Origin: a virus | Taxonomy: Duplodnaviria; Heunggongvirae; Uroviricota; Caudoviricetes | Length of the DNA: 33,447 nt | Direction: 5' to 3' (one strand) | Virus record (IMG/VR): IMGVR_UViG_2734482556_000012 | Part shown: positions 1-33,447 of the stretch, in pieces | Layout: the number at the start of each line of letters is the position of its first letter | Position numbering within the stretch: position 1 is the first letter of the stretch | Made by a program: the position numbers and the translations under genes | Notes under the pieces: generated by a model | Seen by the model: the letters and a program-made list of their open reading frames with translations, nothing else | Told to the model about the DNA's origin: nothing | Databases searched by the model: none

Positions 1-573
1 ATGTTTTGCGAAGAAAAAGTAGCTCAAATGGCTGCATACCTACTTCTTAAGCGAGGTGGGCGCATGGCATATCTGAAATTGATGAAGCTGCTCTATCTGT
101 CTAACCGCAAGTCGATTTTGAAGCATGGCAGGATGATCGGCGAAGATAGCCTTTACTCTATGAAATTTGGTCCAGTCATGTCGAATACGCTGAACTTGAT
201 TCGTGGTAAGGCTGAAGGCATTGGTGACTACTGGTACAACTTGATAGAGACGAACGGGCATGATGTGTTGTTGCGTTCAGATCCGAGGGAAATGGATGCA
301 GACGAGGTCTTTGATGAGTTGAGCCGTGCAGATATCCGGATTTTAGATGAAATCTATTCTCTGTATGGGCATATGAACCGATTTGATCTCGCAAACATGA
401 CGCATTTAGAAAGCGTTTGTCCAGAGTGGCACAATCCTGGCAATTCTCGTAAGCCTATAGACCTGAAAGAAATGCTGATCAGTGAGGGTAAAAGCGAGGA
501 TGAGGCTAATCGTATAATTGGCAAAATGGAAGAATCTCAGAAACTTAAGGAATTTTCTTTGCAATTATCATGA
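1..573 (+). CDS. Panacea (DUF4065) domain protein, SocA/PanA-like putative antitoxin; 5' end may lie outside the window
   Basis: 190-aa ORF; blocks KLMKLLYLS...FGPV and YSLYG...MTHLESVCPEW fit the DUF4065/Panacea pattern; stop overlaps next start (ATGA at 570-573). Confidence 0.6.
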   Translation: MFCEEKVAQMAAYLLLKRGGRMAYLKLMKLLYLSNRKSILKHGRMIGEDSLYSMKFGPVMSNTLNLIRGKAEGIGDYWYNLIETNGHDVLLRSDPREMDADEVFDELSRADIRILDEIYSLYGHMNRFDLANMTHLESVCPEWHNPGNSRKPIDLKEMLISEGKSEDEANRIIGKMEESQKLKEFSLQLS

Positions 574-989
574 CGGATTATCAGCCATACAGGAAAGGAA
601 CTGTGCTTGCCCCAACTGGGCCATGCAATCATCTTCATGTGATTTGTAATGATCCTGTTTATTACCCCGTTAACGATTGTTATTGTGTTTTAGTTGTTAA
701 TATTTCTAGTATCAAGGATGGTGTCCCCCACGATCCGTCTTGCGTCTTGAATTCTGGTGATCATCGCTTTATCAAGCATCCAAGTTATGTTGTTTACGCT
801 GAAGCTATAATTTGGCGAGTGGATAACATGGTTAGAAAGCAGCGATCGGGTGAGATTTCTGTTCATGATGATATGCCAGAAGCTACATTCAATAGAATTC
901 TGGACGGTTTTGATATATCTGATGAAGTTACGCCAAAGAACCTTAAATTTAAAAATAAATATTGCGTATCATCTATTGATGATGAGTAA
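570..989 (+). CDS. hypothetical 139-aa protein, candidate toxin/effector partner of the Panacea protein
   Basis: ORF translationally coupled to the upstream gene; Cys/His-rich N-terminal third; no family recognised; AT-rich. Confidence 0.45.
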   Translation: MTDYQPYRKGTVLAPTGPCNHLHVICNDPVYYPVNDCYCVLVVNISSIKDGVPHDPSCVLNSGDHRFIKHPSYVVYAEAIIWRVDNMVRKQRSGEISVHDDMPEATFNRILDGFDISDEVTPKNLKFKNKYCVSSIDDE

Positions 990-1028
990 ACAACAGGAAT
1001 TTTTTCGGTATAGCTTCTGGAGTTTTCT

Positions 1029-1202
1029 ATGGAAGATCAAAAAGCAACCAAGCCACAGGTTAAGTTCGACACAATGAAAGCATTCGCAGGTATGGGGGCT
1101 GCTGTTGAAGTTCTGATGAAGGCTGTTCCTAATGCGTTCACTCACGCTACTGTCTCTGGTAAAGAGCAGCAGGGTAAGCTTCGTCGTCGCAAAGCAGCAT
1201 GA
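1029..1202 (+). CDS. small hypothetical protein (57 aa)
   Basis: ATG at 1029 preceded by GGAG (1017-1020); ends just before a strong terminator; below the 60-aa cutoff of the ORF track. Confidence 0.25.
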   Translation: MEDQKATKPQVKFDTMKAFAGMGAAVEVLMKAVPNAFTHATVSGKEQQGKLRRRKAA

Positions 1203-1220
1203 TCATAGCTGGTGCTTTTT

Positions 1221-1247
1221 GAAAACCCGCCTTCAGGCGGGTTTTTT
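1221..1247. terminator. bidirectional rho-independent terminator
   Basis: 8-bp GC-rich stem AACCCGCC/GGCGGGTT (1224-1231 with 1236-1243), loop TTCA, A-run upstream and T6 downstream; sits between convergent genes. Confidence 0.6.
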
Positions 1248-1249
1248 CT

Positions 1250-1531
1250 TTAGTGATGTTCTTTGCCCTTCTGTTTGACTGTTCTGACCTGTTCCCACTC
1301 GATACGTCCTTCTTCTCGCCTTTTGTCTATGTATTCCGCAAGATCCTGAATATTGATGCAACGTTTTGCTTTTTGTGATGTGCCGATGCGATATGTTGGA
1401 ACGGGCAACTTACAAGCGTTTGCTTTTGCTTCTGCCGTGGCTGGACTCATACCAAAGTACTTTTGGCTAATTGCTGAGAGTTCAATGTTTGGGGTATTGA
1501 ATTCAGCCATCAGTAAAAACAAGGTGTTCAT
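1250..1531 (-). CDS. excisionase-like small DNA-binding protein (PrtN/AlpA-like)
   Basis: ATG at 1531 with GGAG 6 nt upstream; terminal position in the early-left operon as for lambda xis; family assignment by pattern only. Confidence 0.35.
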   Translation of the reverse strand: MNTLFLLMAEFNTPNIELSAISQKYFGMSPATAEAKANACKLPVPTYRIGTSQKAKRCINIQDLAEYIDKRREEGRIEWEQVRTVKQKGKEHH

Positions 1532-1567
1532 AATTTTCTCCATCAAAACCGGCTGCACCCGGGAAAA

Positions 1568-2140
1568 TCATAATTCTGTGCTGGTGGCAGGAATTAATTT
1601 CTGCCAGATAGCGGAAACATATTTTGCCTGATGACGGGCATCAGCTATGGCGTTGTGCCGTTCGCCATCGAAAGGCATGTCCATTTTGGGGTCGAATCCG
1701 ATGGAACGCCCAAGTGTAACGATCGTGCGTACATCGTGGTCATTCCAGTACGCCCACGGGCAGATTTGTCCTGCTCGCTCATAAGCTCCACGTAAAATTA
1801 CGTTGTCGAAGGTGGCTCCGTTACCCCAGACTTTTAAATATTTCGTATTGTCTGCGTGCCGGTTAATGAAATGGTTTAGTTCTGAGAGAGCATCGCTGAT
1901 CGACAAAGTATCATCAATACAGATTGCAGCTCGCGCTTCAGGGCTTTGTTTCAACCACCACAGGATGGTATCGCCGTCAGGTGTAGCTCCTTGCTTCATA
2001 GCACTGTCTAGGCTGACAACCGCATAGAATTCTTGTCCGATGTCTCCGGTTTCTGGAGTGAAGAACACCGCGCCAATGGAAACGATCGGTGCATCCTTAT
2101 TTTTCCCCATCGTCTCAAGGTCGATCATTAAGTTGTTCAT
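1568..2140 (-). CDS. DnaQ-like 3'-5' exonuclease (DEDDh)
   Basis: Exo motifs MIDLET, WGNGATFD and HNAIADARHQAKY; ATG overlaps upstream stop (ATGA). Confidence 0.7.
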   Translation of the reverse strand: MNNLMIDLETMGKNKDAPIVSIGAVFFTPETGDIGQEFYAVVSLDSAMKQGATPDGDTILWWLKQSPEARAAICIDDTLSISDALSELNHFINRHADNTKYLKVWGNGATFDNVILRGAYERAGQICPWAYWNDHDVRTIVTLGRSIGFDPKMDMPFDGERHNAIADARHQAKYVSAIWQKLIPATSTEL

Positions 2141-2658
2141 CACTTCACCTCCTGCGGCGGTTCTGGTAGAGGCATCCAATTGATTACATCGCATTTAGGG
2201 ATGCTGATATCATCACCAAGCCACCCTTGACCTTCAGACCAGCATTGCACGTAATACCCGTATTCTGTGTTCACTACGCACCACTGCGCGTCGTTCGGCA
2301 TTCGATCACTACAGCTTATCCAACTATCCGGAGTTCCCGGATAGTTGCCATTTACATCGAAGTTTGGCTCTGCGTCCTGAACCAGGAGGATGTAACCATT
2401 CTTGGCAGTATCAAGTTCTAACGCCTCGGTGACGGTGCCGAAATAGCGATTACCTAAATCAGCATCACAAGTGCTTACATCAATGGAAACCTCCATGCCT
2501 TCGATTAATTCTGGCAAGTTGTAAGTTTGGCTTACAGGTTCTGCTCCCAGCGATGCCAGTGCAATCCGTGCCAGTTCCATTTGTTCGCCACGGGTAAGCC
2601 CGTTATCAAGCGGATTTTTAATGAATAATTCGATACGTTCTTTGGTAATAGTGGTCAT
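2140..2658 (-). CDS. DUF551 domain protein
   Basis: C-terminal Trp-rich block WISCSDRMP...WCVV...INWMPLPEPP typical of DUF551; AGGTG RBS upstream of ATG 2658. Confidence 0.5.
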   Translation of the reverse strand: MTTITKERIELFIKNPLDNGLTRGEQMELARIALASLGAEPVSQTYNLPELIEGMEVSIDVSTCDADLGNRYFGTVTEALELDTAKNGYILLVQDAEPNFDVNGNYPGTPDSWISCSDRMPNDAQWCVVNTEYGYYVQCWSEGQGWLGDDISIPKCDVINWMPLPEPPQEVK

Positions 2659-2660
2659 AG

Positions 2661-2852
2661 CTATTTCACCTTAATCTCAACATTTCGCAGCTTTAGCTCT
2701 ACTGGCAGGTCTGACTTTCCTGTTAATGCTAATGCGAGATTTTCTGGGGTAATGAGAGCAGTTATTGCTTTCCCCATTGCCAGACGAATAATTATTCGTA
2801 TTTCGCGATCGTCACATGCTCCTGGTCGAACAATTGATATCTGTCCGTTCAT
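2661..2852 (-). CDS. hypothetical small protein (63 aa)
   Basis: ATG 2852 one nt after the upstream stop, with AAGGAAAG upstream; start chosen over the longer track ORF. Confidence 0.35.
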   Translation of the reverse strand: MNGQISIVRPGACDDREIRIIIRLAMGKAITALITPENLALALTGKSDLPVELKLRNVEIKVK

Positions 2853-2853
2853 C

Positions 2854-3576
2854 TCACTTTCCTTTGATGCGAATGCCAGCGGCACGGGAATCATTCCATC
2901 GCTTTACTTCTTCACGAATTACGTCAATGCATTCTTTCGAATCCATTAGGTAATCTTCATCAAAAAGCCTTTCCTGTTCGTTTTCTATCGCAACAATGAT
3001 TGCTTCAACTAACTTTTGTGCCTGAGAACCACTTTCTAACTCTGCAATGCGCTTCTCTGCGGCTTCCAGCTTCTCGCGCATATCGTCAACGTACTCGACC
3101 AGAGATCCGCCAGCAGGAATTTCGCACTCCTCGACCAGTTGGAAGTAGATATCAGCTGCGGCCCGTGTGTTGCTATGCCTAGCGTCGCCCATCTCACCTT
3201 CACGAAGAGCATCGCGTTCGGCGGTAAGATTGGCTATTTTGCTGTCTTTGCCTTCAAGCTCAACGCGCAGCTTCCCTACCGTTAGCGCAATATCCTCGTT
3301 CTCCTGGTCACGGCGTTTGATGTATTGCTGGTTTCTTTCCCGTTCATCCAGCAGCGCCTGCACTACTTCAGGGTTGAAAGCTGCGATATAACGAGCGTTG
3401 TTCTCTGCGTTGTTCTGTCCATCAAAGCCGGTCCATTTGATAACGTCTTCACATCGTTTATCACCAGGTGTATGCACCGCATATGTACCAGTACCAGACG
3501 AAATAAATGCGACCCATTCACCCTGTGTTGCCAGTTGCGCCGCTTTACGCAGTGCCTGATAGTCAATCTTGCTCAC
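2854..3576 (-). CDS. Ead/Ea22-like coiled-coil protein
   Basis: Long heptad-rich acidic region; GTG start 3576 preceded by AAGGAGG and overlapping upstream stop (GTGA). Confidence 0.45.
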   Translation of the reverse strand: MSKIDYQALRKAAQLATQGEWVAFISSGTGTYAVHTPGDKRCEDVIKWTGFDGQNNAENNARYIAAFNPEVVQALLDERERNQQYIKRRDQENEDIALTVGKLRVELEGKDSKIANLTAERDALREGEMGDARHSNTRAAADIYFQLVEECEIPAGGSLVEYVDDMREKLEAAEKRIAELESGSQAQKLVEAIIVAIENEQERLFDEDYLMDSKECIDVIREEVKRWNDSRAAGIRIKGK

Positions 3577-3812
3577 TGGTTGCCTCCTTTGCGGATCTGC
3601 GCTGCGATGCACGAAAAAAAAGACTCCCGCGTATGACTGTTAAGAGCTGGCGCGAACGCTGCGTTAAGAACGGCAGCATCACAGCCGTCATCGATATAGA
3701 GCGCAATTTTTTTCTCCAGGCGTGCTTTGGCTTCCTGCAACTGCATACCCCGGCACGCACGTGGGATATACTCAGCAATTTGAGCGATAGATTTTTCGTT
3801 CTGTTTAAACAT
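3573..3812 (-). CDS. hypothetical protein (79 aa)
   Basis: ORF with GAGGTG RBS; start overlaps stop of the upstream gene. Confidence 0.4.
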   Translation of the reverse strand: MFKQNEKSIAQIAEYIPRACRGMQLQEAKARLEKKIALYIDDGCDAAVLNAAFAPALNSHTRESFFSCIAAQIRKGGNQ

Positions 3813-4008
3813 GCTTCACCTCGATCGGCTTGATGGTATCGATCAGCAGTCGGCGGCGAGTATTTTCTGCAAAGTGGCGGCGTCCGGTTTCTTTGTGGTA
3901 AAACTCGTTTTTTCCGACGACCCACATCCGCTTTGTCTGGTGCAGTTTTTTTACCTGCGGACCGTCTCGGGTGATAACAATTCCTGTATGAGTTTTTATC
4001 ACGCTCAT
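3805..4008 (-). CDS. hypothetical protein (67 aa)
   Basis: ORF with GGAG RBS 8 nt upstream; ATGA overlap with the upstream gene. Confidence 0.4.
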   Translation of the reverse strand: MSVIKTHTGIVITRDGPQVKKLHQTKRMWVVGKNEFYHKETGRRHFAENTRRRLLIDTIKPIEVKHV

Positions 4009-4367
4009 TTCTTATTCTCCGGTGCTTTTGGCATTACTGCCCAGTGAGTGATATTGACGTTTTCAAGGTCCCCGACCTGAAATGTCCACTGCCATTCTCC
4101 GGTTTCTTTTTGTCCCCAGGTGTACCAGAGGGAACGCCAGCCAATCAGCCAGCCTTCTCCGTTAGCATCAAATAACAGAACACTTTCATTTGCTGGCGGC
4201 AGTTCAGCTGACACTGGTATTATTTTGTTTTCCAGTGCCGCACATTTAGCTTCAAGCGCGTCGAATTTACGTACCAGGTACTCGGCATTTGTTTCGTTCA
4301 CTTTCAGATCTCGCGGTACACATTTTCCGCGAAGAAACCCTTCCATTTCGAAAACATTCATGCGCAT
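4005..4367 (-). CDS. DUF551-like protein (YfdS-like)
   Basis: C-terminal GEGWLIGW...THWAVMPKAPE Trp motif; 120 aa; overlaps the HD gene stop. Confidence 0.45.
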   Translation of the reverse strand: MRMNVFEMEGFLRGKCVPRDLKVNETNAEYLVRKFDALEAKCAALENKIIPVSAELPPANESVLLFDANGEGWLIGWRSLWYTWGQKETGEWQWTFQVGDLENVNITHWAVMPKAPENKK

Positions 4368-4894
4368 TTGCGTAACTCCGATAACTCGTTAAAACGTTCC
4401 ATAAACATCCCGTAGGCATGGCCCGGTGCCAGTGGAATCACGTTGAACATCTCTGTTGCCGGGATGCCTTCCAGTACAGGCCAGAAAGAGCCATCATCAA
4501 GCCCGAGATCGCGGCGTTCGGTTGCCAGCATGATGAGATCGGCATATTTCACAGGTGTGCTCATAACCGGGGGTAACCCGTATTTCTCACGGATTACGGC
4601 ATCTATTTTTTCTTCCATCCGTTTATAGTCAGGAAGAAGGCGTTTCAGTGGAGCGGGGATGTCCTGGCAATATGCTTCTGTTGCATCATGCATTAACGCT
4701 TCAAAAGCAAATTCCTGCGGTACCAGCTGGCTGCAAAGCACCGCATGCTGGGCGACACTGTAGAAGTGTGAAAGATGTCCTGCAAAGCGACAGATATTTG
4801 AAAGGGAAACAGCGATATCGTTAATAACGATGTCATCTTTATTTATCTTGTCATAATAAAAATGCTTCCCGGAAAAAGTTTTAATAAATGACAT
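4358..4894 (-). CDS. HD-domain phosphohydrolase (YfdR-like 5'-deoxynucleotidase)
   Basis: H...HD metal motif (SVAQHAV...ALMHDATEAY); ATG 4894 with GGAG 6 nt upstream; 178 aa. Confidence 0.6.
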   Translation of the reverse strand: MSFIKTFSGKHFYYDKINKDDIVINDIAVSLSNICRFAGHLSHFYSVAQHAVLCSQLVPQEFAFEALMHDATEAYCQDIPAPLKRLLPDYKRMEEKIDAVIREKYGLPPVMSTPVKYADLIMLATERRDLGLDDGSFWPVLEGIPATEMFNVIPLAPGHAYGMFMERFNELSELRKCA

Positions 4895-5021
4895 TTTGTT
4901 CTCCACGTATATGCGCTGCACCGCGCTGAATTCTGGTAAAAGGAAGCCCTCACCATCCGGTGATTATTGAGTTAATTACGTTTCCATAAATGCCCCCGCA
5001 GGGGCATTTGCAGTAATGAAA

Positions 5022-5846
5022 TCAGGCGGTGAAAGTACCAATAAAGGTTTCTACTTTGCTGTCTTTGAATTTCTCAACAAGCAGATCACGAAATTCGTTA
5101 GCCATTTCTTCCTGCACCGCTTCCAGCTGAATAATGCGCAGAACCAGTACAGGACGATCGCCAGTGATAATGCTGAGGCGTAATTTAAATGGACGTTCTT
5201 CCAGACCTTCAAACGGAACGCATTTAAATTCAAATGCCACTGGCATAATATCTTTGGTCTTCGCTTCGACAGACTCCATCAGGGAGCGTTTGCCGCTGAA
5301 GTCATTATCTTCAAAATCAGCGGTCTGGTTTGCTTCAATCGTGATTTTACGGACAGCCGCAGCCGCTTTTGTTGCCTGAATAGCGTCACCATTAGCATCA
5401 AAGCCTACAAGGTAGTCGGCCCAGTCTTCAATCCATTCTGCCAGTGACTTCTGGGAGTTACGCTCGCCGTTAACAGACAACAGAGCAGAGAACGGTGCTG
5501 TCTTTTTCAGTTTGAGAGTGGCGGTGTTATCTGCGTGACCTGGTTCATCAATAGTACCCAGGTTAAGCACACTGACGGCACGCATATTATCAGCATCGAT
5601 AAAGCAGCGGGTGCCTTCATCTGCAAGATCTTTAGAATAACGGGTAAAGTCATCGATGCTGGCAGTGGAAAGCGCACCACGGAAACGGAAGCGATTTAAA
5701 TTAAATTTTTCCAGATCATGAATGCGGAAGTTCTCAGGCAATGCCACAGCATCGGCACCAATCTTACTGATAATTTCATTAACACCCTGAGCAGAAATAA
5801 GGGCATGGATTTGATTAATTGCGGTTGCGTCTAAGTTCTGAGACAT
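5022..5846 (-). CDS. YfdQ-like (DUF2303) protein
   Basis: 274-aa ORF with GAGGA RBS; size and neighbourhood match the CPS-53-type yfdP-Q-R-S block (recalled, not searched). Confidence 0.45.
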
Positions 5847-5911
5847 AATAAGTCCTCACTATATTAAGATATTCAGTGATGAGATAAATAATCAGTTAAT
5901 TAAGAACGATA

Positions 5912-6274
5912 TTAATGACCTGCTGCGCGGAGTTTTCCGTCAGGCTCACCGGCAAGAGTCAGTAATTGTCCCTGGTCTTCCTGCAGAATAGTCAGGCGAC
6001 CACCGCGATTGACATACATCGGCGTTTCGGTGGTGTCTTCTTCGGAAATTTTCCCGCGGTTAGTCGGGCGAACATATGAGAGTTTGTGTTTGATTTTCAC
6101 ACGGTTCTCATCAAACGGTTCGATTTCCAGGTTGAGCGAGACCTTACCTTTGGTTTTCGTGTTCATCACACCGGAAGCGACTTCACTGAGAACTGCGCCG
6201 ATTTTGGTTTCAAATACGCCGCCGTCCAGCTCCCCGATAAATGCCTGCACATCAGTACTGCGTTCGCTAGCCAT
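5912..6274 (-). CDS. hypothetical protein (YfdP-like, 120 aa)
   Basis: ATG 6274 with GAGGAG upstream chosen over the longer track ORF; first gene of the leftward operon. Confidence 0.4.
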   Translation of the reverse strand: MASERSTDVQAFIGELDGGVFETKIGAVLSEVASGVMNTKTKGKVSLNLEIEPFDENRVKIKHKLSYVRPTNRGKISEEDTTETPMYVNRGGRLTILQEDQGQLLTLAGEPDGKLRAAGH

Positions 6275-6321
6275 TTGCTGCTCCTCATCATATCGACCCT
6301 GCAAGGTCGGTTGGTTTCTCC

Positions 6322-6409
6322 ACAAAACAGAGAAGAACACCTGCGGTGCAGCCGCCCGGATGGATTGGGTTATGAGCCCGTCGTCCGGTGATGCTCTTCT
6401 CTGTTTTGT
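6322..6409. repeat. 15-bp perfect inverted repeat (ACAAAACAGAGAAGA / TCTTCTCTGTTTTGT) enclosing a 58-bp GC-rich spacer with internal hairpins
   Basis: Arms at 6322-6336 and 6395-6409 are exact reverse complements; lies in the pL leader 48 nt upstream of the first early-left gene. Confidence 0.85.
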
Positions 6410-6867
6410 AAAAAGAGCGGTACCAGCCGGAAGCAAGTGTACAAACTGGTACCGCCAAAGCAGTGGCTGTTGTGGTGGGGTTGTCACTCAGGCGTATGGT
6501 CAACCTGACAATCCGGTGTCCTCAACGGGGAAAGAGTAACCCCGCCATACTTACCGCCGCGCCATTTCGCGGATTACCACAACGCTGAGAGCACTTAGCC
6601 AGTTACGGCACCACACTTTGTCGCGGTTCCATAAATGCCATCATCGTTGCACCCTGGTCTCTTCCCAGGCGTCAAACCGAATCGCCACGCTGGTTAGGCG
6701 TCTTATCAGCATCCTCATTGACTTGCACATTCCGGCTACCTGGTTTGTTTGCCCGAGCAAGGAGTGGATTGTCCCCTTTAACGTCCCCAGACCGCTAACG
6801 ACGCATGTGCCATACGCCGTGTTACAACCAAATTTTGTTTGAATCTTGCCTGCGGCATGTTTCTTTT

Positions 6868-6884
6868 AGATACATTATGTATCT
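6868..6884. promoter_or_regulatory. 17-bp perfect palindrome AGATACATTATGTATCT, candidate operator
   Basis: Exact palindrome overlapping the -10 of the candidate pL. Confidence 0.4.
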
Positions 6885-6901
6885 CAAGGGTACATTGTCA
6901 A
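6874..6901 (-). promoter_or_regulatory. candidate pL promoter (-35 TTGACA, 16-bp spacer, -10 CATAAT)
   Basis: Read on the minus strand: TTGACA at 6901-6896 and CATAAT at 6879-6874, directed leftward away from the repressor gene. Confidence 0.45.
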
Positions 6902-6903
6902 GT

Positions 6904-6928
6904 ATAAAAAAACCTGCCGAAGCAGGTT
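6904..6928 (-). terminator. rho-independent terminator downstream of the repressor gene
   Basis: Minus-strand hairpin (AACCTGC/GCAGGTT, loop of 4) followed by U7; 12 nt past the repressor stop. Confidence 0.55.
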
Positions 6929-6939
6929 ATAAATATTGA

Positions 6940-7614
6940 TTAGGCCTTTATTTTGTATCTTCTTGGTTTTCCTGAGAAAATTACTGTACCAATTATAGAG
7001 CAATTACCGTTAATCTTAATGTAAGGCTCAGGCCAGTTTGGGTTTAATGCTTTGAGATAACGCTGTGTTCCATCTTCTATCAATCGCTTGAAGGTGGTTT
7101 CGCCTGTATCGTGCATCAATGCAATAACGTCGTCACCGTGGCAGGCAGGGACTTCGGGATCAACAAAAATCATGTCTCCCGGGCGGTACTCATCAATCAT
7201 TGAATCACCAATCACCCGCAAGATATAAGTCATTTCGCCACAGGGTACAGGGCAGGGATAAGTTTCTGCTGTGCTCAAATCAACCTCAGAATAGCCAACT
7301 TCTTTCCATGCTCCGGCCTGTACCCATGATATGACAGGGACTAACGTTATTTGTTTGTTAGTGATTGAAACATCAGGTTTTTTTGTGATGTTCGTGGTCT
7401 GGTGTTCTTGATCAAGCCATCCGACAGGCAGGTCGAAACATTTTTCGATGTGCCGTGCCATGCTGTCACCGATATTTTTAGTAGCACCATCTCCCATAAA
7501 CCTGCTGGTCTGGGTTGGCTCGCGATCAATCATGGTGGCAAAGGAAGAATTCCCGCCAACACCATCTCTCAGTTTTCTGGCGTTAGACCGCCGGATGTCA
7601 TGGACTGTTTTCAT
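6940..7614 (-). CDS. cI: CI-type prophage repressor (N-terminal DNA-binding domain + S24 LexA-like peptidase domain)
   Basis: C-terminal half aligns by eye with lambda CI (VISWVQAGAW Ala-Gly site, GDSM Ser, FKRLIEDG...LNPNWP Lys); no RBS before ATG 7614, suggesting a leaderless mRNA. Confidence 0.85.
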   Translation of the reverse strand: MKTVHDIRRSNARKLRDGVGGNSSFATMIDREPTQTSRFMGDGATKNIGDSMARHIEKCFDLPVGWLDQEHQTTNITKKPDVSITNKQITLVPVISWVQAGAWKEVGYSEVDLSTAETYPCPVPCGEMTYILRVIGDSMIDEYRPGDMIFVDPEVPACHGDDVIALMHDTGETTFKRLIEDGTQRYLKALNPNWPEPYIKINGNCSIIGTVIFSGKPRRYKIKA

Positions 7615-7630
7615 AAAGAAATTAAAACCT

Positions 7631-7649
7631 TTGTACCGATAAGGTACAA
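7631..7649. promoter_or_regulatory. 19-bp inverted repeat TTGTACC-GATAA-GGTACAA, candidate oR operator
   Basis: Perfect 7-bp arms between the divergent cI and cro starts; overlaps candidate pRM -35 (minus strand 7649-7644, -10 at 7626-7621). Confidence 0.45.
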
Positions 7650-7654
7650 GTATC

Positions 7655-7682
7655 TTGAAGGTTCATATTAATCATGTAATAT
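7655..7682 (+). promoter_or_regulatory. candidate pR promoter (-35 TTGAAG, -10 TAATAT)
   Basis: Hexamers at 7655-7660 and 7677-7682, 16-bp spacer, about 20 nt upstream of the cro RBS. Confidence 0.3.
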
Positions 7683-7704
7683 GTATATCGGAGGTACATA
7701 TTGT

Positions 7705-7905
7705 ATGAAAGCGTATTGGGACTCTTTAACCAAAGAACAGCAGGGCGAGTTGGCCGGAAAAGTTGGCTCAACACCAGGCTACTTACGGCTGGTTTTCAAT
7801 GGTTATAAAAAGGCCAGTTTTGTGCTGGCTAAAAAACTTGAGCAATGCACGTCAGGTGCAATTACGAAATCTGACTTAAGACCGGATATCTATCCGAAAG
7901 ATTAA
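7705..7905 (+). CDS. cro: Cro-like small HTH regulator
   Basis: 66-aa ORF divergent from cI; GGAGG RBS 9 nt upstream of ATG 7705; HTH-like segment. Confidence 0.55.
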   Translation: MKAYWDSLTKEQQGELAGKVGSTPGYLRLVFNGYKKASFVLAKKLEQCTSGAITKSDLRPDIYPKD

Positions 7906-7936
7906 CAGAACACCTTCAATTTTTAACCACAGAACG

Positions 7937-8500
7937 ATGAGGCTAACCGTGGGTAAGCATCACTGGAAAGTAGAAAAACAGCCTGAGTGGTACGTGAAAG
8001 CTGTGAGAAAAACTATCGCGGCGTTGCCGGGGGGGTACGCTGAAGCTGCTGAGTGGCTGGATGTAACAGAGAACGCTTTATTCAATCGCCTTCGTGCAGA
8101 TGGCGATCAGATTTTCCCGCTGGGATGGGCAATGATTTTACAGCGCGCGGCTGGCACTCACTACATTGCGGATGCTGTCGCACAGTCTGCTGGTGGAGTG
8201 TTTGTATCGCTTCCTGAAATTGAGGAAGTAGAGAACGCCGATATAAACCAGCGCCTGCTGGAAGTCATCGAACAGATCGGGAGTTACTCAAAGCAGATTC
8301 GTTCGGCAATCGAAGATGGGGTAGTGGAGCCACACGAGCAGACAGCAATTAATGATGAGTTGTATCTGTCAATTTCGAAGCTCCAGGAGCATGCAGCACT
8401 GGTCTACAAAATCTTTTGCGCTCCAGAAAAGAGTGACGCCCGCGAGTGTGCAGCTCCGGGCGTCGTGGCGTTTTGTGTCTGTGGAGAAACTAACGCATGA
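7937..8500 (+). CDS. CII-like regulatory protein (HTH + coiled coil; YdaT/CII position)
   Basis: Position directly after cro; N-terminal HTH-like segment and C-terminal heptad region; start 7937 or GTG 7949. Confidence 0.35.
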   Translation: MRLTVGKHHWKVEKQPEWYVKAVRKTIAALPGGYAEAAEWLDVTENALFNRLRADGDQIFPLGWAMILQRAAGTHYIADAVAQSAGGVFVSLPEIEEVENADINQRLLEVIEQIGSYSKQIRSAIEDGVVEPHEQTAINDELYLSISKLQEHAALVYKIFCAPEKSDARECAAPGVVAFCVCGETNA

Positions 8501-9333
8501 ACAGTTTAACGGCAAATAACCGTTTGTCGCAACAGCTGGTGGTCAGTGTCGCTGAACACCTGTTGTTACGGCATGAATGCAGATTACCAAATCACCTGGC
8601 TGTAAGTAACCACAGAGAACTTTACCTGACTGTGGGGGGCGAGTTGTGCAGGAACTTAACCGCTGGTTTCGTGACGGAAGAGGGCTTTATGTCCATGTTA
8701 TTCGTTGGGAGCCAGAAACACAGCGCGTTATCTATCTTCGCAAAGACTACCCGCATGAGTGCTTTAGTCCTTTGTGGAAATTCAGGCGTGATTTTGTTGA
8801 GTGTGAAGGACCACCAGCACATTGATTCTGCCATTCCGGGACGTTACACTGTTCAGGCACCTTATAAAGCGGGTGCCGGGATTGGCGTCCTGGAAATGTT
8901 ATCGGCGATATATGACGCGCCAGCGTCTTTTTTATCGTTTGCGTCTGTGCACACCCAAATTATGGTGGGCTGGACGGGGGCACCGAAAGGTGCGCCGGTT
9001 TCCGATAACGCCGGTTACGCCAACCCCGTTCAGTTCACCACCAGCGAAATTGGCGTTTCCGGTGGTGAAGGTAATTCACTGTTATCGGAGGCTGCCATCA
9101 TGGCTACTGTCCCAGCCCTCACTCGTCTGAATGATGAAGACTTACATAAACTCAGTTATGTAACAACTGCACTACGTGCTCTGCGCAAGGTAACTCTTTC
9201 GGATCCGCAGGCGCATCAGGTTCTGGTAGAAACCCTTCTTAACTTGCAGGCTGAACGTATTCGTCTGGCGGATAAGGCTAATTTTCATATTCACCGTCTC
9301 CTGAATATCAGCGGAGGGCATCGTCATGCTTAA
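8497..9333 (+). CDS. hypothetical protein; reading frame of the 5' third uncertain
   Basis: Only long ORF here, ATGA-coupled at both ends; a second protein-like frame is open over 8610-8825. Confidence 0.35.
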   Translation: MNSLTANNRLSQQLVVSVAEHLLLRHECRLPNHLAVSNHRELYLTVGGELCRNLTAGFVTEEGFMSMLFVGSQKHSALSIFAKTTRMSALVLCGNSGVILLSVKDHQHIDSAIPGRYTVQAPYKAGAGIGVLEMLSAIYDAPASFLSFASVHTQIMVGWTGAPKGAPVSDNAGYANPVQFTTSEIGVSGGEGNSLLSEAAIMATVPALTRLNDEDLHKLSYVTTALRALRKVTLSDPQAHQVLVETLLNLQAERIRLADKANFHIHRLLNISGGHRHA

Positions 9334-9562
9334 TCCGTTGATCCTCAACATTTACCGTTTATTTCAGCGTAAAAAAACATCAATTCCTACAGTTGGGCAG
9401 TGGTACACCACGCCTGCAGGGCATGTTCTACGTGTTAGCCTGGTTGACCGTGAATGTCAGAAGGTGATTTGTGAACCGCTGGGCCGTAATTACCGCGTCA
9501 GTATGCCGCTTATAGCCTTTCGCTCCGGAAAAAACATGAAGCATCTCGGAGGTGCAGCATGA
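9326..9562 (+). CDS. hypothetical small protein (78 aa)
   Basis: GGAGGG RBS 7 nt upstream; start and stop overlap neighbours. Confidence 0.45.
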   Translation: MLNPLILNIYRLFQRKKTSIPTVGQWYTTPAGHVLRVSLVDRECQKVICEPLGRNYRVSMPLIAFRSGKNMKHLGGAA

Positions 9563-10377
9563 GTATGGAGCTGATGGTTAAAGCGATGAAAATTCGAGTG
9601 GGTAATCCATTGCGAAAACTGGTTCTGATCAAGCTGGCTGATAATGCCAGCGATCAGGGTGAGTGCTGGCCCAGCTACCAGCATATTGCTGACCAGTGCG
9701 AGATTAGCAAACGTTCTGTGATGAATCATATTGCGGTCCTTTGTGAGTCCGGGCTGGTAAAAAAAGTCACCCGGAAAGGTGAAAAAGGTAACTCAAGTAA
9801 TATCTATCTCCTTCATCTGGATGGTGCAGGAGATTCACTAGGGGGTAGTGCAAATAATTCACTATCTGGTGCAGCAAATTCACCAGGTAGTGCAGGAGTT
9901 GCACCAGGGGGTAGTGCAGGAGATTCACCCAGAACCAGTCACTCTTTTGAACCAGTCAAAGAACCAGTCAATGAACCAATAGCTGTTGGTGCATCTGCTG
10001 ATGAGTCTGTGCGAGTTCGTTCAAACCGACCGGAATACTCTCCGGAGTTTGAGCAGGCATGGCTGGCATACCCCAAACGTGCTGGTGGCAATTCAAAATC
10101 AGCAGCCTTCAAAGCCTGGAAAGCCCGTTTGAATGAGGGGGTAAACCCCGAAACCATGCTGGAAGGTGTGAAACGCTACTCGTGCTGGGTATCTGCGATG
10201 GGTAACAGCGGCACACAATTTGTGAAACAGGCTGTCACGTTCTTTGGTCCGGATCGTCATTTCGAAGAATCCTGGGAAGTTCCTGCGGTATCTGCAGCCA
10301 GACGCGAGGACCCGTACTTCAAAGCCAGTTACGACAACGTGGACTACAGCCAGATCCCGGCAGGATTCAGGGGGTGA
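9559..10377 (+). CDS. replication initiation protein (O-like; N-terminal wHTH, repeat-encoded Gly/Ser/Ala linker, conserved C-terminal domain)
   Basis: N-terminal HTH block (QHIADQCEISKRSVMNHIAVL); low-complexity linker encoded by iteron-like repeats, as in lambda O; GGAGGTG RBS. Confidence 0.6.
   Translation: MSMELMVKAMKIRVGNPLRKLVLIKLADNASDQGECWPSYQHIADQCEISKRSVMNHIAVLCESGLVKKVTRKGEKGNSSNIYLLHLDGAGDSLGGSANNSLSGAANSPGSAGVAPGGSAGDSPRTSHSFEPVKEPVNEPIAVGASADESVRVRSNRPEYSPEFEQAWLAYPKRAGGNSKSAAFKAWKARLNEGVNPETMLEGVKRYSCWVSAMGNSGTQFVKQAVTFFGPDRHFEESWEVPAVSAARREDPYFKASYDNVDYSQIPAGFRG
9823..9928. repeat. five iteron-like ~16-bp direct repeats (consensus rGTGCAnnAnnTTCAC) at 21-24-bp spacing; candidate replication origin
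   Basis: Copies at 9823-9838, 9847-9862, 9868-9883, 9889-9904, 9913-9928; further GAACCAGTCA repeats at 9931-9975. Confidence 0.5.
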
Positions 10378-10379
10378 TT

Positions 10380-10868
10380 ATGAGTCTTTTGAATGAAGTT
10401 CAGAAATTCATTGAAGCCCATCCGGGGTGTACTTCCGGAGACATTGCGGATGCTTTTGCAGGTTACTCACGGCAGCGCGTTCTGCAGTCAGCAAGCAAGT
10501 TACGTCAGAGTGGGCGTGTGGATCACCGTTGTGAAGGAGATACACGCAGACATTTCCCGCGCCTGACTGAGAGAGCGCAGGAACCGGAACCACAACCAGT
10601 TCGAGAAACCAGACCTGTGCGCAATTTCTATGTCGGCACTAACGATCCCCGTGTGATTTTGTGCCTGACCCGCCAGGCTGAAGAACTGGAGTCCAGGGGC
10701 TTATACCGTCGTGCTGCAACGGTGTGGATGGCGGCATTCCGAGAAAGCCACTCCCAGCCAGAACGAAACAATTTTCTGGCGCGTCGTGAGCAGTGCTTAC
10801 GGAAAAGCAGCAAGCGAGCTGTATCGGGTGATGAGTGGTATCTGTCAGGGAATTACGTGGGGGCTTAA
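10380..10868 (+). CDS. PerC-like transcriptional regulator with extra N-terminal domain
   Basis: C-terminal AEELESRGLYRRAATVWM...RREQCLRK resembles the PerC/Pch signature (recalled); ATG 10380 preferred over GTG 10374. Confidence 0.4.
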   Translation: MSLLNEVQKFIEAHPGCTSGDIADAFAGYSRQRVLQSASKLRQSGRVDHRCEGDTRRHFPRLTERAQEPEPQPVRETRPVRNFYVGTNDPRVILCLTRQAEELESRGLYRRAATVWMAAFRESHSQPERNNFLARREQCLRKSSKRAVSGDEWYLSGNYVGA

Positions 10869-11521
10869 TGAGTAATAAATATTGCCAGGAGCTGGTGGAA
10901 CTGCGGAACAAACCAGCCCATGAACTGAAGGAAGTGGGTGATCAGTGGTGCACGCCGGACAACATTTTCTGGGGAATTAACACCCTGTTTGGCCCGTTTG
11001 TTCTGGATCTGTTCACTGACGGTGATAACGCCAAATGTGCCGCGTATTACACGGCGGAAGACAACGCGCTGGCGCATGACTGGTCAGAACGCCTTGCGGG
11101 GCTTAAAGGTGCTGCCTTTGGTAATCCTCCATACAGCCGCGCCAGTCAACATGAGGGGCAATACATCACCGGCATGCGTTACATCATGAAACATGCCAGT
11201 GCCATGCGTGATAAGGGCGGGCGCTATGTTTTCCTGATCAAAGCTGCCACCAGCGAAGTGTGGTGGCCGGAAGATGCAGATCATATTGCTTTTATTCGCG
11301 GGCGTATTGGTTTTGAACTGCCTGTCTGGTTTATCCCGAAAGACGAGAAGCAGGTACCGACAGGAGCTTTTTTCGCTGGTGCTATTGCTGTTTTTGACAA
11401 GACCTGGAAGGGACCGGCAATCAGCTACATCGGGCGCGATGAACTTGAGGCATGTGGTGAGGCGTTTCTGGCGCAGGTTCGCCAGCAGGCGGAAAAACTG
11501 GTCAGGGAGATGGCGGCATGA
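10868..11521 (+). CDS. phage Dam-family DNA N6-adenine methyltransferase
   Basis: GNPPY catalytic motif with upstream WCTPDNIF...FVLDLFTDGDN block; ATG overlaps upstream stop (TAATG). Confidence 0.8.
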   Translation: MSNKYCQELVELRNKPAHELKEVGDQWCTPDNIFWGINTLFGPFVLDLFTDGDNAKCAAYYTAEDNALAHDWSERLAGLKGAAFGNPPYSRASQHEGQYITGMRYIMKHASAMRDKGGRYVFLIKAATSEVWWPEDADHIAFIRGRIGFELPVWFIPKDEKQVPTGAFFAGAIAVFDKTWKGPAISYIGRDELEACGEAFLAQVRQQAEKLVREMAA

Positions 11522-11844
11522 CGACGTTAACTCAATGCCAGCAGCAGGTGCTGGATATGCTGATTTCTTATCAGAAAGAACGTGGCTTCCCGCCAACCAA
11601 TCAGGAGGTGGCAACCATGCTGGGATACCGTTCAGTGAATGCAGCGGTGGAGCATCTTCGCGCACTGGAGAAAAAAGGCGTCATCACGATAAAGCGTGGC
11701 GTGGCCCGGGGTATCACTCTTCATACCGCGGTGAAGGACGACGACAGCGAGGCGGTCGGGATTATCCGCTCACTGCTTGCCGGTGAGGAAAACGCCAGGC
11801 TGCGTGCAACCCACTGGTTACATGAGAGAGGCCTGAAAGTATGA
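11518..11844 (+). CDS. LexA N-terminal DNA-binding-domain-like protein (no peptidase domain)
   Basis: First ~70 aa align by eye with LexA wHTH (LTxxQQxVLDxI, GFPPT, EVAxxLGYRS.NAA.EHL.AL..KGVI); only 108 aa, no Ser/Lys peptidase motifs. Confidence 0.6.
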   Translation: MTTLTQCQQQVLDMLISYQKERGFPPTNQEVATMLGYRSVNAAVEHLRALEKKGVITIKRGVARGITLHTAVKDDDSEAVGIIRSLLAGEENARLRATHWLHERGLKV

Positions 11845-12230
11845 AGCTGATCCTGCCTTTCCCGCCCAGCGTGAACACGTACTGGCGACACCCCAACAAA
11901 GGGGCATTTGCTGGTAAGAGCCTGATAAGCGCGGCGGGGCGAAAATTTCAGAGCGCGGCGTGCGCAGCAATAGTTGAGCAGTTACGTCGTCTGCCAAAAC
12001 CAACGTCGGCACCTGCTGCAGTGGAGATCGTGTTGTTTCCTCCGGATAACCGGATCCGCGATCTGGACAACTATAACAAGGCGCTGTTTGACGCGTTGAC
12101 CCACGCGGGTGTGTGGGAAGACGACAGACAGGTGAAAAGAATGCTGGTGGAGTGGGGACCGGTTATCCCGAAAGGGAAGGTCGAGATCACCATCAGTAAG
12201 TACGAGAAAACGGCGGGTGCAGCCGCCTGA
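11841..12230 (+). CDS. rusA: RusA Holliday junction resolvase
   Basis: PPSVNTYWRH and RDLDNYNKALFDALT motifs match RusA; ATGA coupling. Confidence 0.85.
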   Translation: MKLILPFPPSVNTYWRHPNKGAFAGKSLISAAGRKFQSAACAAIVEQLRRLPKPTSAPAAVEIVLFPPDNRIRDLDNYNKALFDALTHAGVWEDDRQVKRMLVEWGPVIPKGKVEITISKYEKTAGAAA

Positions 12231-12249
12231 TTAAGAGGAGAAACGAAGT

Positions 12250-13059
12250 ATGAATAATCTGATGGTCATTGATGGTATTGAAGTTCGTCGTGATGCTTAT
12301 GGGCGTTACAGCCTGAACGATCTGCACAGGGCTGCCGGGGGAGAACAAAAAAACCGCCCGAAATACTGGCTCTCCAATAAGCAAACCTGTGAATTGATTG
12401 AACAACTTTTCACCGAGGGTGGAATTCCGCCTCTGGAACAAAATCAACCAGTTAGCGTCATTAATGGCGGAAATAACCAGGGGACGTATGTCTGCAAAGA
12501 ACTGGTGTATGCCTATGCAATGTGGATCAGCCCGTCATTCCATCTGAAGGTGATCCGTACTTTCGACATGGTAACCAGCGCACCGGAAAAATTATCCGGA
12601 CAGGCTGCTGACAAGATGCAGGCTGGCGTGATCCTGCTGGACTTTATGCGCCGGGAATTAAATCTGTCTAACTCATCAGTGCTTGGAGCCTGTCAGAAGC
12701 TTCAGGAGGCTGTTGGCTTACCGAATCTGGCACCGCGCTATGCCATTGATGCTCCTGCTGACGCGCCTGATGGCTCAAGTCGCCCCACGCTGTCGCTGAG
12801 TGCACTGCTGAAACAGTATGGTATCCGCCTGACGGCTAATCAGGCATATCACCAGATGGTGAAGCTAGGGATCGTTGAACAACGCGAACGATACAGCCGT
12901 ACCGCGATTAACAACATCAAAAAATTCTGGTCGCTGACGGCGAAAGGCTGCATGTTCGGCAAGAACATCACCAGTCCCGCAAATCCGCGCGAGACGCAGC
13001 CGCATTTCTTCGAATCCCGATTCCCTGAGCTGTTAAAGTTGCTCGATACCGTTCATTGA
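12250..13059 (+). CDS. KilA-N domain protein (antirepressor-like)
   Basis: N-terminal YSLNDLHRAAGG...RPKYWL...ELIEQL KilA-N signature; AAGAGGAG RBS. Confidence 0.6.
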   Translation: MNNLMVIDGIEVRRDAYGRYSLNDLHRAAGGEQKNRPKYWLSNKQTCELIEQLFTEGGIPPLEQNQPVSVINGGNNQGTYVCKELVYAYAMWISPSFHLKVIRTFDMVTSAPEKLSGQAADKMQAGVILLDFMRRELNLSNSSVLGACQKLQEAVGLPNLAPRYAIDAPADAPDGSSRPTLSLSALLKQYGIRLTANQAYHQMVKLGIVEQRERYSRTAINNIKKFWSLTAKGCMFGKNITSPANPRETQPHFFESRFPELLKLLDTVH

Positions 13060-13060
13060 G

Positions 13061-14056
13061 GTGACCGTGAGAGCACTACTGACCCCTGAAATTGCCCCGC
13101 GTATGGGGATCGTATTGTTCAGGCCAGGTTCAGAGCTGATGCCCCTGTTTATGCAGGGGCGTGTCCTGCTGGAGCCTGAGCCGGAACGTTATTCATCTTT
13201 CGCCAGTGGTGCCGTTCCGGCGGCATCACAACCGCTGGCGGATGATCCTGCCGTTCGGGCCGTGTTCCGCAATGAGGCAGTGATCCGTCGTGCTGGTGGC
13301 GTGGAATGTCTTGAAAGCTGGTTACTTCGTGAAAAAGGCTGCCAGTGGCCTCATTCCGACTGGCACAGCGAGAACATGACAACAATGCGACACGCGCCGG
13401 GCGCAATCCGTCTGTGCTGGCACTGCGATAACCAGCTGCGCGATCAGTTCACGGAACGGCTGGAATCAATGGCAACGGATAACTGTGCCCGCTGGGTGTT
13501 GTCTGTTGTGCGTCGGGATCTCGGTTTTGATGATAGTCACGTTGTGACAATGCCGGAACTGTGCTGGTGGCTGATTCGGAATGACCTGGCGGATGCCTTA
13601 CCGGAAAGTGCAGCCCGTAAGGCACTGAGATTACCGAAGCCTGTTGTGCCGTCTGTCACCCGGGAAAGTGACCTTGTGCCTTCGGTTCCTGCCACCAGCA
13701 TCATCCAGGATAAGGCGAAAAAGGTGCTGGCGCTGAAAGTGGATCCGGAGTCGCCGGAGTCTTTTATGTTACGCCCAAAACGTCGCCGCTGGGTTAATGA
13801 AAAGTACACGCGCTGGGTTAAGACACAGCCGTGTGCATGTTGTGGAAAGCCCGCTGATGATCCCCACCACCTGATAGGTCACGGTCAGGGTGGAATGGGA
13901 ACAAAAGCGCATGACCTTTTTGTGTTGCCTTTGTGCAGAAAGCATCACGACGAGCTGCATGCGGATACCGTGGCATTTGAAGAGAAGTATGGCTCCCAGC
14001 TGGAGCTGATATTTCGTTTTATCGATCGTGCGCTGGCAATTGGCGTGCTGGCCTGA
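13061..14056 (+). CDS. DUF968-like protein with C-terminal HNH-like Cys/His motif
   Basis: C-terminus CACCGKP..DDPHHL...[12 protein letters not shown] resembles a zinc-binding HNH-type motif; GTG start. Confidence 0.4.
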
Positions 14057-14073
14057 TTTTGTGGAGAAAGTTG

Positions 14074-14439
14074 ATGCGTGATATTCAAATGGTTCTTGAA
14101 CGTTGGGGGGCATGGGTGGCAAATAATCACGAGGATGTCACTTGGTCGTCTATTGCTGCAGGATTTAAAGGACTAATCCCTTCAAAAGTAAAATCCCGCC
14201 CGCAATGTTGTGACGATGACGCGATGATCATTTGTGGATGCATGGCTCGCCTGAAAAAGAACAACAGCGATTTGCACGATTTATTAGTGGATTATTATGT
14301 AGGTGGTATGACGTTTATGGCGCTTGCCCGTAAACATGGGCGTTCTGATTGCTGGGTTGGGCGTTTATTGCAAAAGGCTGAAGGTGTAGTTGATGGCATG
14401 TTAATGATGTTAGAAATTGAGCTAGAGATGGATCGTTAG
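14074..14439 (+). CDS. antitermination protein Q-like (small Q family with Cys cluster)
   Basis: [14 protein letters not shown]...[16 protein letters not shown] resembles small prophage Q proteins (recalled); GGAG RBS 7 nt before ATG 14074; sits before the lysis genes. Confidence 0.6.
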
Positions 14440-14450
14440 AAGACCTCTTA

Positions 14451-14479
14451 TTGAGAGGGTAATTGAATCAGTTTAATGT
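14451..14479 (+). promoter_or_regulatory. candidate sigma-70 promoter (TTGAGA-17-TAATGT); possible late promoter pR'
   Basis: Hexamers at 14451-14456 and 14474-14479 just downstream of the Q stop. Confidence 0.3.
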
Positions 14480-14482
14480 GTG

Positions 14483-14512
14483 GGGAGTCGATTTATTCTC
14501 CCCATTTTATTT
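14483..14512 (+). terminator. rho-independent terminator-like hairpin (candidate tR')
   Basis: GGGGAG...CTCCCC stem (14483-14488 with 14499-14504) followed by ATTTTATTT. Confidence 0.5.
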
Positions 14513-14523
14513 AATTAATTTAC

Positions 14524-14970
14524 TTAAGGTTTTAATTCATCAAGACGTTGTTGGATAGTGTTTTTGCTTGCGTTGTCTGTTATAGCCATTTGTTGTACTT
14601 GCCCCATTGCCATTTGAGTTTCCATCCACATATCGGCCCACACTTTTGTATCGTTATTAACTTGAGCGATAGTAAATCTGACTTTTGATACCGGGGTTGT
14701 TGAATAGGCATTGCCGATTAACATTTGTCCAAAAACAGCAGACCCGCCTTCCAGTTCTTTACCACATATAACACTGCTGTTATCCGCGTTGTAAATTATC
14801 AACCCTCTACTATTGCAGTAATTCACAAGGGCATCTTTGACTTTATCTTTTGTCGTATTTTGATAAACCCCCTCAGGTTTTCCTGATTGAGTTTTCTTTA
14901 TCAATGGTACGGAAGAAGTACAACCTGAAATGATAGTTGCGCTAAGTAATAGTACAGTCATTTTATTCAT
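14524..14970 (-). CDS. predicted outer-membrane lipoprotein (moron)
   Basis: Signal peptide with lipobox ISGC (MNKMTVLLLSATIISG-C), Thr at +2; AT-rich gene antisense to the late operon. Confidence 0.6.
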   Translation of the reverse strand: MNKMTVLLLSATIISGCTSSVPLIKKTQSGKPEGVYQNTTKDKVKDALVNYCNSRGLIIYNADNSSVICGKELEGGSAVFGQMLIGNAYSTTPVSKVRFTIAQVNNDTKVWADMWMETQMAMGQVQQMAITDNASKNTIQQRLDELKP

Positions 14971-15093
14971 GTTTCTTATCCATTGTTAAGGGCATACCTA
15001 CACAATTATTTTTATTGGAGATGAATAATCAACCGTTTACAATCGTAAAAAATCAAATATGCTGTTAAGAGTGGTTACTTCGCCACACAACTT

Positions 15094-15118
15094 AAACCCG
15101 CCGCTGAGCGGTTTTTTT
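15094..15118 (+). terminator. rho-independent terminator-like hairpin
   Basis: Short GC stem (ACCCGC...GCGGT) followed by T7 at 15112-15118. Confidence 0.4.
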
Positions 15119-15216
15119 GTACCTGTAAACTTGGTGCAGTACAGTAAACACGCTGGTGGTCGTGAATACTGACTTTTTATCTTGCTGGCTTTTTAGACAA
15201 GAGTTATTGGTATGTC

Positions 15217-15444
15217 ATGTTAACCAGAAGGGAAAAAGACATGCTAAAACAGCAAGATATGACAGAAACCGCCGCCGCAGTCCTTCATTTCTTACCTGCT
15301 GACAAGTGGGTAACGCCACGCATGATGACGAGAACTACCGGAGTAAGCGAAGCCCGGTGCCAGTTAATACTGACTCAGTTAGTTCTGGCGGGTCTGGCGA
15401 AGGATAACGGTGGGTACGGGAATAAATTCAGACGCTGCCAGTAA
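15217..15444 (+). CDS. small wHTH protein, FaeA/PapI-like
   Basis: About 70 aa with AAVLHFL...TGVSEARCQLILTQLVLAGL, architecture like PapI/FaeA; alternative start ATG 15241 has a better RBS. Confidence 0.4.
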   Translation: MLTRREKDMLKQQDMTETAAAVLHFLPADKWVTPRMMTRTTGVSEARCQLILTQLVLAGLAKDNGGYGNKFRRCQ

Positions 15445-15594
15445 TGGCGGTTTCCTGCTGTGAAAATGGGCGGCTGGTGGGTGTTGGTAGCACCTGCCAG
15501 CCATTCGCTCATGCTTACTGGTCACAAGCGAACCACGGCCCACTGCTTTAGCGCAAAAGCAGAGTGAGCCTACCAGAGTTACGCTTACTGATCC

Positions 15595-16647
15595 ATGAAA
15601 AATACTGTAAAAATAAACAGTGTTGATTTAATCAACGCTGATTGCCTGCATTTTATTCAGTCCCTGCCTGATGATTCCATTGACCTGATTGTTACCGATC
15701 CGCCTTACTTCAAGGTGAAACCCAACGGTTGGGACAATCAGTGGAAAGGGGACGAAGATTACCTTAAGTGGCTGGACCACTGTCTGGCCCAGTTCTGGCG
15801 GGTGTTAAAACCTGCCGGAAGCCTTTACCTGTTCTGTGGGCATCGTCTGGCATCTGATATTGAGATCATGATGCGTGAACGTTTCAACGTGCTTAACCAT
15901 ATCATCTGGGCGAAGCCGTCCGGACGTTGGAATGGGTGTAATAAAGAAAGTCTGCGCGCATATTTTCCTGCCACAGAGCGCGTTCTGTTTGCTGAACATT
16001 ACCAGGGGCCATATCGCGGCAAAAGTGACGGCTATGCGGCAAAAGAAAGGGAACTCAAACAGCACATAATGGCACCGCTGATATCGTATTTCAGGGATGC
16101 TCGTGCCGAACTGGGTATAACGGCAAAACAAATTGCCGAAGCCACAGGTAAGAAAAATATGGTTTCCCACTGGTTTGGTGCCAGTCAGTGGCAGTTGCCG
16201 AATGAGGCTGACTATCGGAAGTTACAGGCACTGTTTTCCCGTATAGCGGCAGAGAAGTTTCAGGAACAACAACTGGAACAACCACACCACCAGCTGGTGG
16301 CATCTTATGATTCACTGAATCGCAAATATTCTGAATTGCTGGATGAGTTTAAATCTCTCCGGCGCTATTTCTCCGTATCAGTCTCCGTGCCTTATACCGA
16401 TGTCTGGATGCATAAACCCGTTCAGTTCTACCCGGGTAAACATCCGTGTGAGAAACCTGCGGATATGCTCCGGCAAATAATCAATGCCAGTAGTCGACCT
16501 GGTGATCTGGTTGCTGATTTTTTTATGGGATCCGGTTCCACAATAAAAGCAGCAATGGCGCTGGGGCGTCGGGCCTTAGGTGTTGAGCTTGAGTCAGAGC
16601 GGTTTAACCAGACAGTGAAAGAGATAAACGAGCTGGTGGGGAAATAA
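15595..16647 (+). CDS. beta-class DNA methyltransferase (N6A or N4C), orphan
   Basis: Motif IV VTDPPYF near the N-terminus and motif I FFMGSGST near the C-terminus, with a ~130-aa insert between; no adjacent restriction gene. Confidence 0.8.
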   Translation: MKNTVKINSVDLINADCLHFIQSLPDDSIDLIVTDPPYFKVKPNGWDNQWKGDEDYLKWLDHCLAQFWRVLKPAGSLYLFCGHRLASDIEIMMRERFNVLNHIIWAKPSGRWNGCNKESLRAYFPATERVLFAEHYQGPYRGKSDGYAAKERELKQHIMAPLISYFRDARAELGITAKQIAEATGKKNMVSHWFGASQWQLPNEADYRKLQALFSRIAAEKFQEQQLEQPHHQLVASYDSLNRKYSELLDEFKSLRRYFSVSVSVPYTDVWMHKPVQFYPGKHPCEKPADMLRQIINASSRPGDLVADFFMGSGSTIKAAMALGRRALGVELESERFNQTVKEINELVGK

Positions 16648-16653
16648 TCTGGT

Positions 16654-16676
16654 GGCCACGTAGGTGGCCTTTTTAT
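16654..16676 (+). terminator. rho-independent terminator after the MTase gene
   Basis: GGCCAC/GTGGCC stem with 4-nt loop, then CTTTTTATTT. Confidence 0.5.
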
Positions 16677-16713
16677 TTCCATTACACAGCACCCGCATCT
16701 GCGAGGTGGGGTT

Positions 16714-16929
16714 ATGAAATCCATGGATAAGTTAACAACGGGTGTCGCCTATGGCACCTCAGCAGGTAGTGCCGGGTACTGGTTTTTACAGTTGCTCGAT
16801 AAAGTCACGCCCTCACAGTGGGCGGCAATAGGTGTGCTGGGTAGTCTGGTATTTGGCTTGCTGACGTATCTGACAAACCTTTATTTCAAGATTAAAGAAG
16901 ATAAGCGTAAGGCTGCACGGGGAGAGTAA
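16714..16929 (+). CDS. S: class II holin, phage-21 S-type pinholin with dual start (MKSM)
   Basis: 71 aa, two TMDs, near-identical by eye to S21 ([17 protein letters not shown]...[10 protein letters not shown]...[18 protein letters not shown]); GAGGTGGGG RBS. Confidence 0.85.
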
Positions 16930-16933
16930 TTCA

Positions 16934-17278
16934 ATGACTCAAAACTATGAACTGATTGTGAAAGGGATCCGCAATTTTGAGAATAAAGTTACGGTAACTT
17001 TAGCGTTACGGGACAAAAAACGCTTTGACGGTGAAATTTTAGACCTGGACATCTCGCTGGACCGTGTTGAAGGTGCCGCGCTGGAGTTTTATGAGGCAGC
17101 AGCCAGAAGGAGCATCAGACAGGTCTTCCTGGATGTTGCTGCCGGGTTATGTGAAGGGGATGAGCAGTCACCGGAAAAGCGCCCCATAATTTTAGAGGCG
17201 CAGGGTGTGTGGATAACCTACAAAGGAAAACTGCCGGGAAGAATTACTGGTTCACTGAAGACTCCGCCGAAATGGTAA
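16934..17278 (+). CDS. hypothetical soluble protein (114 aa) inserted between holin and endolysin
   Basis: ATG 16934 with GGGGAGAG RBS; no TM segment; no family recognised. Confidence 0.4.
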   Translation: MTQNYELIVKGIRNFENKVTVTLALRDKKRFDGEILDLDISLDRVEGAALEFYEAAARRSIRQVFLDVAAGLCEGDEQSPEKRPIILEAQGVWITYKGKLPGRITGSLKTPPKW

Positions 17279-17516
17279 TTTCACCAGCATATTTTTCTTC
17301 CAGTAATACCGCCAGCCACTTGAAAGAATTTTGTTGTTGCTGGGACCATTTGGGGTTGAGTGATTCAAGCTGGAGCGATGCCAGTGTTGGTTGCATTTGT
17401 TCCTTGGGAATTGAGAATGCCAGATATGAAAATGCGACAGTAAGGGCATTTACATCATCCCGAAGCTTGGAAATGCAGTCGAGCAACTCCTGTAGAGAAA
17501 TGGTGCTATTGTCCAT
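17244..17516 (-). CDS. hypothetical protein (90 aa), antisense to the late operon
   Basis: ATG 17516 with GAGAGGA 6 nt upstream; 3' end overlaps the convergent gene by 35 nt. Confidence 0.4.
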   Translation of the reverse strand: MDNSTISLQELLDCISKLRDDVNALTVAFSYLAFSIPKEQMQPTLASLQLESLNPKWSQQQQNSFKWLAVLLEEKYAGEITISAESSVNQ

Positions 17517-17621
17517 AAACAATCCTCTCTATTGTATTTAACTATTCCTTGCCTGATTCAACAGGCCGGGACAGATAAACATATCCAGGGTTCAGAAACC
17601 GATAAATCCTGATAAATATCC

Positions 17622-18155
17622 ATGAACGCAAAAATCAGATACGGCCTGTCGGCTGCCGTTCTGGCACTGATTGCCGTCGGTGCGCCTGCGCCTGATATTC
17701 TCGACCAGTTTCTGGATGAAAAAGAAGGTAACCACACAACGGCATACCGCGATGGTTCCGGCATCTGGACCATCTGTCGTGGTGCCACAATGGTGGATGG
17801 TAAGCCCGTCATACCGGGAATGAGGCTGTCGAAGGAAAAATGCGACCAGGTTAACGCTATTGAACGTGATAAGGCGCTGGCATGGGTGGAGCGCAATATT
17901 AAAGTACCACTGACCGAACCACAGAAAGCGGGTATAGCGTCATTTTGTCCCTATAACATTGGCCCCGGTAAGTGTTTCCCGTCGACGTTTTATAAGCGGC
18001 TGAATGCCGGTGATCGTAAAGGTGCATGCGAGGCGATTCGCTGGTGGATAAAAGATGGTGGGCGCGATTGCCGCATACGTTCAAATAACTGCTATGGACA
18101 GGTTATTCGTCGTGACCAGGAAAGCGCATTAGCCTGTTGGGGGATAGATCAGTGA
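17622..18155 (+). CDS. R: SAR endolysin, T4-lysozyme-like muramidase (GH24)
   Basis: N-terminal Gly/Ala-rich SAR segment [17 protein letters not shown], then E...D...T catalytic spacing ([22 protein letters not shown]). Confidence 0.85.
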
Positions 18156-18619
18156 GCAGAGTCGCCGCGATTATTTATGCTCTGGTTATCTGCATCATCG
18201 TCTGCCTGTCATGGGCTGTTAATCATTACCGTGATAACGCCACCGCCTACAAAGAGCAGCGCGACAAAAATGCCAGAGAACTGAAGCTGGCGAACGCGGC
18301 AATTACTGACATGCAGATGCGTCAGCGTGATGTTGCTGCGATCGATGCAAAATACACGAAGGAGTTAGCCGATGCGAAAACTGAAAATGAAACTCTGCAC
18401 GCTGATGTTGCCGCTGGTCGTAAGCGCCTGCGGGTCAATGCCAGTTGCTCCGCAGCCGTGCGTGAAGCCACCGGACCCACCAGCATGGATAATGCAACCA
18501 GCCCCCGACTGGCAGACACCGCTGAACGGGATTATTTCACCCTCAGAGAACGGTTGATGACGATGCAGAAGCAACTGGAAGGGGCGCAGGAATATATCCG
18601 CACCCAGCGCATTAAGTAG
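18152..18619 (+). CDS. Rz: i-spanin Rz
   Basis: Near-identical by eye to lambda Rz ([29 protein letters not shown]...); GTG start overlapping the endolysin stop. Confidence 0.85.
18372..18557 (+). CDS. Rz1: o-spanin Rz1 lipoprotein, embedded in Rz in the +1 frame
   Basis: Lipobox VSAC and proline-rich [30 protein letters not shown] matching lambda Rz1. Confidence 0.8.
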
Positions 18620-18640
18620 CTGGAGAAAAAACACGAATCT

Positions 18641-19003
18641 GTGGTTTTTACTGAGCGCGGTGTACACGGTGGAACATATGGCGGGAAGTTTGTTGCTTAT
18701 GATTATGCAGCATGGCTAAACCCCGGATTTAAATATGCAGCCTATAAAGTCCTGGATGACTACTTCACCGGAGAACTTCAGCATCGCAACAGCTTAAGTG
18801 CGCAGCTCAATATGAAGTGTCATGAGTTTGATCAGAAAAAAGATATGGCGAGCTTCTGTGGACAAGGGCTGGCGGCATGGCGCTATACGAAGCCAGTGTT
18901 GGTCGCTGAGATTAACTCCCTGGCTAACCAGCTGCAGATAACGATCCCCGGGCTGTCCGGTATTTGCCGGTATGAAATTACCGGAAGGCGCGGTCGTTAC
19001 TGA
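18641..19003 (+). CDS. hypothetical ORF with KilA-N-like motif; non-ATG start, possibly a remnant
   Basis: YDYAAWLNPGFKYAAYKVLDDYF resembles the KilA-N/ORF6N core; no in-frame ATG near the 5' end. Confidence 0.25.
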   Translation: MVFTERGVHGGTYGGKFVAYDYAAWLNPGFKYAAYKVLDDYFTGELQHRNSLSAQLNMKCHEFDQKKDMASFCGQGLAAWRYTKPVLVAEINSLANQLQITIPGLSGICRYEITGRRGRY

Positions 19004-19266
19004 GTAACAGCAGGCATTACAGCAGCCCTTCACTGAGGGGCTGCGATAATGTGAGGAATAAAAAACCGGCAGGGGAAATCCATTGAAGATTTGCCGGTGG
19101 CAAAAGATGGCCATGCTTTTAACCTTAGTAGCAGAGTTACGGAGTTCAACAACGACCGTCGCCGTTATCTTGCTGAAAGGCGTTTCAATGATTTTCATCA
19201 ATTTATTCATCAGCAATGGTGATAATCACTCTCATTTTGGCGGGTCCTTCCGGTGGGGTGGCCTGC

Positions 19267-19287
19267 CACGGGGCGGGAGCGTCGCGG
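19267..19287. other. candidate cosN cohesive-end site
   Basis: CACG-GGGCGGGAGCGT-CGCGG resembles the recalled lambda cos junction ACG-GGGCGGCGACCT-CGCGGG; about 190 bp upstream of the Nu1-like gene, followed by an AT-rich cosB-like region. Confidence 0.45.
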
Positions 19288-19466
19288 AAAAAGGCTAGTT
19301 TTTGCATTTCCATGGCGGCGGCAGCATGTTAGGTAATTTATTGATAATTAAAAGTTATTTCTCTTTTCACCTGTACAATATTTTTTTCTCCCTGTCATTA
19401 GACCAGTTTTCAATTAATTGAAATATATAAATAAACCTGATTTTCACCTGCCAGATGGAGTTGCTT

Positions 19467-20003
19467 ATGTCAAATGTGAGCGGGATCGGTGATGCTTATT
19501 ACTGGAGTGTTTTTAAAATCGCCGAGGCCTTTGGGCTTCACCGGGACACAGTAAAAAAACGGCTCCTCGCGGCCAACACTCCTGTGGCAGCGACTGTCAG
19601 GGGGAACCCCGTTTACGCCCTGCAGCATGTCGGGCCTGCCCTGTTTAGTGTGAAGCATGAGGCAGCAGACTCTGTTCATGATCCATCCCGTATGGAGCCG
19701 AAAGAGAGAAAGGATTGGTACCAGTCTGAAAATGAAAGGATCAAGCTGGAAAAGGAGCAGCGAAAACTCATCCCCGTTGATGAAGTAGTCATCGTCTATT
19801 CGTCCATGAGAAAGGCTGTCGTCCAGGTTCTGGAGACAATTCCGGATGTTCTTGAACGCGATTGCGCCCTGACTCCTCAGGCCGTCGGCGTTGTACAGCA
19901 GGCCATTGATGACCTGCGATACACTCTTCAGGAAAAATCCTACGAGGCTTGTGCTGCTGAATTAATTCCTGATGAGGAAGGAGAGAGTCTCCAGGAGGAA
20001 TAA
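19467..20003 (+). CDS. terminase small subunit, Nu1-like
   Basis: N-terminal wHTH (IAEAFGLHRDTVKKRL) and acidic C-terminus; GGAG RBS 6 nt before ATG 19467 (alternative ATG 19455). Confidence 0.6.
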   Translation: MSNVSGIGDAYYWSVFKIAEAFGLHRDTVKKRLLAANTPVAATVRGNPVYALQHVGPALFSVKHEAADSVHDPSRMEPKERKDWYQSENERIKLEKEQRKLIPVDEVVIVYSSMRKAVVQVLETIPDVLERDCALTPQAVGVVQQAIDDLRYTLQEKSYEACAAELIPDEEGESLQEE

Positions 20004-22102
20004 TGGGTTTTTCATCAGCCCGAAATTTGGGAAGGGACATATCGGCAGGATTTTCCCCACCACGTCGCATGCCGATTTCGGAGGCTGTTAAAAAATTCAT
20101 GCGTGTTCCCAAGGGGGCTGGTAACTCGGTGCCATGGGATCCTGAACTGACACCCTACATCATTGAGCCCATGAACTGCCTGGCATCGCGTGAATACGAT
20201 GCGGTGATTTTTGTTGGTCCTGCGCGAACAGGGAAGACCATTGGTCTGATCGATGGATGGATTGTCTATACCATCGTTTGCGATCCTTCGGACATGCTCG
20301 TTGTGCAGATGACCGAAGATAAGGCCCGCGAGCATTCTAAAAAGCGCCTCGACAGAACGTTCAGAAGCAGTGCGGCGGTAAAGAAAAGAATGAGTCCACG
20401 TCGTAACGACAATAATGTTCATGATAAGACGTTCAGGGATGGCTCGTTCCTTAAAATTGGTTGGCCCTCGGTCAACATTATGTCGTCGTCGGATTACCGG
20501 TTTGTCGCCTTAACCGATTACGACCGTTTTCCGGAGAATATCGACAGCGAGGGTGATGGTTTCTCCCTGGCCTCAAAACGTACCACCACATTTATGTCCG
20601 CCGGGATGACTCTGGTGGAGAGCTCGCCGGGACGTGACATCTGCGACAGCAAATGGCGACGTAAGTCGCCTCATGAAGCGCCACCGACGACTGGTATTCT
20701 TTCCCTTTACAATCGTGGTGACCGCCGCCGCTGGTACTGGCCATGTCCGCACTGCGGTGAATATTTTCAGCCAGCCATGGATGCCATGACCGGCTACCGT
20801 AATGAACCGGATCCCTTTAAAGCCAGTGAGGCGGCGTATCTACTTTGCCCGCACTGCAGCGGCATTATCACTGCGGAGAAAAAGCGTGAGCTCAATAGTG
20901 CAGGAGTCTGGTTGCGTGAAGGTCAGGTCATTGATCGTAACGGCAACGTTTCCGGTGAACCGCGCCGCTCCCGTATCGCCAGTTTCTGGATGGAAGGGCC
21001 AGCTGCTGCGTATCAGACCTGGGCGCAACTGGTTTACAAATTACTGACTGCAGAACAGGAGTATGAAGCGACAGGAAGCGAAGAAACACTCAGGGCGGTT
21101 ATCAACACCGACTGGGGATTGCCTTATCTTCCTCGTGCCAGCATGGAGCAACGAAAAAGTGAACTGCTTGAGCAGCGGGCAGAGCCAGTTCCTTCCCGCA
21201 GTGTGCCGGATGGCGTTAATTTCCTTGTGGCGACAGTGGATGTGCAGGCGGGACGTCATCGCCGTTTTGTGGTTCAGGTAACAGGCTATGGCAGTCGTGG
21301 CGAACGCTGGATTATTGATCGTTACAACATCACGCAGTCATTGCGCAGTGACTGCGACGGGGAGAGCCAGCGAATTGATCCGGCCAGCTATCCGGAAGAC
21401 TGGGATGTCCTGCTGACAGATGTTTTTCATAAAAGCTGGCCGCTGGCCTCCGATCCTTCTCAACAAATGCGACTTATGGCAATGGCGGTGGACTCCGGCG
21501 GTGAAGACGGGGTCACTGATAATGCCTATAAATTCTGGCGTCGTTGCCGTCGTGATGGCCTTGGTAAACGTATTTACCTGTTTAAGGGCGACAGCATCCG
21601 GCGCGCAAAACTGATCAGCCGTACATTCCCTGATAACACCGGACGAACGGGCCGACGGGCGCAGGCCGCAGGTGATGTGCCGCTCTGGCTTCTTCAGACG
21701 GATGCCCTGAAAGACCGGGTGAATAACGCGTTATGGCGTAACTCGCCAGGTCCTGGCTATGTGCATTTCCCTGACTGGCTGGGGAGCTGGTTTTACGACG
21801 AACTGACGTATGAAGAGCGGAGCAGTGACGGGAAATGGAGTAAGCCGGGTCGCGGTGCCAACGAAGCTTTTGACCTGATGGTGTATGCCGAGGCTCTGGT
21901 CATTCTGCATGGATACGAAAAGATCCGCTGGCCGGATGCACCGGAGTGGGCGAGCCGGGAAACCTGGCTGGAGTGTGTCCCGGACAGTACCGAACCGTCA
22001 CCCTCACCGGAACCGGTATCCACGCCTGTTAAAAAACAAAAACGGAAGAAAACAGTAACTGACGATGTTAACCCCTGGCTGACTTCCGGAGGATGGTTAT
22101 GA
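20003..22102 (+). CDS. terminase large subunit, lambda gpA family
   Basis: 699-aa ORF directly after the small subunit; GPARTGKT P-loop-like motif and HCGEYF...CPHC Cys cluster; GGAGGA RBS. Confidence 0.85.
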   Translation: MGFSSARNLGRDISAGFSPPRRMPISEAVKKFMRVPKGAGNSVPWDPELTPYIIEPMNCLASREYDAVIFVGPARTGKTIGLIDGWIVYTIVCDPSDMLVVQMTEDKAREHSKKRLDRTFRSSAAVKKRMSPRRNDNNVHDKTFRDGSFLKIGWPSVNIMSSSDYRFVALTDYDRFPENIDSEGDGFSLASKRTTTFMSAGMTLVESSPGRDICDSKWRRKSPHEAPPTTGILSLYNRGDRRRWYWPCPHCGEYFQPAMDAMTGYRNEPDPFKASEAAYLLCPHCSGIITAEKKRELNSAGVWLREGQVIDRNGNVSGEPRRSRIASFWMEGPAAAYQTWAQLVYKLLTAEQEYEATGSEETLRAVINTDWGLPYLPRASMEQRKSELLEQRAEPVPSRSVPDGVNFLVATVDVQAGRHRRFVVQVTGYGSRGERWIIDRYNITQSLRSDCDGESQRIDPASYPEDWDVLLTDVFHKSWPLASDPSQQMRLMAMAVDSGGEDGVTDNAYKFWRRCRRDGLGKRIYLFKGDSIRRAKLISRTFPDNTGRTGRRAQAAGDVPLWLLQTDALKDRVNNALWRNSPGPGYVHFPDWLGSWFYDELTYEERSSDGKWSKPGRGANEAFDLMVYAEALVILHGYEKIRWPDAPEWASRETWLECVPDSTEPSPSPEPVSTPVKKQKRKKTVTDDVNPWLTSGGWL

Positions 22103-22311
22103 ATCAGAATGATATTGAAGCCATGATTCAGCGTTATACGGAAGCTGAAATGGCGGTGCTGGACGGAAAATCCGTCACTTTTAATGGTCAGCAGATGACC
22201 ATGGAAAACTTATCTGAGATCCGGCAGGGGCGGCAGGAGTGGGAGCGCCGCCTTGCGGCTCTGATTACACGACGACGTGGGCATCCCGGGTACCGGCTGG
22301 CGAGGTTCTGA
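22099..22311 (+). CDS. W: head-tail joining protein gpW-like
   Basis: 70 aa ending RRRGHPGYRLARF (lambda W ends RRRGPAGF..); overlaps the terminase stop. Confidence 0.65.
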   Translation: MNQNDIEAMIQRYTEAEMAVLDGKSVTFNGQQMTMENLSEIRQGRQEWERRLAALITRRRGHPGYRLARF

Positions 22312-23786
22312 TGGCAATTCTTGATGATGTGATTGGCGTTTTTTCACCAGGATGGAAAGCGGCAAGGCTGCGTTCCCGTGCGGTGATCCAGGCTTATGAG
22401 GCCGTAAAAACGACGCGGACACACAAAGCCCGACGGGAGAACCGAACTGCCGACCAGTTAAGCCAGTACGGGGCCGTGTCGTTACGTGAGCAGGCCCGTT
22501 ACCTTGATAACAACCACGATCTGGTCATTGGTGTATTTGACAAGCTGGAAGAACGGGTGGTGGGGAAAAACGGGATTATTGTCGAGCCACATCCGGTATT
22601 ACGCAATGGGGCCATTGCCCGTGATCTGGCAGCGGAGATACGTACCCGATGGAGTGAATGGTCTGTCAGTCCGGAGGTCACCGGGCAGTTTACCCGTCCG
22701 ATGCTGGAACGTCTGATGCTGCGTACCTGGCTGCGCGATGGTGAGGTGTTTGCCCAGATGGTTTCCGGGCGCATAAACAGCCTGACGCCTTCTGCCGGTG
22801 TTCATTTCTGGCTGGAGGCGCTCGAGCCGGACTTTATTCCCATGACCAGTGATGAGAGTAACAGGCTGAATCAGGGCGTGTTTGTTGATGACTGGGGGCG
22901 TCCCGAAAAATATCTGGTGTATAAAAGTCGTCCTGTATCCGGACGGCAGATGGAAACCAAAGAAGTGGATGCAGAGCGAATGCTGCATCTTAAATTTGTT
23001 CGCCGTCTGCACCAGATGCGCGGGACGTCTTTATTGTCCGGTGTGCTGATCCGCCTCAGCGCCCTGAAAGAGTATGAAGATTCTGAGCTGACTGCAGCAA
23101 GGGTCGCCGCTGCTCTGGGGATGTACATCCGCAAAGGCGACGGACAGAGCTATGAAACGGATGGTAATTACAGCAAGGAGAATGAACGCGAGCTTACCAT
23201 TCAGCCAGGCATTATTTACGACGATCTGAAACCCGGCGAAGAAATCGGAATGGTGAAGTCGGATCGCCCAAATCCTAACCTTGAAACTTTTCGTAATGCT
23301 CAGTTGCGTGCCGTGGCGGCGGGCAGTCGTCTGAGTTTTTCCAGTACAGCGCGCAACTATAACGGCACTTACAGCGCCCAGCGTCAGGAGCTGGTTGAAT
23401 CCACTGATGGCTACCTGATCCTGCAGGACTGGTTTATTGGTGCCGTCACCCGCCCGATGTATCGTGCCTGGCTGAAACAGGCTGTGGCATCCGGTGTTAT
23501 CAGGCTACCCCGCGATCTTGACCGTTCTTCACTGTATACCGCGGTGTATTCCGGACCGGTGATGCCGTGGATTGATCCTGTTAAGGAGGCTGAGGCCTGG
23601 AAAATCCAGATTCGTGGTGGAGCGGCGACAGAATCAGACTGGGTACGTGCAGGTGGTCGTAATCCGGATGATGTCAAACGTCGGCGCAAGGCCGAAATTG
23701 ATGAAAACCGCAAGCTGGACCTGGTATTTGATACCGATCCGGCCAGTGATAAAGGAGGCAGCAGTGCCGCAACGAAACGACAGTAG
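22311..23786 (+). CDS. portal protein
   Basis: 491-aa ORF between W and the head protease, start overlapping the W stop; assignment by position and size. Confidence 0.7.
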   Translation: MAILDDVIGVFSPGWKAARLRSRAVIQAYEAVKTTRTHKARRENRTADQLSQYGAVSLREQARYLDNNHDLVIGVFDKLEERVVGKNGIIVEPHPVLRNGAIARDLAAEIRTRWSEWSVSPEVTGQFTRPMLERLMLRTWLRDGEVFAQMVSGRINSLTPSAGVHFWLEALEPDFIPMTSDESNRLNQGVFVDDWGRPEKYLVYKSRPVSGRQMETKEVDAERMLHLKFVRRLHQMRGTSLLSGVLIRLSALKEYEDSELTAARVAAALGMYIRKGDGQSYETDGNYSKENERELTIQPGIIYDDLKPGEEIGMVKSDRPNPNLETFRNAQLRAVAAGSRLSFSSTARNYNGTYSAQRQELVESTDGYLILQDWFIGAVTRPMYRAWLKQAVASGVIRLPRDLDRSSLYTAVYSGPVMPWIDPVKEAEAWKIQIRGGAATESDWVRAGGRNPDDVKRRRKAEIDENRKLDLVFDTDPASDKGGSSAATKRQ

Positions 23787-25791
23787 CCGCAGTACACCGA
23801 CGACCAGTCCGAAGAATAATTCCTGGTTCAGGATGCAGGCTGGTCACCAGAGTGACGCGGATATTTATATTTATGACGAGATTGGTTTCTGGGGTGTTAC
23901 AGCGAAGCAGTTTATCAGTGATCTGAATGCACTGGGCGATATCACCCACATTAATCTCCATATCAATTCACCGGGTGGCGATGTCTTTGAAGGCATCGCC
24001 ATTTTTAATGCGCTGAAAACACATGGTGCGTCCATTACCGTTTATGTCGACGGTGTGGCGGCATCAATGGCGTCGGTCATTGCGATGGTGGGAAGCCCGG
24101 TCATTATGCCGGAAAACACCTTCATGATGATTCATAAACCATTTGGCTTTACGGGCGGTGATGCGGAGGACATGCGCACCTATGCCGACCTGCTCGATAA
24201 AGTTGAGGCGGTTCTGTTACCCGCTTATGCACAGAAAACCGGGAAAACCACCGATGAAATTGCTGCCATGCTGGCGGATGAGACCTGGATGTCCGGTGCC
24301 GAATGTCTGGCACAGGGATTTGCTGATCAGGTGACGCCAGCCGTTAAGGCAATGGCATGTATTCAGTCAAAACGTACAGAGGAATTTAAAAAGATGCCGG
24401 AATCCATTCGAAACATGATTACTCCGCCACGCAACAGTGCTCCACGCGTACAGGATAATGAACCTGCAGCTTCCCGGACGCCAGTGCAGGCAGCAGCACC
24501 CGTGGTGGATGAAAACAGTATCCGTGCGCAGGTACTGGCAGAGCAAAAAGCGCGTGTAAACGGTATTAATGATCTGTTTGCCATGTTTGGCGGGCGTTAT
24601 CAGACGCTGCAGGCTCAGTGTCTTGCCGATCCTGAATGTTCGCTGGAGCAGGCCCGCGAAAAGCTGTTGAACGAGATGGGGCGCGAGTCCACGCCATCCA
24701 ATAAAAATACCCCGGCTCATATTTATGCCGGTAACGGTAATTTTGTGGGGGACGGGATCCGCCAGGCGCTGATGGCGCGTGCCGGATTTGAAAAAACCGA
24801 ACGTGATAATGTCTACAACGGGATGACCCTGCGTGAATATGCCCGTATGTCACTGACTGAACGGGGTATTGGGGTTTCCAGTTATAACCCGATGCAGATG
24901 GTCGGTGCGGCGTTCACACACAGTACGTCTGACTTCGGTAATATTCTGCTGGATGTTGCGAACAAAGCCATTCTGCAGGGCTGGGAAGATGCCCCTGAAA
25001 CCTATGAACAGTGGACGCGGAAAGGTCAGTTGTCTGATTTTAAAATTGCCCATCGTGTGGGTATGGGGGGCTTCAGTGCTCTGCGTCAGGTGCGTGAAGG
25101 GGCGGAATATAAATACGTCACCACCGGAGATAAACAGGCCACTATTGCACTGGCGACCTATGGCGAGCTGTTCAGTATCACCCGTCAGGCCATTATCAAT
25201 GATGATCTGAATATGCTGACCGATGTCCCGATGAAACTGGGCCGTGCGGCGAAATCCACCATTGCCGATCTGGTTTATGCCATTCTGACGTCTAACCCGA
25301 AAATCTCCACAGATAATGTAAGTCTGTTCGATAAAGCGAAACATGCAAACGTACTGGAGAGCGCTGCAATGGACGTGGCATCGCTGGATAAAGCCCGCCA
25401 GTTGATGCGCGTTCAGAAAGAGGGTGAGCGTCATCTGAATATTCGTCCTGCGTTCGTACTGGTACCGACGGCGATGGAGTCTGTTGCTAACCAGGTCATT
25501 CGCTCCTCAAGTGTCAAGGGGGCTGACATTAACGCCGGTATTATTAACCCGGTGAAAGATTTTGCGACCGTTATTGCAGAGCCTCGTCTTGATGATAACA
25601 GCCAGACCACCTTCTACCTGGCTGCGTCCAAAGGCTCCGATACGATTGAAGTGGCTTATCTCAACGGTGTGGATACGCCATATATTGATCAGATGGAGGG
25701 CTTCAGTGTGGATGGCGTGACAACGAAAGTGCGTATTGACGCCGGTGTCGCGCCAGTTGATCACCGCGGTCTGGTGAAATGTACGGCGTAA
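23764..25791 (+). CDS. fused prohead protease (ClpP/S14-like), scaffold and major capsid protein
   Basis: GTG 23764 with AGGAGG 5 nt upstream; N-terminal NSPGGDVFEG...VDGVAASMASVI...MIHKP ClpP-like block, central coiled-coil, large C-terminal capsid-like domain. Confidence 0.7.
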   Translation: MPQRNDSSRSTPTTSPKNNSWFRMQAGHQSDADIYIYDEIGFWGVTAKQFISDLNALGDITHINLHINSPGGDVFEGIAIFNALKTHGASITVYVDGVAASMASVIAMVGSPVIMPENTFMMIHKPFGFTGGDAEDMRTYADLLDKVEAVLLPAYAQKTGKTTDEIAAMLADETWMSGAECLAQGFADQVTPAVKAMACIQSKRTEEFKKMPESIRNMITPPRNSAPRVQDNEPAASRTPVQAAAPVVDENSIRAQVLAEQKARVNGINDLFAMFGGRYQTLQAQCLADPECSLEQAREKLLNEMGRESTPSNKNTPAHIYAGNGNFVGDGIRQALMARAGFEKTERDNVYNGMTLREYARMSLTERGIGVSSYNPMQMVGAAFTHSTSDFGNILLDVANKAILQGWEDAPETYEQWTRKGQLSDFKIAHRVGMGGFSALRQVREGAEYKYVTTGDKQATIALATYGELFSITRQAIINDDLNMLTDVPMKLGRAAKSTIADLVYAILTSNPKISTDNVSLFDKAKHANVLESAAMDVASLDKARQLMRVQKEGERHLNIRPAFVLVPTAMESVANQVIRSSSVKGADINAGIINPVKDFATVIAEPRLDDNSQTTFYLAASKGSDTIEVAYLNGVDTPYIDQMEGFSVDGVTTKVRIDAGVAPVDHRGLVKCTA

Positions 25792-25877
25792 ACGTCGCAG
25801 ACAACAACTCTGATGGCCCGTAAGGGCTTTTTTTGTACCTGAAATCAGCCCCTGAACGGGGCTGTGCGGAGACAGTT

Positions 25878-26201
25878 ATGGCAAAGAATTTTGTAGAAGA
25901 AGGAAAAACGGTGGCGATTGTTGCCAGTGCAGCCATCAGCAGCGGAGATCTGGTGCAGGTGGGTGATGTTTTTGCGGTAGCGCTGACCGATATTCCACAG
26001 GGTGAAACAGGCGACGGCCTGACCGAAGGTGTGTTTATGCTGCCTAAGCTGAAAACGGATGACATGAAAACGGGTAAGAAGGTTTATCTGAAGTCCGGAA
26101 AAGTTCAGTTGACTAACAGCGGCTCTGATCCGCTGGTCGGGGTTGTCTGGGCAGATGCCGGAACCAGTGCAGAAGAAGTGCCGGTAAAACTCAATGTCTG
26201 A
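25878..26201 (+). CDS. small head protein (DUF2190-like; possible decoration protein)
   Basis: 107-aa Gly/Val-rich beta-type protein directly after the capsid gene. Confidence 0.4.
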   Translation: MAKNFVEEGKTVAIVASAAISSGDLVQVGDVFAVALTDIPQGETGDGLTEGVFMLPKLKTDDMKTGKKVYLKSGKVQLTNSGSDPLVGVVWADAGTSAEEVPVKLNV

Positions 26202-26469
26202 TCCCTTTTCCCGGCTGGCAGCGCGTATGGATGCGACCACGGTCAGAAAGATGGGAAAGACAGCCTCGATTAATGATGTCGATATGACTGTGATCCCGGG
26301 AGAAACACTGGCAGAGCTGAATGCTCTGTCCGGACCTGCGGTCTCTCTGGTGGTGTTTTCTTCGGGATACCGCCCACGGCGCGGGGATCGCGTTGTTTAT
26401 GACGGACAACAATGGACGGTCACACGGCATGAACGCTTTAACGGTAAGCCAATGATCTTTATTGAGTAA
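26194..26469 (+). CDS. head-tail joining protein, FII-like
   Basis: MSDPFSRLAARMDATTVRKMG...RRGDRVVYDGQQWTV resembles lambda FII (MADFDNLFDAAIARADETIRGYMG...RRGD...W.V). Confidence 0.5.
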   Translation: MSDPFSRLAARMDATTVRKMGKTASINDVDMTVIPGETLAELNALSGPAVSLVVFSSGYRPRRGDRVVYDGQQWTVTRHERFNGKPMIFIE

Positions 26470-26480
26470 AGAGGTGTGGG

Positions 26481-27071
26481 ATGAAGGGGCTTGAGAATGC
26501 TATCCGCAATCTGAACAGCCTTGATACCCGTATGGTGCCACAGGCCAGCGCATGGGCGATAAACCGTGTGGCACAGAAAGCGGTCTCGGTTGCCACCCGG
26601 CAGGTTGCCGGGAATACCGTTGCGGGAGATAACCAGGTGAAAGGGATCCCCCTGAAACTGGTACGTCAGCGTGTCCGGGTGTTTAAAGCCAGTCCGTCAG
26701 GAAAAATGACGGCCAGGATCCGCGTTAACCGGGGCAATCTGCCCGCCATCAAACTGAACACAACACGGCGGCGTGCTGGTGAAGGATTGAGAGTGGGAAA
26801 ATACTTTTTCCGGGGGGCATTTATTCAGCAACTGGCGAATGGCCGCTGGCATGTTCTGAGGCGTCTTCCTGAAGCGCGTTTTGCAACAGGGCATGACCAT
26901 CAGGGCAGGCCAAGAAAAAATCGTCTTCCTGTGGAGGTAGTGAAAGTCCCGCTGTCCGGACCGCTGACACAGGCATTTGAAGATGCCCGCGACCGCATTA
27001 TTGCTGCGGAAATGCCGAAACAGCTGGGGTATGCACTGAAACAACAACTGAGGTTATGGCTGACCCGATGA
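26481..27071 (+). CDS. Z: tail completion protein Z-like
   Basis: 196 aa beginning MKGLENAIRNLNSLD with NLPAIKL...GAFIQQLANGRWHV...LGYALKQQLR; position before U. Confidence 0.6.
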   Translation: MKGLENAIRNLNSLDTRMVPQASAWAINRVAQKAVSVATRQVAGNTVAGDNQVKGIPLKLVRQRVRVFKASPSGKMTARIRVNRGNLPAIKLNTTRRRAGEGLRVGKYFFRGAFIQQLANGRWHVLRRLPEARFATGHDHQGRPRKNRLPVEVVKVPLSGPLTQAFEDARDRIIAAEMPKQLGYALKQQLRLWLTR

Positions 27072-27469
27072 ACCGACATACACAAATCCGCCAGGCCGTA
27101 CTGGCACGCCTTCGGGAACAGTGTGGAGACAGCGCCACGTTTTTTGACGGGCTTCCGGCATTTATTGATGCGCAGGAACTGCCTGCCGTGGCGGTGTGGC
27201 TGAGTGATGCTCAGTACACCGGAAAAATGACGGATGAAGATGACTGGCAGGCTGTTCTGCATATTGCTGTCTTCATCCGGGCACAGGCACCGGATTCAGA
27301 GCTGGATATGTGGATGGAGAGCACCATTTTCCCGGCCCTGAATGATATACCGGCACTTTCCGGACTCATCGACACCCTGATCCCTCTCGGTTTTAACTAT
27401 CAACGTGATAATGAGATGGCCACCTGGGCGATGGCGGAAATCACGTACCAGATCACGTACACGAATTAA
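27068..27469 (+). CDS. U: tail terminator protein U
   Basis: Aligns by eye with lambda U (ATFFDG.PA..D...PAVAV.L..A.YTG...D.D.WQA.LHI.VF..AQ.PDSELD.WMES). Confidence 0.8.
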   Translation: MNRHTQIRQAVLARLREQCGDSATFFDGLPAFIDAQELPAVAVWLSDAQYTGKMTDEDDWQAVLHIAVFIRAQAPDSELDMWMESTIFPALNDIPALSGLIDTLIPLGFNYQRDNEMATWAMAEITYQITYTN

Positions 27470-27480
27470 AGGAGGTGGCA

Positions 27481-28224
27481 ATGACCACACCAAATCCACT
27501 GGCAAAAACGAAAGGTGCGGGAACGACGTTCTGGATGTACACCGGCAAGGGCGATGCGTTTGCGAACCCTTTATCGGACACTGACTGGCTGCGTCTTGCG
27601 ATGGTGAAGGATCTGCAACCTGGCGAAATGACCGCTGATGCAGAAGATGACACTTATCTCGATGATGAAGATGCAGACTGGAAAACGACAACCCAGGGGC
27701 AGAAATCCGTCGGTGATACTTCGGCGACGCTGGCCTGGCGTCCGGGTGACAGCGGGCAGAAAAAACTGGTTCAGTTGTTCGACTCCGGTGAAGTCTGCGC
27801 GTTTCGTATCAAATATCCCAACGGTACTGTTGATGTTTTCCGTGGCTGGCTGAGTTCACTGGGTAAAACCATTGCCTCAAAAGACGTGATGACCCGCACA
27901 GTGAAAATCAGCGGTGTGGGGCGTCCGTATCTGGCAGAAGAAGGCACTGAAACCGTGGGCGTTACCGGGCTGACGGTGGCACCGGCATCTGCCAGTGTAA
28001 AAGTGGGAGCAACCACCACGCTGACCTTTACAGTAAAACCTGACGGAGCCAGTGACAAAGCGATCAGTGTGCATTCGACAGATCCACAGACTGCCACGGT
28101 GACCCTGAACGGGCTTGTGGCCACGGTGAAAGGCGTGAAGCAGGGCAGTGTCAGCATTGTGGGCATGACTTCTGACGGCGATTTTGTGGCAGTGGCTACG
28201 GTGGCCGTCAGCGCCGCAGGTTAA
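27481..28224 (+). CDS. V: major tail protein V with C-terminal Ig-like domain
   Basis: Aligns along its length with lambda V (KGAGTT.W.Y.G.GD..ANPLSD.DW.RLA.VKDL.PGE.TA...DD.YLDDEDADW); AGGAGG RBS. Confidence 0.85.
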   Translation: MTTPNPLAKTKGAGTTFWMYTGKGDAFANPLSDTDWLRLAMVKDLQPGEMTADAEDDTYLDDEDADWKTTTQGQKSVGDTSATLAWRPGDSGQKKLVQLFDSGEVCAFRIKYPNGTVDVFRGWLSSLGKTIASKDVMTRTVKISGVGRPYLAEEGTETVGVTGLTVAPASASVKVGATTTLTFTVKPDGASDKAISVHSTDPQTATVTLNGLVATVKGVKQGSVSIVGMTSDGDFVAVATVAVSAAG

Positions 28225-28244
28225 CAGGACGATACTCATCATTT

Positions 28245-28268
28245 GCCCCGATTATCCGGGGCTTTTTT
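28245..28268 (+). terminator. intrinsic terminator/attenuator between V and G
   Basis: GCCCCG-ATTAT-CGGGGC hairpin followed by TTTTTT. Confidence 0.5.
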
Positions 28269-28284
28269 GCAGGTGGAGAACATG

Positions 28285-28671
28285 ATGTTTCTGAAACAGG
28301 GCACGTTTAATTATGAAAAGCAGTCCGTGGTGCTCAGTGAGCTGTCCGGGCTGCAGAGAATTGAATATCTGGCGTTTGTTCAGCAGCGAACGGCAAAGTT
28401 TGATGCCGAAGAGGGAGAACTGCCGGAGGCTGAACGACAGATTGCTTTTCTGCGGATGGGGATGGATATCAATGCCTGGCTGGTTTCCCGCTCACTGTGG
28501 AATGCGGAACAGTCTCAGGATGTTGAGACGCTTTGCGCATCCGTTATTACAACATGGTCGTATGATGCCCTGGGAGCGGGGGCGGAGATGGTTCTGTCGC
28601 TGAGCGGTATGGGAGCCATTGAGAATGCCGGGGATTTGGAGCATGAGGTGCTGACGCCGGAAAAGTCCTGA
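28285..28671 (+). CDS. G: tail assembly chaperone G
   Basis: MFLKQ...VVLSELSGLQRIEYLAF matches the lambda G N-terminus (MFLKTESFEHNGVTVTLSELSALQRIEHLAL); GGTGGAG RBS. Confidence 0.8.
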   Translation: MFLKQGTFNYEKQSVVLSELSGLQRIEYLAFVQQRTAKFDAEEGELPEAERQIAFLRMGMDINAWLVSRSLWNAEQSQDVETLCASVITTWSYDALGAGAEMVLSLSGMGAIENAGDLEHEVLTPEKS

Positions 28672-29009
28672 CGCGGGAAATGCAGTTTGTCATGCGGCTT
28701 GCCCGGGAGTTCCGGCGGGCAGACTGGCGGCGGATGCTGTCGGAAATGTCGGCCACTGAGCTTGGTGAGTGGGGCGATTATTTCCGGATGCAGAGCTTCA
28801 GTGATGTGTGGATGGATGCGCAGTTTGCCTCGCTGAAGGCATTGATCGTGAGAATGGTGTCCGGCAGCAGTGATGCTGCGGTGGCTGATTTCAGCCTTTT
28901 ACCGGAAGAGAACGGGATACCGGAGCGAACGGACGAAGAACTGATGCATCTTGGGGAAGGTATTTCCGGAGGTGTGCGTTATGGACCAGATAGCCAACCT
29001 GGTCATTGA
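28285..29009 (+). CDS. T: G-T fusion made by a -1 programmed ribosomal frameshift near 28659-28665
   Basis: The -1 frame opens after TGA 28644-28646, 22 nt before the G stop, and encodes a lambda-T-like sequence (DWRRMLSEMSATE...GGVRYGPD); candidate slippery heptamer GGAAAAG. Confidence 0.6.
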
Positions 29010-32000
29010 TTTGGGGATTGATGCGGCAGAGTTTAAAAATGAAATTCCCCGTATCAAAAACCTTCTGAATGGTGCAGCCAGCGATGCAGAACGGTCTTCT
29101 GCCCGTATGCAGCGTTTTATGGAGCGTCAGACTCAGGCCGCCCGGCAGACAATGCAGGCGGCTTCTTCGGCTGCAACAGCCGCATCCGTCCATGCGCAGA
29201 CGGTGGAGAAGAGCGCACAGGCTCATGAACGCATGGCCCGCGAGGTGGAGCAAACCCGCCAGCGTATGGAGGCACTGAGCCAGAAAATGCGCGAGGAACA
29301 GGCACAGGCCATGGCTCTGGCGGAGGCTCAGGATAAAGCGGCTGCCGCGTTTTATCGTCAGATTGACAGTGTGAAACAGGCCAGTGCGGGGTTGCAGGAA
29401 TTACAGCGTATTCAGCAGCAGATCCGACAGGCCAGAAACAGTGGCGGGATTGGTCAGCAGGATTATCTGGCGCTGATTTCTGAGGTTACGGCGAAAACCC
29501 GTGTTCTTACGCAGGCTGAGGCAGAGGCTACCCGACAGAAAGTGGCGTTTATCCGTCAGCTTAAAGAGCAGGCAACCCGCCAGAATCTTTCTTCTTCTGA
29601 GTTGCTTCGTGCCAGGGCTGCCCAGCTGGGGGTAAGCAGTGCTGCAGAAGTGTATATCCGCAAAATGGAGCGGGCAGGAAAAGCCACGCATTCGCTGGGT
29701 CTGAAAAGTGCAGCGGCCCGCCAGGAGATAGGCGTTCTGATAGGTGAACTGGCCCGCGGCAATTTAGGGGCGCTGAGGGGATCCGGGATAACGCTGGCTA
29801 ACCGTGCCGGATGGATAGACACACTGATGTCACCGAAAGGCATGATGCTGGGCGGGGTTATTGGCGGTATTACCGCGGCCGTCTATGGTCTGGGTAAAGC
29901 CTGGTATGACGGTCAGAAGGAGGGGGAAGAATTTAACCGCCAGCTGTCGCTGACGGGGCATTATGCCGGAGTCACTGCTGGGCAGCTGTGGACGCTCAGT
30001 CGTGCTATTTCCGGGAATGGTATCACGCAACATGCTGCAGCCGGTGCGCTGGCTCAGGTGGTGGGGAGTGGTGCATTTCGTGGAAACGATATCGGTATGG
30101 TGGCGAGAGCTGCCGCACAGATGGAGCGATCGGTTGGCCAGTCGATCAGCGATACCATAAATCAGTTTAAGCGGCTGAAGGATGATCCTGTAAACGCCGC
30201 GAAGGCTCTGGACAATGAGCTGCATTTTCTTACTGCCACTCAGCTTGAGCAGATACGCATCCTTGGAGAGCAGGGGCGGTCCAGTGATGCGGCACGGATA
30301 GCCATGTCTGCACTGGCAGAGGAAACCGGTCGGCGTACTGCGGATATTGATAATAACCTCAATGCGCTGGGTAGTACGCTGCAAACCTTGTCTGACTGGT
30401 GGAAGCAGTTCTGGGATGCGGCCATGAATATTGGTCGTGAAGATTCGCTGGATGCGCAGATTGCCACTTTGCAGGAGAAAGTATCGCGGGCGAAAAGACT
30501 CCCCTGGACGGCATCATCTTCTCAGGTTGAATACGATCAGCAGCGTCTTAACGAGCTTCAGGAGAAAAAACGCCAGAAGGATTTGCAGGATGCAAAAGAG
30601 CAGGCAGAGCGGAATTATCAGGAGCAACAGAAACGACGTAATGCTGAAAATGCTGCACTGAACCGGATGAATGAAACGGAAGCAGCACGACATCAGCGTG
30701 AAATTGCGCGTATTAATGCCATGCAGTACGCCGACCAGGCTGTCAGGGATGCGGCGATACAACGTGAAAATGAACGTTACGAGAAAGCCCTGGCATCCGG
30801 TAAGAAAAAAACACGCGAAACCCGTAATGATGAGGCCACCCGGTTATTGCTGCAGTACAGTCAGCAACAGGCACAGGTGGAAGGACAGATTGCTGCTGCA
30901 AGACAGTCAGCAGGCATTGCCACTGACAGGATGACAGAAGCGCATAAACAGCTTCTGGCTCTGCAGCAGCGCATCAGCGACCTGGACGGGAAAAAACTGA
31001 CGGCAGATGAAAAGAGTGTGCTGGCCCGTAAAGATGAACTGATTCAGGCACTGACGCTGCTGGATGTAAAACAGCAGGAGCTTCAGAAACAGACGGCACT
31101 CAACGATCTGAAGAAAAAAACAATTCAGCTGACCAGTCAACTGGCTGAAGAAGAGCGCGCTCAGCGTCAGCAACATGACCTGGATATCGCCACGGTGGGT
31201 ATGGGTGATCAGCAGCGGCAGCGATATCAGGTACAACTGAGCCTTCGCCAGAAATACCAGCAACAGCTGGAGCAGTTGAGGCGGGATAGTGAGCAGAAAG
31301 GGACATATAACACGGATGACTACAGAAAGGCCGAGCAGGCGCTGACGGAGAGCCTGAACAGGCAACTGAATGAGAATCGCCGTTACTGGCAACAGCTTGA
31401 AATTGCTCAGGGTAACTGGAAAAACGGTGCCATGCGGGCGTTTCAGAATTTCACGGCAGATGCGGATAATGCGGCAGGCACTGCGGAGCAGATGCTTACA
31501 GCGGCATTTAATAGTGCAGGTAATGCACTGGCTACATTCTGTACCACCGGAAAACTGAACTTCAAATCTTTTACCGCCTCGCTCCTTTCTGATCTGGCAA
31601 AAATCATGGCTCAGATGTCCATGATGCAGGCAGTTAAGGGGATTGGTTCGGCGTTTGGCTGGGGGAGTGCAGCAACTGCCAGTGTGACGCCCAATGCTGA
31701 TGGTGGTGTTTATCAGTCTGCTGATTTGAGTCGCTACAGTGGCACGGTGGTTAACCGTCCGACGTTTTTTGCTTTTGCAAAAGGTGCAGGTGTGATGGGG
31801 GAAGCTGGGCCTGAAGCCATTCTGCCTCTGCGTCGTGGTGCTGACGGTAAGCTGGGGGTTGTGGCGGATATTGGTGGTTCAGGTATGGCGATGTTTGCCC
31901 CGCAGTACAACATCGAGATCAATAACGATGGCACGAACGGGCAGATAGGTCCGGCTGCCCTGAAGGTGGTTTATGACCTCGGGAAAAAAGCAGCAGCGGA

Positions 32001-32055
32001 CTTTATGCAACAGCAGTCCCGTGATGGTGGTCTGTTCTCCGGAGGTGGACGATGA
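28981..32055 (+). CDS. H: tail tape measure protein H
   Basis: 1024-aa coiled-coil-rich ORF with lambda H-like C-terminus; start overlaps the T frame. Confidence 0.85.
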   Translation: MDQIANLVIDLGIDAAEFKNEIPRIKNLLNGAASDAERSSARMQRFMERQTQAARQTMQAASSAATAASVHAQTVEKSAQAHERMAREVEQTRQRMEALSQKMREEQAQAMALAEAQDKAAAAFYRQIDSVKQASAGLQELQRIQQQIRQARNSGGIGQQDYLALISEVTAKTRVLTQAEAEATRQKVAFIRQLKEQATRQNLSSSELLRARAAQLGVSSAAEVYIRKMERAGKATHSLGLKSAAARQEIGVLIGELARGNLGALRGSGITLANRAGWIDTLMSPKGMMLGGVIGGITAAVYGLGKAWYDGQKEGEEFNRQLSLTGHYAGVTAGQLWTLSRAISGNGITQHAAAGALAQVVGSGAFRGNDIGMVARAAAQMERSVGQSISDTINQFKRLKDDPVNAAKALDNELHFLTATQLEQIRILGEQGRSSDAARIAMSALAEETGRRTADIDNNLNALGSTLQTLSDWWKQFWDAAMNIGREDSLDAQIATLQEKVSRAKRLPWTASSSQVEYDQQRLNELQEKKRQKDLQDAKEQAERNYQEQQKRRNAENAALNRMNETEAARHQREIARINAMQYADQAVRDAAIQRENERYEKALASGKKKTRETRNDEATRLLLQYSQQQAQVEGQIAAARQSAGIATDRMTEAHKQLLALQQRISDLDGKKLTADEKSVLARKDELIQALTLLDVKQQELQKQTALNDLKKKTIQLTSQLAEEERAQRQQHDLDIATVGMGDQQRQRYQVQLSLRQKYQQQLEQLRRDSEQKGTYNTDDYRKAEQALTESLNRQLNENRRYWQQLEIAQGNWKNGAMRAFQNFTADADNAAGTAEQMLTAAFNSAGNALATFCTTGKLNFKSFTASLLSDLAKIMAQMSMMQAVKGIGSAFGWGSAATASVTPNADGGVYQSADLSRYSGTVVNRPTFFAFAKGAGVMGEAGPEAILPLRRGADGKLGVVADIGGSGMAMFAPQYNIEINNDGTNGQIGPAALKVVYDLGKKAAADFMQQQSRDGGLFSGGGR

Positions 32056-32381
32056 AAACCTTCCGCTGGAAAGTGAAACCCGGTATGGATGTGGCTTCGG
32101 CCCCTTCCGTAATAAAGGTGCGCTTTGGTGATGGCTATTCTCAGCGTGCGCCTGCCGGGCTGAACGCTGACCTGAAAACGTACAGCGTGACGCTTTCTGT
32201 TCCCCGCGAGGAGGCCACGGCACTGGAATCGTTTCTGGCTGAGCACGGGGGCTGGAAGGCCTTTCTGTGGACGCCGCCTTATGGCTACCGGCAGATAAAG
32301 GTGACCTGCGCAAAATGGTCGTCGCGGGTCAGTATGTTGCGTGTTGAGTTCAGCGCAGAGTTTGAACAGGTGGTGAACTGA
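32052..32381 (+). CDS. M: minor tail protein M
   Basis: 109 aa, nearly identical by eye to lambda M (MKTFRWKVKPGMDVAS.PSV.KVRFGDGYSQRAPAGLNA.LKTYSVTLSVPREEAT). Confidence 0.9.
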   Translation: MKTFRWKVKPGMDVASAPSVIKVRFGDGYSQRAPAGLNADLKTYSVTLSVPREEATALESFLAEHGGWKAFLWTPPYGYRQIKVTCAKWSSRVSMLRVEFSAEFEQVVN

Positions 32382-33074
32382 TGCAGAATATCCGACAGGA
32401 AACACTGAATGAATGCACCCGTGCGGAGCAGTCTGCCAGCGTGGTGCTCTGGGAAATCGATCTGACAGAGGTCGGCGGAGATCGTTATTTCTTCTGTAAT
32501 GAGCAGAACGAAAAAGGTGAACCAGTCACCTGGCAGGGGCGGCANNNNNNNNNNNNNNNNNNNNNNNNNNNNNNNNNNNNNNNNNNNNNNNNNNNNNNNN
32601 NNNNNNNNNNNNNNNNNNNNNNNNNNNNNNNNNNNNNNNNNNNNNNNNNNNNNNNNNNNNNNNNNNNNNNNNNNNNNNNNNNNNNNNNNNNNNNNNNNNN
32701 NNNNNNNNNNNNNNNNNNNNNNNNNNNNNNNNNNNNNNNNNNNNNNNNNNNNNNNNNNNNNNNNNNNNNNNNNNNNNNNNNNNNNNNNNNNNNNCAGCGA
32801 ACTGAGCGCGGTGAGCGCCTCTTTTGTACTGTCCACGCCGACGGAAACGGATGGCGCTGTTTTTCCGGGGCGCATCATGCTGGCCAACACCTGTACCTGG
32901 ACCTATCGCGGTGATGAGTGCGGTTATAGCGGTCCGGCTGTCGCGGATGAATATGACCAGCCGACGTCCGATATCACGAAAGATAAATGCAGTAAATGCC
33001 TGAGTGGCTGTAAGTTTCGCAATAATGTCGGCAACTTTGGCGGCTTCCTTTCCATTAACAAACTTTCGCAGTAA
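32381..33074 (+). CDS. L: minor tail protein L, interrupted by a 250-N assembly gap
   Basis: N-terminus (MQNIRQETLNECTRAEQSASVVLWEIDLTEVGG) and C-terminus (...KCSKCLSGCKFRNNVGNFGGFLSINKLSQ) match lambda L either side of the gap; span not a multiple of 3, so the gap size is nominal. Confidence 0.8.
32545..32794. other. assembly gap (250 N)
   Basis: Uninterrupted N run; technical, not biological. Confidence 0.98.
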
Positions 33075-33078
33075 TCCC

Positions 33079-33447
33079 ATGACAGAGACAGAATCAGCGA
33101 TTCTGGCGCACGCCCGGCGATGTGCGCCAGCGGAGTCGTGCGGCTTCGTGGTGAGAACGCCGGAGGGGGAAAGATATTTTCCCTGCGTGAATATCTCCGG
33201 TGAGCCGGAGGAGTATTTCCGGATGTCGCCGGAGGACTGGCTGCAGGCAGAAATGCAGGGTGAGATTGTGGCGCTGGTCCACAGTCACCCCGGTGGTCTG
33301 CCCTGGCTGAGTGAGGCCGATCGGCGGCTGCAGGTGCAGAGTGATTTGCCGTGGTGGCTGGTCTGCCGGGGGGCGATTTACAAGTTCCGCTGTGTGCCAC
33401 ATCTTACCGGGCGGCGCTTTGAGCACGGGGTGACGGACTGTTACACG
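33079..33447 (+). CDS. K: tail assembly protein K (NlpC/P60 + JAB/MPN-like), 3' partial
   Basis: MTETESAILAHARRCAPAESCGFVV...HSHPGG nearly identical by eye to lambda K; ORF runs off the window end. Confidence 0.85.
   Translation, partial: MTETESAILAHARRCAPAESCGFVVRTPEGERYFPCVNISGEPEEYFRMSPEDWLQAEMQGEIVALVHSHPGGLPWLSEADRRLQVQSDLPWWLVCRGAIYKFRCVPHLTGRRFEHGVTDCYT

Follow-up and report, generated by a model that had tools for sequence, protein, structure and literature searches.

Bases 1-989 of the window (the whole 33,447-nt stretch of DNA that was analysed) most probably encode a type II toxin-antitoxin pair of the PanA-PanT kind, a piece of cargo at the end nearest attL of an Escherichia coli lambdoid prophage that integrates at dusA. 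The features at this end of the window are the following:

1-573, plus strand: panA, predicted 190-aa antitoxin made of a stand-alone Panacea (DUF4065) domain; Pfam PF13274, phrog_1281
570-573, plus strand: ATGA stop/start overlap (-4), with the ATG at 570-572 and the TGA at 571-573
570-989, plus strand: panT, 139-aa predicted toxin of MazF/Kid/CcdB fold, PanT cluster T6
1029-1202, plus strand: 57-aa conserved lambdoid backbone gene; phrog_2741, E 5.8e-35
1221-1246, plus strand: intrinsic-terminator hairpin with an 11-pair stem (6 G-C), a 4-nt loop and a T-run
1250-1558, minus strand: PrtN-family excisionase gene (xis); Pfam PF11112, E 7.6e-23; phrog_1300 excisionase; annotated excisionase in phage mEp460

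The Panacea protein and its coupled partner

The panA product, named Panacea domain-containing protein in RefSeq (WP_000458583.1), matches the Pfam SocA_Panacea model PF13274 with 67.9 bits (E 1.8e-18, cut-off 25.7), the match extending over residues 27-137 and 109 of the 113 model positions. PanA has no N-terminal accessory domain and ends in a helical tail (approximately residues 155-190). It harbors the GPV signature (G57-P58-V59, within KFGPVMSN); among 20 paired homologs, the G and P of this signature never vary and the V is kept in at least 90%. This motif is critical for neutralisation (Kurata et al., 2022; PMC8832971). The full-length 190-aa ORF, the domain match and the GPV motif thus bear out the claim of an initial, sequence-only reading that ORF 1-573 is a Panacea/DUF4065 gene. 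The same reading had considered that the ORF might be the tail of a larger gene; this is refuted by the finding that its ATG is the first start past an in-frame stop in phages Lys8385Vzw and SKA5 (98% identical), and likewise in E. coli APEC 102026 (100% identical). In the records of 98-100% identity, a GAGG motif lies 8 nt upstream of that ATG, and the nearest genes upstream are int or the host gene zur. The region upstream of panA in Lys8385Vzw contains no repeats besides two short palindromes. An AlphaFold model of PanA computed without an alignment was unusable (pLDDT 42).

The stop codon of panA overlaps the start codon of panT, as had been noticed initially, and this -4 geometry implies translational coupling of panT to panA, which supports the view that the Panacea gene is coupled to its partner. 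Overlaps of -4 or -1 recur in homologous loci and in Dataset S1 of Kurata et al. Annotation of the second gene is uneven: its product is labelled hypothetical protein in RefSeq, where the start is probably mis-called to give 128 aa instead of 139, and at least one phage record has no call for the gene at all.

Assignment of the predicted toxin to PanT cluster T6

By homology, the partner of PanA is a member of cluster T6 of the PanT toxins, which was annotated as EndoA/PemK/MazF-family RNAses (Kurata et al., 2022; PMC8832971). A BLASTP comparison with the 132-aa protein SDU72800.1 of Pseudomonas moraviensis gave 43% identity over 120 aa (E 6e-34), and on the basis of species and length SDU72800.1 is assumed to be the GenBank twin of the validated toxin WP_083201923.1. 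The P. moraviensis PanT is toxic, is rescued by and pulled down with its PanA, and specifically blocks incorporation of 35S-Met, not replication or transcription (Kurata et al., 2022; PMC8832971). The family search recovered two strains listed in T6, Pantoea septica LMG 5345 (-4) and strain 2016-Iso4 (-1), each with the overlap given there, and also returned Halomonas meridiana/stevensii, Proteus, Pluralibacter and Methylococcaceae. Similarly, the N-terminus of the PanA of Pseudomonas phage Sirocco, MIFSEQKVAQ, is the exact extension that Kurata et al. added to the P. moraviensis PanA. The homology to T6 points to the downstream gene, 570-989, as the toxin. It can thus no longer be held that the toxic partner is undecidable from sequence, and the protein initially described as unrecognisable and a candidate new toxin has a predicted MazF/Kid/CcdB fold and falls into a cluster of which one member has been validated by experiment. 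A 2022 study had already described and validated Panacea-neutralised MazF-like toxins, and in this respect the finding is an ordinary one for the field.

Identity with Kurata cluster T1, which comprises E. coli MOD1 and Salmonella phage Emek and is described as an 'mRNase' that is not toxic (PMC8832971), was rejected, as the T1 overlaps (-20, -62) differ and the T6 strains match instead; a tblastn search of PanT against the phage collection gave no Salmonella phage match. A paper on the validation of toxin-antitoxin systems in Photorhabdus was also discarded as a source of a tested T6 homolog, because its 'PanA' matches refer to the software PanACoTA. The literature search returned no experimental report on the E. 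coli copy.

The toxicity of the E. coli PanT, its translation inhibition and its complex formation with PanA are inferred by homology. In the proposed mechanism, PanA would be made first and panT would be translated by coupling through the ATGA overlap. PanT would most likely halt growth through a block of translation; it would probably be an endoribonuclease with mRNA or tRNA as its substrate, an RNase chemistry deduced from the fold only, and PanA would most likely neutralise PanT by direct protein-protein binding.

The P. moraviensis LMG 24280/BS3668 pair shares with the E. coli pair the antitoxin-first order and a -4/-1 overlap. Both antitoxins are stand-alone Panacea proteins of approximately 185-190 aa with similar N-termini (MFCEEKVAQ in E. 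coli, MIFSEQKVAQ in P. moraviensis), and both toxins, of approximately 132-139 aa, have a MazF-like fold. In contrast, the E. coli pair resides on a lambdoid prophage by the attachment site and not in a lone chromosomal islet. In a second validated pair, PanAT(Esc. col.) from E. coli STEC O31, the gene of an E. coli PanA is likewise overlapped by a toxin gene downstream; the toxin of that pair, however, is a small peptide that spans the membrane (cluster T3) and bears no relation to the T6 toxin of MazF fold considered here.

The Panacea-domain antitoxin is also shared with the type VI system SocAB of Caulobacter crescentus, the founder of the SocA_Panacea Pfam family, in which SocA is a ClpXP adaptor and SocB an inhibitor of the replication clamp (cited in Kurata et al., PMC8832971). 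A SocAB-like arrangement, in which the Panacea protein would deliver the toxin to ClpXP for degradation rather than sequester it, appears very improbable. It has in its favor the naming of the Pfam family after SocA and the argument that the two modes of neutralisation need not exclude each other (Kurata et al., 2022; PMC8832971). However, PanA reaches only 13.5 bits with the NCBIfam SocA equivalog model NF047745 (cut-off 190), its partner has a MazF-like fold while SocB belongs to a separate Kurata cluster, T10, and the two P. moraviensis homologs bind each other in a stable complex.

Fold and conserved residues of PanT

ORF 570-989 received no assignment in Pfam, NCBIfam or PADLOC, and its only match is phrog_19071, a family of unknown function. 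The AF2 model of PanT (pLDDT 89.5, pTM 0.82) has the SH3-like barrel fold of MazF/Kid/CcdB, and all of its top 36 Foldseek matches are MazF proteins (probability 0.94-1.0). At the level of sequence, such a link was sought and rejected: none of 23 PanT family members matched Pfam PemK or any toxin Pfam model at E<=1, searches of the PDB by phmmer and hmmsearch with three queries (the single PanT sequence and two family profiles) returned no MazF, and hhalign comparisons with E. coli MazF and B. subtilis EndoA were insignificant (probability <1%). The relationship of PanT with MazF is thus one of predicted fold only, visible in fold comparison.

With MazEF, Kid-Kis (PemIK) and CcdAB, the pair shares a two-gene operon with the antitoxin first, and translation arrest would be expected here. 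In contrast to those systems, the E. coli PanT has no detectable sequence similarity and no match to Pfam PemK (PF02452), it has two C-terminal helices in addition to the MazF/Kid/CcdB fold, and its antitoxin is a Panacea domain rather than a protein of the AbrB/SpoVT or RHH type, such as MazE, Kis or CcdA.

Seven polar residues, H21, D55, C58, H65, S72, Y76 and S117, are invariant or nearly so across 103 diverse PanT members, and all family-conserved residues are intact in the copy of the window. The catalytic pair of MazF consists of an Arg and a Thr, R29 and T52. In the insignificant hhalign alignment, H21 lies opposite MazF H28, L22 opposite R29 and S46 opposite T52, and no Arg is conserved in the PanT family around the site aligned with R29. 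As the conserved His, Asp, Cys and His residues (H21, D55, C58, H65) are not the Arg/Thr pair, the chemistry of PanT may differ from that of MazF. The PanT family might then use the MazF scaffold for another chemistry or another target than MazF-type mRNA cleavage, one possibility being a His/His or Cys-His-Asp center whose target is tRNA, rRNA or a protein of the translation machinery. We regard this as rather unlikely: the conserved residues and the failure to find a sequence-level link to PemK/MazF speak for it, but the P. moraviensis homolog blocks translation specifically, and the conserved residues lie in strands and loops that topologically match the MazF active-site region (from predicted secondary structure and the insignificant alignment).

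Close homologs had suggested a Zn-binding HxHxxC...C...H site. As a feature of the family it was rejected: neither H23 nor C26 of the E. coli PanT is conserved among the Pseudomonas members or across the alignment of 103 sequences.

The T6 family comprises approximately 2,700 representative clusters at 50% identity. The analysis identifies a large toxin family, not represented by a Pfam model, in which other residues are conserved than in MazF.

Prophage setting, distribution and possible role

The pair adjoins the attachment site and is placed between int/attP and xis. The excisionase gene opens the leftward early operon, and the genes from 1250 to 6487 are all on the minus strand, which confirms the initial observation that the adjacent genes lie on the opposite strand. 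The pair is also AT-richer than its surroundings, as had been claimed: the GC content of 1-989 is 0.412 vs 0.502 for the whole window, within the lowest 2.8% among 989-bp windows. In phage mEp460 the slot of the pair is filled by a different gene. The proposal of an independently acquired moron was borne out: the two genes make up a conserved cassette that behaves as such cargo at the end of a lambdoid prophage.

Expression of the pair would probably start from its own promoter-like site approximately 130-155 nt upstream, and transcription would continue across the gene of the 57-aa backbone protein as far as the terminator at 1221-1246. That third gene was found where the initial reading had placed it and is probably co-transcribed with the pair, but its membership of the unit did not stand. 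It has a backbone-like GC content (0.483) and is common to mEp460, where it lies beside a different upstream gene and the pair is missing; all its occurrences found were in lambdoid loci of E. coli, and the PanAT pairs of other loci were not accompanied by it. A role as a third component of the toxin-antitoxin system was rejected on these grounds. Similarly, of the strong bidirectional terminator first described, the plus-strand hairpin is retained; it lies between the convergent plus-strand genes and the minus-strand xis gene and ends the rightward unit. Its bidirectional action is plausible but weaker than claimed, because the A-run that precedes the hairpin gives a minus-strand tail of only TTTTCAAAA, which did not pass the terminator scan. 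RNA elements, including a type III-like antitoxin RNA, were discarded, since the Rfam search of bases 1-1700 gave only sub-threshold matches, all on the terminator hairpin.

The pairing of the two genes is conserved far beyond this prophage. Directly upstream of panT, a Panacea gene was present in each of the 12 loci on encoding contigs and in each of the 24 informative loci in genomes, from Gamma- to Alphaproteobacteria, so that the recurrence of panT homologs beside DUF4065 genes, for which a survey had been proposed, holds in every informative locus. The same pair occurs in more than 30 distinct loci of Entero-, Vibrio-, Shewanella-, Pseudomonas-, Methylococc-, Sphingomonad- and other lineages, and the identities of PanA and PanT co-vary (rho 0.89). 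In Enterobacter prophages the cassette lies between tail genes K and I. Integrative islands also carry it, as do a phage whose replication gene is of the GPA type (Pfam Phage_GPA) and the P2-like Pseudomonas phage Sirocco (Peduoviridae). In Pseudomonas it forms a lone chromosomal islet, the context of the P. moraviensis locus being represented by a relative from the same 90% cluster, Pseudomonas sp. B10.

Among 5,426 complete E. coli genomes, 208 (approximately 4%) carry the module, which is full length and 95-100% identical in 206 of them; one genome has a copy truncated at base 710. The analysis assigns a predicted function to a pair hitherto labelled Panacea domain-containing protein and hypothetical protein. 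It appears improbable that the E. coli copy is a decaying or inert leftover that is not toxic to its host and in which linkage alone has preserved PanA. The truncated copy and a Bathymodiolus symbiont with an intact PanA and a degraded PanT are examples of decay, and 8 of the 25 PanT candidates tested in E. coli were non-toxic (Kurata et al., PMC8832971). On the other hand, both ORFs of the window are intact with all family-conserved residues, nearly all E. coli carriers have the full-length module, and pairing and co-variation are kept across classes of Proteobacteria.

The biological role of the pair is speculative: it might help to maintain the prophage, defend the lysogen by abortive infection, or both, with the Panacea domain as the sensor of the trigger. 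If the pair served addiction or stabilisation, a cell from which the prophage is excised or lost would make no more PanA, and a longer-lived PanT would arrest such cells and thereby favor retention of the element. Chromosomal single-copy toxin-antitoxin systems, however, often confer no measurable stabilisation, and we consider this role somewhat doubtful, even though the cassette is found on mobile and integrative elements beside integrases and directly adjoins the attachment site here, and PanATs close to recombination hotspots have been noted (discussion of Kurata et al., PMC8832971).

An anti-phage role, by abortive infection or superinfection exclusion, is a tentative possibility. Several toxin-antitoxin systems defend against phages. 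PanA would sense an incoming phage and free or activate the MazF-fold toxin, so that the lysogen is killed or arrested before the invader replicates. The swappable cargo slot at the prophage end, with its different gene in mEp460, the recurrence of the cassette at other moron sites and in islands and satellites, and the low GC content of the pair are consistent with such a role, as is the hypothesis that Panacea is a sensor domain (Ernits et al., 2023). In contrast, no PADLOC-DB 2.0 model matched PanA, PanT or the 57-aa protein at E<=1, the literature search found no report of defence by any PanAT pair, and the Pseudomonas pair is a lone islet marked 'NotPhage' in the labelling of Kurata et al. 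This alternative concerns the biological role and is compatible with the toxin-antitoxin mechanism.

A more specific conjecture, which we consider unlikely, is that the T6 PanT is a MazF-fold effector with a non-MazF catalytic center (the invariant H21 together with D55, C58 and H65) and an RNA or protein target of its own, the prophage Panacea domain acting as infection sensor. If true, the cassette would be a widespread, uncatalogued abortive-infection system of lysogens. As a native member of an E. coli prophage, the pair offers a natural host for studying the chemistry of the toxin, the Panacea sensor hypothesis and a possible role in defence.

Gene layout and the Panacea antitoxin

The first two ORFs of the window are best read as panAT, a type II toxin-antitoxin pair, which sequence comparison places as an E. 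coli prophage member, itself new, in a published and validated PanAT class (T6, with a MazF-fold toxin). The features of this region are:

1-573, + strand: ORF1 (panA), 190 aa, first ORF of the window
570-989, + strand: ORF2 (panT), 139 aa
570-572 and 571-573, + strand: ORF2 ATG and ORF1 TGA, respectively, forming an ATGA overlap
1029-1202, + strand: 57-aa ORF (phrog_2741; RefSeq WP_165386319.1)
1221-1246, + strand: terminator-like hairpin, 11-pair and G+C-rich, then a T-run
1250-1558, - strand: PrtN-family excisionase (xis), first of the leftward genes
within 1568-2658, - strand: early-left genes for an Rv2179c-like 3'-5' exoribonuclease-domain protein (Pfam E 5e-75) and a DUF551 protein

The sequence-only reading had recognized a Panacea (DUF4065) gene coupled to its partner, and both points hold: PanA matches the Pfam family SocA_Panacea (PF13274) with 67.9 bits (E 1.8e-18; gathering score 25.7), its GPV signature occupies residues 57-59, and the ATGA geometry is as described. 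The alternative that ORF1 is the tail of a larger gene can be set aside. The window's 1.3 kb is 98% identical in phages Lys8385Vzw and SKA5 and 100% identical in the E. coli APEC 102026 chromosome, and in all three records no start codon comes between an in-frame stop and the ATG at window position 1, which has a GAGG 8 nt 5' of it. ORF1 is a complete, full-length gene, preceded by an integrase gene on the other strand in the phages and by host zur in the lysogen. PanA has no accessory N-terminal domain; on the scheme of Ernits et al. (2023), its contact with the toxin would be made by either the Panacea core or the C-terminal helix.

The 5' end of panA (window 1-102) has 84.6% DNA identity to Klebsiella phage ST13-OXA48phi12.5 (MK714353.1, 31626-31727), and two PHROG families match just the first 27-39 PanA residues, which suggests that this segment is conserved or recombining. 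The toxins of that phage and of the window share only 42.5% protein identity.

As first noticed, the module is AT-rich, the ORF1-ORF2 block having a GC content of 0.412 vs. 0.502 for the window, which places it in the bottom 2.8% of windows of equal size. The 57-aa ORF (GC 0.483), earlier counted as part of the unit, does exist but belongs to the phage backbone, outside the panAT pair. It is a conserved lambdoid gene that lies between a cargo slot and the terminator and runs toward xis. Phage mEp460, whose common sequence with the window is limited to bases 1016-1300 (57-aa gene, terminator, xis), carries it without the pair, and the protein was confined to the lambdoid loci of E. coli, no PanAT pair elsewhere having it as a neighbour. 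It probably shares a transcript with panAT. The proposed strong bidirectional terminator is retained in part: the hairpin is present with its T-run and a bordering A-run, but on the minus strand the tail failed the terminator scan. Homologs of the genes in 1568-2658 are entered in some phage records as 'exodeoxyribonuclease VIII' or 'valyl-tRNA synthetase', apparently in error.

ORF2 and its probable toxin family

The study that named DUF4065 'Panacea' catalogued 88 partner-toxin clusters and validated nine new PanAT pairs (Kurata et al., 2022; PMC8832971). Its cluster T6, annotated 'EndoA/PemK/MazF-family RNAses' by HHpred, has the antitoxin first, with -4 or -1 overlaps, and lists P. moraviensis BS3668 (validated 'TA'), Pantoea septica LMG 5345 (-4) and 'Yersiniaceae bacterium 2016Iso4' (-1), together with Proteus, Pluralibacter, Photorhabdus, Halomonas, Methyloprofundus and several Alphaproteobacteria (PMC8832971). 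A scan for the ORF2 family, with one genome per species, recovered the same T6 strains; in LMG 5345 PanA ends at 3004 and PanT starts at 3001, and in strain 2016-Iso4 the overlap is one base.

Over 120 residues ORF2 shares 43% identity (E 6e-34) with the 132-aa P. moraviensis protein SDU72800.1, encoded on a contig of 6.09 Mb; its species, genome and length lead us to infer that this protein is WP_083201923.1. PanA of Pseudomonas phage Sirocco starts with MIFSEQKVAQ, the ten residues that were restored to PanA(Pse. mor.) (PMC8832971), and ORF1 starts with MFCEEKVAQ. The window pair thus resembles PanAT(Pse. mor.) in having the antitoxin first, a short overlap, a similar PanA N-terminus and a 43%-identical toxin. 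PanT(Pse. mor.) is toxic in E. coli, is rescued by PanA and co-purifies with it, and specifically blocks 35S-methionine incorporation (PMC8832971). Given that identity and this reported toxicity, ORF2 appears to be homologous to a toxin with experimental validation. The partner, taken at first for unrecognisable and possibly new, therefore falls in the published T6 class, and homology now answers in favour of ORF2 which partner is toxic, a point first considered undecidable from sequence.

The analysis itself establishes the domain identities, the gene geometry, the MazF-like fold of ORF2, the homology and the pairing. By analogy with the 43%-identical homolog, ORF2 would be toxic, be bound by PanA and arrest translation. 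PanA would be translated first and panT by coupling through the ATGA, PanA would bind and neutralise PanT, and free PanT would arrest translation, most likely as an endoribonuclease, a chemistry suggested by its fold only.

ORF2 received no Pfam, NCBIfam or PADLOC assignment, and its sole PHROG match is phrog_19071, of unknown function. A search of 5.8 billion proteins yielded 62 clusters of homologs of about 130-150 aa, a Pfam domain being absent from all of them, and a profile search of 1.84 billion representatives brought up 2,724 representative clusters (50% identity) as relatives at E<=1e-3, of which 948 pass E<=1e-10. The family, nearly all of whose members have 120-150 aa, is large and without a curated Pfam or NCBIfam model. 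No connection to MazF emerged from sequence: none of 23 members matched Pfam PemK, neither the single ORF2 sequence nor two family profiles matched the PDB, and hhalign of the family against MazF gave probabilities below 1%.

H21 is the sole invariant residue in 103 diverse PanT members, and L22, V43, D55, C58, G63, H65, F67, S72, Y76, G113 and S117 are conserved in at least 90% of them. These residues map to strand 2 and the loop after strand 4, positions that correspond topologically to the MazF active-site region, the sole residue-level alignment being statistically insignificant. The catalytic pair of MazF is Arg29/Thr52, and the different conserved set of PanT is a reason for caution regarding RNase chemistry. 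An HxHxxC zinc site was considered and dropped, because H23 and C26, invariant in close relatives, are lost in Pseudomonas members.

Toxin annotation is problematic in several records (window 570-989; L041, the APEC 102026 locus, 6603-6989; comparison locus L043, 1486-1884). RefSeq/PGAP starts the E. coli toxin at an internal GTG (window 603), giving 128 aa and omitting residues 1-11, with the family-conserved M1, P6 and G10 and part of strand 1. The Sirocco toxin ORF is absent from the annotation, a small opposite-strand ORF being called instead.

Pairing and distribution

Homologs of the 139-aa protein recur beside DUF4065 genes, a linkage that had been proposed as a check. A Panacea gene lies immediately upstream in 12/12 loci from exact-protein look-ups and in all 24 informative loci among the 26 of the genome scan (the other two being a 277-bp contig and a locus starting at a contig end). 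One apparent exception, L037, was an artefact of masked Ns. The identity of PanA to its window counterpart rises and falls with that of PanT (Spearman 0.89, n=26), which argues that the pair travels and diverges as a unit.

The settings vary. In the E. coli window the pair lies between int/attP and xis, while in Enterobacter prophages (L003-L006, 3432-4453), whose PanAT proteins are 73% identical to the window's, it is inserted among the lambda-like tail genes, with K (Prok-JAB/NlpC_P60) on one side and I/J on the other, which makes a second moron site unrelated to the first. It is found in Shewanella integrative islands with AlpA and YfjJ-like genes, in Vibrio next to a repressor and a replication gene of GPA type (Pfam Phage_GPA), and in further E. 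coli elements 3' of a giant MuF-polyvalent protein. Phages of Yersinia, Klebsiella and Pseudomonas carry it too, and Pseudomonas also has it as an isolated islet that follows mutY-yggX.

Among 5,426 complete E. coli genomes, 208 carry panAT, chromosomal in all and full-length in 206. E. coli 7_33_46A (NZ_CP074819.1, 5111034-5111743) retains window bases 1-710 only, with panA intact and panT truncated. A Bathymodiolus platifrons symbiont (L040, 2420-3330) has an intact PanA followed by a degraded 63-aa toxin remnant, and looks like a case of orphaned antitoxin.

The prophage slot and possible roles

Homology between phages and lysogen starts 262 bp 5' of the panA ATG, within the 5' end of host dusA; this makes panAT the gene block that comes first within attL of a lambdoid prophage integrating at dusA. 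In mEp460 the exact panAT slot, between attP/int and the 57-aa gene, is occupied by the unrelated gp23 (L042, 2284-2817; 177 aa, no Pfam match), which marks this slot as a hot spot of cargo exchange. The early description of a moron-like cassette holds. With its exchangeable position at the end of the prophage, its low GC and its reappearance at further moron sites, panAT fits a gene that benefits the lysogen.

Such a benefit could be abortive-infection defence, but PADLOC had no model matching PanA or PanT and we found no report in the literature of phage defence by any PanAT pair; panAT could also act as an addiction or stabilisation module. Our literature search found no paper on this E. 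coli module, and what could still be new is the toxin chemistry and a possible defence role.

Phage DNA 127-155 nt 5' of panA contains a promoter-like site (TTGACC-17-TAAACT). Farther upstream, APEC 102026 has a truncated dusA' ORF (MPAESHTVYPAYRFSIAPMLD-RMYRC*; L041 5686-5766, some 235-315 bp 5' of window position 1) on the same strand as panA and pointing toward it, so that in the lysogen transcription from the host dusA promoter could enter the module. The SKA5 record annotates the complementary dusA fragment beside int.

Follow-up and report, generated by a model that had tools for sequence, protein, structure and literature searches.

Genes and signals flanking the pL leader

The stretch of DNA analysed here, referred to as the window, is the whole of the 33,447 nt IMG/VR virus record IMGVR_UViG_2734482556_000012 (Caudoviricetes). 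It represents a lambdoid phage or prophage near cdtI, Ayreon, 2H10, mEp460 and Stx2c-converting phages, with a leader identity of 98–99%. On the minus strand, a repressor gene of the Peptidase S24 type (6940-7614) is followed by its terminator (6928-6911). Beside this terminator, where a preliminary description of the DNA had placed a near-consensus leftward promoter, a promoter scan identified pL as TTGACA-16-CATAAT (6901-6874), which matches the consensus at 11 of 12 positions. Operator-like palindromes flank pL (6857-6895), and transcription probably starts near 6867. The first early-left gene (5912-6274, minus strand) encodes a YfdP-like protein of 120 aa and is succeeded by DUF2303, HD-phosphatase and DUF551 genes. 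The long leader reported to precede it measures 593 nt and is free of ORFs; the ATG lies at 6274-6272, so that the boundary of 6275 given previously was off by one base. The leader ends in a conserved tail (6272-6309, minus strand) composed of the small hairpin CGACCUUGCAGGGUCG (6309-6294), a Shine–Dalgarno sequence GAGGAG (6286-6281) and the start codon.

The preliminary description had also remarked on the lack of an N-like gene, and this was borne out by inspection of the ORFs: there is no N-like or arginine-rich ORF of at least 20 aa in 6275-6866. Likewise, when ten flanking early ORFs were compared with Pfam and PHROGs, none matched an antiterminator N family, and the arginine-rich N gene that directly follows pL in phages of the lambda type was found neither in the leader nor among these ORFs. 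The promoter scan revealed no promoter-like site between pL and the first gene, and therefore the early-left mRNA must derive from transcripts that read through the leader terminator described below. Folding of the whole leader is more favourable than that of shuffled sequences on both strands (z = -4.5 for minus, -3.9 for plus). The comparison with Rfam that had been suggested left the leader without any family match. At the gathering score, Rfam 15 yielded only a C4 and an isrK RNA in the whole window, both outside the leader, and a scan of 6150-7000 at E values up to 10 returned only noise.

Structured RNA modules of the leader

In the direction of pL transcription the modules are ordered as a core RNA (M1), a long stem (M2), a module at the tRNA position (M3), a terminator (M5) and the inverted repeat. 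The core is a double-pseudoknot domain of 178 nt (6645..6822, minus strand; covariance model hit of 145 bits, E 4e-45) located about 45 nt past the inferred pL start and 240–500 nt upstream of the repeat. Its nested helices are P1 (6819-6815/6803-6799), P2, which closes a variable hairpin (6791-6788/6742-6739), P4 (6701-6698/6690-6687) and P5, which carries the loop GAAGAGA (6669-6665/6657-6653); all four covary. In pseudoknot PK2 (6695-6692/6678-6675) the P4 loop CACC pairs with GGUG, and a C-G pair is replaced by A-U in 12 distinct sequences, including the window. Pseudoknot PK1 (6810-6805/6730-6725) joins the P1 loop GCACAU to AUGUGC with 100% complementarity and is almost invariant, so that its support consists of invariance and complementarity only.

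Across the core alignment, 98.6–98.7% of cells are paired and 10–12 pairs have changed on both sides. The covariation score is 0.29–0.31, compared with 0.12 in shuffled alignments (0 of 500 reach the observed value), and slid controls are 26–49% paired; because the alignment (A3) was fitted to the model and its sequences are related, the shuffle counts overstate the significance. G-U pairs are frequent, including an invariant U-G in P2, which identifies the minus strand, transcribed from pL, as the sense strand. Several unpaired stretches are invariant, namely AGCGGUC, GGUAGCCGGAAUGUGCAAG, GGCGAU and the GAAGAG loop, although homologues were gathered by means of exact 15- and 18-mers from the core, a procedure that makes the segment concerned look more invariant than it is and narrows the range of taxa reached. 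The covarying helices, the two pseudoknots and the long loops of invariant sequence are, to judge from these alignments, typical of a functional fold. The core matches no Rfam 15 family, and the covariance model, run over the entire window with filters off, found no second copy (next best E = 0.17). On sequence comparison, the core is a new, undescribed RNA family.

The M2 long stem (6580..6649, minus strand), defined by folding and comparison, is formed by CAACGAUGAUGGCA and UGCUCUCAGCGUUG around a variable insert. Its 3′ arm corresponds to a family-wide, boxA-like junction, GUGCUCUYNNCGUUGUGG, found in 22 of 35 representatives; in the window, the boxA-like string UGCUCUCA at 6593-6586 is this paired 3′ arm. 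The boxA pattern YGCUCUUUA occurs in the window at chance level and is absent from the pR strand. The next module, M3 (6469..6583, minus strand), is a cloverleaf-like domain closed by GUUGUGGU and ACCACAAC, according to the general closure pattern GUUGUGG.../...CCACAAC. It sits exactly where phages of the phiV10 type carry a genuine tRNA-Arg(UCU) and is tRNA-like elsewhere. In the window its fold energy is unexceptional (z = -0.96), ARAGORN predicts no tRNA, and M3 has no match to the Rfam tRNA family. The module at the M3 position of contig L100, roughly 560–700 nt past the core, resembles a tRNA that has D and T arms, includes CAU in a loop and carries a large insertion, which is consistent with a derivation of M3 domains from tRNAs. 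We also considered, and rejected, a pairing of core P1 with the M3 loop: the perfect 9 nt complement (6810-6818/6491-6499) exists only in the window type of M3, and by chance alone a length of 600 nt should contain about 0.7 matches of this kind.

Immediately 5′ of the repeat on the pL transcript is M5 (6410..6456, minus strand), an intrinsic terminator that was overlooked in the preliminary description because its loop is 15–19 nt. The stem GGCGGUACCAG.../...CUGGUACCGC (6456-6417), a 13 bp G+C-rich hairpin of -21.2 kcal/mol (z = -4.1), is followed by UCUUUUU (6416-6410), and the two defining features of an intrinsic terminator, G+C-rich hairpin and U tract, are therefore both contained within 6456-6410. 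The consensus is UUGGCGG...CCGCC(C)UUUUUAC. In relatives we found 44 sequence variants with at least six versions of the stem, all of which retain pairing and the U tract; pairing was judged from these 44 listed variants, as bulges preclude a clean gap-free alignment. The homologue in phage TL-2011b was called a terminator by a terminator scan.

The repeat that drew attention to this leader comprises, as reported, two exact 15 nt arms (6322-6336 and 6395-6409) separated by 58 nt; its distance from the first gene is 47 nt and not the 48 nt given. The arms extend to 25 nt at 84% complementarity (6322-6346/6385-6409), and as RNA the element folds into a 25 bp helix (6316..6414, minus strand; 6414-6390 with 6341-6316) that encloses a cargo of two hairpins. 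In the window the helix consists of 25 consecutive pairs including G-U, with a folding energy of -50.9 kcal/mol (z = -6.4; 0 of 200 shuffles as good). It reaches beyond the arms first described (RNA coordinates 6409-6395 and 6336-6322) because UUUUUAC of the terminator pairs with GUGGAGA; that is, the U tract of M5 is bound by GUGGAGAA within the repeat helix.

Conservation with compensatory change, which had been proposed as a check, was established with 14 variants taken from the window, SfV, and IMG/VR and GTDB contigs. Of the cells in 24 aligned pairs, 97.3% are paired, and seven pairs have changed on both sides (examples are A-U replaced by C-G and G-C replaced by C-G, each in six sequences). 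None of 500 shuffles matches the observed values, and slid controls are 43–54% paired. These data support the portion of the preliminary description that allowed for a structured RNA or a processing site, and a helix of this length is the standard shape of a substrate for RNase III, an enzyme that acts on near-continuous double-stranded RNA of at least about 22 bp. We infer that the repeat is a processing site, probably for RNase III. Several helix positions are U-G in nearly all sequences, from which it follows that the helix forms only in minus-sense RNA and not in DNA or in the antisense transcript.

The window has a single copy of the repeat. Wherever the repeat is present among the loci fetched, it lies after the terminator and before GGAGAAnCUAAC, the small hairpin, and the Shine–Dalgarno sequence and ATG; the gene downstream varies, while the position of the repeat does not. 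We rejected the repeat as an intrinsic terminator because its 3′ arm leads into GGAGAAAC without a U tract, as had been noted correctly.

The apical part of the repeat consists of two small hairpins that exhibit compensatory changes of their own (CCGGA/UCCGG, CCAGG/CCUGG, CCGGG/CCCGG). The tip of the first, GGG-CUCAUAA-CCC, belongs to the 14 nt sequence CGGGCUCAUAACCC (6367..6380, minus strand), in which three G-C pairs close the 7 nt loop CUCAUAA. The anticodon arm of the initiator tRNA of E. coli contains the same sequence (14 of 14 nt), including the three G-C pairs and the CAU loop, and the minimum free energy fold forms the hairpin. The match has a blastn E value of 1e-4 for this single comparison, which stays below about 0.01 when roughly 50 tRNA species are allowed for, and none of 2000 shuffles reaches 14 nt. 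The 13-mer GGGCTCATAACCC is present in one copy per locus in 39 phage loci, and CAU is retained in every cargo variant.

Distribution and reassortment of the modules

The modules exist and fold as pL-sense elements that are widespread and that reassort independently. A comparison of about 35 contexts revealed that every part of the 590 nt leader recurs as a reassorting module. For example, window positions 6577-6820 share 83% identity with an intergenic part of TL-2011b, a podophage that is unrelated; there the homologous stretch lies immediately 5′ of a tRNA-Arg(UCU) on the same strand and the unit of core and tRNA closes with two tandem intrinsic terminators. The core is found in 79 phage records that include P1, P7, D6, phiV10, TL-2011b, SPN1S, Tyrion and Klebsiella phages, and also in SJ46. 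In phiV10, SPN1S, Tyrion and the Klebsiella phages it resides in the gap that separates the terminase gene from the portal gene, on the opposite strand. In P1 it is part of the ban operon, which is under C1 control, and is located ahead of ban and 18 nt past tRNA-Ile2.

Matches to the invariant core 15-mer, among those listed, include more than 120 IMG/VR contigs, which fall into 35 clusters at 90% identity. A covariance model (R1) built on 23 representatives gave 93 hits in IMG/VR viral loci and identified 23 GTDB contigs, 22 of them from 19 Enterobacterales species genomes and the other from a metagenome-assembled genome labelled Bacillota, which is probably contamination. By megablast, the core region is present in 1376 of 5426 complete E. 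coli genomes, with 256 places on plasmids; no annotation lay beneath the core match among 30 E. coli matches listed. In 48 of 130 contexts a tRNA lies within 700–900 nt of the core, without exception on the strand of the core. Phages of the phiV10 type have tRNA-Arg(UCU) immediately 3′ of the core, and P1 and D6 have tRNA-Ile2(CAU) 18 nt 5′ of it.

The unit of terminator plus repeat is more common still. It is carried by 2492 of the 5426 complete E. coli genomes, in up to five copies per genome, and the sole annotation beneath it among the matches listed is ‘hypothetical protein’. SfV has an M2-like junction, M3, M5 and the repeat, with a protein gene in place of the core. Contig L029 contains two tandem cores (3992-4155 and 4799-4960) about 800 nt apart, with an opposite-strand ORF between them. 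The absence of the core from SfV, the unit counts of 2492 versus 1376 genomes and the tandem cores of L029 establish the core as an independent module. Six contigs (L007, L010, L016, L018, L060 and L072) carry a long-hairpin module, CACAACUGAAAGCGCG...CGCGCUCUCAAUUGUGGAG, upstream or downstream of the core, and its arms resemble those of M2 and of the repeat. This resemblance suggests that the hairpins are related cassettes of one family that differ in their cargos.

None of the GenBank and RefSeq records examined names a leader module as RNA. In cdtI, Ayreon, mEp460 and UTI89, GenBank lists plus-strand ‘hypothetical proteins’ over the core (window 6618-6842, with homologues in L001 and L160), antisense to the pL transcript. 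We rejected coding by these ORFs, as the frame is lost across the variable hairpins between relatives because core lengths, which range from 152 to 184 nt, differ by non-multiples of three. The ORFs are most likely spurious. The invariant core 15-mer was not found in any paper searched, and the literature surveyed on P1 ban, phage structured RNAs, N-less lambdoid phages and Pas sRNAs yielded nothing on the leader elements.

Possible processing and functions of the leader transcript

We propose, with moderate confidence, that the pL leader is a polycistronic structured-RNA precursor that is joined to the early-left mRNA and processed in the long helix. Transcription from pL would produce the core, M2, M3, M5 and the repeat, followed by the early-left mRNA. 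A share of transcripts would stop at M5 to give a non-coding RNA of about 450 nt. In those that read through, the U tract of M5 and the repeat would fold into the 25 bp double-stranded helix, which would then be cut, most likely by RNase III. Such a cut would separate the RNA modules from the mRNA and set the 5′ end of the mRNA, and hence its stability and translation, while the core may act as a discrete RNA on a conserved host partner. Both the cutting by RNase III and the efficiency of termination at M5 are deduced from RNA shape alone. Several observations suggest that the RNAs are themselves products: the core always has the orientation of an early unit under repressor control, it is flanked by tRNAs in many contexts, its unit in TL-2011b closes with two tandem terminators, and the unit of terminator plus repeat can do without it. 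Where tRNAs flank the core, their processing would define its ends.

A host operon provides a precedent for this architecture. The metY-nusA-infB leader comprises a promoter, a tRNA, intrinsic terminators that serve as attenuators, RNase III sites and the first ORF (PMC6511841). There, the pre-tRNA is physically linked to the mRNA, rimP is preceded by two terminators, and the tRNA is excised at RNase III sites, a release that affects the downstream mRNA (PMC6511841). The phage leader has the same order of parts, with the long helix as a putative RNase III site, and its repeat carries the anticodon arm of the initiator tRNA. It differs in adding the core and M2, and in the window a tRNA-like domain takes the place of the tRNA. 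We rejected homology with the metY leader of E. coli, as only the 14 nt anticodon arm matches.

Phage leaders with processing hairpins provide a second comparison. The lambda N-leader and the early RNase III sites of T7 feature a long double-stranded hairpin in the early leader upstream of the first ribosome binding site, and these hairpins separate the upstream RNA from the mRNA and tune translation and stability. The repeat likewise forms a long double-stranded hairpin just before the ribosome binding site of the first gene, and we infer that it is a further example of this familiar type of leader processing hairpin. The window leader differs in having neither a nut site nor an N gene, and its repeat helix takes in the U tract of the preceding terminator and bears the anticodon-arm mimic as cargo.

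Small structured RNAs that are freed from longer early transcripts, beside tRNAs or by tRNA-processing enzymes, are familiar from other phages. Species 1 and 2 of T4 are stable RNAs co-transcribed with the phage tRNAs, and the c4 RNA of P1 and the CI RNA of P4 are processed regulatory RNAs. The core is larger than these, is pseudoknotted and is common to lambdoid, P1-like and phiV10-like phages, and Rfam scans gave no sequence or structure match between it and T4 species 1 or 2, P1 c4 or P4 CI-type RNAs. By analogy, the logic of phage tRNA operons that yield stable RNAs would be the same as that proposed here for the pL leader.

A more speculative view, which we regard as a tentative possibility, is that the leader constitutes an early ‘RNA island’ whose products act in trans on host machinery. 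These products would be the double-pseudoknot RNA, the tRNAs or tRNA-like modules and the initiator anticodon-arm mimic. VapC-type toxins cleave initiator tRNA in the anticodon arm, and candidate targets of the island could include tRNA-targeting defence nucleases, for which the RNAs might be decoys or inhibitors, the 30S P site or IF3, for which they might compete, and RNA polymerase, which they might modulate. If this is true, lambdoid, P1-like and phiV10-like phages would share a new class of factor that takes over the host or counters its defences by means of RNA. The modules are found in P1, in several Shiga-toxin and cdt phages and in a quarter to a half of sequenced E. coli genomes.

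Against the precursor model it can be said that M3 of the window is not tRNA-like by ARAGORN or Rfam and has an unremarkable fold energy, and that a promoter-proximal core upstream of a terminator in an N-less phage fits an antiterminator RNA as well. On the rival model of cis-acting processive antitermination, which we consider rather unlikely as the main explanation, the core, with or without the boxA-like M2 arm and Nus factors, would replace N by modifying RNA polymerase, so that polymerase from pL passes the leader terminator and later ones, as with put in HK022 or the rrn leader. The lack of an identified N-like gene is in accord with this idea, as is the placement of the core close to the pL start and ahead of a conserved terminator, beyond which transcription has to continue if any early-left gene is to be expressed. 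That so many unpaired bases of the core are invariant suggests binding to a conserved host machine. Moreover, mEp460 shares the leader and has no annotated N, and by its name it belongs to the mEp phage collection, which has been described as Nus-dependent (PMC11893012). A near-perfect rrn boxA is found only in three IMG/VR contigs (L091, L035 and L048), where it follows the core and a hairpin at about 120 nt past the core and reads GCUCUUUAACAAU, GCUCUUUAAUAAU or GCUCUUUAAAAAU; these strings suggest that Nus-factor antitermination signals are present in some core-bearing leaders. In the window, however, the boxA-like string forms one arm of a stem and occurs no more often than chance would predict.

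The HK022 put element offers a precedent for such an RNA. Like HK022, the phage is an N-less lambdoid in which pL is followed closely by a structured RNA that might need no phage protein to act. As described, put is about 70 nt in length, has two stem-loops and no pseudoknot and lies after both pL and pR; put and nut sites occur as L and R pairs (PMC9378689). The window core, in contrast, is 178 nt with two pseudoknots, is dispensable in relatives and is single-copy, with a sole covariance model hit (6822-6645) and no counterpart in the pR operon, where a separate terminator is present (8914-8927). By eye, putL and putR read from the HK022 genome exhibit no similarity to the core or to the repeat. 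The proposal in the preliminary description that the repeat is a put-like antiterminator is not supported, given that the repeat is downstream of the leader terminator, lacks this similarity and is single in the window; only the core could plausibly be a put analogue. Further observations weigh against antitermination by the core: the terminator-plus-repeat unit occurs without the core in SfV and in more than 1000 E. coli genomes, two terminators close the TL-2011b unit, genes farther downstream in related Uetakevirus contigs seem by eye to possess an operator and promoter of their own, and the core of P1 is 2.3 kb from Pban with no terminator before ban. Processing of the precursor and antitermination are not mutually exclusive, and the partner of the core could reveal how N-less lambdoid phages run the early-left operon, or alternatively a new anti-host phage RNA.

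We think it improbable that the leader is an attenuator in which the core, as a riboswitch-like aptamer for a ligand or factor, sets the frequency of stopping at the leader terminator. A compact pseudoknotted core with invariant unpaired bases and a conserved terminator downstream on the same transcript are what such a device would contain. However, the distance from core to terminator ranges from about 150 to more than 600 nt, with tRNAs, modules and even ORFs inserted, the core and the terminator stem showed no alternative pairing, P1 carries the core but lacks the terminator, and no riboswitch family was matched even at E values up to 10.

Least probable, and very unlikely, is a DNA-level role, in which the repeat is a Correia-like miniature transposable element, a cruciform or a protein-binding palindrome and the remainder is a recombination linker: the long terminal inverted arms around a short insert, the presence of up to five copies per E. 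coli genome and the reassortment of modules among unrelated phages accord with it, but the arms change in a compensatory manner without keeping a binding sequence, the many G-U pairs, which are A-C mismatches in DNA or in the other strand, work only as pL-sense RNA, and mobility as a miniature inverted-repeat element was rejected because the context is fixed in every fetched carrying locus and the arms covary.

Two further structured RNAs lie on the plus strand of the window, inside an ORF (8497-9333) that is annotated as ‘immunity region’ in relatives and belongs to the Pfam Ash family. One is an RNA of the isrK family (8857-8933), whose own terminator is at 8914-8927, and the other is a C4-type antisense RNA (8958-9045). 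A pairing of either RNA with the pL leader was rejected, as only 7 nt matches were found and these are equally common in shuffled sequences. From its sequence, this region looks like an RNA immunity module of the P1/P4/Gifsy type in the pR operon.

Follow-up and report, generated by a model that had tools for sequence, protein, structure and literature searches.

The DNA downstream of ymfL in this prophage probably carries three stacked layers: a DUF4222 gene started at a GTG codon behind a run of six G residues (G6), a ymfM-like host frame that stays free of stop codons across that gene, and an eta-like read-through of the same frame across an RNA module. The stretch analyzed, here called the window, comprises the 33,447 nucleotides of IMG/VR virus record IMGVR_UViG_2734482556_000012, and the setting of the locus would be the early-right operon of an SfV/e14-like lambdoid prophage. 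It is the coexistence of a hidden DUF4222 gene, a longer frame that has been kept open in evolution, and an RNA module of the phage P4 type that places three layers of information in the same DNA.

Public records of this DNA conflict with one another. It is annotated as a 278- to 383-aa "transcriptional regulator," "antirepressor," or "Rha"; as DUF4222 together with an "ash family protein," for which at least four different starts are given; or, in K-12, as ymfM. PGAP leaves the long open reading frame (ORF) uncalled in most close relatives. The evidence set out below leads to one consistent model that would settle this recurring conflict. The coordinates of the features are collected in Table 1.

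TABLE 1 Features of the ymfL-proximal locus (all positions are those of the window)
Feature	Position	Strand	Remarks
ymfL (CII/CP76-like early regulator)	7937..8500	+	Stop overlaps long-ORF ATG as ATGA
Long frame-0 ORF, putative eta-like read-through	8497..9333	+	278 aa; ATG overlaps ymfL stop as ATGA
ymfM-like N-terminal segment of long ORF, outside DUF4222	8497..8645	+	Sole open frame there
G6 run	8634..8639	+	Predicted Shine-Dalgarno element for GTG 8646, 6-nt spacer; in frame-0 Val-Gly-Gly codons
DUF4222 gene	8646..8825	+	59 aa, predicted GTG start; −1 frame within long ORF; PF13973
Promoter-like element, TTGATT(−35)-17 nt-TACACT(−10)	8822..8850	+	Predicted; read from sequence
isrK/seqA-like RNA	8857..8933	+	Intrinsic terminator: hairpin 8914-8927, then T-run
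C4/CI-like antisense RNA	8958..9045	+	17-bp closing stem, two hairpins; loops a' 9001-9009 and b' 9011-9028
In-frame ATG	8962..8964	+	Position of first orf45 AUG of Gifsy-1 (+106 from isrK 5' end); in C4 stem
Downstream target sites b2 (9050-9062) and a2 (9081-9089)	9050..9091	+	Inverted-repeat blocks I4, I5
Nested in-frame 77-aa ORF	9100..9333	+	Same frame and stop as long ORF; P4 Kil/Gifsy-1 AnrP position

A DUF4222 gene lies out of frame within the long ORF

A preliminary description of this DNA had pointed to a protein-like peptide in an alternative frame of the long ORF and had offered three explanations for the meeting of the two frames: a homopolymer sequencing error, a genuine frameshift site, or two overlapping genes. 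The alternative frame is indeed open from 8610 to 8825, has GTG 8646 as its sole start codon, and encodes ...RVVQELNRWF...PPAH. The peptide is more than protein-like, in that the translation of 8646-8825 matched Pfam DUF4222 (PF13973) with a score of 50.4 bits (cut-off, 27; E = 1.6e-13) and phrog_1343 over its full length (residues 1 to 59 of 59; E = 1.1e-36), and PGAP annotates the corresponding CDS as WP_001341559.1. Protein clusters annotated as DUF4222 are mostly of 59 aa, the AlphaFold model (pLDDT 85) is an SH3/Tudor-like β-barrel, and in distant phages DUF4222 is a free-standing gene immediately 5' of a replication gene.

The DUF4222 frame is under purifying selection, with a pN/pS of 0.15 to 0.26, and 11 of the 17 sites polymorphic within the window's own type fall at third codon positions. 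Among the products of the locus, amino acid conservation within the overlap is confined to DUF4222. Across 27 diverse prophages, the homologous start position is occupied by ATG (22), GTG (4), or TTG (1), so that a start codon is always present, and an SD-like (Shine-Dalgarno-like) element precedes it in every lineage. With GTG 8646 and G6 as its own start and ribosome-binding site, the gene has the size (about 55 to 75 aa) and the signals expected of a small protein. Two overlapping genes is thus the one of the three explanations that the evidence backs. On these sequence data, DUF4222 is a real, independently initiated gene that would be translated from a predicted start at GTG 8646, with G6 as its SD sequence.

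G6 as a Shine-Dalgarno element

G6 is present as first described and is the sole run of six or more G or C residues within 8100-9600. Its duplex with the anti-SD sequence has a calculated energy of −9.3 kcal/mol (neighboring genuine starts give −10 to −10.8 kcal/mol), and the run aligns with AAGGAG in e14 and with SD-like runs across all lineages.

One extra G had been predicted to fuse the two frames, and natural G7 alleles do carry exactly the expected 109-aa ORF. If the window contained a sequencing or assembly error, the true sequence would be G7 and the true gene this 109-aa fusion; the window does come from a draft assembly with an N gap (at 32545-32794, as had been noted), homopolymers are error prone, and G7 records exist. 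However, a census of run lengths in complete E. coli records, about 18% of which carry the G-run region, returned exactly G6 in 844 records, obtained on many platforms, against about 6 (1 + 5) with G7 and none with G5. G6 was also found in 79 of 86 close loci and in the phage genomes SfV, 2H10, cdtI, and mEp460, and a G7 sequence would disrupt the conserved continuity of frame 0. We regard the probability of an error at this position as negligible.

Programmed −1 ribosomal frameshifting at G_GGG_GGC (8634-8640) would yield the same N-terminus/DUF4222 fusion of 109 aa beside the frame-0 product. In frame 0, this heptamer has the formal pattern X XXY YYZ, DUF4222 occupies the −1 frame in all loci of the ymfL clade, and the fused ORF exists in the G7 alleles. 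The slippery heptamer is not conserved, however: the G-run is missing from the corresponding alignment position in loci of the e14 type and of types B and C, and the e14-type and type-B sequences inspected show nothing of the form X XXY YYZ around the junction, whereas a start codon with its SD-like element is conserved in its place. Moreover, in ST64B and 118970_sal3 (Salmonella), in Citrobacter braakii, and in one IMG/VR variant, the DUF4222 frame is interrupted by a stop codon after the G-run and before the GTG, which makes fusion impossible in these relatives, and "fused" proteins in the databases change frame at differing places. These observations make a genuine frameshift site extremely improbable.

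The G7 alleles also bear on the idea that the G-run is a slipped-strand phase-variation switch, with read-through on in the G6 state and, in the G7 state, a fusion protein made and read-through off. G7 occurs on at least two backgrounds (strain 720632, with a Rha-type downstream gene, and the 2014C-3011 group, with Ash and a neighboring SNP) and in an IMG/VR locus (L122), and further one-base indels are concentrated no more than 15 nt away from the run. Nevertheless, such a switch is very unlikely given that G7 is rare (about 0.6% of complete genomes), that runs of six or seven G residues are short for efficient slippage, that the indels may be sequencing errors of PacBio-era or draft assemblies, and that the run is interrupted (GGGTGG) or shorter (G5A) in healthy relatives. 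The reading of G6 as the SD element of DUF4222 is the one that we retain.

An ancestral fusion of the N-terminus with DUF4222 was considered and rejected after alignment. The apparent fusions switch frame at different places: database protein P0001 does so at the G-run; P0002, P0003, and P0004 do so further downstream; and P0044 and P0046 do so via e14-specific indels. P0022 and P0058 are in-frame fusions, yet an SD sequence and a start codon still precede their DUF4222 domain.

Selection keeps the longer frame free of stops across DUF4222

The 278-aa ORF had been described as running from 8497 to 9333, with an atypical N-terminal third, and both points hold. Its ATGA overlap places it directly behind a gene identified as ymfL by Pfam Phage_CP76, by NCBIfam phage_reg_YmfL (169 bits), and by the PGAP annotation "protein YmfL" in relatives. 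Pfam recognizes nothing in residues 1 to 116, and Phage_ASH covers residues 117 to 210; an NCBIfam search with three peptides returned no family for any of them, and a Pfam search of YmfM-type ORFs returned no match. About 73 of 79 close relatives carry the ORF intact, and its C-terminus exists in at least six different forms.

Across DUF4222, frame 0 contains no stop in its 52 codons in any of 27 distinct prophage sequences, where about 2 would be expected if kinship is ignored; the probability of finding no frame-0 stop in a given sequence is 0.02 to 0.19. The avoidance is seen at synonymous sites. Among xTN codons at which an A or G ending is liable to create a stop, such endings occurred in none of 124, versus 38 of 122 safe codons (again ignoring kinship), and T/C turnover continues at the at-risk sites. 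In outgroup DUF4222 genes, it is precisely these dicodons (L-N and V-I) that give stops in the +1 frame. Furthermore, DUF4222 always lies at offset 2 from the upstream ATG even though the distance between them varies (17, 143, 149, 167, 176, or 179 nt). Frame 0 itself shows no amino acid constraint in the overlap (pN/pS of 0.9 to 2.6). On these comparisons, selection keeps the ymfM-like frame stop free across DUF4222, and the DUF4222 frame is the only one under amino acid constraint there. The locus is a clean natural case of selection at synonymous sites that holds an overlapping frame open, and the outgroup genes provide it with a control of its own.

Among sequences of type D, to which the window belongs, none of 48 variants creates a stop, where a rough estimate predicts about 2, which is too little polymorphism to gauge stop avoidance within that type. 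Upstream of the overlap, the ymfM-like segment is homologous to type-B N-termini, which have a pN/pS of 0.34, compared with 1.2 to 1.3 in the other frames; over types B and C, the range is 0.34 to 0.45. The 49 N-terminal codons of the window type have 12 synonymous and 18 nonsynonymous variants without codon-position periodicity, which points to weak constraint, and the corresponding pN/pS of 0.73 comes from one pair and is uninformative as such. This weak constraint suggests that in the window type frame 0 may matter as an act of translation rather than for its product, or that its openness there may be partly inherited.

A P4-type RNA module lies within the long ORF

The RNA module was recognized through matches to two Rfam families. 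RF01394 (isrK) scored 63.7 bits (gathering score, 50), and a terminator scan found the hairpin within this match; RF01695 (C4) scored 82.8 bits (gathering score, 45) over its full length (model positions 1 to 87), and the matching RNA has a minimum free energy of −47.8 kcal/mol. The window and every type-D relative score above the gathering threshold for both families, whose matches are absent elsewhere. A match to mir-3116 (21.9 bits versus a gathering score of 65) was discarded as spurious.

The isrK/seqA-like RNA holds target sites b1 (8877-8888) and a1 (8898-8905), and discrete complementary blocks (I3, I7, I4, and I5) link the loops of the C4-like RNA to the upstream and downstream targets. 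Four specificity variants, P4 among them, show covariation in each of the two sets, a1/a'/a2 and b1/b'/b2. The discrete blocks and their covariation are the informative evidence here; the whole-RNA duplex energy of isrK versus C4 was barely better than that of shuffles (z of about −2). Site a2 overlaps the SD sequence GGAGG (9087-9091) of ATG 9100, which has a duplex energy of −9.5 kcal/mol.

The putative promoter of the module ends 6 nt short of where the isrK match begins, and its −35 element overlaps the DUF4222 stop codon. It is conserved in every type-D variant and, in P4, has TTGCCT-17-TATAGT ahead of seqA as its aligned counterpart. A sigma-70 consensus scan of 7600-9700 found no promoter; the element, with 8 of 12 consensus positions matched, fell one short of the 9 needed to be flagged.

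The preliminary description had suggested that a separate downstream gene might begin at ATG 8896. That codon falls within the isrK-like RNA, and its SD sequence is weak (−4.9 kcal/mol); the internal start that finds support is instead ATG 9100. The GGAGGCTGCCATCATGGCTAC motif (EAAIMAT) at the GGAGG-ATG is conserved from the window to P4, in which the equivalent Met gives a product of 65 aa. In Rha-type relatives, the equivalent of ATG 9100 begins a Phage_pRha protein (e.g., O157 PV15-279); a Pfam search of the 77-aa product of the window gave no match and no Rha domain. The in-frame ATG 8962 would give a 123-aa product matching phrog_4908 and has no SD sequence (+0.9 kcal/mol).

Across the RNA module, frame 0 has no stops in seven variants that are 51 to 99% identical, P4 included, and the other two frames have 0 to 4 and 4 to 6 stops. 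The +1 frame of the window is also stop free over this stretch, which makes openness alone weak evidence there.

A model for the locus and a rival annotation

The 278-aa ORF had been suspected of being chimeric. This is half right: the ORF is composite, consisting of a ymfM-like N-terminus, a segment shadowing DUF4222, a frame running over the RNA genes, and the nested 77-aa C-terminus, but it is not an accident of annotation. A frame that selection has kept open, together with its match to the design of P4 eta, implies that the composite frame is probably translated.

An alternative, corresponding to the PGAP type of annotation, holds that the real genes are DUF4222 (from GTG 8646) and a separately started Ash-family or 77-aa gene and that the 278-aa frame upstream of about position 8788 is accidental and untranslated. 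Near-identical genomes are indeed annotated by PGAP with DUF4222 and with an "ash family protein" whose start is placed at 8788 or 8755, and the lack of frame-0 constraint in the overlap and its weakness in the window-type N-terminus count in favor of this model. It does not account for the avoidance of stops at synonymous sites under outgroup control, for a frame relation that is conserved despite indels behind a start that is ATGA-coupled to ymfL, or for the purifying selection on the N-terminus in types B and C. The internal starts that it needs (8755, 8788, and 8803) are nearly devoid of SD sequences (−0.9 to −3.3 kcal/mol), and P4 eta offers a characterized precedent for a read-through ORF (PMC10111431). 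We consider this annotation unlikely.

According to the three-layer model that we favor, the long ORF would be the counterpart of e14 ymfM, translated from ATG 8497 through coupling to the ymfL stop. Having no stop of its own here, the ymfM-like frame would read over the promoter, the isrK/seqA-like RNA, the C4/CI-like RNA, and the target sites to position 9333. In a lysogen, only the internal promoter, whose activity is predicted, would fire, giving rise to the isrK-like and C4-like RNAs; pairing of the latter with a2/b2 over the SD sequence of ATG 9100 would then keep the nested ORF and the downstream genes off. Upon induction, transcripts from pR would carry frame-0 ribosomes from ymfL through the terminator hairpin and the target sites, and this translation would be expected to render expression from pR insensitive to the RNA immunity.

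Comparison with known systems

The gene ymfM (b1148) of e14 is known as the SOS "cell division inhibitor YmfM," or SfiC (Ansari et al., bioRxiv 10.1101/2020.11.19.390815). As in the window, it directly follows ymfL with an ATGA overlap, begins with MNSLT..., and has DUF4222 out of frame at offset 2. The 47 N-terminal residues of the window ORF are distantly related to those of e14 YmfM and align with them weakly, via type B; phrog_1170 (YmfM) matches only residues 48 to 98 of the window ORF, which is the overlap part (E = 2e-9), and there is no full-length similarity. The e14 gene ends after 112 codons inside the SD sequence of the next gene, whereas the window frame runs without a stop to 9333; in loci of the e14 type and of types B and C, the ORF ends in TAG or TAA followed by AGG, 9 nt before the next ATG.

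The 3' half of the curated K-12 ymfM, the long-sought sfiC division inhibitor, is thus also occupied by an out-of-frame gene that is better conserved. The evidence for inhibition of division (at the Z-ring) by YmfM is limited to K-12 constructs containing both frames: the library clone, pBAD-ymfM, and the ymfM deletion each carry or remove both (bioRxiv 10.1101/2020.11.19.390815). Because only DUF4222 is conserved at the amino acid level and the constructs do not separate the frames, we tentatively raise the possibility, which we hold to be somewhat doubtful, that the sfiC/ymfM locus is obligately dual coding and that the SOS division inhibition attributed to YmfM is due wholly or partly to the embedded DUF4222 β-barrel protein. 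If so, the ymfM frame would be mainly a translated conduit that SfV-type phages have co-opted to form the 5' portion of a read-through ORF resembling P4 eta, and this ymfM-derived ORF would bypass RNA immunity. Each part of the locus was known already; the way in which they are stacked and the overlap of ymfM with DUF4222 seem to be new to the literature, and our literature searches found no description of that overlap.

In phage P4, the nested genes eta and kil are associated with CI RNA immunity (seqA-cI-seqC), and translation of the long ORF prevents RNA-dependent termination (PMC10111431, citing Forti et al. 1999). The same Rfam models recognize the P4 elements (C4 RF01695, 74.9 bits for CI; isrK RF01394, 60.8 bits for seqA); both matches lie within P4 ORF199, which starts at the stop of ORF88, and Phage_ASH maps to residues 22 to 146 of P4 eta. 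P4 and the window have in common a long ORF coupled to the stop of the upstream gene, a promoter (putative in the window) within that ORF, a seqA-type element and a CI-type RNA inside it, Phage_ASH over the RNA stretch, and a nested short ORF, in frame and with the same stop, whose GGAGG-N8-ATG is overlapped by a downstream target. By analogy, translation of the long ORF in the window may have the antitermination role that it has in P4. The Pfam "protein domain" Phage_ASH coincides with the seqA-CI-seqC RNA stretch.

The two systems also differ. P4 is a satellite and the window a lambdoid prophage; the upstream partner is Vis/AlpA in P4 and ymfL (CII-like) in the window; and the window ORF has about 110 extra codons at its 5' end, which are ymfM-like and contain the out-of-frame DUF4222. 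The isrK-to-C4 spacing is 24 nt in the window and 107 nt in P4, and the 77-aa nested product is unrelated in sequence to P4 Kil. A P4-type RNA immunity module with several covarying specificities sits in the early-right operon of common lambdoid prophages.

The isrK-orf45-anrP locus of Gifsy-1 in Salmonella, in which the first AUG of orf45 lies at +107 (Hershko-Shalev et al. 2016, PMC4825925), resembles the window in several respects. In both, the sequence matching the isrK family includes an intrinsic terminator, the orf45 position (+106 or +107) holds an ATG, a C4-like RNA region, processed in Gifsy-1 (STnc1160), lies further downstream, and an SD sequence with an ATG is present at the anrP position. 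In Gifsy-1, however, orf45 is a separate ORF of 45 codons whose stop overlaps the anrP AUG (AUGA) and which is out of frame with it (PMC4825925), so the eta-like design is not universal. In the window, unlike Gifsy-1, no stop separates 8962 from 9100, and the starts at 8497, 8962, and 9100 share one frame. A Rha-type antirepressor occupies the anrP position in relatives of the window but not in the window itself, and the window locus follows ymfL in the early-right operon, whereas that of Gifsy-1 lies downstream of antQ.

The immI operon of P1 and P7 comprises the c4 RNA, the a1/b1 and a2/b2 sites, icd, and ant, and in P1 a small ORF leading into the antirepressor has its ribosome-binding site covered by the downstream site. 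The window likewise has a C4-family RNA with two loops complementary to paired upstream and downstream sites, a downstream site over the ribosome-binding site of a small ORF, and then a gene at the antirepressor position. It departs from immI in that the P1/P7-type Rfam model c4-a1b1 gives it 21.4 bits (gathering score, 46.7; P4 scores 44.1), no icd or Ant homolog was detected, and the counterpart of the a1/b1 region is a terminated isrK-type RNA.

Lambda Rz/Rz1 is a pair in which a small gene with its own SD sequence and start is wholly or mostly contained in another, the two being read from one strand in different frames. DUF4222 and the long ORF form a same-strand pair of this embedded, out-of-frame kind, with the difference that here the embedded gene is conserved in its amino acids, whereas the host frame is conserved mainly as an open one.

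An out-of-frame DUF4222 gene within the 278-aa ORF

The DNA examined comprises the immunity and early-right region of a lambdoid E. coli prophage resembling SfV, 2H10 and e14 (see the table of features). A 1-kb query (8400-9400) had hits in over 3,000 complete E. coli records, with at least 80% coverage in 441. The 278-aa ORF contains a run of six G residues (G6) at 8634-8639, and another frame, whose sole start is GTG 8646, is open over 8610-8825. The peptide encoded there, which the preliminary description had called protein-like, is a true member of the DUF4222 family (Pfam, 50.4 bits, cut-off 27; phrog_1343, E 1e-36). The N-terminal third of the long ORF is indeed atypical, the Pfam match (Phage_ASH) starting no earlier than residue 117.

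Features of the locus
Feature	Coordinates	Strand	Remarks
ymfK	6940-7614	minus	LexA-family repressor
ymfT	between ymfK and ymfL	plus	cro-like
ymfL	7937-8500	plus	CII-like
278-aa ORF	8497-9333	plus	ORF under study
isrK	8857-8933	plus	Rfam, 63.7 bits vs 50
b1	8877-8888		complementary to C4 loop; upstream, inside isrK
a1	8898-8905		complementary to C4 loop; upstream, inside isrK
Terminator hairpin, then T-run	8914-8927		3' end of isrK match; independent scan
C4 antisense RNA	8958-9045	plus	Rfam, 82.8 bits vs 45
b2	9050-9062		complementary to C4 loop; downstream
a2	9081-9089		complementary to C4 loop; downstream
78-aa ORF	9326-9562	plus	
Replication gene	9559-10377	plus	

In phages and in 34 species-level genomes, the DUF4222 start codon lies at the homologous position, 1 or 2 residues before 'R-x-LNRWF'; among 27 distinct sequences of the ymfL clade (prophage loci with ymfL upstream) it is ATG in 22, GTG in 4 and TTG in 1. 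This start is preceded, 5-9 nt 5' of it, by a purine or G run resembling an SD: AAGGAG (e14, SfII), GGCGGAGA (Klebsiella), GAAGGGG (mEp390), GCGGAGG (Morganella) or GGGGGG (the window, phiNP). The anti-SD duplex for GTG 8646 has an energy of -9.3 kcal/mol, the neighbouring genuine starts giving -10 to -10.8. In the distant phages Yersinia YeP2, Serratia BZS1, Morganella and Fraca, DUF4222 is free-standing, immediately 5' of the replication gene. An AlphaFold model built on a 17-sequence alignment confidently (pLDDT 85) predicts a small SH3/Tudor/KOW-like beta-barrel, and its structural neighbours are generic only. A 70-aa antisense ORF (8622-8834, minus strand) shadows DUF4222 and looks like a chance or shadow ORF.

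The G6 run is the normal state

It had been suggested that G6 might be a homopolymer sequencing error, given a gap elsewhere in the assembly; the source is a draft assembly, with a scaffold gap of 250 N at 32545-32794. When a 70-nt probe around G6 was compared with 5,426 complete E. coli genomes, G6 was exact in 844 records and G7 in 1, with 5 more carrying G7 plus an adjacent SNP, and G5 was exact in none. The close loci fetched for comparison had G6 with a CGAGTT spacer in 79 cases, G7 in 3, an interrupted run (GGGTGG) in 1 and other single-base deletions near the run in 2. These counts identify G6 as the normal state, and we reject the sequencing-error reading. The expectation that one extra G would fuse the frames was borne out, since the G7 alleles encode a 109-aa fused ORF, and even there PGAP calls the 59-aa GTG gene. 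In a G7 allele, translation in the frame of the 278-aa ORF (frame 0) would end at 8825, just short of the RNA module, which would make these alleles errors or inactivating variants.

A genuine frameshift site, also raised previously, is rejected on two grounds: the start codon and SD-like run are kept at the homologous position, and a DUF4222-frame stop separates the G run from the GTG position in Salmonella ST64B, 118970_sal3, Citrobacter braakii and one IMG/VR variant, so that slippage on the run could not yield a fusion there. The fusion-like proteins in databases change frame at differing places. These are therefore scattered indels, and a conserved fusion of the N terminus to DUF4222 is likewise rejected.

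Elsewhere in the region, ymfL contains a G7 homopolymer (8029-8035), longer than the G6 run. The PerC-family (yfdN-like) gene at 10374-10868 is an intact 164-aa ORF (counterpart at 3475-3968 of locus L001); PGAP flags it as 'frameshifted' in the 99.6%-identical strain A10. Within the 3' coding end of ymfL lies a strong inverted repeat, GACGCCCG...CGGGCGTC (8435-8464), with an energy of about -20 to -24 kcal/mol for either strand; T-rich runs come after it on the plus strand (GTGGCGTTTTGTG) and on the minus strand (CACTCTTTTCT). Like the lambda oop terminator, it is placed at the end of a CII-type gene (cII in lambda), and this analogy makes an antisense or bidirectional terminator a possible role.

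The ymfM-like frame is kept open across DUF4222

In the K-12 prophage e14, ymfL is followed by ymfM (112 aa, annotated 'cell division inhibitor YmfM'), the 3' half of which uses the frame that is not DUF4222. The e14 DUF4222 ORF has a TTG start at offset 2 within ymfM (3502-3681 of locus L004) and extends 20 nt past the ymfM stop, overlapping the ATG of the next gene. The same layout is general. In the 27 distinct sequences, whose DUF4222 identity to the window falls as low as 47% (GTDB scan), the ymfM frame has no stops over the first 52 DUF4222 codons and the remaining alternative frame has 0-10. With E. coli codon usage, ~2 stops would be expected in the ymfM frame, the probability of none being 0.02-0.19 per sequence. 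In all 124 stop-prone Val, Leu and Ile codons, those for which a synonym ending in A or G would introduce TGA, TAA or TAG into the ymfM frame, the third base is T or C, and T/C turnover is ongoing at these sites, versus A or G endings in 38 of 122 safe codons (Fisher test, 8e-14, without phylogenetic correction); examples of the latter are CTG in 17 of 25 Leu codons (column 31) and ATA in 8 of 27 codons (column 29). Outgroup DUF4222 genes without an upstream ORF have stops in this frame at exactly the homologous L-N and V-I dicodons. The offset of DUF4222 relative to the upstream ATG is 2 in every case, despite distances of 17, 143, 149, 167, 176 or 179 nt. The e14-, B- and C-type ORFs (types without the RNA module) share one end, TAG/TAA then AGG, 9 nt before the next ATG, forming a normal coupled gene junction.

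In the overlap, pN/pS is 0.15-0.26 in the DUF4222 frame (constrained) and 0.9-2.6 in the ymfM frame (unconstrained). Since the DUF4222 frame alone is constrained there, the host frame is kept open but its sequence is free. Outside the overlap, purifying selection acts on the N-terminal part in types B (pN/pS 0.34 versus 1.2-1.3) and C (0.45), both of them well sampled. The N terminus of the window's own type is a diverged relative of type B and shows little amino-acid constraint, a weakness of the case for the long frame. Both the long frame and DUF4222 are maintained in related prophages, and the third suggestion made previously, two overlapping genes, is supported and extended by the family match, the conserved start and SD and the stop-free ymfM frame.

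In the more distant DUF4222 genes of three Providencia loci (L048, L051, L053) and one of Erwinia (L049), the +1-offset frame has no stop or a single terminal one, the open stretch beginning only about 15-30 nt 5' of the DUF4222 start. This may reflect a co-extensive overlapping ORF or a compositional effect.

The long frame continues over an RNA module

The isrK and C4 RNAs lie at the same offset in every window-type relative, whether the downstream gene is 'Ash' or 'Ash+Rha', and neither was found in e14-type, B- and C-type or outgroup loci. An alignment of four specificity variants revealed three-way covariation of a1, the C4 loop and a2, and likewise of the 'b' sites.

The 'a' sites and C4 loops of four specificity variants
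Variant	a1	C4 loop	a2
Window	GTTATCGG	CCGATAAC	GTTATCGGAGG
O157 PV15-279	CACCAAAG	CTTTGGTG	CACCAAAGAGG
C. braakii	GCACATG	CATGTGC	GCACATGAGG
P4	TTCACAGG	CCTGTGAA	TTCACAGGAGG

Site a2 leads into a conserved GGAGG-N8-ATG (in the window, SD 9087-9091 and ATG 9100, frame 0; duplex -9.5 kcal/mol). A conserved promoter-like element, TTGATT-17-TACACT, ends 6 nt 5' of the isrK 5' end, its -35 overlapping the DUF4222 stop codon. The 'Ash' starts chosen by annotators (8755, 8788, 8803) and ATG 8896, where a separate downstream gene had been proposed, have a weak SD or none (-0.9 to -4.9 kcal/mol), which argues against such a gene. Across the module the long frame has no stop in seven variants, P4 included, that are 51-99% identical over the span, compared with 0-4 and 4-6 stops in the two remaining frames.

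A 102-aa TTG ORF in the +1 frame (8822-9130) is stop-free over the module in the window and Stx2_12E129; the remaining variants have 2-4 stops, and it looks like a chance or shadow ORF. Otherwise near-identical ymfL-DUF4222 modules have a mosaic breakpoint inside the isrK RNA, at about 8885 (L007, L019, L020, L021). This one upstream module occurs with no fewer than four immunity-RNA specificities (variants of the a/b sites) and six C-terminal variants or more (Ash only, 278 aa; Ash+Rha, 382-387 aa).

The data establish the identity of the parts, their conservation and their covariation; from these we infer internal promoter activity, the starts used and an antitermination role for frame-0 translation. 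Translation of DUF4222 would start at GTG 8646, with G6 serving as SD, and the frame-0 ORF, coupled to ymfL, would be translated through it; in this phage type, frame 0 would run on, eta-like, over the RNA immunity module and end where a nested 77-aa ORF stops. By analogy with P4, frame-0 translation of pR transcripts would overcome both C4 pairing and the isrK terminator, and in the lysogen the RNAs silencing ATG 9100 and the downstream genes would come from the internal promoter.

Annotation of ymfM and DUF4222

Public annotations contradict each other: the long ORF is given in SfV orf37 and many 'Rha family' calls, and PGAP gives DUF4222, which it calls in thousands of genomes, plus ash. 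Curated MG1655 (NC_000913.3, 1203822-1204180) has ymfM and no DUF4222 gene; for identical e14 DNA in the MG1655 assembly NZ_CP032667.1, as in ~2,000 other E. coli genomes, PGAP has DUF4222 and no ymfM. We found no description of the overlap in the literature searched. The division inhibition assigned to ymfM rests on fragments that cover both frames. In the library clone these were ymfL', ymfM and ymfN'; the pBAD construct carried 'the ORF' of ymfM, which includes the DUF4222 SD, TTG and 53 of 59 codons. Deletion of ymfM takes out both frames. Either ymfM or DUF4222 could therefore be the active product.

Comparison with P4 and Gifsy-1

As summarized in a passage of PMC10111431 (citing Forti et al. 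1999), full-length P4 Eta is translated only from an upstream promoter, coupled to the upstream gene; its translation prevents termination, and Kil is a truncated form translated on read-through. P4 ORF199 (minus strand) begins at an ATG that overlaps the ORF88 (vis) stop, contains matches to the isrK model (seqA, 8615-8692) and the C4 model (CI, 8420-8507), carries Phage_ASH over residues 22-146 and includes '...QEAAIMATT...', with 65 residues left from there to its stop.

The Pfam Phage_ASH 'domain' is almost exactly coextensive with the seqA/isrK-CI/C4-seqC RNA stretch (window 8845-9126; P4 eta, L135 8330-8704, minus strand), and motifs common to the window and P4, such as YDAP, QIMVxW and EAAIMAT, are placed over the terminator, the C4 5' end and the SD-ATG. 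This coincidence suggests that much of the family's amino-acid conservation may be RNA driven.

Every anatomical element of P4 eta/kil has a counterpart in the window, that of the internal promoter being a candidate only, the promoter-like element that aligns with P4 TTGCCT-17-TATAGT. The other characterised relative is the Gifsy-1 isrK-orf45-anrP locus (PMC4825925): ATG 8962 of the window occupies the orf45 position but is in frame with 9100 and opens no separate ORF. The components (DUF4222, ymfM, the isrK and C4 RNA families and P4 eta/kil) were already known, and the locus is a new combination, or variant, of known kinds of parts.

Follow-up and report, generated by a model that had tools for sequence, protein, structure and literature searches.

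Background

Phased direct repeats beside an unwinding element of tandem 13-mers are found at the origins served by the iteron plasmid initiators (RK2 TrfA/oriV, F RepE, R6K pi and pSC101 RepA) and at E. coli oriC. The initiators of these systems are winged-helix proteins, some of which also bind one strand of the unwinding element. The lambda origin, like those of the Stx phages 933W and P27, lies within gene O and consists of dyad iterons followed by an opening region, and lambda O binds single-stranded DNA (PMC7466680). At the Bacillus subtilis oriC, the DnaA-trios and the DnaD Recognition Element (DRE) are repeats that are read as single-stranded DNA and direct helicase loading (PMC10201434, PMC8287927). 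Among the replication units of Stx phages, Eru6 is described by an HTH_36 protein encoded after a Rha/Ash-type gene (Fagerlund et al., 2022; PMC8951638, Table 1). The terms 'origin' and 'iteron' are unused for these modules in the Eru papers, and no experimental binding or origin data for this initiator family were found in the searchable literature.

Prophage context and initiator gene

The window, the whole stretch of 33,447 nucleotides analysed here, is a lambdoid prophage as judged from gene order and ORF profile matches. A cI-like repressor gene (6940-7614, minus strand) lies upstream of the early-right genes, and the window ORFs then run rightward as cro, a CII-like gene, an Ash-family gene (8497-9333), orf38, the initiator gene, a PerC-like gene, Dam and a LexA-DBD-like gene, followed by RusA, KilA-N, DUF968, Q and then the lysis and terminase genes. 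The initiator gene (9559-10377, plus strand, 272 aa) is a member of the early-right operon, after cro, the CII-like gene, the Ash-like gene and orf38; it has the layout of SfV orf39, labelled 'replication protein' in the SfV record, and encodes an HTH protein of the Eru6 type known from Stx phages. The block that holds the gene (9326-10868) shares 97-98% identity with SfV, mEp460, 2H10, Ayreon and many Stx2c phages, and an origin annotation is absent from the two records inspected (SfV and Ayreon). Of 5,426 complete E. coli genomes, 897 carry at least 80% of the gene's length; plasmid matches are non-mobilizable, phage-like records of about 40 kb, and the match table gave no lead to experimental work.

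A profile search of the scanned window ORFs returned no match to helicase, loader or primase families, including the P-type loader family PF06992, and the gene next to the initiator is PerC-like (PF06069). This agrees with the sequence-only reading, a model's annotation of the same DNA made from its letters and ORF translations, according to which no P or DnaC-like gene follows the initiator gene.

The initiator protein matches Pfam HTH_36 (PF13730) over aa 17-67 (2e-11, 43.9 bits, gathering cut-off 25), which places it in that family; its match to DnaD_N (PF21984) reaches 22.9 bits and falls below the cut-off of 27, and Phage_rep_O (PF04492) gave no match at E <= 0.01 for the window initiator or eight relatives. 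PHROG 270, 'replication initiation protein', is matched at 1e-86; PHROGs also split the protein in two, with the label 'O-like' for the N-terminal part and 'DnaD-like helicase loader' for the C-terminal one. On this profile evidence the initiator is O-like in function only, and its family is HTH_36, not that of lambda O. The earlier description of the gene as O-like is corrected in this respect, and its arrangement as in ori-lambda is supported.

The N-terminal winged-helix DNA-binding domain is encoded by 9559-9822 (aa 1-88). Its predicted recognition helix (about aa 49-58, ISKRSVMNHI) and wing (about aa 68-83) were assigned from profile alignments only, because the single-sequence structure prediction of the domain was unusable (pLDDT 43). 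Searches by sequence, profile and Foldseek found no solved structural relatives of the initiator, and its C-domain weakly resembles DnaD-domain structures. The N-domain is 63-71% identical in phages of Vibrio, Salmonella, Klebsiella, Aggregatibacter and Stenotrophomonas; its identity to the N-domain of Stx2a_WGPS2, the phage by which Eru6 is defined, reaches 97.7% and an Ash-family gene precedes it, so the module is classed as Eru6.

Iteron array

The 15-mer GTGCANNANNTTCAC occurs exactly at 9824, 9869 and 9914 and with one mismatch at 9848 and 9890, giving five iterons at 9824-9838 (GTGCAGGAGATTCAC), 9848-9862 (GTGCAAATAATTCAC), 9869-9883 (GTGCAGCAAATTCAC), 9890-9904 (GTGCAGGAGTTGCAC) and 9914-9928 (GTGCAGGAGATTCAC), the last of which adjoins the conserved core described below. 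Their start-to-start spacings are 24, 21, 21 and 24 bp over the span 9824-9928 (n=5), and their consensus is a 15-bp dyad, GTGCA-N5-T[G/T]CAC. Iteron 4 is a perfect GTGCA-N5-TGCAC palindrome with fully complementary arms, and the remaining four match at 4/5 arm positions. At a tolerance of one mismatch the 15-mer has 9 matches in the 33-kb window vs 0.89 expected, a number reached by 0/100 shuffles, and five of the nine are clustered within 105 bp. Further near-matches to the iteron pattern lie at 8646, 9065, 30644 and 31514.

Together with the GAACCAGTCA repeats that follow, the iterons encode aa 89-141, a G/S/A/P-rich linker between the HTH_36 domain and the C-terminal domain. The array of five dyads at 21-24 bp that had been claimed from the letters alone was thus found again independently, as were the GTG...CAC dyad character, the linker-coding location and the three to four GAACCAGTCA repeats (three exact and one degenerate copy).

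Iterons across relatives

An N-domain-only query (aa 1-88) returned 288 phage records ranging from 99% to about 30% identity, and a spread of these matches was chosen without prior knowledge of linker content. The relatives examined share a common plan: behind a conserved N-domain come variable tandem repeats that recur every 7-8 codons, then the conserved stretch (P/T)RTSHSFEPVxEP, and last an unrelated C-domain. At least three phased copies of the dyad 15-mer, usually four to five, lie directly upstream of the core in 135 of 142 distinct related initiators. Among the 142 distinct canonical relatives, 449 of 464 iteron spacings are 21-24 bp. The last iteron always lies at -20 to -6 from an ACC codon, in the relatives and the window alike, so every array can be anchored on that codon.

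Complementarity of the arms in register is 0.98, 0.90, 0.78, 0.48 and 0.76 for the five positions, vs 0.18-0.25 in shifted registers. Paired changes are seen across 46 array types, in which pair 1 is G.C (29) or T.A (17), pair 2 is T.A (24) or G.C (16) and pair 3 is G.C (26) or C.G (10), giving arrays such as GTGCA..TGCAC, GGGCA..TGCCC, GTGAC..GTCAC, TGCCA..TGGCA and GGTCA..TGACC. Palindromic arms of this kind are not accounted for by coding constraints.

The array type tracks the predicted recognition helix and wing. With the rest of the N-domain controlled for, the partial correlation of arm distance with helix-plus-wing distance is 0.42 (0/2000 permutations), and the reverse partial correlation is -0.06. 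For example, the helix SKRSVMNH occurs with GTGCA..TTCAC and SKRSVMRH with GTGAC..GTCAC. The most informative covarying residues are M55 and N56 in the helix and T71, K73, E75 and S79 in the wing; linkage may add to this covariation, because the codons concerned belong to the N-domain segment closest to the iterons.

Polymorphism was compared in 62 distinct close relatives drawn from 98-99% identical loci. The per-site, per-sequence difference is 0.004 in the iteron arms, 0.010 in their centres, 0.029 in the spacers and 0.038 at third codon positions of the N-domain, so that polymorphism in the arms is about 9-fold below that of synonymous sites. In the Arthrobacter phage Marchesin, whose N-domain is 41% identical, five GGGGTGCAC repeats lie 22 bp apart; these are out of frame, and a peptide repeat therefore cannot explain them. 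Judged from these patterns of sequence variation, the iterons are under selection at the DNA level and co-evolve with the DNA-binding region of the initiator. The phasing, compensatory arms, covariation and conservation above that of synonymous sites support the earlier proposal that the repeats are iterons of a candidate origin.

The GAACC core

Immediately after the last iteron lies a conserved core of 37 bp (9929-9965, plus strand; CCAGAACCAGTCACTCTTTTGAACCAGTCAAAGAACC), with GAACC at 9932, 9949 and 9961. In a window-specific extension (9966-9982, plus strand) the third GAACCAGTCA is brought to full length and a fourth GAACC follows (GAACCAATAG), so that GAACCAGTCA is exact at 9932, 9949 and 9961 (spacing 17 and 12) and has a degenerate copy at 9973. 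The window's third 12-mer is a present/absent polymorphism among close relatives.

Codons were compared over ten lineages found via protein similarity alone, with N-domains mostly 59-81% identical, and over 12 core codons. Where the amino acid is the same, 401 of 405 codons (99%) are identical across the core vs 956 of 2476 (39%) across the N-domain. Translation divides the first copy of GAACCAGTCA as (A)GA-ACC-AGT-CA(C) and the second and third as GAA-CCA-GTC-A; one DNA word is thus carried in two reading frames, which excludes a peptide repeat. The core boundaries were defined on 77 non-redundant representatives, whose consensus is CCAGAACCAGTCACTCTTTTGAACCAGTCAA[T/A]GAACC (window 9929-9965); positions unconstrained by the search pattern are still at least 90% conserved there, and conservation ends abruptly at the 3' edge. 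This larger sample was gathered with the core pattern itself, and the unbiased one consists of 13 loci picked by protein similarity. By these comparisons the 37-bp core is the most conserved part of the locus and is under selection at the DNA level, so the standing of the GAACCAGTCA repeats as a mere appendix to the iterons, as they had been treated before, is not upheld.

Such an element could in principle act at the level of RNA or of translation, as a pause, a regulator site or a recoding signal, with the upstream repeats a peptide linker made by slippage. The element is indeed transcribed and translated and contains the rare Arg codon AGA, and the linker is of low complexity and variable in length. 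Against this reading, an Rfam search at E <= 1 returned no credible match for the core, only a spurious miRNA hit (22 bits vs a gathering threshold of 84); 197 of 200 shuffles fold better than the core RNA, the top strand of the core being unusually unstructured (z +1.8), and there is no slippery heptamer. Dyads with compensatory arm changes have no translational rationale, and both repeat types of Marchesin are out of frame (22 and 11 bp). We therefore hold an RNA or translational role to be extremely unlikely.

No sigma-70-like promoter or primer promoter was found on either strand over 9300-10500. An inverted copy of a core 10-mer at 9618-9627 was attributed to chance, since its synonymous positions vary elsewhere and it is present in 28%, all of them close relatives.

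Distribution of the core

A degenerate 25-nt core pattern was found in at least 120 viral contigs and in 64 species-representative genomes across gammaproteobacterial orders, with genera that include Pseudomonas, Xenorhabdus, Photorhabdus, Yersinia, Haemophilus, Shewanella, Vibrio, Photobacterium, Microbulbifer, Cellvibrio, Marinomonas, Providencia, Proteus, Pantoea, Erwinia and Enterobacter. The hosts whose phages share this near-constant core range from about 38% to 62% GC. The core always lies where the N-domain meets the C-domain, the latter belonging to at least 11 unrelated clusters, and no core was found without an N-domain gene (e.g. in satellites borrowing the origin); 16 atypical 'orphan' cores proved to be canonical genes, frameshifted copies or mis-called starts.

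The exact core sequence decays at N-domain identities below about 56%, and direct repeats spaced by about one helical turn stay right after the last iteron. GAACC is present in 4 copies in both LESphi3 and MD8 (spacing 11-12 bp), as it is in the window (17, 12 and 12 bp). Y8A has 3 copies of GAACCTATCAAT (12 bp), Vibrio 1.236.O has 3 copies of AACCATCA (11-12 bp), and Marchesin has 3 copies of TGAACCGTCCT plus one further GAACC (11, 11 and 13 bp).

This distribution bears on a reading in which a conserved host protein, such as IHF, Fis or DnaA, binds the core and assists initiation. Many iteron origins employ host architectural proteins, and AGTCACTCTTTTG loosely resembles the IHF consensus. 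However, there is no DnaA box, and the GAACC array is kept in an actinobacterial phage (Marchesin), when actinobacteria, to our knowledge, are without IHF and Fis of the enterobacterial type. The core also decays with N-domain divergence, not with host taxonomy, and host-factor sites are seldom kept base for base across 37 bp. A host-protein site is therefore very improbable. Because the core is confined to loci with an N-domain of this family, irrespective of host phylum and helicase partner, the initiator is its likeliest reader, and reading by a host-specific factor is less likely than reading by the initiator itself.

C-domains, tails and helicase partners

The C-terminal helical domain of the window initiator (9997-10302, plus strand) carries the motifs YPKRAGGNxK...AWKAR...TFFGPD...W and belongs to no Pfam family; it is followed by a tail ending in REDPYFKASYDNVDYSQIPAGFRG (10303-10374, plus strand) that is predicted to be disordered. 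One N-domain and core are combined with at least 11 C-domain clusters, with lambda-P, DnaB, Toprim-helicase or PerC-like genes next. Confirmed by Pfam, the next gene is a DnaB-type helicase in V039C and BUCT708, a Toprim-helicase fusion in S137, SI8 and Min27, and a lambda-P homologue in RothC, S1249 and Y8A; D67 and the window type have no recognisable partner gene next, and some relatives with the window-type N-domain do carry a P gene.

The extreme C-terminal tail varies with the partner gene. The tail ITVSKTGYVFFDR pairs with the Toprim-helicase in two distinct C-domain clusters, and ...SGFSEQDYGxSxxNW ends C-domains closely related to that of the window; in the four such relatives with the downstream gene at hand, that gene falls in a cluster with a DnaB-type helicase representative. 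The window tail, ...IPAGFRG, pairs with modules without a partner gene, and its IPxGFRG motif is kept in homologues only about 50% identical. A tail that changes with the partner, and the absence of any partner gene here, are in keeping with the earlier suggestion that the C-terminal domain or a host factor recruits the helicase. The window tail is also found at the end of the SfII initiator, which differs in its HTH_36 N-domain and its repeats and has a C-domain that appears lambda-O-like by eye, and a PerC-like gene is next there too. The tail and the PerC-like gene are shared with SfII as one DNA block starting about 70 nt before the stop codon; this explains the shared tail, which was rejected as an independent sign of function.

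The exchange of C-domains raises the reading that the core is a shared recombination joint for swapping N-domain/iteron and C-domain/partner modules. In keeping with it, the sharp 3' limit of conservation is the very point at which unrelated C-domains (at least 11) and partner types (at least four) are attached, and the same gene has a second mosaic junction (about 70 nt before the stop codon). Recombination by itself, however, imposes no purifying selection within a lineage, yet the core keeps 99% of its synonymous positions next to saturated ones, and helically spaced internal repeats survive with changed sequence (GAACCTATCAAT three times in Y8A, TGAACCGTCCT three times in Marchesin). We regard it as unlikely that the core is explained as a recombination joint; such a role and one in replication could coexist.

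Duplex stability and a proposed model of the probable origin

No strongly AT-rich tract like that of lambda was found by the array. AT content is 0.55-0.65 in the core vs 0.42 in the iterons, which makes the core the AT-richest segment of the locus by a modest measure; in the window the core is about 58% AT and its instability reaches only about the 90th percentile. The least stable 30-mer of the initiator gene, at 9781-9810 (99th percentile of the window), lies to the left of the iterons, on the side opposite the core, and is an alternative place for duplex opening.

The missing AT-rich tract bears on a further reading, in which the dyads are initiator binding sites for autoregulation, copy control or incompatibility and the origin lies elsewhere in the prophage. 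Plasmid iterons also have control functions, and the four additional near-matches elsewhere in the window, like the lack of a classic AT-rich tract, would be in line with such sites. Nevertheless, an array inside a coding region and far from the operon promoter would be an odd operator, it is always at a fixed distance from a conserved core, and no second repeat cluster or other candidate origin was seen in the early region; the arrangement is moreover that of ori-lambda within gene O (PMC7466680). A purely regulatory array of this kind is improbable.

Rather, we think it likely, from the sequence comparisons above, that 9823-9982 is a two-part replication origin of the prophage, carried by the gene of its own initiator in the stretch that encodes the linker. 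In this model, dimers of the N-terminal winged-helix domain would bind the five 15-bp dyad iterons, which, at intervals of 21 or 24 bp and hence close to two helical turns, would present the same face of the DNA and would set the specificity of the lineage. The initiator-iteron complex would then open the duplex, or grip one strand, at the 37-bp GAACC(AGTCA) core, where the 3-4 repeats are about one helical turn apart and where the helicase would enter; a role of the core in opening and helicase entry is probable. The variable C-domain and tail would recruit the helicase system, which in the window would need to be a host helicase, as it encodes no helicase, loader or primase. Initiator binding, origin activity and the route of helicase recruitment are what we infer from the arrangement.

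More tentatively, it is possible, at somewhat less than even confidence, that the HTH_36 phage initiators define an undescribed class of two-part origins, in which lineage-specific dyad iterons are joined to a near-universal, multi-frame GAACC element within coding sequence that the initiator reads, possibly as single-stranded DNA, so as to open the duplex and place the helicase, and that this plan extends from gammaproteobacterial to actinobacterial phages and is independent of the helicase system recruited.

The module is the replication unit of SfV-type, mEp460-type and several Stx-converting phages, and its origin is unmarked in the searchable records and papers. If the proposed reading is right, it provides a testable origin for a common, unstudied replicon class that includes the Eru5 and Eru6 Stx phages, in which replication drives toxin output. 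The core would serve as a simple sequence marker from which origins could be predicted in thousands of prophages, Stx phages among them. It is unusual as a 37-bp DNA element that lies inside a coding region, serves two reading frames and falls precisely at the site of domain swapping. Specificity (iterons) would be separable from opening (core) by experiment, and the module would offer a clean system for the coupling of duplex binding, opening and helicase delivery with an exchangeable partner.

Comparison with known systems

An iteron origin inside the initiator gene is an already known kind of arrangement. The combination of a near-invariant multi-frame core with exchangeable iterons and exchangeable helicase partners is undescribed as far as could be established; no core or iteron motif strings were found in the relevant papers, and the older literature is incompletely covered, so that an earlier description is possible.

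Like ori-lambda, the candidate origin is placed mid-gene, where the linker from the DNA-binding N-domain to the C-domain that binds the partner is encoded; both systems have dyad iterons, 4-6 in number, ahead of an opening region (here a proposed one) and belong to a pR-type early-right operon. It differs in that the initiator of the window is an HTH_36 protein, the iteron sequence is unrelated, no P gene is next, and a sequence-conserved core of GAACC repeats takes the place of the AT-rich tract. Unlike the origins of iteron plasmids and E. coli oriC, it is located in a coding sequence, its iterons are dyads vs asymmetric repeats, and the AT content of its candidate unwinding element is only about 58%. 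B. subtilis oriC offers a precedent for short repeats of defined sequence within an opening region, and the window initiator has a weak, sub-threshold DnaD_N match; the DRE, however, consists of TnnT motifs in a 3-nt register vs the 10-12-mers of the core, and DnaD does not specify the origin. The replisome organizers of SPP1 (G38P/oriL), Tuc2009 and TP901-1 are set apart by their hosts and repeats, and Phage_rep_org_N is not among the Pfam matches of the window initiator. The description of Eru6 (PMC8951638) comprises gene-content classes only.

The window's initiator, a 272-aa HTH_36 protein, ends in a tail of roughly 24 codons (10303-10374, terminating in REDPYFKASYDNVDYSQIPAGFRG) whose coding DNA is part of a block about 98% common to SfII, a phage with a different HTH_36 N-terminal domain and different repeats. 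Because this block spans the tail codons and runs on past them into the downstream PerC-like gene, a mosaic junction is placed within the initiator gene itself. The motif IPxGFRG at the tail terminus is kept in homologues of only about 50% identity, and across initiator homologues the tail type and the downstream partner gene vary together. One possibility is that the tail serves as a peptide on which a host replication protein docks.

The PerC-family gene (10380-10868) directly follows the initiator, weakly matches MarR-like proteins in its N-terminal part, and is named yfdN by RefSeq in some E. coli genomes. It is the next gene after the initiator in 37 of the 52 distinct proteins that share the C-terminal domain type of the window initiator; the unrelated SfII initiator is likewise followed by a PerC-family gene. 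On the upstream side, the end of orf38 (9326-9562; 78 aa, PHROG 1153), which is also found in SfV, Ayreon, and 118970_sal3, is joined to the initiator start codon by an ATGA overlap, and the two genes are thus probably translationally coupled. Inside the initiator gene, a terminator-like hairpin and the T-run that follows it (9767-9782, minus strand) border the least stable segment (9781-9810); the count of terminator-like sites in the region is the same as in shuffled sequences. Elsewhere, the window start (1-573) falls inside or beside a gene with a SocA/Panacea-type antitoxin domain, a PrtN-like gene (pyocin activator family) is located at 1250-1558 on the minus strand, and 250 N of masked sequence occupy 32545-32794 in the tail-gene region.

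The third 12-mer (AGAACCAGTCAA, 9960-9971) of the core, the conserved element with GAACC repeats directly after the five iterons, varies as an indel polymorphism, present in some close relatives and absent from others; in most members of the family the core consists of two full copies plus GAACC. Outside the array, the iteron pattern has four one-mismatch matches (8646-8660, plus strand; 9065-9079, 30644-30658, and 31514-31528, minus strand) with fewer than one expected across the whole window, and two of the four fall within the upstream Ash-like gene. These matches could be auxiliary sites or else chance occurrences.

The winged-helix N-terminal domain type of this initiator is also encoded on approximately ten Arsenophonus non-mobilizable "plasmids" of about 40 kb (records of 38-48 kb, e.g. 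Arsenophonus nasoniae NZ_CP123533), and on a few further such records from Pasteurella, Shewanella, Microbulbifer, and Klebsiella. All of these could represent either phage-plasmids or phage genomes that have circularised, in both cases replicating from such an origin.

Marchesin, an Arthrobacter phage whose host belongs to a different bacterial phylum, shares the plan of iterons followed by tandem short repeats: nt 266-425 of its initiator gene hold iterons with a 22-bp period and then three tandem 11-mers (TGAACCGTCCT). Neither period preserves the reading frame of the gene; as a result, copies of the same DNA repeat are read in three different frames.

What the first reader, a model, noticed from the sequence alone, without database searches (positions are those of the whole stretch)
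11518..11844. LexA DNA-binding-domain-only protein in the early-right operon
This 108-aa protein matches the LexA N-terminal wHTH almost residue for residue in the recognition region but lacks the S24 peptidase domain, so it cannot autocleave after RecA activation. Such a protein could occupy SOS boxes as a non-inducible LexA mimic, or derepress them by heterodimerising with LexA, giving the phage a handle on the host SOS response. Its start and stop overlap the Dam MTase and RusA genes.
Basis: partly seen in the sequence, partly recalled or inferred. Interest (0 to 1): 0.45.

Follow-up and report, generated by a model that had tools for sequence, protein, structure and literature searches.

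The report
Phage LexA-type DNA-binding protein without protease
A lambdoid prophage gene encodes a small protein with the DNA-binding head of the SOS repressor LexA and a short helical tail instead of the self-cleaving domain; it occurs in about 41% of complete E. coli genomes and is already annotated, but no study of its function turned up, so what it binds is still only inferred.

Summary
ORF 11518-11844 (+) encodes 108 aa. It matches Pfam LexA_DNA_bind end to end (E=2.9e-19), has no S24 peptidase domain, and shares ATGA overlaps with the Dam and RusA genes.

The gene is not new. It is SfV orf42 / mEp460 gp46 / phrog_362, annotated "LexA family transcriptional regulator". It is present in 2233 of 5426 complete E. 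coli genomes and is under strong purifying selection (pN/pS 0.088). I found no functional study of it. The closest characterised analogue is GIL01 gp6, a truncated LexA homologue that activates a late promoter.

New here:
- Residues 74-103 form a two-helix tail conserved across Enterobacteriaceae, probably a dimerisation module.
- Four of LexA's five base-contacting residues are kept; E44 is Val.
- The window holds one strong canonical SOS box (15603-15622), at the start of the late-region DNA methylase gene.
- Phages carrying this gene more often carry strong SOS boxes, but shared ancestry confounds that association.

Best reading (about 40%): a delayed-early LexA surrogate that RecA cannot inactivate and that occupies SOS-type boxes. 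Main rival (about 33%): a gp6-like regulator with its own operator. Heterodimerising with LexA is unlikely.

The parts
11518..11844 (+). Complete gene for the 108-aa LexA-type DNA-binding protein (SfV orf42 / mEp460 gp46 / phrog_362 family)
   Evidence: ORF listing and sequence; PF01726 E=2.9e-19; phrog_362 E=1.1e-59 over the full length; 98-100% identical genes in SfV, mEp460, Stx2c phages and SKA5
11518..11721 (+). Winged helix-turn-helix domain, residues 1-68 (helices 6-22, 28-35, 40-52; strands 56-58, 66-68)
   Evidence: AF2 model with block pLDDT 79-87; Foldseek to LexA-DNA complex 3jso, rmsd 1.0 A, 50% identity
11629..11667 (+). Recognition-helix segment, residues 38-50 (RSVNAAVEHLRAL). 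S39, N41, A42 and E45 are as in LexA; P40V and E44V differ
   Evidence: Alignments; contact residues from PMC3091678; no amino-acid variation in residues 38-50 among 93 alleles
11737..11826 (+). C-terminal two-helix module (helices 74-87 and 93-103) after a low-confidence linker (residues 71-76, pLDDT below 50); proposed dimerisation element that replaces the S24 domain
   Evidence: AF2 model; conserved pattern EAxxLIRxLxAGxxxARxxAxxxL in relatives of 38-50% identity from Cronobacter, Kosakonia, Enterobacter, Klebsiella, Cedecea and Salmonella; no Pfam match. The dimerisation role is inferred
11518..11521 (+). ATGA overlap of the Dam stop codon with this gene's start codon (translational coupling)
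   Evidence: Sequence; Dam ORF 10835-11521, PF05869 E=4.7e-45
11841..11844 (+). ATGA overlap of this gene's stop codon with the RusA start codon
   Evidence: Sequence; RusA ORF 11841-12230, PF05866
15603..15622 (.). Candidate target, not proven: canonical LexA/SOS box TACTGTAAAAATAAACAGTG within codons 3-10 of the N6_N4 DNA methylase gene (15595-16647), the first large gene after Q
   Evidence: PWM score 22.9 bits against a maximum of 18.6 in 100 shuffles, and the only strong site in the window. The box is kept in three diverged methylase alleles, including one from Kosakonia, while the flanks diverge

Best explanation
The gene makes a delayed-early phage protein. It is transcribed with the pR operon and is translationally coupled to Dam and RusA. 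Residues 1-68 form a LexA-type winged helix-turn-helix, and residues 74-103 form a two-helix tail that takes the place of LexA's S24 dimerisation and autocleavage domain. I propose that the tail (possibly together with wing-wing contacts on DNA) lets two copies sit on a palindromic operator of the SOS type, with CTGT half-sites. Because there is no protease domain, RecA* cannot inactivate the protein. It would therefore act as a surrogate LexA during lytic growth, when host LexA has been destroyed. It would re-occupy LexA boxes on the phage (here the box at the start of the late-region methylase gene) and possibly host SOS boxes. Shown: the fold, the domain content, the missing protease, the operon position, purifying selection, and the presence and conservation of the SOS box. 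Inferred: dimerisation through the tail, the DNA specificity, repression, and the timing.
For: LexA_DNA_bind matches over its full length and no S24 domain is found. The model superposes on DNA-bound LexA at 1.0 A with 50% identity. S39, N41, A42 and E45 are retained, and the recognition helix is invariant in 93 alleles. pN/pS is 0.088, so the protein is functional. No promoter-like site lies upstream and both ends overlap neighbouring genes, so the gene is expressed with the early-right operon. The window has a single outstanding SOS box at 15603-15622. That box is conserved across methylase alleles of 80-83% protein identity, and in a Kosakonia prophage that also carries a 50%-identical homologue in the same gene order. 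In an endolysin-anchored sample, a strong SOS box is present in 17 of 20 loci with the gene against 7 of 30 without it (nominal p=3e-5). Loci carrying a near-identical copy of the cI-type repressor allele that holds an internal SOS box have the gene in 60 of 63 cases, and methylase allele A loci have it in 66 of 71, against a baseline of 20 of 50. LexA N-terminal domains contact each other on the operator (PMC3159453), so a DNA-binding-domain-only protein could bind cooperatively.
Against: E44, a base-contacting residue, is Val here and is never acidic anywhere in the short family. Relatives in hosts that share the same SOS box have rewritten recognition helices: Citrobacter RSVNTITGHL, Cronobacter ASPNAATDML, Klebsiella SSSNAVLLHL, Salmonella RSQNTVFIHL. 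That pattern is typical of regulators with private operators. The Citrobacter variant still lies 3 kb downstream of a strong SOS box whose sequence is that of the cI-linker box, which points to host LexA as that box's binder. The methylase box is kept, in a variant but still strong form, in 5 of 6 methylase-positive loci that lack the gene. About half of the loci with the gene have no strong SOS box within 10 kb. All the association counts come from near-identical mosaic relatives and are not corrected for shared ancestry. The SOS-box PWM was built from E. coli sites recalled from memory. There is no direct evidence for dimerisation or for DNA binding.
Confidence: 0.4

Rival explanations
1. 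It is a dedicated phage transcription factor with its own operator, like GIL01 gp6. It derives from LexA but has been re-targeted, and it activates or represses a phage promoter rather than SOS boxes.
For: There is a precedent: gp6 is a truncated LexA homologue, 44% identical to its host's LexA DNA-binding domain, that binds GaCACAnnTGTGaC at the late promoter P3 and activates it (PMC6182141). E44 is lost across the whole family, and the recognition helix has diversified among enterobacterial relatives whose hosts share one SOS box. BFVD holds many short phage proteins made only of a LexA DNA-binding domain, including tectiviral ones.
Against: No candidate operator was found. The co-inherited block (window 10.4-14.0 kb) has no intergenic region, and its inverted repeats are unremarkable. 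The E. coli-type protein keeps four of the five LexA contact residues. tblastn of this protein against the phage collection at E<=1e-3 tallied no Bacillus or tectivirus records by organism name.
Confidence: 0.33
2. It is an accessory DNA-binding protein for the neighbouring DNA-metabolism genes (Dam, RusA, DUF968/HNH), for example helping recombination or replication. It would be analogous in position to small nin-region DNA binders and would not be a transcription regulator.
For: The gene is tightly co-inherited with, and translationally coupled to, (PerC)-Dam-RusA-KilA-N-DUF968 in E. coli, Shigella, Citrobacter and Kosakonia. The comparison with lambda NinH next to the Rap resolvase is from memory and is only a lead.
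Against: The sequence-specific recognition helix is strictly conserved, and the fold is that of a site-specific repressor. Nothing links LexA-type winged HTH domains to junction or structure-specific binding.
Confidence: 0.12
3. It inactivates host LexA by forming mixed dimers, so that SOS genes are derepressed.
For: The only support is the shared N-terminal domain. LexA N-terminal domains do touch each other on DNA (PMC3159453), so mixed occupancy of one operator cannot be excluded.
Against: LexA dimerises through its C-terminal domain, which is missing here. Mixed occupancy would still leave the operator occupied. The gene is expressed after induction, when LexA is already being cleaved.
Confidence: 0.04
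4. It is a decaying remnant of a captured lexA gene with no function.
For: A frameshifted copy exists in a Shigella genome (L083), and truncated database entries exist.
Against: pN/pS is 0.088 over 93 alleles. Both the domain and the tail are conserved across genera. The gene is present in 41% of complete E. coli genomes. It is only 44-50% identical to enterobacterial LexA, so it is not a recent capture.
Confidence: 0.02

Closest known systems
GIL01 / Bam35 gp6 (tectivirus truncated LexA homologue; PMC6182141)
   Same: It is phage-encoded, expressed early, and consists essentially of a LexA winged HTH with no S24 domain. It is 44% identical to its host's LexA DNA-binding domain, the same as this protein's overall identity to E. 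coli LexA (44%; about 50% within the DNA-binding domain).
   Different: gp6 ends after a short extension that completes the wing. This protein adds a conserved 35-residue two-helix tail. gp6 has a changed specificity (GaCACAnnTGTGaC, K38 critical) and activates the late promoter; the target and the sign of regulation are unknown here. The host and phage type also differ (Gram-positive tectivirus against enterobacterial lambdoid phages). tblastn of this protein against the phage collection at E<=1e-3 tallied no Bacillus or tectivirus records by organism name.
E. coli LexA N-terminal domain (residues 1-84; PDB 1lea, 3jso)
   Same: Same fold (rmsd 1.0 A), 50% identity, same residue numbering. S39, N41, A42, E45, H46, L47 and the wing motif R64-G65-I66 are conserved.
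   Different: There is no S24 catalytic and dimerisation domain. E44 is Val and P40 is Val. An Ala-Gly pair at 88-89 aligns with the LexA cleavage site but is predicted to lie in the turn between two helices and is not conserved in the family. The protein falls below the lexA equivalog cut-off.
SfV Orf42 / mEp460 gp46 / SfII, SfIV, cdtI and Stx2c-phage homologues (phrog_362; Stx-phage 'pham 237')
   Same: This is the same gene: 95-100% protein identity and the same Dam/PerC - gene - RusA order. It is listed as a pfam01726 'LexA family transcriptional regulator' in 15 Stx phages (PMC8136144).
   Different: Nothing differs materially. These records carry annotation only, ranging from 'unknown' to the wrong labels 'RecA-mediated autopeptidases' and 'SOS-response repressor and protease LexA'. 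I found no experimental work.

Membership tests
LexA repressor proper (TIGR00498 equivalog; S24 family) | N-terminal LexA-type winged HTH DNA-binding domain | tested here: met
   PF01726 E=2.9e-19, positions 1-65 of 65; 1lea 6.9e-16; 3jso rmsd 1.0 A
LexA repressor proper (TIGR00498 equivalog; S24 family) | C-terminal S24 peptidase / dimerisation domain with the Ser119-Lys156 dyad | tested here: not met
   No PF00717 hit, whereas the phage's own cI (6940-7614) does hit it. The protein ends at residue 108. TIGR00498 scores 70.8 bits, below the cut-off of 110.95, and covers only positions 1-91 of 203
LexA repressor proper (TIGR00498 equivalog; S24 family) | Ala84-Gly85 cleavage site used in RecA*-stimulated self-cleavage | tested here: inconclusive
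   A88-G89 aligns with LexA A84-G85. It lies in the predicted turn between two helices and is replaced in relatives (LANEE, VERES, TRKE, AEEP). Cleavage in cis is impossible without the catalytic domain
LexA repressor proper (TIGR00498 equivalog; S24 family) | Binds CTGT-N8-ACAG SOS boxes | not testable with these tools
   Only indirect evidence: four of five contact residues kept and a strong box present at 15603-15622
Truncated phage LexA homologues of the GIL01 gp6 type | Phage-encoded protein that is essentially a LexA DNA-binding domain without S24 | tested here: met
   definition taken from PMC6182141
Truncated phage LexA homologues of the GIL01 gp6 type | Binds its own palindrome overlapping the -35 of a late promoter and activates transcription | not testable with these tools
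   No candidate operator was found in the linked block or in the Q-to-methylase spacer
Truncated phage LexA homologues of the GIL01 gp6 type | Direct sequence relatedness to gp6 beyond the shared Pfam domain | tested here: inconclusive
   tblastn of this protein against 50,697 phage records at E<=1e-3 matched 63 records. The named organism classes are enterobacterial or unclassified, two classes and 23 rows were not shown, and no Bacillus or tectivirus record appeared among those named. I did not verify that GIL01 or Bam35 are in that collection. BFVD gives fold-level matches to Tectiviridae 'LexA DNA binding domain' proteins
Enterobacterial prophage 'LexA family transcriptional regulator' (phrog_362; SfV Orf42 type) | Full-length match to the 106-position family profile | tested here: met
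   phrog_362 E=1.1e-59, residues 1-108 on positions 1-106 of 106
Enterobacterial prophage 'LexA family transcriptional regulator' (phrog_362; SfV Orf42 type) | Gene order (PerC-like)-(Dam)-gene-RusA-...-DUF968-Q | tested here: met
   Window; mEp460; Shigella, Citrobacter and Kosakonia loci; 66 of 71 methylase-anchored loci
Enterobacterial prophage 'LexA family transcriptional regulator' (phrog_362; SfV Orf42 type) | Conserved C-terminal two-helix extension after the wing | tested here: met
   AF2 helices 74-87 and 93-103; conserved in relatives of 38-66% identity

The most novel reading that the evidence does not exclude
The SfV/mEp460/Stx2c-type lambdoid lineage carries its own small 'SOS regulon'. 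Canonical LexA boxes sit in a cI-type repressor allele, upstream of a KilA-N gene variant, and at the start of the late-region DNA methylase gene. Host LexA would hold these boxes in the lysogen. After induction the phage's own LexA look-alike, which RecA cannot inactivate, would take them over and might also re-silence host SOS genes. If so, roughly 41% of complete E. coli genomes would carry a latent SOS shut-off factor.
Probability: 0.3. Interest if true: 0.7.

Novelty: new member of a known kind. Interest (0 to 1): 0.4.

Why it matters
If the protein binds SOS boxes, lambdoid prophages, including Stx2c and Stx2a converting phages, would carry a RecA-insensitive substitute for LexA. That substitute could shut down the host SOS response, competing LexA-controlled prophages or colicins, and phage genes such as the late methylase, at exactly the time host LexA is gone. 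This would affect induction dynamics, mutagenesis and toxin-phage biology in a large share of E. coli strains. If it has a private operator instead, it would be the first Gram-negative counterpart of GIL01 gp6. Either way, many public records should be re-annotated: the protein is not a protease or autopeptidase.

Tried and rejected
- **Operator search.** I looked for a private operator as inverted repeats in 9300-15700 and promoter-like sites in 10300-12300 and 14400-15750. Nothing stood out. The linked block has no intergenic space.
- **Exact CTGT-N8-ACAG scan.** The window gave 17 hits at up to one mismatch, against 11 expected, which is not significant. Only the PWM scan isolated one strong site.
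- **Second exact match at 8600-8615.** It scores only 6.5 bits and lies inside the Ash-family gene, so I rejected it.
- **Conservation of the methylase box in 85-90% alleles.** The 5' regions were identical and therefore uninformative. Allele B and the Kosakonia allele were informative.
- **Ala-Gly at 88-89 as a trans-cleavage site.** It is not conserved in the family, so I rejected the idea.
- **C-terminal tail against Pfam.** No match. PADLOC gave only a marginal, irrelevant hit.
- **Distant genomic contexts.** The genome scan with the close alignment mostly returned genuine lexA genes of Alteromonadales and Halieaceae.
- **Rfam scan of the Q-to-methylase spacer.** Nothing above threshold. 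No tRNAs were found in the window.
- **Zhang et al. 2010 LexA-DNA structure paper.** It was not retrievable, so I took the contact residues from PMC3091678.
- **Literature searches for functional work on this coliphage gene.** None found.

Full report
**1. The observation**

Window 11518-11844 (+) is an intact ORF of 108 codons, ATG to TGA. Its start forms an ATGA overlap with the stop codon of a Dam-family methylase gene (10835-11521; PF05869, E=4.7e-45). Its stop forms an ATGA overlap with the start of a RusA resolvase gene (11841-12230; PF05866).

The protein matches Pfam LexA_DNA_bind over the whole model: residues 1-65 on positions 1-65 of 65, E=2.9e-19, 69 bits against a cut-off of 23.7. 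It has no Peptidase_S24 hit. NCBI's lexA equivalog model reaches only 70.8 bits (cut-off 110.95) and covers only positions 1-91 of 203. The best solved-structure relatives are the E. coli LexA DNA-binding domain (1lea, 6.9e-16) and full-length LexA, with residues 2-69 aligned to LexA residues 2-69 in the same numbering.

**2. Context**

The window is a lambdoid prophage or phage closely related to PhiR40_1, mEp460, SfV and Stx2c-converting phages. The local gene order is as follows:

| Coordinates | Strand | Gene |
|---|---|---|
| 6940-7614 | - | cI-like S24 repressor |
| 7681-7905 | + | cro-like gene |
| 7937-8500 | + | CII-like gene |
| 8497-9333 | + | Ash-family gene |
| 9559-10377 | + | replication protein |
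| 10374-10868 | + | PerC-like gene |
| 10835-11521 | + | Dam |
| 11518-11844 | + | the LexA-type gene |
| 11841-12230 | + | RusA |
| 12250-13059 | + | KilA-N protein |
| 13061-14056 | + | DUF968/HNH |
| 14059-14439 | + | antiterminator Q |
| 15595-16647 | + | N6_N4 DNA methylase, followed by the lysis genes |

No promoter-like site precedes the gene, and it overlaps its neighbours at both ends. It is therefore a delayed-early gene of the rightward operon. That conclusion is an inference from the gene arrangement.

**3. The gene is already known and very common**

- The same gene, at 95-100% protein identity, is annotated in SfV (orf42, 'unknown'), mEp460 ('LexA DNA binding domain protein'), SfII, SfIV, cdtI phage, Stx2a and Stx2c phages and others.
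- It matches phrog_362 ('transcriptional repressor') end to end at 1e-59.
- It is present in 2233 of 5426 complete E. coli genomes, with up to four copies per genome.
- It was found in more than 500 IMG/VR contigs.
- A survey of Stx phages lists a pfam01726 'LexA family transcriptional regulator' pham in 15 phages, without any functional work (PMC8136144).
- Five literature searches found no experimental study of this coliphage protein.
- Some public labels are wrong for a protein without an S24 domain, for example 'RecA-mediated autopeptidases' and 'SOS-response repressor and protease LexA'.

**4. Anatomy**

An AlphaFold2 model (mean pLDDT 78) shows three elements:
- a winged helix-turn-helix, with helices 6-22, 28-35 and 40-52 and strands 56-58 and 66-68;
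- a low-confidence linker at residues 71-76;
- two further helices at 74-87 and 93-103.

The first 68 residues superpose on DNA-bound E. coli LexA (3jso) with rmsd 1.0 A at 50% identity.

The C-terminal helices match nothing in Pfam. They are nevertheless conserved, with the pattern EAxxLIRxLxAGxxxARxxAxxxL, in relatives of 38-66% identity from Citrobacter, Cronobacter, Kosakonia, Enterobacter, Klebsiella, Cedecea and Salmonella. The tail is therefore a real module and not debris. I infer that it replaces the S24 domain as the dimerisation element. The representative search also found proteins with two tandem LexA_DNA_bind domains. That is another way to present two such heads to a palindrome.

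Purifying selection is strong. pN/pS is 0.088 over 93 distinct alleles, and there are no amino-acid changes in residues 38-50.

**5. DNA-recognition residues**

PMC3091678 lists the LexA contact residues as Ser39, Asn41, Ala42, Glu44 and Glu45. The phage protein has S39, N41, A42, V44 and E45. Over residues 38-50 it is identical to LexA at 10 of 13 positions, with changes P40V, E44V and K48R.

Across the short family, position 44 is V, F, A, T, L or Y and is never acidic. Several lineages have heavily altered helices: Citrobacter RSVNTITGHL, Cronobacter ASPNAATDML, Klebsiella SSSNAVLLHL and Salmonella RSQNTVFIHL. All these hosts are Enterobacteriaceae, which by established knowledge share the CTGT-N8-ACAG box. 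The E. coli-type protein therefore looks able to read a CTGT-type half-site. The family as a whole, however, is not constrained to the host SOS box.

**6. SOS boxes**

I built a PWM from 26 E. coli LexA sites recalled from memory, which is a caveat. It finds exactly one outstanding site in the window: TACTGTAAAAATAAACAGTG at 15603-15622. It scores 22.9 bits, against a training median of 20.4 and a maximum of 18.6 in 100 shuffles.

The site lies within codons 3-10 of the methylase ORF. It is kept in three diverged alleles while the second codon and the upstream sequence differ:
- allele A: the sequence above;
- allele B: TACTGTAAAAATATCCAGTT;
- a Kosakonia allele: TACTGTAAATTTAAACAGTA.

The box is therefore almost certainly functional. 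The Kosakonia prophage also carries a 50%-identical homologue of the LexA-type gene in the same gene order.

Related phages carry other strong boxes:
- one inside the linker-coding part of the mEp460 cI-like repressor gene;
- one in a 150-bp spacer between rusA and a KilA-N gene variant.

**7. Association tests**

| Sample | Result |
|---|---|
| Endolysin-anchored, 50 IMG/VR loci: gene against methylase | both 11; methylase only 6; gene only 9; neither 24 (odds ratio 4.9, p=0.015) |
| Same sample: any strong SOS box | 17 of 20 loci with the gene; 7 of 30 without (p=3e-5) |
| Loci carrying methylase allele A | 66 of 71 have the gene, across at least three Q types |
| Loci carrying a near-identical copy of the mEp460-type cI allele that holds the internal box | 60 of 63 have the gene |
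| Baseline | 20 of 50 have the gene |

These numbers are suggestive. They come from near-identical mosaic relatives, and the gene belongs to a semi-conserved early-region backbone; the co-inherited block is window 10.4-14.0 kb. The p-values are therefore nominal.

Counter-evidence:
- Five of the six methylase-positive loci that lack the gene keep a strong box at the methylase start (the allele B form).
- The Citrobacter variant, whose recognition helix has changed, still lies 3 kb downstream of a strong SOS box whose sequence is that of the cI-linker box.
- About half of the loci with the gene have no strong box within 10 kb.

Host LexA is thus the obvious primary binder of these boxes. The phage protein may share them.

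**8. Mechanism**

Best-supported reading, about 0.40: the protein is a LexA surrogate that RecA cannot inactivate. It dimerises through its tail and occupies SOS-type boxes during lytic growth, when host LexA has been cleaved.

Main rival, about 0.33: it is a re-targeted regulator with a private operator, as shown for GIL01 gp6. gp6 is 44% identical to its host's LexA DNA-binding domain, binds GaCACAnnTGTGaC and activates the late promoter (PMC6182141).

Minor rivals:
- an accessory DNA binder for the adjacent recombination and modification genes (0.12);
- a LexA poison acting through heterodimers (0.04), which is unlikely because LexA dimerises through the missing C-terminal domain (PMC3159453);
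- a non-functional remnant (0.02), which the selection data exclude.

**9. Verdict**

The finding is real and correctly described at the domain level. The gene is common and already annotated, and the kind of protein (a phage-encoded truncated LexA homologue) is known from tectiviruses.

This analysis adds four things:
- the conserved helical tail;
- the E44 substitution across the whole family;
- the conserved SOS box at the late methylase gene;
- a suggestive but confounded enrichment of SOS boxes in phages that carry the gene.

Function remains untested. Interest is moderate.

Noticed in passing
window 15603-15622 (inside methylase ORF 15595-16647): A near-consensus LexA/SOS box lies within codons 3-10 of the late-region N6_N4 DNA methylase gene. 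It is conserved in three diverged alleles, including one from Kosakonia, while the flanks and the second codon diverge. This suggests that host LexA controls or blocks transcription of this methylase.
   Followed up: partly
window 15621-15635: A perfect palindrome GTTGATT-T-AATCAAC abuts the SOS box. The Kosakonia allele has ATTGATT-T-AATCAAT, a change on both arms that keeps the symmetry. Methylase allele B, found in phages without the LexA-type gene, has the degenerate form TGTGAGTTAATCAAC. By chance about two such palindromes are expected per window, so the significance is unclear.
   Followed up: partly
L001 (mEp460) 6514-6533; the same box in many IMG/VR loci: A very strong SOS box (TACTGTTTTTACATACAGTA, 25.9 bits) lies inside the coding sequence of the cI-like S24 repressor, in the linker between its HTH and peptidase domains. 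Of 63 loci carrying a near-identical copy of this repressor allele, 60 also carry the LexA-type gene.
   Followed up: partly
L074 10765-10784 (also L061, L078 and others): In some relatives a 150-bp spacer between rusA and a KilA-N gene variant holds a strong SOS box (TACTGTATTTATGAACAGTG). This suggests a LexA-controlled KilA-N or antirepressor-like gene. In this window the spacer is only 19 bp and has no box.
   Followed up: partly
window 32545-32794: A run of 250 N (masked or unassembled sequence) lies in the tail-gene region.
   Followed up: no
proteins P0127, P0129, P0136, P0138, P0143: These are proteins of 140-220 aa with two tandem LexA_DNA_bind domains and no S24 domain, in effect single-chain 'pseudo-dimers' of the LexA head.
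   Followed up: partly
window 14524-14970 (-) and 15217-15444 (+): Two ORFs between Q and the methylase gene (148 and 75 aa) have no Pfam family. The minus-strand ORF has a promoter-like site at 14989-14960 and could be a moron.
   Followed up: no
window 15470-15590: A conserved, structured-looking stretch lies upstream of the methylase gene, with inverted repeats at 15472-15502 and 15543-15562. It sits where Stx phages, from memory, carry tRNA genes. ARAGORN finds no tRNA and Rfam finds nothing here.
   Followed up: partly
public records listed: Annotation is inconsistent or wrong. This gene is labelled 'RecA-mediated autopeptidases' or 'SOS-response repressor and protease LexA', and the neighbouring Dam gene is labelled 'phosphoadenosine phosphosulfate reductase'.
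   Followed up: no
L083 211-533 (Shigella flexneri chromosome): A frameshifted pseudogene copy of the LexA-type gene lies in a decaying prophage. Its rusA and DUF968 genes are also broken into pieces.
   Followed up: no

Follow-up and report, generated by a model that had tools for sequence, protein, structure and literature searches.

A probable lipoprotein moron between the antiterminator gene Q and its cognate late promoter in a lambda-like Escherichia coli prophage, and its possible role in superinfection exclusion

In the stretch of Caudoviricetes DNA analyzed here (IMG/VR record IMGVR_UViG_2734482556_000012; 33,447 nucleotides, referred to as the window), a gene for a small lipoprotein follows the late antiterminator gene Q and is transcribed towards it. 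This arrangement raises two questions: where the promoter on which Q acts lies with respect to the lipoprotein gene, and what the lipoprotein does. The explanation developed below is that the gene belongs to a segment inserted between Q and its promoter, and that it specifies an outer-membrane lipoprotein serving as a superinfection-exclusion or envelope-conversion factor. As a whole, we assign this explanation a probability of about 0.5. The features considered are listed here in order of position.

14074–14439, plus strand: late antiterminator gene Q, 121 amino acids, QuuD/H-19B subtype of the Q21 family (Pfam PF06530, E = 2e-51)
14437–15034, no strand assigned: segment of about 600 bp interpreted as an inserted moron; it separates the truncated 3′ end of Q from the start of the pR′ homology
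14444–14458, minus strand: small hairpin CCUCU(U)/(G)AGAGG, predicted whichever strand is folded, with UCUUCU after it on the minus strand
14480–14514, plus strand: intrinsic-terminator-like hairpin GGGGAG/CTCCCC, 8 bp with a 10-nt loop (14480–14487 pairs with 14498–14505)
14524–14970, minus strand: lipoprotein gene; 148-amino acid precursor, predicted mature protein of 132 amino acids, 14.5 kDa, pI 8.5
15005–15032, minus strand: predicted lipoprotein promoter TTGATT (15032–15027)-16-AATAAT (15010–15005), from a consensus scan (9/12); 5′ untranslated region of about 27 nt
15036–15063, plus strand: late promoter pR′, TTTACA (15036–15041)-16-TATGCT (15058–15063), from a promoter scan and VT1-Sakai homology
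15064–15099, plus strand: conserved initial transcribed region GTTAAGAGTGGTTACTTCGCCACACAACTTAAACCC, the stretch annotated ‘Q-utilization’ in VT1-Sakai
15100–15118, plus strand: first terminator-like hairpin GCCGC-TGA-GCGGT with T7, weak (about -6 kcal/mol)
16654–16679, plus strand: strong terminator GGCCAC-GTAG-GTGGCC with TTTTTATTT, lying past the DNA methylase stop (16647) and ahead of the holin start (16714)

The Q protein of the window is 85% identical to QuuD of DLP12 and, across all of its 121 amino acids, 83% identical to the Q of H-19B, which has 23 further C-terminal residues. The Q21 structure 6p18 was a distant match (E = 7.5e-9). The promoter at 15036–15063 is homologous to the one annotated as the ‘putative late promoter’ of VT1-Sakai (TTTACG-16-TATCAT) and is conserved in DLP12 and 434. 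When the window, DLP12, 434 and VT1-Sakai were aligned, the initial transcribed region was nearly invariant, and the hairpin that follows it corresponds by homology to the terminator that VT1-Sakai lists first as ‘rho-independent terminator for pR′ transcript’. Promoter, initial transcribed region and first hairpin stand in the same order in the H-19B/VT1-Sakai (Sp15) cassette, which is about 80% identical to that of the window, and an element about 80–85% identical to positions 15035–15120 was found in 358 phage records, including those of H-19B, VT1-Sakai, 434 and Perceval. In phages with other Q types, the sequence shared with the window starts only at the hairpin at 15100–15118. With a Q of this subtype and a cognate pR′, conserved initial transcribed region and terminator downstream of it, the window was shown, by sequence comparison, to be a lambda-like E. 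coli prophage with an H-19B/QuuD-type Q.

Neely and Friedman reportedly found readthrough by H-19B’s own Q. In the passage of PMC6266700 that cites this work (Neely and Friedman 1998), lambda Q is described as unable to act on H-19B. The start of the pR′ transcript was mapped by dRNA-seq in Sakai Sp15, where it lies 258 nt from tR′ (PMC7547250), a distance consistent with a VT1-Sakai-type promoter homologous to the one at 15036–15063 of the window. The Sp15 transcript runs these 258 nt to a second hairpin and gives the StxS sRNA (PMC7547250), whereas the window lacks that region: no homology to StxS was found downstream of pR′ past the first hairpin, and the next strong terminator is that at 16654, which is probably the second barrier for Q to override. 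A scan of 14300–15700 against Rfam gave no entry at threshold, the sole one listed being a weak STnc130-like match (E = 0.26) that was regarded as chance.

The pR′ of H-19B overlaps the end of its 144-amino acid Q, with no insert; in the window, the homology to VT1-Sakai/H-19B ends at the GATCG of Q codon 121 and restarts at GTTTAC (15035). Since the cognate pR′ block is conserved on the far side of the lipoprotein gene, it is very likely that a low-GC cassette of about 600 bp was inserted between Q, cut to 121 codons, and pR′. The segment has a GC content of 0.362, versus 0.502 for the window (0.56 for the DUF968 gene). The slot is empty in H-19B/VT1-Sakai, where Q abuts pR′; it is occupied by nmpC in DLP12 and 434, and by an unrelated insert of about 600 bp in the window. 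A weak similarity between window positions 14990–15030 and the 3′ end of Q (GGAGATGAAT compared with AGAGATGGAT) was considered insufficient to be counted as a duplication of the latter.

These observations were compared with the definition of a moron by Juhala and Hendrix, taken as given in PMC3594210. The extra DNA is absent at the same place in related phages, its base composition differs from that of the neighboring genes, and a terminator of its own is provided by the hairpins predicted at the 3′ end of the lipoprotein gene; the candidate for a promoter of its own, which would have to be active in the repressed prophage, is the 9/12 consensus match at 15032–15005. That the gene behaves as a moron is thus supported by its absence from H-19B/VT1-Sakai, its replacement by nmpC in DLP12/434, and its predicted flanking terminator and promoter. 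The closest parallel in position is the nmpC/lc porin moron of DLP12, 434 and PA-2, which fills the same slot from the QuuD-type Q to the conserved pR′ block, is transcribed towards Q and also encodes an envelope protein. Its product, however, is a 16-strand porin rather than a lipoprotein, and its sequence is unrelated to the insert of the window. Lc probably excludes phages via replacement of the OmpC receptor. Transcription of nmpC in lysogens has been recorded for prophage Perceval (PMC9928086).

At the 3′ end of the segment, the GGGGAG hairpin (14480–14505) has a folding energy of -13 kcal/mol (z = -3.1) and is directly followed by UUUUAUUUAAUUAAUUU on the plus strand only. On the minus strand it is followed by ACACAUUAAAC, which is no U tract. 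The hairpin is thus best described as a predicted plus-strand terminator, which would halt non-antiterminated transcription coming from Q before it enters the lipoprotein gene in antisense. The smaller hairpin at 14444–14458 is a candidate weak terminator for the lipoprotein transcript. At the other end, the -35 hexamer of the predicted lipoprotein promoter is back to back with the -35 of pR′. Another match, TTAACA-18-TAAAAT (14989–14960), scored higher but was discarded because its -10 lies within the open reading frame and is unusable for the start codon of the lipoprotein.

The predicted product is identical to RefSeq WP_001038608.1, annotated as ‘hypothetical protein’. Its signal peptide and lipobox read MNKMTVLLLSATIISGC followed by TSS, with cleavage predicted before Cys17: the n-region carries a lysine at position 3 (K3), the h-region (TVLLLSATII) is free of D, E, R and K, and the lipobox is ISG-C17. 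The PROSITE-type lipobox rule holds for this protein, for 19 of 21 close relatives and for 55 of 63 distant ones. Position +2 is Thr in the window protein and A, T, V, S, Q, G or M in the relatives, with Asp, the E. coli retention signal, in none of them. Because Asp is missing from +2, the protein is likely to be an outer-membrane lipoprotein. The AlphaFold model (pLDDT 85) consists of a compact alpha/beta domain, probably turned towards the periplasm. Alignment of the family showed that C17 is invariant or nearly so, that C52 and C69 are nearly invariant, and that a face of Trp, Asp and Glu residues is conserved; a Cys52–Cys69 disulfide is probable. The open reading frame, at a GC content of 0.38 (GC3 0.33; window 0.50), is matched in its AT-richness by only 3% of 447-nt windows.

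Part of what the initial annotation had read from this region was thereby confirmed: the 148-amino acid open reading frame, the ISGC lipobox (which passed the formal PROSITE-type check), the Thr at +2, the AT-richness and the antisense orientation, the gene being on the minus strand and the late genes on the plus strand. Its suggestion of a probable outer-membrane location holds as a prediction. The homology and structure searches that it had called for placed the protein in phrog_3152, as a full-length match (E = 1.3e-104, residues 1–148 against 1–148 of the 148 profile positions). There were no matches to the window protein in Pfam, NCBIfam or PADLOC, and Pfam run on 63 diverse relatives had no match for the domain. 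Searches of PDB sequences with the single sequence or with a 63-sequence profile gave only signal-peptide noise. No paper naming the family emerged when the literature was searched by RefSeq accession and by PHROG number, and a search on PhiR phages was equally empty.

The gene was detected in 185 of 5426 complete E. coli genomes. In all E. coli loci examined it adjoins this type of Q, while the downstream modules vary. Viral contigs were scanned for homologues with a profile for which the alignment of closer relatives was used. Among viral homologues outside E. coli (less than 98% identity), 23 of 25 are located in the tail-tip module (between TMP and M, M and L, or K and I), on the same strand as the tail genes; a Haemophilus homologue matched phrog_3152 with E = 3e-39. 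Relatives were also found in other prophage slots, in a P1-like element and in MOB/primase islands. A truncated allele (P0179, 126 amino acids) lacking the signal peptide is recorded on 104 contigs, so the function may have been lost in some lineages.

The mechanism that we propose is as follows. In the lysogen, the lipoprotein would be made from its own predicted promoter, exported, lipid-modified at Cys17 and, in keeping with the lack of Asp at +2, sorted to the outer membrane. There it would bind a conserved component of the host envelope, rather than a phage-specific receptor surface, and the bound protein would hinder adsorption or DNA entry of incoming siphoviruses. That the lipoprotein is a superinfection-exclusion factor is put forward tentatively, at somewhat less than even odds. 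Exclusion fits the typical location of the homologues in the tail-tip module, since this neighborhood resembles that of Cor, Llp and HK97 gp15. Cor (phi80, N15, HK022) and Llp (T5) are small, accessory outer-membrane lipoproteins of phages whose genes map, like most homologues of the window gene, near tail and host-recognition genes. At 132 amino acids, the mature window protein is about twice their size.

A coupling between the lipoprotein and the receptor-binding domain of J was considered and rejected. Lipoproteins that are 60–85% identical accompany J proteins whose C-terminal 250 amino acids are only 26–42% identical, and E. coli alleles that are 99% identical accompany J C-terminal ends that are 63–83% identical. 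This lack of co-variation argues against a Cor- or Llp-style blocking of the phage’s own receptor; it also sets the window protein apart from Llp, and in E. coli the gene is linked to Q rather than to J. The remark in the initial annotation that the protein does not resemble Bor, Cor or Llp was borne out, for Bor by BLASTP and Pfam and for Cor and Llp by family and fold searches. Neither the Pfam, PHROG and PADLOC families nor the fold matches connected it to Cor or Llp, the comparison with Cor being made through these searches. More generally, the protein resembled Bor, Llp and Ltp neither in sequence nor in fold, matched none of the families of named exclusion proteins and gave no hit in PADLOC. 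Ltp-type exclusion lipoproteins, which we take to be PF07553, gave no Pfam hit to the window protein.

A more specific version of the exclusion hypothesis is that the family represents a new and widespread class of Gram-negative exclusion lipoproteins that, like Ltp of the Streptococcus phage TP-J34 or like gp15, would block channel formation and DNA entry. Such a protein, with its anchor in the outer membrane and its domain on the periplasmic side, would bind a conserved envelope component or the ejected tape-measure and tail-tip proteins of incoming lambda-like siphoviruses, without receptor masking. This would explain the usual tail-tip position (tape-measure, M, L, K, I), a conservation well above that of any tail protein and the independence from the J end; we nevertheless consider it rather unlikely. 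Both gp15 and Cor are exclusion functions, and HK97 gp15 is a moron in the tail operon, next to the tape-measure gene, that blocks DNA entry without masking a receptor (PMC3594210). Many homologues described here adjoin the tape-measure gene as gp15 does, but gp15 itself, a small YebO-family protein of the inner membrane, is not a lipoprotein and is unrelated in sequence.

Among the other functions considered, the one that best withstands comparison is that of a general module which would bind a ligand, glycan or protein in the periplasm, serve in housekeeping or stress, lack any specific anti-phage or virulence function, and simply be carried by mobile elements. The breadth of the family, whose relatives form 521 clusters at 50% identity, and its conserved Trp/Asp/Glu face are in favor of such a module, and in other bacteria the domain is fused to PDZ, TPR/YfiO-like or SHOCT domains, which suggests a general binding role and counts against exclusion. 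The fold also resembles the helix-grip/TBP-like domains of the BamC N-domain, Flpp3/DUF3568, DUF4468 and KA1 (6–14% identity, query-normalized Foldseek TM of at most 0.45), although it is too common to imply shared function or ancestry. Against this explanation, most of the contexts examined are a prophage, a P1-like element or a mobilizable island and not a conserved chromosomal operon, with chromosomal-looking exceptions in an Enterobacterales MAG (L010, next to dedA) and in Sphingosinicella (L020, near hut genes). In addition, no conserved partner gene was found, the neighbors of about 472 amino acids seen in two metagenomic loci being mutually unrelated. We consider this explanation unlikely.

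A role in the phage’s own lytic cycle, which would consist of masking the envelope late in infection against loss of progeny on debris (the second role of T5 Llp) or of assisting or regulating the tail tip or lysis, is decidedly unlikely. Outside E. coli the gene occupies the late tail operon, often 30–100 bp from its neighbors, and from this same-strand position co-transcription with the tail genes is expected there. In the window, however, it is antisense to every late gene and apart from them. It is also missing from most lambda-like phages, being present in only 2 of 50,697 deposited phage genomes, and the Salmonella copy, although inside a tail operon, is AT-rich (GC 0.41 versus 0.55) with its own predicted terminator (ACCCGCC...GGCGGGT followed by T6), as is typical of a moron.

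We regard as remote the possibility of a virulence or serum-resistance factor that, in the manner of Bor/Iss or TraT, would change the cell surface towards complement or host cells. The gene is prophage-borne, its product is probably an outer-membrane lipoprotein, and its carriers include UPEC UTI89, APEC, ETEC and O157, but isolates from seawater, food and commensal sources are also among them. Its relatives extend to Halomonas, Sphingosinicella, Photorhabdus and environmental metagenomes, and the usual location in the tail-tip module likewise speaks against this role. Bor/Iss (lambda, DLP12) is, as here, a prophage lipoprotein moron of the late region, near the lysis genes and antisense to the late genes; it differs in its position after Rz and its length of 97 amino acids. 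Similarity to Bor/Iss was not found, with no PF06291 hit in Pfam (E up to 0.1) and a BLASTP alignment with BorD of E = 0.1 over 42 residues.

The least credible proposal concerns the promoter rather than the protein. The initial annotation had placed a pR′–tR′ unit directly after Q (14451–14514), with TTGAGA (14451–14456)-17-TAATGT (14474–14479) as pR′ and the GGGGAG hairpin as tR′, so that the lipoprotein gene would be antisense inside the late unit, downstream of tR′; this is hardly tenable, since the cognate cassette is conserved at 15036–15118, past the lipoprotein gene. Both motifs exist, the hairpin is followed by a good U tail on the plus strand, and pR′ lies directly after Q in H-19B and lambda. 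Nonetheless, the promoter matches the consensus at 8 of 12 positions, with only 3 of 6 in the -10, which is no better than chance: the window contains 35 matches equal to or above it, and the promoter scan omitted it. Its ‘-35’ hexamer falls within the small hairpin at 14444–14458. Because the large hairpin begins one base past the proposed -10, a transcript from this promoter would lack the 5′ arm and could not contain the whole hairpin. Nothing corresponding to this sequence occurs downstream of QuuD or the H-19B Q. The hairpin and its plus-strand tail thus stand while the role as tR′ does not, and the further terminator noted after an AT-rich region is real, as the hairpin with T7 at 15100–15118, but belongs to the pR′ cassette.

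The insert anatomy corrects the regulatory map, in that QuuD/H-19B-type prophages with an insert after Q would have their late promoter beyond that insert. This layout is relevant to predicting the control of late genes or toxins in E. coli prophages. The lipoprotein domain is named by no curated library and is carried on prophages, a P1-like element and mobilizable islands in Enterobacterales, Pasteurellaceae, Halomonas and beyond, usually in the tail-tip cluster. If the protein is not an exclusion factor, the gene would be an ordinary moron. If it is, it would add a new family to the short list formed by Cor, Llp, gp15, SieA and Ltp, and would be relevant to phage therapy of the UPEC, APEC and O157 strains that carry it.

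Sequence comparison matched the region to many E. coli chromosomes at 100% identity and to PhiR40_1 (PV340560), an inducible lambda-like siphovirus, at 99.4%. The genes and signals around the lipoprotein gene are arranged as follows.

12250-13059, KilA-N protein gene
13061-14056, DUF968/HNH protein gene
14074-14439 (+), late activator gene Q
14524-14970 (-, opposite to Q), lipoprotein gene
15032-15005 (-), predicted promoter TTGATT-16-AATAAT (consensus scan)
15036-15063 (+), late promoter pR', TTTACA (15036-41)-16-TATGCT (15058-63), from homology to the annotated VT1-Sakai element
15100-15118 (+), first hairpin and T7 run, downstream of the initial transcribed region
15217-15444, 75-aa ORF
15595-16647, DNA methylase gene
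16654-16679 (+), strong terminator GGCCAC-GTAG-GTGGCC with T5ATTT, between the methylase stop and the holin start
16714-16929, holin gene, with lysis, head and tail genes beyond

Two Rfam matches above the gathering score, isrK (63.7 bits, 8857-8933, +) and C4 antisense RNA (82.8 bits, 8958-9045, +), form what we take to be a P1/P7-type small-RNA unit controlling an antirepressor, with a possible tie to the adjacent replication/Rha region. The tail protein L gene contains a masked run of 249 N (32546-32794), which produced a spurious GC minimum of 0.235 in the composition calculation.

The initial annotation had described an AT-rich lipoprotein moron beside a candidate pR'-tR' unit located directly after Q. 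This observation was largely correct and the moron reading is supported, but the pR'/tR' assignment was wrong. The 148-aa ORF has the proposed length and N-terminus, its translation starting with MNKMTVLLLSATIISGC followed by TSS, and a PROSITE-type rule recognized the lipobox around Cys17, which is followed by Thr at +2 and preceded by a Lys-containing n-region and an uncharged h-region. The AT-richness was also confirmed: the gene has a GC content of 0.38 and a GC3 of 0.33, while the window as a whole is at 0.50 and the second gene upstream at 0.56, and only 3% of windows of equal length have a GC as low. Homology to the Q region of the Stx1 phage H-19B stops at codon 121 of Q and restarts at G15035. 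The stretch between both blocks (14437-15034, about 600 bp, GC 0.36) contains, in order, a small hairpin whose U-rich tail is on the - strand, a large terminator hairpin on the + strand, the lipoprotein gene and its predicted promoter. Judged from sequence, this anatomy fits the definition of a moron given for HK97 and HK022 (PMC3594210). The large GGGGAG/CTCCCC hairpin was found as originally described (8 bp, -13 kcal/mol, z = -3.1), with a U-rich tail limited to the + strand. Its most plausible role is to halt non-antiterminated transcription coming out of Q, and it would protect the lipoprotein gene from antisense transcription. In the cryptic prophage DLP12 and in phage 434 the same slot is filled by the porin gene nmpC; NmpC is transcribed in lysogens of prophage Perceval (PMC9928086).

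The Q protein shares 85% identity with DLP12 QuuD and 83% with its H-19B/VT1-Sakai counterpart; the structurally solved Q21 is a distant relative. Its length is 121 aa (14074-14439), as compared to 127 aa in DLP12 (locus L004:1457-1840) and 144 aa in H-19B (locus L022:780-1214). While the 23 additional codons of the H-19B gene overlap its own pR' -35 hexamer, both insert-bearing versions lack this C-terminal tail. The tail appears dispensable because PhiR40_1 was deposited as a propagated phage.

The promoter originally proposed next to Q, TTGAGA-17-TAATGT, matches 8 of 12 consensus positions, is absent from the promoter scan list and has 35 equal or better matches in the window. Nothing resembling the sequence just 3' of Q follows quuD or H-19B Q. 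Instead, the stretch 15035-15120 is kept in DLP12, beyond the antisense nmpC, and in phage 434 in the same arrangement, and its counterpart lies directly 3' of Q in H-19B and VT1-Sakai. The VT1-Sakai record labels this element as a putative late promoter (TTTACG-16-TATCAT), a Q-utilization site and a rho-independent terminator of the pR' transcript. Sy et al. used dRNA-seq to place the Sakai Stx1 phage pR' start 258 nt away from tR' (PMC7547250). In the Sakai sequence, 257-258 nt separate the position 7 nt beyond TATCAT from the end of the GCCAGCC...GGCTGGC-T6 hairpin, so the mapped start fits this promoter; the fit rests on distance, as the absolute coordinate belongs to an older record version. 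Therefore, conservation with the annotated, dRNA-seq-consistent element identified TTTACA-16-TATGCT as pR', and the pR'/tR' position was corrected to 15036-15118, with a second terminator at 16654-16679. The other terminator of the initial annotation, set beyond the lipoprotein gene, exists as the hairpin at 15100-15118 but follows pR' and belongs to this unit. The initial transcribed region is nearly invariant (GTTAAGAGTGGTTAC...), and in phages with other Q types the sequence shared with the window begins only at about the 15100-15118 hairpin, as would be expected if Q moved together with its promoter as a single specificity unit.

The first hairpin is weak (about -6 kcal/mol vs -11 in Sp15, the Sakai Stx1 phage), and in Sp15 it is read through to generate a 258-nt StxS precursor (PMC7547250). 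The window has no StxS-like region, similarity to StxS ending at this hairpin, and the next + strand terminator is that at 16654-16679; either of the two may be the effective barrier ahead of the lysis genes. If pR' is constitutive here, as it is in lambda and in Stx phages (PMC7547250), a lysogen should make a short RNA (15064-15118, +) of about 48 nt that stops at the first hairpin. Leakage past this weak hairpin could allow lysogens to express the 75-aa ORF and the methylase with the lysis genes still off. The -35 hexamers of pR' and the predicted lipoprotein promoter are back to back with 3 bp between them (15027-15041), and both promoters may compete or be co-regulated.

The lipoprotein is WP_001038608.1 in RefSeq (hypothetical) and matches phrog_3152 (function unknown) end to end; Pfam, NCBIfam and PADLOC searches returned no match. 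By word-indexed search, 31 relatives were recovered, every one from Enterobacterales; an exhaustive search yielded 521 clusters (50% identity), of which 224 scored below 1e-10. Their source names are 'hypothetical protein', 'lipoprotein' and one 'VirB7', an automatic label founded on the lipobox alone. The alignment showed conservation of the lipobox Cys, a T-x-SGKPEG segment right after it, Cys52 and Cys69, a GNAYSTTP motif, and the strand KVWADMWxETQM, one face of which presents alternating Trp, Asp, Trp, Glu and Gln. Cys52 and Cys69 likely form a disulfide, which argues for an extracytoplasmic location. Some distant relatives carry C-terminal PDZ, TPR/YfiO-like or SHOCT domains. An allele common in E. 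coli, P0179 (126 aa, 104 contigs), starts at MIKKTQSGKPEG without signal peptide or lipobox and reflects either decay of the copy or a wrongly annotated start; its frequency suggests that the function may be dispensable in some lineages.

Of 5426 complete E. coli genomes, 185 carry the gene, which adjoins this Q allele at every E. coli locus examined, with variable modules downstream. UTI89 has the methylase-plus-lysis arrangement, and in O157:H7 NE1092-2 (L026 40644-46158) the module heads a Stx-phage-like late region without stx (HTH protein, tRNA-Ile, two tRNA-Arg, TerB-family protein, DUF3927, SASA-family esterase). In IMG/VR, 51 loci at 98% identity or higher have it antisense between Q and pR'. 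This place is an exception in the family: at 23 of the 25 IMG/VR loci of 40-70% identity the gene lies in the tail-tip cluster, on the strand of the tail genes, between K and I (9), between the tape-measure gene and M (6), just after the tape-measure gene (2 more), between M and L (2), between the tape-measure gene and J (3) or before the tape-measure gene (1). Of the other two, one lies in the nin region and one is unplaced. Some tail-tip copies lie within 30-100 bp of both neighbours. The pattern recurs in Jejubacter, Morganella, Haemophilus, Photorhabdus, Xenorhabdus, Proteus and Salmonella; the Salmonella copy is AT-rich and has a terminator of its own within the tail operon. Further copies were found in a P1-like element, the nin region of a Phytobacter prophage, and islands with MobA/MobL, primase or toxin-antitoxin genes; carriers include only 2 of 50,697 deposited phage genomes and four plasmid records. 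Judging by these varied placements, mobile elements carry the gene as a free-standing accessory cassette, most often in the tail-tip module. In several unrelated contexts, homologues have toxin-antitoxin pairs (YafQ/RelE-like, Phd/Doc-like, PhdYeFM/PIN) within a few kb (L008:7322-7603, L016:1245-1782, L010:5509-6167, L027:1709-2375).

An analogy may be drawn with known exclusion genes, which sit in the tail or host-recognition region; Cor and Llp map near the host-recognition genes of their phages. HK97 gp15 is in the tail operon, beside the tape-measure gene (PMC3594210). The receptor-blocking idea in its simplest form, masking of the phage's own receptor, was not supported: the lipoprotein does not co-vary with the end of J, the receptor-binding tail protein, since E. 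coli alleles with about 99% identity occur alongside J C-terminal ends (250 residues) of 63-83% identity. Where the lipoproteins are 60-85% identical, J ends are 26-42% and J N-terminal parts 33-35% identical. The lipoprotein is conserved above any tail protein travelling with it, which points to a target that would be a conserved host envelope component or a conserved DNA-entry step. Competing explanations are that it serves the lytic cycle, that it contributes to serum resistance or virulence, or that it is a generic periplasmic binding protein. We tentatively favour a role in exclusion or envelope conversion without receptor specificity (probability about 0.4). The lipoprotein is a new member, still unnamed, of a familiar kind of element.

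Follow-up and report, generated by a model that had tools for sequence, protein, structure and literature searches.

What does an orphan DNA methyltransferase do between the late antiterminator gene Q and the lysis genes of a phage, and how is such an enzyme kept under control? We analyzed a 33,447-nt stretch of Caudoviricetes DNA (the window), in which the unit in question is ordered pR', tR', small winged-helix gene, structured leader, M.EcoGII-type methyltransferase gene, terminator and lysis genes (Table 1).

A methyltransferase module behind the late terminator

An earlier note, made from the sequence alone, had placed the methyltransferase gene in the Q-S cargo position, with no restriction gene adjacent, 150 bp downstream of a small open reading frame and between two terminators. 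All of this was borne out: the spacer is exactly 150 nt, a hairpin with a T-run lies on either side, the neighbors are Q, a lipoprotein-like gene, the holin gene, a DUF1327 gene and an endolysin gene, and no cognate nuclease gene was found beside the methyltransferase gene either here or in eight annotated relatives. The methyltransferase and the small gene do not make up a complete restriction-modification system, and the findings support an orphan enzyme of the beta class as cargo in the Q-S slot. With respect to a phage moron, which would have a promoter active in the lysogen and a terminator of its own, a terminator is present, upstream of the small gene there is just a weak, conserved promoter-like spacing, and homologues of M.EcoGII are silent in lysogens (PMC6602927).

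Phages cdtI, mEp460, Ayreon and SfV have the same module, with the same flanking terminators, at 96-100% identity (96-99% for DNA); in these phages it is recorded as orf47/orf48 (SfV) or as 'hypothetical protein + DNA methylase' (the other three), with no functional annotation on the small gene or the leader. Homology with these phages begins at the tR'-like terminator, and SfV and Ayreon share DNA with the window exactly from the post-Q terminator onward. Many Stx phages and phage 434 have, at the 3' end of Q or immediately beyond it, a segment about 80% identical to positions 15035-15123, and the lipoprotein-like gene is missing from most phages that have the downstream module. Among 5426 complete E. 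coli genomes, 1130-1604 carry the module.

Table 1. Features of the module and its surroundings, in window coordinates.
Feature	Position	Strand	Evidence
Late antiterminator Q, 933W/21-like; likely ATG 14074	14059..14439	+	Pfam Phage_antitermQ 2.1e-51; phrog_79
Lipoprotein-like cargo gene, inserted between Q and the late promoter of Q	14524..14970	-	phrog_3152 1.3e-104; LPAM_1 signal weak
pR'-like late promoter, TTTACA-16-TATGCT	15036..15063	+	Promoter scan
tR'-like intrinsic terminator; hairpin and T-run 15100-15119	15095..15119	+	Terminator scan; SfV and Ayreon records
Conserved motif upstream of the small gene: CTTGCTG 15181-87, AGAGTTA 15200-06, GTATGTCA 15210-17	15178..15217	+	
Small stand-alone winged-helix protein, 67 aa (phrog_331); helix 3 at 15349-15387	15241..15444	+	
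Hairpin over the small gene stop codon, CUGCCA-GUAA-UGGCGG, then U-rich tract	15435..15462	+	Read from sequence
Conserved structured leader RNA core, ~112 nt	15461..15573	+	Covariance model 118.9 bits, E 1.5e-29
Leader helices: P0, enclosing P1 and P2; P3	P0 15467-71/15538-42; P1 15472-85/15489-15502; P2 15504-09/15527-32; P3 15543-49/15556-62		
Methyltransferase start region, UGAUCC-AUG, no canonical Shine-Dalgarno	15589..15597	+	
M.EcoGII-family beta-class N6-adenine methyltransferase, 350 aa	15595..16647	+	Pfam N6_N4_Mtase (PF01555) 2.2e-42, residues 29-341
Methyltransferase parts: DPPY; helical target-recognition insert; FxGSG	15697-15708; ~15997-16374; 16519-16536	+	
Intrinsic terminator between methyltransferase and holin, hairpin and T-run	16654..16679	+	Terminator scan; SfV and Ayreon records
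Holin S, phage 21 type, first lysis gene	16714..16929	+	Pfam Phage_holin_2_1 2e-35

The enzyme matched its earlier description as a 350-aa beta-class methyltransferase with DPPY (residues 35-38) ahead of FxGSG (here FFMGSG, residues 309-314), and the insert between these motifs, noted as a possible target-recognition domain of about 130 aa, is helical and about 125 aa long. Structures matched by the protein were M.RsrI, M.MboIIA and CcrM. It shares 281 of 349 residues (81%) with M.EcoGII over the full length, with two 1-residue gaps in all, and a weak HTH_3 match (residues 167-193) falls within the bundle described for M.EcoGII at residues 160-237. Judged by its sequence, it is a known M.EcoGII-type, 'methylate-every-adenine' prophage methyltransferase.

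M.EcoGII and M.EcoGI, both in REBASE, are non-specific adenine methyltransferases from prophages of E. coli O104:H4 C227-11 (Murray et al. 2018, PMC5778455). M.EcoGII belongs to a large family of prophage methyltransferases, is non-specific and is deleterious on expression (PMC5778455), and lysogens carrying M.EcoGII, M.EcoGI or homologues have no detectable methylation (PMC5778455, PMC6602927). M.EcoGII is largely non-sequence-specific, as are the ancestors reconstructed for it, and the insert forms a four-helix HTH bundle (PMC11551740). Our allele diverges from M.EcoGII by about 19% in sequence while keeping the same beta-class order, central helical HTH insert and prophage location, and it is nearer to the reconstructed-ancestor sequences (PMC11551740) than to M.EcoGII. 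From the 81% identity, we infer that it would likewise methylate adenines in any context and be silent in the lysogen. A 91%-identical relative (locus L091) has the identical arrangement of small gene, 150-nt leader and methyltransferase, followed by tRNA genes typical of Stx-phage late regions; the module was established for this relative rather than for the C227-11 M.EcoGII gene itself.

Since the unit lies directly after pR' and tR', its transcription should occur only after antitermination by Q. In the lysogen, pR' transcripts would end at tR' and at the next hairpin, and no enzyme would be made; such silence would be needed because an enzyme of this type, going by the literature on M.EcoGII, is toxic and modifies adenines whatever their context. 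Once the prophage is induced, Q-modified RNA polymerase would pass both terminators, and the enzyme would then hypermethylate replicating phage DNA ahead of packaging, which could protect progeny DNA against many adenine-sensitive restriction systems of Types I, II and III at the same time. Expression only after Q antitermination fits such a broad anti-restriction function, with progeny DNA hypermethylated late. That option, raised in the earlier note, agrees with the kinship to the non-specific M.EcoGII, although an anti-restriction role of M.EcoGII-type enzymes is itself an assumption in the literature rather than a demonstrated property. We consider it reasonably probable that the module is late-operon cargo made up of a Q-gated enzyme, a leader that sets its translation and an accessory winged-helix protein; the small gene and the folded leader probably keep the toxic enzyme under control.

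A folded leader RNA ahead of the methyltransferase

The leader is the best-conserved and least-explained part of the module. Nucleotide identity in its core was 82%, versus 72% in the methyltransferase coding sequence and 47% at the third-codon positions of the latter, and it was the sole full-length match to the covariance model in the window. Compensatory changes on both sides were found at 16 of the 31 pairs (71 cells, versus 18.1 ± 3.7 when shuffled; 0/500), 92.7% of cells were paired versus 31-43% with the partners slid, and covariation was similar on a structure-blind MAFFT alignment. Conservation and covariation show a fold in which a three-way junction (P0/P1/P2) precedes the P3 hairpin; P0 and the pairing of the P2 loop with UGAUC are near-invariant, so covariation neither confirms nor excludes these two. 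The leader hairpins pointed out in the earlier note are therefore real, far beyond chance. The duplicated GCTTACTG motif reported alongside them does exist, with copies at 15513 and 15583, but is not meaningful: at least two copies occurred in 20 of 100 window shuffles. The first of the copies occupies a loop that is variable in relatives, and we rejected the motif as a regulatory element because it is within chance and unconserved.

At all 121 sites in viral contigs with the exact P0-P1-P2 pattern, a methyltransferase gene came next, be it complete, partial or truncated by the end of the contig. Likewise, 59 of 59 covariance-model matches in other loci lay at a fixed short distance before the ATG, nearly all ending about 22 nt upstream; the leader in Xenorhabdus and Photorhabdus is shorter and was missed by the model. 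Rfam gave no gathering-score match in the window and nothing overlapping 15445-15594 even at E ≤ 10, ARAGORN detected no tRNA or tRNA-like element in the leader, and papers on the AgvB/AsxR and Pas sRNAs place no sRNA beside a methyltransferase. A hidden leader peptide was considered as well, but the frame of the 33-codon candidate starting at 15467 (MGGWWV...) is broken by 1-nt and 2-nt indels in relatives, which excludes a coding explanation of the conservation. We also rejected the leader as an operator exclusive to the small protein, since it is equally conserved where the small gene is missing.

The UGAUC before the methyltransferase AUG is complementary to GGUCA in the P2 loop (15520-24) and pairs with it in 96% of cells, and such changes as occur are one-sided; alternative pairings are also present (GGCCCA with GUGAGCC, and AUGGGC with GCUCAU). 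The leader appears to be a cis-acting RNA that sets the level of enzyme translation from an AUG without a Shine-Dalgarno sequence, and the pairing between the P2 loop and the UGAUC abutting the AUG offers a plausible route. A bolder suggestion, which we put forward tentatively as a minority view, is that the leader represents a new class of cis-regulatory RNA for M.EcoGII-type enzymes, in which a three-way junction gates the Shine-Dalgarno-less AUG and possibly responds to a factor. Such a trans factor might be the winged-helix protein, as in Com-mom, the methyltransferase itself, or a small molecule, for instance SAM or SAH.

The small winged-helix gene and its surroundings

The earlier note had drawn the small open reading frame at 15217-15444. 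The frame exists and is predicted to encode a winged helix, but its true start lies downstream: ATG 15217 is not conserved, with relatives having GTATGTCAcg at that position, while ATG 15241 is preceded, 8 nt upstream, by an AAGGG Shine-Dalgarno sequence and is used as the start in the annotation of phage Ayreon, so that the real product is 67 aa long. Across the helix-3 segment RCQL[IL]LTQ..AGL the protein is invariant with 2-6 synonymous codons per position, and on this codon-level evidence the frame is a real gene whose protein is under purifying selection.

The AF2 model of the protein (pLDDT 86.5) has an H1-H2-H3-wing layout. Profile matches to TrmB, DprA_WH and MarR were weak but consistent across 13-18 of 20 family members (TrmB in 18; DprA_WH, PF17782, in 13, with a best E of 1.6e-6), the window's own protein staying under every Pfam cut-off, and Foldseek matches included DprA (3maj) and TrmBL2. 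The C-terminal winged helix of DprA and the TrmB/MarR winged helices are thus its best, if weak, sequence matches; unlike them, the small protein stands alone (63-72 aa in the family). In a set of 1.84 billion representatives, the family is limited to 92 clusters. It is not modelled in NCBIfam, and a PDB sequence search with the protein and its profile returned noise (best E 0.02, the winged-helix domain of an O-methyltransferase). One allelic form has a net charge of about -1, counted from its sequence, which is unusual for a DNA binder. The structural model supports a genuine minimal winged helix.

The resemblance to PapI/FaeA proposed in the earlier note did not survive the profile search suggested there. 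None of the 20 family members matched Pfam FaeA (PF04703) at E ≤ 1, versus 5.5e-32 for PapI (PDB 2HTJ) as positive control; hhalign against PapI gave a probability of 23% with 18% identity over 45 columns, and PapI was absent from the top structural matches. What the small protein shares with PapI and FaeA is a size of about 70 aa and the generic winged-helix fold. Those proteins act with Lrp at paired Dam (GATC) sites in a fimbrial promoter, whereas here the setting is a phage late operon with a partner enzyme of the non-specific M.EcoGII type.

In 56 of 80 species the small gene is the direct upstream neighbor of the methyltransferase gene, the gap being 147-154 nt in Enterobacteriaceae and allied families. 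The other 24 species keep the methyltransferase, and most of them also the leader, with no small gene; the small gene is therefore not essential for either. In three examined cases of the small gene without an intact methyltransferase, the locus has decayed, by a deletion (L088) or with methyltransferase pseudogenes (L086, L090). This distribution supports an evolutionary link between the two genes. In SfV, however, the methyltransferase is 98% and the small protein 51% identical, which argues against tight protein-protein co-adaptation. The protein may be a 'dedicated regulator' of the methyltransferase. We picture it as an accessory nucleic-acid-binding factor, dispensable in some lineages, whose most likely role is to tune operon expression; its candidate targets would be the motif before its own gene and the leader RNA.

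The blocks of that motif are invariant in 25 loci, those of Xenorhabdus and Photorhabdus among them. In 20 loci without the small gene, regexes for CTTG[AC]T plus AGAGTT found no instance of the pair, and just four isolated single-regex matches. The motif can be read as a weak promoter (TTGCTG-17-TAYNTG) or, alternatively, as belonging to a stem around the start of the small gene: 15178-87 pairs with 15250-59 as a perfect 10-nt inverted repeat that encloses the start site. At the other end of the gene, the position of the hairpin over the stop codon is occupied by a strong terminator in loci without the small gene.

If the motif is a promoter, the winged-helix protein could be a DNA-binding controller that acts at CTTGCTG...AGAGTTA...GTATGTCA, autoregulates this weak promoter and times methyltransferase transcription. 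The spacing suits sigma-70, helix 3 is invariant, as for a fixed operator, and the motif tracks the small gene in every lineage. Yet both hexamers match the consensus at only three of six positions and the site went unreported by the promoter scan, no operator-type inverted or direct repeat was found, the same bases can be read as an RNA stem, and an internal promoter active in the lysogen would clash with a silent enzyme. The C proteins of restriction-modification systems are alike in having a small helix-turn-helix gene ahead of a restriction or modification gene and a presumed role in timing, but they are Xre-type HTH dimers that act on C-boxes and control a nuclease, while here there is a winged helix and no nuclease, and positions 15000-15600 held no C-box-like operator repeats besides the RNA-type stems. 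We regard such a controller as possible but unlikely.

Other readings of the leader and the small protein

In phage Mu, the small regulatory gene com lies just upstream of mom, which encodes a toxic, late, broad adenine-modifying anti-restriction enzyme, and translation of mom depends on a folded mRNA leader around its start site. By analogy, our small protein could bind the leader RNA and switch translation of the toxic enzyme. The architecture is the same, from small gene through folded leader to toxic late adenine-modifying enzyme; the methyltransferase AUG, lacking a Shine-Dalgarno sequence, may be occluded; and the structural neighbors include winged helices that bind RNA (SelB, Zalpha). 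These structural matches are generic, however, and the protein has no Com-type zinc finger. The equal conservation of the leader without the small gene also speaks against such a switch, as does the persistence of the protein in Xenorhabdus and Photorhabdus, where most of the leader is different. With Com a zinc finger, Mom not a SAM methyltransferase and no sequence relationship, the likeness to Mu is one of analogy only, and unlike in com-mom the small gene here is missing in 30% of species. We consider this switch improbable.

The small protein might instead deal with the consequences of methylation, for example by binding DNA rich in m6A or shielding such DNA against methylation-dependent Type IV nucleases, or be hitch-hiking cargo. 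Some prokaryotic winged helices do read m6A (PMC11037411), the protein occurred only with the methyltransferase or its remnants in the cases examined, and its gene is dispensable in the 24 species that do without it. DpnI-type winged helices, however, were not in the top matches, no sequence motif pointed this way, and an m6A reader found no support in our structure and sequence comparisons; these roles are speculative and decidedly improbable.

Still less likely is that the leader acts as DNA, whether as an operator, a recombination junction or a replication or packaging signal. P1 is indeed a 12-14-bp inverted repeat, and the 5' edge of the leader falls on a mosaic junction when loci that have the small gene are compared with loci that lack it. 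Pairing, however, is kept through very different stems (33 of 33 distinct P1 versions fold), position and orientation are fixed relative to the ATG, the minus strand folds worse (z -1.4 versus -2.4), and the G-U pairs, being A-C mismatches on the other strand, favor an RNA read from the + strand.

We give next to no credence to the heritable, site-specific phase-variation switch suggested in the earlier note, in which a PapI-like co-regulator would act with the orphan methyltransferase in the lysogen: the shared winged-helix fold and the one GATC in the leader, read from the sequence at 15590-15593 abutting the methyltransferase ATG, speak for it, but it is largely refuted by the missing PapI/FaeA match, by the place of the unit behind the late terminator and by the non-specificity and lysogen silence of M.EcoGII-type enzymes (PMC5778455, PMC6602927).

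The PapI and phase-variation analogy is thus tempting but wrong, and we replace it with the three components of the late-operon cargo model: strict Q dependence, a folded leader before a start without Shine-Dalgarno and a winged-helix partner confined to the module. While the enzyme is known, the regulatory leader and the partner gene appear to be undescribed. M.EcoGII serves as a standard reagent in the footprinting of chromatin and RNA, and as many as 30% of complete E. coli genomes have relatives of it, often beside Shiga-toxin genes. To our knowledge, there is no account of how phages hold such an indiscriminate, toxic enzyme off and then turn it on. If the leader is a functional riboregulator, it would constitute a new RNA family and a possible tool for controlling the expression of toxic genes; a new class of leader RNA would explain the silence of a toxic, widely used enzyme in its native hosts.

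The methyltransferase and its place in the late operon

The window is a lambdoid prophage, and the stretch of it that was tested is 100% identical to E. coli APEC 102026. The + strand DNA at 15035-15123 matches, at ~80% identity, what many Stx1 and Stx2 phages and phage 434 carry at or just past the 3' end of Q; we therefore read it as the late promoter pR', a short terminated leader and the late terminator tR'. The module of small winged-helix gene, structured leader and methyltransferase gene lies behind pR'/tR' and therefore takes the first position of the late operon, a slot that stx occupies in Shiga-toxin phages. The terminated RNA predicted for the pR'-tR' unit is ~50 nt long and would be a counterpart of the short transcripts made from the late promoter in Stx phages, such as StxS. 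An opposite-strand gene for a 148-aa lipoprotein-like product seems to have been inserted between Q and pR'; it has a promoter-like site of its own (14989-14960, 10/12 matches) and is common to just 2 of 75 matching phage records.

Features of the module and its surroundings
Feature	Position	Strand	Evidence or remark
Ash-family regulator ORF	8497-9333
isrK	8857-8933	+	Rfam gathering-score match, 63.7 bits
C4 antisense RNA	8958-9045	+	Rfam gathering-score match, 82.8 bits
Second methyltransferase gene (nin region)	10835-11521	+	phage Dam family; PF05869, 4.7e-45; TIGR01712, 5.8e-76
Antiterminator Q	14059-14439		PF06530, 2.1e-51
Lipoprotein-like gene	14524-14970	minus	phrog_3152
Promoter-like site TTTACA-16-TATGCT	15036-15063		promoter scan
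Intrinsic terminator	15100-15119
Small ORF	ends 15444
Spacer, 150 nt	15445-15594
P0	15467-15471/15538-15542		leader helix
P1	15472-15485/15489-15502		leader helix
P2	15504-15509/15527-15532		leader helix
P3	15543-15549/15556-15562		leader helix
Methyltransferase, 350 aa	15595-16647
Second terminator	16654-16679
Phage-21-type holin	16714-16929
DUF1327, endolysin, spanin	downstream of holin

The physical features described in an earlier note all hold, among them the beta-class motif order of the methyltransferase, with DPPY (residues 35-38) preceding FxGSG (309-314) and an insert of ~125 residues between them. As that note had said, the gene has no restriction partner beside it: no nuclease gene was found near it in the window or in eight annotated relatives. 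The protein is 81% identical to M.EcoGII over its full length, a figure good to about 1%, the M.EcoGII sequence having been machine-read from Supplementary Table S1 of PMC11551740. By sequence, it is a new allele of this already characterised family. M.EcoGII methylates adenine in any context on ds DNA, ss DNA and RNA, is harmful to cells if expressed, and is unexpressed in its native lysogen (PMC5778455); methylation by M.EcoGI/GII homologues of STEC O111 was undetectable in culture (PMC6602927). Sequence specificity is largely absent from M.EcoGII and its reconstructed ancestors, and the M.EcoGII insert has been modelled as a four-helix HTH bundle (PMC11551740), with which a weak HTH_3 match at residues 167-193 of the present enzyme is consistent.

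The DNA of the small ORF and methyltransferase is 96-99% identical in phages cdtI, mEp460, Ayreon and SfV (orf47/orf48) and 90% identical in Stx2c phages. Complete E. coli genomes with a match to this DNA number 1604 out of 5426, and in 1130 the match covers at least 80% of its length. The DNA that SfV and Ayreon have in common with the window starts exactly at the terminator behind an unrelated Q gene; the module is therefore a portable late-operon cassette. All of it is in GenBank many times already, labelled 'hypothetical protein + DNA methylase'. At one relative's locus (L091, 4580-4829) the enzyme is 91% identical to M.EcoGII and is followed by tRNA-Ile, tRNA-Arg, tRNA-Arg, iraM and a NanS-p esterase gene, which is the layout of an Stx-phage late region but without stx.

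The second methyltransferase gene, in the nin region, is unrelated to the M.EcoGII-type enzyme and belongs to the Dam family, so the prophage has a GATC-type adenine methyltransferase besides a presumably promiscuous one. The isrK and C4 matches lie inside or beside the Ash-family ORF, a region resembling the P1/P7-type c4-like antisense immunity element, here in a lambdoid early region.

The small winged-helix gene and its linkage to the methyltransferase

The earlier note started the small ORF at 15217, an ATG that is itself unconserved and sits inside a conserved non-coding block. The ATG at 15241 has an AAGGG Shine-Dalgarno upstream, is the start annotated in phage Ayreon and gives a 67-aa product. 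Within this product the segment RCQL[IL]LTQ..AGL is invariant over 53 relatives despite 2-6 synonymous codons per position, so selection acts on the small protein. The ORF is real, and its start needs moving from 15217 to 15241.

The AlphaFold model (20 homologues; pLDDT 86.5; topology H1-H2-H3-beta-hairpin) identifies the protein as a winged helix, in agreement with the note. The likeness to PapI/FaeA proposed there is refuted: the FaeA (PapI family) profile matched 0 of 20 family members vs 5.5e-32 for PapI, a control sequence confirmed against PDB 2HTJ, and comparison of the small-protein profile with the PapI sequence gave a probability of 23%. The protein of the window fell below every Pfam threshold (best MarR_2, E 0.045 for the 67-aa form and 0.058 for the 75-aa ORF); among the 20 family members there were matches to TrmB (18), DprA_WH (13, best E 1.6e-6) and MarR_2 (13). 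A HMMER search of 1.84 billion representatives placed 92 clusters in the family, essentially all of them small stand-alone proteins, and the named homologues from a word-indexed search are all Enterobacterales. Because helix 3 is invariant, the protein may recognise a fixed nucleic-acid target.

A conserved block, CTTGCTG-N12-AGAGTTA-N3-GTATGTCA, always accompanies the small gene on its 5' side. In loci lacking the gene, the regexes for the motif gave four isolated single matches and never a CTTG[AC]T-plus-AGAGTT pair. The block may serve as a weak promoter or operator, or it could supply one arm of a 10-nt stem around the start site: a perfect inverted repeat, 15178-15187 / 15250-15259 (TATCTTGCTG / CAGCAAGATA), flanks the Shine-Dalgarno and start codon, the first arm being an invariant non-coding motif and the second conserved Q-Q-D codons. 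In Xenorhabdus and Photorhabdus the two arms pair less well.

The two genes are linked. Among viral contigs with an identical small ORF, 74 of 80 carry a full methyltransferase gene directly downstream; four of the others end at the contig edge and two have a partial or disrupted gene. Layout and spacing are kept in divergent pairs from Salmonella (53% identity for the small protein, 82% for the enzyme), Plesiomonas (58%, 55%) and a metagenomic contig (64%, 58%). A further survey took in 80 species-level genomes whose enzyme is related to this one at 64-93% identity. In 56 of them the small gene is the immediate 5' neighbour of the methyltransferase gene, with a gap of 147-154 nt in almost every locus from Enterobacteriaceae, Erwiniaceae and Yersiniaceae and of 76-101 nt in Xenorhabdus and Photorhabdus; it is absent from the other 24, where unrelated genes or a terminator alone precede the leader. 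Among the cases examined, only decayed loci had the small gene without an intact methyltransferase. An O157-type prophage (L088, 2026-2370) keeps an intact winged-helix gene, from a cluster of 1869 member sequences, and breaks off inside leader hairpin P1, the methyltransferase being replaced by sequence running to a NanS-p esterase gene; one Erwinia and one Salmonella locus have a methyltransferase pseudogene beside the small gene. In SfV the enzyme is 98% and the small protein 51% identical, so alleles recombine freely. At two loci with no winged-helix gene (L102 and L105, ~2558-2797), a 79-aa, zinc-ribbon-like protein with three CxxC pairs is encoded just 5' of the terminator and leader and might be a non-homologous replacement, which is of note because Com of phage Mu is a zinc finger.

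The leader RNA and a proposed mechanism

No part of the module is better conserved, or less well explained, than the leader. With a profile of the spacer it was detected ahead of the methyltransferase gene in 59 of the 80 species, about 20 of which lack the small gene. Mean identity to the window is 82% for the leader core, 72% for the methyltransferase coding sequence and 47% for third-codon positions. Single-nucleotide indels rule out a coding sequence.

In the conserved fold, the 5-bp helix P0 (UGGGC/GCCCA) closes a junction containing hairpins P1 (12-14 bp) and P2 (6 bp, 17-nt loop), and hairpin P3 follows. All 33 distinct versions of P1 fold, some with almost no stem sequence in common (e.g. 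GGCUGGUGGGUG, GGCGUACAUGAUG, GAUCGGAGAGCG). Both-sided changes occur in 16 of 30 pairs in a MAFFT alignment and 16 of 31 in a model-fitted one, vs 7.4 and 7.2 in shuffles, with 0 of 500 reaching the observed number in either. The cells paired amount to 83.6% and 92.7%, and to 28-51% and 31-43% when partners are slid by 1-3 columns. The MAFFT result is the more independent, since the model-fitted alignment leans to its own structure. At one P2 pair, C-G gives way to A-U or U-A in 18-19 sequences. From its G-U pairs the structure belongs to the + strand, whose predicted folding is also the stronger (z -2.4 vs -1.4 for the minus strand).

A covariance model gave one full-length match in the window (15461-15573, 118.9 bits, E 1.5e-29) and one apiece in 59 other loci, without exception on the + strand and nearly always ending about 22 nt before the ATG. 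In viral contigs the exact P0-P1-P2 pattern has the methyltransferase gene next at 121 of 121 sites (98 full, 5 partial or disrupted, the rest cut by contig ends). No Rfam family matches the leader even at E<=10. The duplicated GCTTACTG motif reported in the earlier note is present; it is at chance level (at least two copies in 20 of 100 shuffles), and its first copy falls in a variable loop. At the Xenorhabdus/Photorhabdus loci (L145-L172), the winged-helix gene and the motif upstream of it are retained; the leader there, ~100 nt before the methyltransferase ATG, is shorter (76-101 nt), preserves only a variable P1-like hairpin and has no covariance-model match. One viral contig from IMG/VR (L237, 2698536677_000006) carries the leader twice, some 3 kb apart, and only a fragment of the methyltransferase gene follows at least one of the copies. 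The module there may be tandem or rearranged.

The methyltransferase AUG lacks a canonical Shine-Dalgarno, the sequence reading CCAGAGUUACGCUUACUGAUCC-AUG. A nearly invariant UGAUC[C/U] next to it is complementary to GGUCA in the P2 loop; this candidate pairing forms in 96% of cells, with one-sided changes only. UGAUC is also complementary to GGAUCA just 5' of the anti-Shine-Dalgarno in 16S rRNA, so the loop could compete with the ribosome for the site. Alternative pairings exist (invariant GGCCCA with GUGAGCC, AUGGGC with GCUCAU), and a conformational switch is possible.

We propose that the enzyme would be transcribed only when Q-modified polymerase passes tR' and the hairpin at 15435-15462, which would explain its silence in lysogens. 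Made late, it would hypermethylate progeny DNA for broad anti-restriction, with the level of translation set by the leader. Of the roles offered in the earlier note, an anti-restriction methyltransferase is the one that fits, given the resemblance to M.EcoGII. The nearest functional analogy may be com-mom of Mu, as analogy only and with no homology. The role of the small protein is the weakest step. We consider it rather unlikely that the leader represents a new riboregulator, with the winged-helix protein as a possible partner. Neither the dedicated structured leader nor the family-restricted winged-helix partner was found described in Rfam or the literature searched. The two open the native regulation of a widely used enzyme to direct tests.
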